IMG/VR virus record: IMGVR_UViG_2698536508_000009
Length of the DNA: 4,312 bases
Direction: 5' to 3' (one strand)
From: a virus
Lineage: Duplodnaviria > Heunggongvirae > Uroviricota > Caudoviricetes
Below, piece by piece: positions 1 to 4,312 of this stretch. The notes under the pieces were generated by a model that searched no databases, had not been told where the DNA came from, and saw only the letters and a list, made by a program, of their open reading frames with translations. A program made the position numbers and the translations under genes. Within the stretch, counting starts at the first letter, position 1. Every line of letters starts with the position of its first letter.

Positions 1-30
1 TCTGCGGGAAAGTCTTCGACGGCGAGCTGA
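1..30 (+). CDS. G: Tail assembly chaperone G, extreme C-terminal end (5' truncated by window start); zero frame ends at TGA 28-30
   Basis: Frame 1 reads SAGKSSTAS* and contains the GGGAAAG slippery heptamer as codons GGA AAG (7-12). Its position immediately upstream of the T frame and H matches lambda G/T organisation. Only 9 codons are visible, so the call rests on context. Confidence 0.6.
   Translation, partial: SAGKSSTAS
6..12 (+). promoter_or_regulatory. Programmed -1 ribosomal frameshift slippery heptamer G_GGA_AAG (G to G-T fusion)
   Basis: GGGAAAG is seen directly at 6-12. The zero frame stops 5 codons later (TGA 28-30), while the -1 frame stays open to 470 and encodes a T-like sequence. 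This matches the known lambda G/GT frameshift site, which uses the same heptamer. Confidence 0.8.
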
Positions 31-470
31 ATTTTGCCCTCAGACTGGCGCGAGAGATGGGGAGGCCTGACTGGCGCGCCATGCTTGCCGGGATGACATC
101 CACCGAATATGCCGACTGGCGACATTTTTACCGCACGCATTATTTTCAGGATACCCAACTGGATATGCATTTTTCCGGGCTGATGTACGCTGTACTCAGC
201 CTGTTTTTTTGCGATCCGGATATGCATCCCTCTGATTTCAGTCTGCTTGTCCCCCGGCATGAGGAAGAGCAGGTGGAGAGGCTGGATGAGGACAAAATGC
301 TGATGCAGAAAGCGGCAGGACTTGCCGGAGGCGTCCGGTTCGGTGGGGACGGAGGGGGCGATATTTTATCGTCTGCGGATGTGGCGGATGTCATGGTGGA
401 TGATGCCGCATTAATGATGGCTTCAGCGGGGATTCCGGGAGGTGTGAGATATGTCCCAGCCGGTTGGTGA
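6..470 (+). CDS. T: Tail assembly protein T frame, expressed as the C-terminal part of the G-T fusion by -1 frameshifting (no independent start required); stop TGA 468-470
   Basis: The -1 frame is open from the window start through 470 and reads CGKVFDGELNFALRLAREMGRPDWRAMLAGMTSTEYADWRHFYRTHYF...GGVRYVPAGW, which closely resembles lambda gpT as I recall it. The track ORF 57..470 is the same frame counted from its first ATG. Confidence 0.88.
   Translation, partial: GKVFDGELNFALRLAREMGRPDWRAMLAGMTSTEYADWRHFYRTHYFQDTQLDMHFSGLMYAVLSLFFCDPDMHPSDFSLLVPRHEEEQVERLDEDKMLMQKAAGLAGGVRFGGDGGGDILSSADVADVMVDDAALMMASAGIPGGVRYVPAGW
438..442 (+). promoter_or_regulatory. Shine-Dalgarno (GGAGG) for H
   Basis: GGGAGGTG lies at 437-444, 6-8 nt upstream of the ATG at 451. 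Confidence 0.6.
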
Positions 471-3030
471 TCTTATTATTGACCTGAGTCTGGATGCGGT
501 CCGTTTCGATGAGCAGATGAGCCGGGTAAGGCGTCATTTTTCAGGACTGGATACTGACGCCAGAAAAACCGCCACTGCTGTTGAACAGGGCCTGAGCCGT
601 CAGGCGCTGGCTGCGCAAAAAGCCGGGATTTCCGTCGGACAGTATAAAGCGGCCATGCGCACCCTGCCCGCACAGTTTACGGATATCGCCACGCAGCTTG
701 CCGGTGGTCAGAATCCCTGGCTGATCCTGCTGCAACAGGGCGGTCAGGTGAAGGACTCCTTCGGCGGGATGATCCCCATGCTCAGGGGGCTTGCCGGTGC
801 GATCACCCTGCCGATGGTCGGGGTCACCTCGCTGGCGGTGGCGACAGGTGCGCTGGCGTACGCCTGGTACCAGGGGGATTCCACGCTTTCAGCGTTTAAT
901 AAAACCCTGGTTCTTTCCGGTAATCAGTCCGGACTGACTGCCGATCGTATGCTGACTCTCTCAAGAGCCGGGCAGGCAGCAGGGCTGACGTTTAACCAGG
1001 CGAGAGAGTCACTGGCAGCCCTGGTGAATGCCGGTGTGCGTGGTGGTGAACAGTTTGATGCCATCAACCAGAGTGTCGCGCGTTTTGCGTCTGCATCCGG
1101 TGTGGAGGTGGATAAAGTCGCTGAAGCCTTCGGGAAGCTGACCACTGACCCGACGTCGGGACTGATGGCGATGGCGCGCCAGTTCCGTAACGTGACGGCA
1201 GAGCAGATTGCGTATGTTGCACAGCTGCAGCGTTCCGGAGACGAGGCCGGGGCATTGCAGGCGGCGAACGATATCGCCACGAAAGGCTTTGATGAGCAGA
1301 CCCGTCGCCTGAAAGAAAACATGGGAACACTGGAGACCTGGGCGGATAAAACAGGGAAGGCATTCAAATCGATGTGGGATGCCATTCTGGATATCGGTCG
1401 TCCGGAATCCTCAGCGGATATGCTCGCCAGTGCGCAGAAGGCATTTGATGAGGCGGATAAAAAATGGCAGTGGTACCAGAGTCGGAGCCAGCGCCGCGGT
1501 AAAACCTCCTCTTTCCGGGCCAACCTTCAGGGCGCATGGAATGACCGGGAAAATGCCCGTCTGGGGCTGGCAGCGGCCACGCTGCAGTCGGATATGGAAA
1601 AAGCCGGTGAACTGGCCGCCAGGGACCGGGCCGAACGGGACGCATCACAGCTGAAGTATACCGGAGAGGCGCAGAAGGCGTATGAGCGTCTGCTGACGCC
1701 GCTGGAGAAATATACCGCCCGTCAGGAAGAACTGAATAAGGCCCTGAAAGACGGGAAAATCCTGCAGGCGGATTACAACACGCTGATGGCGGCGGCGAAA
1801 AAGGATTATGAATCGACGCTGAAAAAGCCGAAGTCGTCAGGAGTCAAAGTGTCAGCCGGTGAGCGTCAGGAAGACCAGGCGCATGCTGCCCTGCTGGCGC
1901 TTGAAACCGAGCTCCGGACGCTGGAAAAACACAGCGGTGCGAATGGGAAAATCAGCCAGCAGCGTCGCGATTTATGGAAAGCGGAAAATCAGTATGCGGT
2001 CCTGAAAGAGGCAGCCACGAAACGGCAGTTATCTGAGCAGGAAAAATCCCTGCTGACCCATGAGAAAGAGACGCTGGAGTACAAACGCCAGCTGGCTGAG
2101 CTGGGAGACAAAGTTGAACACCAGAAACGGCTGAATGAGCTGGCACAGCAGGCTGCGCGGTTTGAGCAGCAGCAGGGCGCGAAGCAGGCGGCAATCAGTG
2201 CCCAGGCGCGGGGCCTCACCGACCGTCAGGTGCAGCGGGAGTCGGAAGAGCAGCGCCTTCGTGACGTGTACGGTGATAATCCGGATGCGCTGGCGAAGGC
2301 CACATCTGCACTGAAGAACACCTGGTCTGCGGAGGAGCAGCTTCGTGGAAGCTGGATGGCCGGTCTGAAGTCCGGCTGGGGCGAGTGGGCAGAAAGTGCG
2401 ACGGACAGTTTTTCGCAGGTTAAAAGCGTGGCCACGCAGACCTTTGACGGTATTGCACAGAATATGGCAGCGATGCTGACCGGCAGCGAACAGAGCTGGC
2501 GTGGTTTCACCCGTTCTGTGCTCTCCATGCTGACAGAGATTTTTCTGAAGCAGGCCATGGTGGGGATTGTCGGGAGTATTGGCAGCGCCATGGGTGGTGC
2601 TTTCGGTGGTGGGGCGTCTGCCTCCACGGGGACGGCCATTCAGGCTGCGGCGGCGAACTTCCATTTCGCGACCGGAGGATTTACGGGAACCGGTGGCAAA
2701 TACGAACCTGCCGGTATTGTCCACCGCGGGGAGTTTGTCTTCACGAAGGAGGCAACCAGCCGGATTGGCGTCGGCAACCTGTATCGTCTGATGCGCGGGT
2801 ATGCGGAAGGTGGTTATGTGGGCGGTGCCGGAAGTCCGGCGCAGATGCGGCGGGCGGAAGGCATTAGTTTTAATCAGAACAATCACGTGGTGATTCAGAA
2901 CGACGGCACCAACGGACAGGCGGGGCCGCAGCTGATGAAGGCGGTGTATGACATGGCCCGCAAGGGGGCGCAGGATGAGATTCAGGCGCAGATGCGTGAT
3001 GGCGGCGTCTTTTCCGGAGGCAGGCGATGA
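451..3030 (+). CDS. H: Tail tape measure protein (lambda gpH family), 859 aa
   Basis: A long 859-aa ORF starting MSQPVGDLIIDLSLDAVRFDEQM, which closely matches the lambda gpH N-terminus (MAEPVGDLVVDLSLD...) from memory. It has an Ala/Gln/Lys/Glu/Arg-rich central region and a Gly-rich hydrophobic C-terminal segment (MVGIVGSIGSAMGGAFGGGASASTGTAIQAAAANFHFATGGFTGTGG). It sits between T and M as in lambda. Confidence 0.97.
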   Translation: MSQPVGDLIIDLSLDAVRFDEQMSRVRRHFSGLDTDARKTATAVEQGLSRQALAAQKAGISVGQYKAAMRTLPAQFTDIATQLAGGQNPWLILLQQGGQVKDSFGGMIPMLRGLAGAITLPMVGVTSLAVATGALAYAWYQGDSTLSAFNKTLVLSGNQSGLTADRMLTLSRAGQAAGLTFNQARESLAALVNAGVRGGEQFDAINQSVARFASASGVEVDKVAEAFGKLTTDPTSGLMAMARQFRNVTAEQIAYVAQLQRSGDEAGALQAANDIATKGFDEQTRRLKENMGTLETWADKTGKAFKSMWDAILDIGRPESSADMLASAQKAFDEADKKWQWYQSRSQRRGKTSSFRANLQGAWNDRENARLGLAAATLQSDMEKAGELAARDRAERDASQLKYTGEAQKAYERLLTPLEKYTARQEELNKALKDGKILQADYNTLMAAAKKDYESTLKKPKSSGVKVSAGERQEDQAHAALLALETELRTLEKHSGANGKISQQRRDLWKAENQYAVLKEAATKRQLSEQEKSLLTHEKETLEYKRQLAELGDKVEHQKRLNELAQQAARFEQQQGAKQAAISAQARGLTDRQVQRESEEQRLRDVYGDNPDALAKATSALKNTWSAEEQLRGSWMAGLKSGWGEWAESATDSFSQVKSVATQTFDGIAQNMAAMLTGSEQSWRGFTRSVLSMLTEIFLKQAMVGIVGSIGSAMGGAFGGGASASTGTAIQAAAANFHFATGGFTGTGGKYEPAGIVHRGEFVFTKEATSRIGVGNLYRLMRGYAEGGYVGGAGSPAQMRRAEGISFNQNNHVVIQNDGTNGQAGPQLMKAVYDMARKGAQDEIQAQMRDGGVFSGGRR
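3016..3020 (+). promoter_or_regulatory. Shine-Dalgarno (GGAGG) for M, embedded in the 3' end of H
   Basis: GGAGG at 3016-3020 is 6 nt upstream of the ATG at 3027. Confidence 0.6.
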
Positions 3031-3356
3031 AAACATTTCGCTGGAAAGTGAAGCCGGATATGGAGGTGAACTCGCAGCCATCGGTGCGTGAAGTGCGTTT
3101 TGGTGACGGGTATTCGCAGCGTATGGCGGCGGGGCTGAATGCTGACCTGAAAACATACCGTGTGACGCTTTCCGTGACCCGGGAGGAGGCCCGACATCTG
3201 GAGGCATTCCTGGCAGAGCACGGTGGCTGGAAGGCGTTTCTGTGGACACCGCCTTATGCCTGGCGGCAGATAAAGGTGACCTGTGCCGCCTGGTCATCAC
3301 GGGTTCGCATGCTGCGGGTTGAATTCAGCGCGGAGTTTAAGCAGGTGGTGAACTGA
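3027..3356 (+). CDS. M: Minor tail protein M (lambda gpM family), 109 aa
   Basis: The 109-aa ORF MKTFRWKVKPDMEVNSQPSVREVRFGDGYSQRMAAGLNADLKTY... has the same length as lambda gpM and a closely similar sequence as recalled. Its start overlaps the H stop (ATGA at 3027-3030) and its stop overlaps the L start (ATGA at 3354-3358 region). Confidence 0.95.
   Translation: MKTFRWKVKPDMEVNSQPSVREVRFGDGYSQRMAAGLNADLKTYRVTLSVTREEARHLEAFLAEHGGWKAFLWTPPYAWRQIKVTCAAWSSRVRMLRVEFSAEFKQVVN
3343..3348 (+). promoter_or_regulatory. Shine-Dalgarno-like AGGTGG for L
   Basis: AGGTGG at 3343-3348 is 7 nt upstream of the ATG at 3356. Confidence 0.5.
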
Positions 3357-4001
3357 TGCAGGATATTCACGAAGAAAGTCTGAACGAGTCGGTTAAATCA
3401 GAGCAGTCACCGCGGGTGGTACTCTGGGAAATCGACCTGACGGTACAGGGTGGTGAGCGGTATTTTTTCTGCAATGAGCTGAATGAAAAAGGGGAGGCGG
3501 TTACCTGGCAGGGGCGGCAATATCAGGCATACCNNNNNNNNNNNNNNNNNNNNNNNNNNNNNNNNNNNNNNNNNNNNNNNNNNNNNNNNNNNNNNNNNNN
3601 NNNNNNNNNNNNNNNNNNNNNGGGTGTATGCGCGTTTTCTGGATGCGGTGAATTTCGTTGCGGGCAATCCGGAGGCGGACCCGGAGCAGGAGCTGAGTGA
3701 CCGCTGGGTGGTGGAGCAGATGTCGCAGCTGACAGCCATGACGGCCTCGTTTGTGCTGGCTACACCGACCGAGACGGATGGGGCGCTGTTTCCCGGTCGC
3801 ATCATGCTGGCGAACACCTGTATGTGGGATTACCGGGGAGATGAATGCGGGTATAACGGTCCTGCGGTGGCGGATGAGTTCGATAAACCCACCACCGATA
3901 TCCGTAAGGACAGATGCAGCAAGTGCATGCGCGGGTGTGAGATGCGCGGCATGGTGGCTAATTTTGGCGGTTTCCTTTCCATTAACAAACTTTCGCAGTA
4001 A
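3356..4001 (+). CDS. L: Tail tip protein L (lambda gpL family), interrupted by an assembly gap; visible length is 646 nt, so the true gene is probably longer
   Basis: The N-terminal part MQDIHEESLNESVKSEQSPRVVLWEIDLTVQGGERYFFCNELNEKGEAVTWQGRQYQAY (3356-3532) and the C-terminal part VYARFLDAVNFVAGNPEADPEQ...CSKCMRGCEMRGMVANFGGFLSINKLSQ* (3624-4001) both match lambda gpL as recalled. The two parts are in different frames only because the N run (88 nt) is not a multiple of 3. Stop is TAA 3999-4001. Confidence 0.93.
3534..3621. other. Assembly or scaffold gap (run of 88 N) inside gene L
   Basis: Unbroken run of n characters seen directly in the sequence. Confidence 0.99.
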
Positions 4002-4006
4002 ATCCA

Positions 4007-4312
4007 ATGACACAGACAGAATCAGCGATTCTGGCGCATGCCCGGCGGTGTGTGCCTGCGGAGTCGTGCGGCTTCGTGGTGAGAACGCCGGAGGGGGAGC
4101 GGTATATCCCTTGTGTGAATATCTCTGCAGAGCCGGAGGCGTATTTTCGTATTGCACCGGAAGACTGGCTGCGGGCAGAGATGCCGGGGGAGATTGTGGC
4201 ACTGGTCCACAGTCATCCCGGTGGGCTGCCCTGGCTGAGCGAGGCTGACCGGCTGCTGCAGGTAAACAGTGCACTGTCCTGGTGGCTGGTCTGCCGGGGG
4301 GAAATTCATACA
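4007..4312 (+). CDS. K: Tail protein K (lambda gpK family), N-terminal 102 codons; 3' truncated by window end
   Basis: From the ATG at 4007 the ORF reads MTQTESAILAHARRCVPAESCGFVVRTPEGERYIPCVNISAEPEAYFRIAPEDWLRAEMPGEIVALVHSHPGGLPWLSEADRLLQVNSALSWWLVCRGEIHT, closely matching the lambda gpK N-terminus as recalled. It contains an H-S-H-x7-S-x2-D motif and runs open to the window edge. Confidence 0.93.
   Translation, partial: MTQTESAILAHARRCVPAESCGFVVRTPEGERYIPCVNISAEPEAYFRIAPEDWLRAEMPGEIVALVHSHPGGLPWLSEADRLLQVNSALSWWLVCRGEIHT

Follow-up and report, generated by a model that had tools for sequence, protein, structure and literature searches.

The question raised by this locus is whether the reading frame T, which runs in the -1 register relative to the open reading frame that closes just ahead of it, is a gene in its own right or the C-terminal extension of a fusion protein made by programmed ribosomal frameshifting. 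The DNA analysed, referred to throughout as the window, is one strand of 4312 nt from the virus IMGVR_UViG_2698536508_000009, and the junction lies at its very start. Comparison with related sequences indicates, with high confidence, that window 1–470 comes from an Escherichia coli (STEC-type) lambdoid prophage and represents the G/T junction of its lambda-type siphovirus tail module, at which T is entered from G by a -1 frameshift and is not an independent gene.

The prototype of such a junction is the programmed -1 frameshift of phage lambda G/G-T, reportedly the subject of work by Levin, Hendrix and Casjens in 1993 and by Xu, Hendrix and Duda in 2004, 2013 and 2014. Low-level -1 frameshifting in lambda couples the production of gpGT to that of gpG, and the resulting gpG:gpGT molar ratio of about 30:1 is crucial to tail assembly (PMC5009743). 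Both proteins attach to the tape measure protein H, the partner of the T domain is the major tail protein V, and the virion contains neither gpG nor gpGT (PMC5009743). The slippery sequence is GGGAAAG (PMC3296357 Table 1; PMC7618472); about 96% of ribosomes keep the zero frame there (PMC3296357), and the shift apparently needs no stimulatory signals (PMC5009743). When tRNA-Lys is hypomodified (mnm5s2U34), frameshifting goes up and phage yield goes down (PMC3296357; PMC7618472). The text of section 9 of PMC3296357 prints the lambda site as GGGTTTG, with Lys codons 'TTG/TTT'; Table 1 of the same paper gives it correctly. An earlier annotation of the window, made from its sequence alone (the sequence-only reading), had stated that lambda makes a low-level G-T fusion whose ratio to G is needed for tail assembly, in agreement with PMC5009743 and PMC3296357.

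Collection and alignment of related loci

Single-protein scans for relatives returned almost exclusively near-identical sequences. Diversity was obtained by tblastn of phage records (using rows spread over the matches), and further distant relatives were obtained by an alignment-based scan led by a Providencia sequence. Heptamers were located by anchoring on the conserved RPDWR motif, and the junction was usable in 260 of the 262 loci collected before that last scan. Fold z-scores were computed in 25 representatives; the phi80/mEp237-type loci folded were L097 and L098 (693–787) and L233, L258 and L260 (802–896), corresponding to window 13–107.

A scan of genome contigs yielded mostly contaminating lambda DNA. 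Contigs identical to lambda (100% over 1.1–3.1 kb) were encountered in assemblies labelled Neobacillus notoginsengisoli, Oceanobacillus profundus, Kitasatospora papulosa, Pseudomonas sp. 30_B, Chromatium weissei and Tardiphaga robiniae and in a Chromatiales MAG, and in a Marinilabiliaceae contig a stretch of about 0.5 kb matched lambda at 99.6% identity. Several of the lambda-matching contigs (L085–L092) have very low coverage in their names, and the lambda matches in L085–L092 are almost certainly lambda DNA contamination of the assemblies.

Identity of the window and prophage context

Window 1–3533 was 100% identical to a lambdoid prophage of E. coli E2865 (locus L001), with window position 1 at L001 5001. 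Of 5426 complete E. coli genomes, 3728 had lambdoid prophage matches to window 1–1200, which places this prophage family in the majority of sequenced E. coli; 125 records matched this segment at an identity of at least 99%, with 100% identity in many STEC strains. The nearest phage records were those of PhiR12 and of Stx-converting phages. The annotated gene order in L001 is V-like tail protein (3833–4585), gpG (4599–5030), T (5057–5470) and tape measure protein (5451–8030), followed by M, L, K (C40 peptidase), a tail assembly protein and J. By this annotation and by the start of H at window 451, the overlapping G/T pair of open reading frames is flanked by the genes for the major tail protein and the tape measure protein. 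The features of the window are listed in Table 1.

Table 1. Features of the window, in order of position
Feature	Coordinates	Strand	Evidence
3' end of gene G, last nine sense codons (SAGKSSTAS) and TGA 28–30	1..30	+	Direct reading; L001 G 4599–5030
Slippery heptamer G_GGA_AAG, very probable programmed -1 ribosomal frameshift site	6..12	+	Lambda identity, conservation in relatives
T frame (-1 relative to G), 152 codons and TGA 468–470	12..470	+	Pfam PF06223 Phage_tail_T, E 3.2e-13; tblastn versus lambda T
Candidate RNA structure: outer helix 20–27/83–90, inner hairpin 46–61/66–81	20..90	+	RNAalifold consensus
Stretch from G stop to first in-frame ATG, evolving as T-frame coding sequence	31..56	+	Codon-position entropy, conserved peptide
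ATG used as T start by RefSeq/PGAP, codon 16 of the T extension	57..59	+	L001 CDS 5057–5470
Gene H, tail tape measure protein, 859 aa	451..3030	+	Pfam TMP_2, 4e-69; Tape_meas_lam_C, 2e-20; L001 annotation
Gene M, minor tail protein, 109 aa	3027..3356	+	Pfam Phage_min_tail, 7.5e-39
Gene L, minor tail protein, frame broken by N-run 3534–3621	3356..4001	+	L001 comparison
Gene K, 5' part, C40 peptidase, open to window end	4007..4312	+	L001 annotation

H starts at ATG 451 and shares its first 20 nt with the end of T. Its Shine–Dalgarno (SD) sequence (CGGGAGGUG) is strong (-11.6 kcal/mol) and falls inside the last codons of T. Stop–start overlaps are present at H/M (3027–3030) and M/L (3356) and suggest translational coupling along the tail operon.

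Two irregularities of the sequences concern regions away from the junction. In the window, 88 nt of N (3534–3621) replace 141 nt of gene L present in L001, and the L frame is broken for this reason. The segment beyond the N-run (3622–4312) is 98.4% identical to L001 as against 99.4% to another prophage copy in the same STEC genomes; the N-run probably marks a scaffold gap at which contigs from repeated lambdoid prophages were joined, which would make the window chimeric. In the region 871–3825 of L001, an IS66-family element (tnpA, tnpB and ISEc22 transposase) has a truncated S49 head protease gene on one side and a truncated U gene on the other. The E2865 copy is defective: its capsid and head–tail joining genes are missing because the IS66-family insertion has removed them, and the frameshift site in this copy may no longer be serving virion production.

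Slip site and reading frames

The first codons of the window, read directly in the G frame, are TCT GCG GGA AAG TCT TCG ACG GCG AGC TGA. The heptamer GGGAAAG (6–12) is in the slippage phase G_GGA_AAG and is followed by five sense codons (13–27) and then by TGA 28–30, exactly as the sequence-only reading had placed it. The remainder of G lies upstream of the window, and the upstream frame is called G because identical and near-identical prophages carry it; the full gene is known from L001, where it encodes 143 aa (Pfam PF06894, Phage_TAC_2, E 3.2e-50), and the expectation that the upstream zero frame would be G-like was borne out in this identical prophage.

The first codon after a -1 slip would be GTC 12–14, from which the frame is open for 152 codons to TGA 468–470, with ATG 57 as codon 16. 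The earlier estimate of about 155 codons was close, and the description of the frame as T-like holds by its Phage_tail_T match and its identity to lambda T. The predicted G-T fusion comprises 138 aa of G (through the Lys) and 152 aa of T, giving 290 aa (~31 kDa), with the junction ...DDFSAGK/VFDGELNF... (slip site at the slash). This predicted product contains the peptide SAGKVFDGELNFALR, and the tryptic peptides predicted at the junction are ...NNALTDDDFSAGK followed by VFDGELNFALR. The junction peptide proposed earlier, CGKVFDG, was incorrect, the predicted sequence being ...SAGK/VFDG...; its Cys is the -1-frame reading of TGC 3–5 and is absent from the junction because ribosomes arriving in the G frame never decode these bases.

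The sequence-only reading had also named a combination of features that would speak against frameshifting, namely a T-frame stop immediately before the heptamer together with a T start that has its own functional ribosome-binding site. The stop exists, a TGA shutting the T frame three sense codons before the GGG of the heptamer, but is irrelevant to slippage because ribosomes arrive in the G frame; a start with a functional binding site was not found.

The frequency of the heptamer did not exceed chance. GGGAAAG is expected 0.70 times per window (both strands), and at least one copy occurred in 104 of 200 shuffles. These counts ruled out heptamer frequency as evidence, and the case must therefore rest on phase, position and conservation. 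The properties that do go beyond chance are the phase of the heptamer, its place at the end of a G-type open reading frame, its identity with the lambda site and its conserved aligned column. An upstream SD-like stimulator of the dnaX type was also looked for, and no GGAGG-like element occurs in L001 in the 20 nt before the heptamer (CTTACTGATGATGATTTTTCTGC).

Comparison with phage lambda

The end of lambda G reads GTT TCT GCG GGA AAG TGT TCG ACG GTG AGC TGA. The heptamer G_GGA_AAG, its phase and the distance of five codons to the G stop are all identical in lambda and the window, the flanks are nearly identical (window, TCTGCGGGAAAGTCTTCGACGGCGAGCTGA; lambda, TCTGCGGGAAAGTGTTCGACGGTGAGCTGA), and in both the site follows the major tail gene and precedes H, the tape measure gene. 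The predicted fusion aligned with lambda gpG-T (279 aa) from end to end in a single HSP with 69% identity (E 2e-141) and without a gap at the junction. Window T is 71% identical to lambda T (tblastn), with homology starting from query residue 1, the first residue past the slip. In a lambda imm434 record, T carries the label 'frameshift product GT'.

The differences from lambda concern lengths and setting. G has 143 aa in the window type and 140 aa in lambda, the T extension has 152 aa and 144 aa, respectively, and upstream of the heptamer the T frame is closed at a distance of three sense codons in the window as against 13 in lambda. The window-type site belongs to an STEC-type prophage of which the fully identical copy is defective. 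The feature is already known and ordinary, being closely orthologous to the lambda G/G-T site, the prototype of this recoding.

By homology with lambda, most ribosomes translating G would read GGA AAG in frame and stop at TGA 28–30, producing the chaperone G. A small fraction (~4% in lambda) would slip back by one base on G_GGA_AAG, with tRNA-Gly re-pairing from GGA to GGG and tRNA-Lys from AAG to AAA; these ribosomes would resume at GTC 12–14 and translate 152 further codons to give the 290-aa fusion. Many copies of G and few of G-T would coat the tape measure protein H, and the T domain would recruit the major tail protein V. A fixed G:GT ratio of about 30:1 would be needed for correct tail assembly, and neither protein would enter the virion. 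For the window allele the occurrence of slippage, its efficiency and the chaperone function are extrapolated from the lambda experiments; given the identical slip site and the 69% identical proteins, the lambda mechanism is by far the best explanation.

Conservation among relatives and other recoding systems

A shift-prone heptamer was present at the aligned column in every one of the 260 related loci with a usable junction (GGAAAAG in 163, GGGAAAG in 94, AAAAAAG in two and GGGAAAA in one), with the G-frame stop 0–5 codons past it. Across the 54 unique 110 nt junction sequences A9–A11 were invariant, while the neighbouring columns varied. Among twelve diverse phages the identity of T to the window fell to as low as 38%. 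The aligned heptamer is GGGAAAG in lambda, the window and Stx2a phage, AAAAAAG in Stx1 and Stx2d phages, and GGAAAAG in phi80, mEp043, mEp237, Flotzy, cdtI and a Providencia phage.

In relatives at a still greater distance, a Lys codon (A_AAG or A_AAA) is retained in phase and in many cases directly precedes a TAG stop. Among bacterial -1 motifs, those that allow cognate A-site re-pairing (ZZN to ZZZ) are the most effective, and a tetramer Z_ZZN can be enough (PMC4066793); the conservation of the slip site across relatives fits this rule. In a set of distant T-family relatives (L263–L277, L286–L290 and L314; around 795–804) the slip-site Lys codon abuts the G stop, the sites being GGAAAAG TAG, GGCAAAA TAG and CGAAAAG TAA, so that termination, and not elongation, would be the competing process there.

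Sites of the phi80, mEp237 and cdtI types serve homologous G and T; their slip falls on the same Lys codon of the alignment, and G ends 0–5 codons further on. They differ from the window in using G_GAA_AAG, with imperfect P-site re-pairing where that of G_GGA_AAG is perfect, and in having a shorter T (112–115 aa) from which Met 16 is absent. The tail assembly chaperones of other long-tailed phages (P2 E/E', SPP1, TP901-1 and mycobacteriophages) are also encoded by an overlapping pair of open reading frames just upstream of the tape measure gene, but they have little or no sequence similarity to G/T and use other slip sites, sometimes +1. The window, closely orthologous to the lambda prototype, is no distant analog of this kind. 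In long-tailed phages a low-efficiency frameshift sets the ratio of short to extended chaperone (PMC5009743; PMC10885494). Outside tail modules, the -1 slip of E. coli dnaX (gamma/tau; A_AAA_AAG) is centred, as in the window, on tRNA-Lys moving from AAG to AAA (PMC4066793; PMC5009743). The window differs from dnaX in having no established stimulator, a presumably low efficiency and a longer product. Frameshifting in dnaX is driven by strong stimulators on both sides, an SD-like element upstream and a hairpin downstream, reaches an efficiency of ~50% and gives a shorter product.

T as a probable extension of G

Conservation of T starts at the slip site. The T-frame peptide ELxFxLxLAREfGRPDWRAML is conserved from directly after it, and tblastn homology began at query residue 1 or 4 in nearly all of the relatives listed and never beyond residue 8. 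The entropies at T-frame codon positions 1/2/3 were 0.19/0.24/0.75 bits for columns 31–56 and 0.40/0.17/0.86 bits for columns 57–110. The third-position pattern is the same in both, which places the coding signature ahead of any start codon. Taken together, peptide conservation and third-position variability extend over columns 13–56.

The first T-frame Met is codon 6, 10, 16 or 24 depending on the clade; in the phi80 type codon 16 is Phe (TTC), and the 23 conserved codons before Met 24 contain no ATG, GTG or TTG. At ATG 57 the best duplex with the anti-SD sequence has an energy of -3.0 kcal/mol and a gap of 1 nt, compared with -10.8 kcal/mol for G, -11.6 kcal/mol for H and -9.5 kcal/mol for M. 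T is denied gene status of its own because conservation begins at the slip site, upstream of any start, and the ribosome-binding site is poor. These comparisons indicate that T is most likely the C-terminal extension of G-T, with ATG 57 and ATG 81 as internal Met codons. The earlier advice not to annotate T from ATG 57 is upheld by the conservation upstream of this Met and its negligible SD sequence.

Records disagree on the start of T, which is ATG 57 in RefSeq, ATG 81 in PhiR12_1 and elsewhere again in mEp043, mEp237 and cdtI; the phi80 record (FN582354) marks the slippery sequence and joins G and T in one gpG-T CDS. Inside T, an SD-like GGGGAGG (60–66; -10.9 kcal/mol with the anti-SD sequence) is situated 14 nt before the in-frame ATG 81–83, and might give rise to weak internal initiation (a truncated T from ATG 81) or to a ribosome pause.

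Alternative explanations

T could instead be translated independently, by initiation or by termination–reinitiation at ATG 57 (27 nt past the G stop) or ATG 81, with the heptamer being incidental. A separate 'phage tail assembly protein T' CDS is annotated from ATG 57 by PGAP and from ATG 81 in PhiR12_1, and the G stop is near enough to ATG 57 for reinitiation in principle, but this codon is essentially without an SD sequence and is replaced by Phe in the phi80 type. The case for ATG 81–83 is that it is invariant in all relatives and is preceded, although 14 nt away, by GGGGAGG; this element is not conserved in lambda, which has GGGGCGA. The 15–23 codons that precede the two Mets show protein-level conservation with T-frame third-position variability, and conserved T codons without an in-frame start require entry from G by frameshifting. 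The lambda T frame is moreover reported to be expressed as gpG-T (PMC5009743; PMC3296357). An independent T is considered very unlikely.

That the heptamer is a chance occurrence, or a relic in a decaying prophage from which functional frameshifting has gone, appears less likely again. The motif is expected 0.7 times per window, and the E2865 copy is without head genes and has a truncated protease and U, but G, T and H each retain an intact frame and the heptamer has the lambda-homologous position and phase, kept in the 260 usable loci including complete inducible phages such as PhiR12 and Stx phages. Slippage is also a property of the mRNA and the ribosome and would persist upon transcription of the operon, even if its usefulness were lost. 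The least probable explanation, to which we attach hardly any weight, is that the frame is changed by slippage of RNA polymerase on the G and A runs and not by the ribosome. RNA polymerase slippage needs runs far longer than three bases, and the window has just three G and three A. Some relatives do have a longer A-run (AAAAAAG in Stx1 and Stx2d phages), and homopolymer runs can yield -1 products through slippage during transcription (PMC5009743); what the relatives conserve, however, is the in-phase A_AAR Lys codon and not the length of the run, which fits the rules of tRNA-Lys re-pairing (PMC4066793), and the gpG:gpGT ratio of lambda responds to thiolation of tRNA-Lys U34 (PMC3296357). Ribosomal -1 frameshifting from G into T remains the preferred explanation: the observation made in the sequence-only reading is confirmed, and its interpretation as a frameshift site is supported.

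Candidate downstream RNA structure

The RNAalifold consensus contains an outer helix that begins 7 nt after the heptamer and encloses a GC-rich hairpin. Over the 54 sequences 89% of the cells in this candidate structure are paired, with 88% for the outer helix. Pair 21/89 is AU in 37 sequences, GC in 11 and CG in five, and pair 23/87 occurs as CG, UG, GU and UA. Double changes affect five pairs, against 3.5 in shuffles; five or more were obtained in 73 of 500 shuffles. The third-position entropy is 0.42 bits in the helices and 0.90 bits outside (p 0.025), a comparison limited to the lambda and phi80 clades and confounded by preferred and by Trp/Met codons. The helix 20–27/83–90 is not kept in the cdtI or Providencia types, and a search of Rfam gave no family match in the window.

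Folding energies differ between clades. The minimum free energy of the window has a z-score of -1.3 to -1.5 and that of lambda -2.1, with values close to 0 for most clades at a greater distance. For phi80 and mEp237 types, the 95 nt after the heptamer have z-scores of -3.4 to -5.65 relative to dinucleotide shuffles (versus -1.3 in the window), with the stem starting 6–8 nt past the heptamer. The signal for a stimulatory structure is suggestive in the phi80/mEp237 clade, whereas it lacks significance in the window and is not kept by the distant clades. The downstream helix in the window is possible, and is regarded as a lead and not as a finding. A long-range RNA domain (20–90) could conceivably tune G-T slippage, its strength offsetting the quality of the heptamer and holding G:GT constant, although we consider this improbable. 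If true, the structure would be strong with the imperfect G_GAA_AAG (phi80, mEp237) and weak with the perfect G_GGA_AAG (lambda, window), and the G-T frameshift of lambdoid phages would not be stimulator-free.

Implications

As biology the G/T junction of the window is nothing new, and the value of the finding lies in annotation. RefSeq/PGAP and several phage records list a stand-alone T with arbitrary starts, where a joined ribosomal-slippage CDS, running in window coordinates from the G start to 12 and again from 12 to 470, would be correct. Such records give an N-terminally truncated T and omit the 290-aa G-T product, and T misannotated in this way affects protein family models, proteomics databases and the training sets of frameshift predictors.

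Follow-up and report, generated by a model that had tools for sequence, protein, structure and literature searches.

The window analysed here, the whole 4,312-nt stretch of DNA, contains part of a lambda-like tail gene module in which one gene, L, appears to be frameshifted. This raises the question of whether the break belongs to the phage or to the record. There is a sole N run within the window; it occupies positions 3534-3621, is exactly 88 N long and is bounded by determined bases on either side. A first-pass annotation had placed this run inside L and had noted that the flanking L segments are in different frames. Both observations were confirmed: the two flanks of the run match the same Pfam family, Phage_tail_L (PF05100), and the pieces of L on either side of the gap are out of frame with each other (3356 mod 3 = 2 versus 3624 mod 3 = 0). 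The N run thus falls inside a homologue of the lambda tail tip gene L. Chance statistics do not apply here, since an N run is no chance event.

The tail tip of phage lambda has gpL as its trimeric hub protein. The 59 codons from 3356 matched PF05100 profile positions 3-31 (E = 3.4e-9, 36.7 bits) and the 125 codons from 3624 matched positions 81-206 (E = 1.9e-52, 178 bits). Both scores are above the Pfam gathering cutoff of 25 bits for this family, and the closed L of a relative gave 306.5 bits. About 49 profile positions (32-80) are absent between the two fragments. The gene lies between M and K, downstream of the tape measure gene H, a position on which the Pfam assignments and the annotations of lambda and O26 agree. 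Lambda gpL (NP_040597.1, 232 aa; PF05100) has the same place in the G/T-H-M-L-K module and the same overlap with M. The identification of the gene as L is therefore upheld by the Pfam matches, the H-M-L-K order and 77% protein identity to the 232-aa lambda gpL. More generally, lambda gpL and the L proteins of closed relatives are both 232 aa long, share 75-77% protein identity and conserve the [4Fe-4S] cysteines. The 3' fragment in the window encodes C173, C182, C205 and C212, plus C208, at the same positions as in lambda gpL, and the first four are the [4Fe-4S] cluster cysteines of the gpL C-terminal domain (PMC10721106). The window gene is a typical gpL family member. Compared with lambda gpL, however, the record is without 48 residues, P60-R107, of the N-terminal HDI beta-sandwich domain, and its two halves are out of frame. 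The features of the window are collected in the table.

Table. Features of the 4,312-nt window in order of position
Feature	Position	Strand	Description
G 3' end and T frame	57-470	+	PF06223
H, tape measure, 859 aa	451..3030	+	PF06791 and PF09718; identical protein in many E. coli assemblies
M, distal tail protein, 109 aa	3027..3356	+	PF05939 full length; annotation of relatives
L 5' fragment	3356..3533	+	Codons 1-59 and first base of codon 60 (Pro); PF05100
Spurious 114-aa ORF	3356..3700	+	Begins at the true L start and leaves the L frame across the Ns; stop 3698-3700
Spurious 172-aa ORF (MKKGRRL...)	3483..4001	+	From the ORF list; out-of-frame ATG joined to the true 3' L frame
88-N run	3534..3621	none	Gap placeholder for 141 nt of L; 53 nt short
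L 3' fragment	3622..4001	+	Last two bases of codon 107 (Arg), codons 108-232, stop TAA 3999-4001
K 5' part, JAB/NlpC-P60 peptidase	4007..4312	+	PF14464; runs off the window end; C40 family peptidase in relatives

The content of the gap was sought in closed genomes. Megablast with window positions 3027-4312 matched approximately 4,400 E. coli records, and the best matches were to EHEC strains of the O26/O111 type, at 99.7% identity. In each top match, 1284 query bases corresponded to 1337 record bases, an excess of 53 nt. The same excess was found with the whole window, for which 4310 query nt corresponded to 4363 nt in all of the best 15 complete genomes (15/15). In O26:H11 strain 11368 (locus L001), window positions 1-3533 aligned with one mismatch and positions 3622-4001 with zero, and 141 nt lay between the two blocks. 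This stretch, which is opposite the 88 N, reads CGATTGACGG...GTCCGCCGCC. Four further loci (L004, L009, L011 and L012) had zero mismatches over both blocks; each contains the same 141 nt as strain 11368 and an L that is called as 232 aa.

The L gene of strain 11368 (WP_001375577.1; NC_013361.1, 1907085-1907783) is 100% identical in nucleotide sequence to the visible L of the window, and its closed sequence translates to 232 aa. The lengths add up: 178 + 141 + 377 = 696 nt, that is 232 codons. The hidden stretch encodes P60-R107, codons 60 and 107 being cut by the gap edges. Identical copies of L occur in other genomes of the O26/O111/O103 type; these genomes are closed, and 141 nt take the place of the 88 N. 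Since the difference of 53 nt (141 - 88) is not a multiple of three, L appears frameshifted in the record. The 48 missing residues are a property of the record and not of the protein. The first-pass annotation had proposed that roughly 50 nt more than shown are missing and that the real gap is about 140 nt. Measured against the flank-identical genomes, which have 141 nt, 53 more than the 88 N, this estimate was essentially exact.

We also analysed the length of the hidden stretch in more distant sequences. Of 40 E. coli records sampled across identities between 100% and 92%, 38 aligned with the gap and 100 nt on either side over exactly 341 nt. The other two were a weaker match that covered only query positions 16-341 (H90) and a frameshifted copy (H60). 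Lambda also has 141 nt between the corresponding anchors. Within the window, comparison of the 555 determined bases of L with intact homologues that are 100% identical revealed no indels or stops, and thus no frame-disrupting change. The reading frame of L is broken in the record by the 88 N and is continuous in every relative that is 100% identical. The flanks of the run are collinear with the closed references, bases present in those references are missing, and the 88 N stand against 141 nt. These results support the view that the apparent frameshift in L is a mis-sized assembly gap and not biology.

The Ns could instead hide a genuine inactivating lesion, such as a stop or an indel in a run of five G residues, in which case the prophage would be decaying and its L a true pseudogene. 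Such a lesion has a precedent in the complete genome of O111:H8 strain 1074-2 (NZ_CP077538.1; L014), where NCBI annotates L (locus 523-1220) as a frameshifted pseudogene and where 1 nt is missing from the G5 run that the window hides (GGGGG>GGGG). This deletion may reflect either a true mutation or a homopolymer error of long-read sequencing. Moreover, many copies of the prophage are already defective by virtue of an IS66-family transposase in tail gene U. A change in length was, however, seen in only one of the 40 spread-sampled records, and L is intact, at 232 aa, in all four loci whose two flanks match the window exactly. The visible bases of L are free of lesions and 100% identical to intact genes, and the frame break is fully accounted for by the difference between 88 and 141. 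We therefore consider a pseudogene very unlikely. The integrity of the hidden bases is judged from the relatives, which predict an intact gene. There is a small chance, taken as a whole, that the Ns do not stand for the usual 141 nt and that the HDI domain of gpL has truly changed, for instance through a G5-run deletion or a divergent recombinant segment. If so, this copy of the prophage would have an L that is truly inactivated or altered.

The form of the N run bears on what kind of gap this is. Fixed placeholders conventionally have lengths such as 100 N, which 88 N does not fit, and the length of the run points to an estimate of distance from read pairs. The reading as a scaffold gap with estimated length rests on this form; the two flanks joined by 88 N had no match among genome contigs. 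The unusual length could also be taken to mean that the run is a length-preserving mask over 88 real bases, 88 not being a standard gap placeholder; L would then have a real deletion of 53 nt and a true frameshift. A few stretches of one sequence collection are indeed masked with N, but the window did not turn up in that collection. This reading requires an otherwise unseen 53-nt deletion that lies exactly beneath the Ns, whereas all relatives, from those with 100% identity to lambda itself, have 141 nt (140 nt in one). Such a deletion would be unprecedented, and we rejected the mask as scarcely credible.

A gap of estimated length could in principle also hide a large insertion in L, such as an IS element. 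Repeated IS copies commonly break short-read contigs, and a member of the IS66 family is present in U among the tail genes of relatives. With a simple insertion, however, the flanks should abut in L coordinates, or overlap where a target site had been duplicated; here, they are separated by 141 missing nt of L. Furthermore, the value of 88, if it is a read-pair estimate, is incompatible with an element of at least 1 kb, and none of the sampled relatives has an insertion in L. An IS insertion is highly improbable and was rejected because 141 nt of L are absent between flanks that do not abut.

Why should an assembly break within L? The window sequence is repeated within the genomes of its likely hosts. 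Related EHEC genomes each have 8-13 places that match it. Exact repeats of 4492 and 5402 bp that extend across the window are shared by two different prophages within one genome, as seen in two complete genomes. The exact 859-aa tape measure protein was found in 2311 blocks of the sequence collection, and the longest contig carrying it was 2-5 kb in 1930 of the 2311. Contigs of 2-5 kb are of the size class of the 4312-nt window, which indicates that assemblies routinely collapse the repeated module into a short contig. Confusion between repeats likely caused the gap. We compared the positions at which paralogues vary with the gap edges at 3533 and 3622, and found them scattered in and around the hidden stretch with no clean alignment to the edges. 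Because the paralogue differences do not match the edges cleanly, the repeat tangle is a mechanism that we infer. Base composition was also considered as a cause: the hidden 141 nt have 66.7% GC versus 58.3% for the window. This excess is modest and would be at most a contributing factor.

An independent draft genome, LDXG02000001.1 (GCA_001039135.2; L006), has a 352-N run inside L (locus 6040-6391). Two further runs, of 227 N (7286-7512) and 89 N (7698-7786), lie downstream in its K/I region. The N runs of this draft are an artefact of the same kind as that in the window, recurring in the same tail cluster. As in the window, the run in L has a non-round, approximate length and is located beside an identical tape measure gene. 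Unlike in the window, the edges and the length of the run are different, and the error in its length is a multiple of three, so that the frame is kept: the 352 N stand for approximately 355 nt, as the K of L004 starts 3 nt later.

Taken together, the N run is very probably a scaffolding gap of estimated length in a short-read draft, placed over an L gene of 699 nt, most likely intact, in a lambda-like EHEC prophage. The following sequence of events would explain the record. The tail module, being present in many near-identical copies, would have caused the assembly graph to tangle inside L. The short unresolved piece would have been dropped, and read pairs would have bridged the two contigs at an estimated distance. 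The 141 nt that encode P60-R107 would thereby have been left unassembled, with 88 N entered in their place. The mis-sized gap would then create the apparent frameshift, the false read-through ORF at 3356-3700 and the false start at 3483.

The program-made list of ORFs in the window contains both expected artefacts, the 114-aa read-through ORF and the 172-aa ORF. The false start was analysed in the closed sequence. The first-pass annotation had dismissed the start MKKGRRL at 3483, and this proved to be right: in the closed sequence, the equivalent ATG is followed by an ORF of only 25 codons, which ends in TGA. The 172-aa ORF exists because the wrong gap length links the ATG at 3483 to the 3' frame of L. 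It had also been anticipated that automated calling would split L, and this has in fact happened in the draft genome described above, in which the L with the N run was called as fragments of 44 aa and 69 aa. A gene caller run on the present record would similarly list a false protein of 172 aa and a tail gene that is broken or in pieces, and a count of pseudogenes might score the prophage as decaying, though L is almost certainly intact. The window illustrates that the lambda-like tail modules of EHEC genomes are systematic breakpoints of short-read assembly. The gap itself is an ordinary draft-assembly artefact; it holds no new biology and matters for annotation hygiene only.

The rest of the module is organized as in lambda: by their Pfam assignments, T, H, M, L and K follow in the lambda order. 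The stop codon of H overlaps the start codon of M (ATGA, 3027-3030) and the stop codon of M overlaps the start codon of L (TGATG, 3354-3358). These compact junctions, also seen in lambda, are probably translationally coupled. Close to the 5' end of the window, the heptamer GGGAAAG (6-12, in the register G GGA AAG) is located just 5' of the stop codon of G (28-30). Heptamer and context are those of the programmed -1 frameshift site of lambda G/GT (lambda 10109), and the -1 frame reads from the heptamer directly into the T homologue, to position 470. Since the site is the same as in lambda and the -1 frame enters T, the window has one real programmed frameshift, in G/T, beside the artefactual one in L.

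In many genomes with the identical tape measure gene (L004-L007, L009-L011 and L013), an IS66-family transposase is located in or next to U (locus 1-1010), upstream of the region equivalent to the window; with this insertion at U, that copy of the prophage is already defective. In a second copy in the same genome (L008 and L012), Z and U are intact.

At the other end of the window, K differs from that of all close relatives at five positions: 4185 (A>C), 4254 (G>T), 4262 (A>G), 4267 (A>C) and 4311 (A>C). The five differences (4185-4311) are the window's alone when compared with the closed O26/O111/O103-type genomes. This version of K was absent from 5,426 complete E. coli genomes, in which the best match was 97.9%, and a window-specific 42-mer from K had no match among viral, genome or metagenome contigs. 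All five changes are nonsynonymous and confined to the last 128 nt. They resemble the errors that low coverage produces where a contig ends, although a rare recombinant could also account for them.
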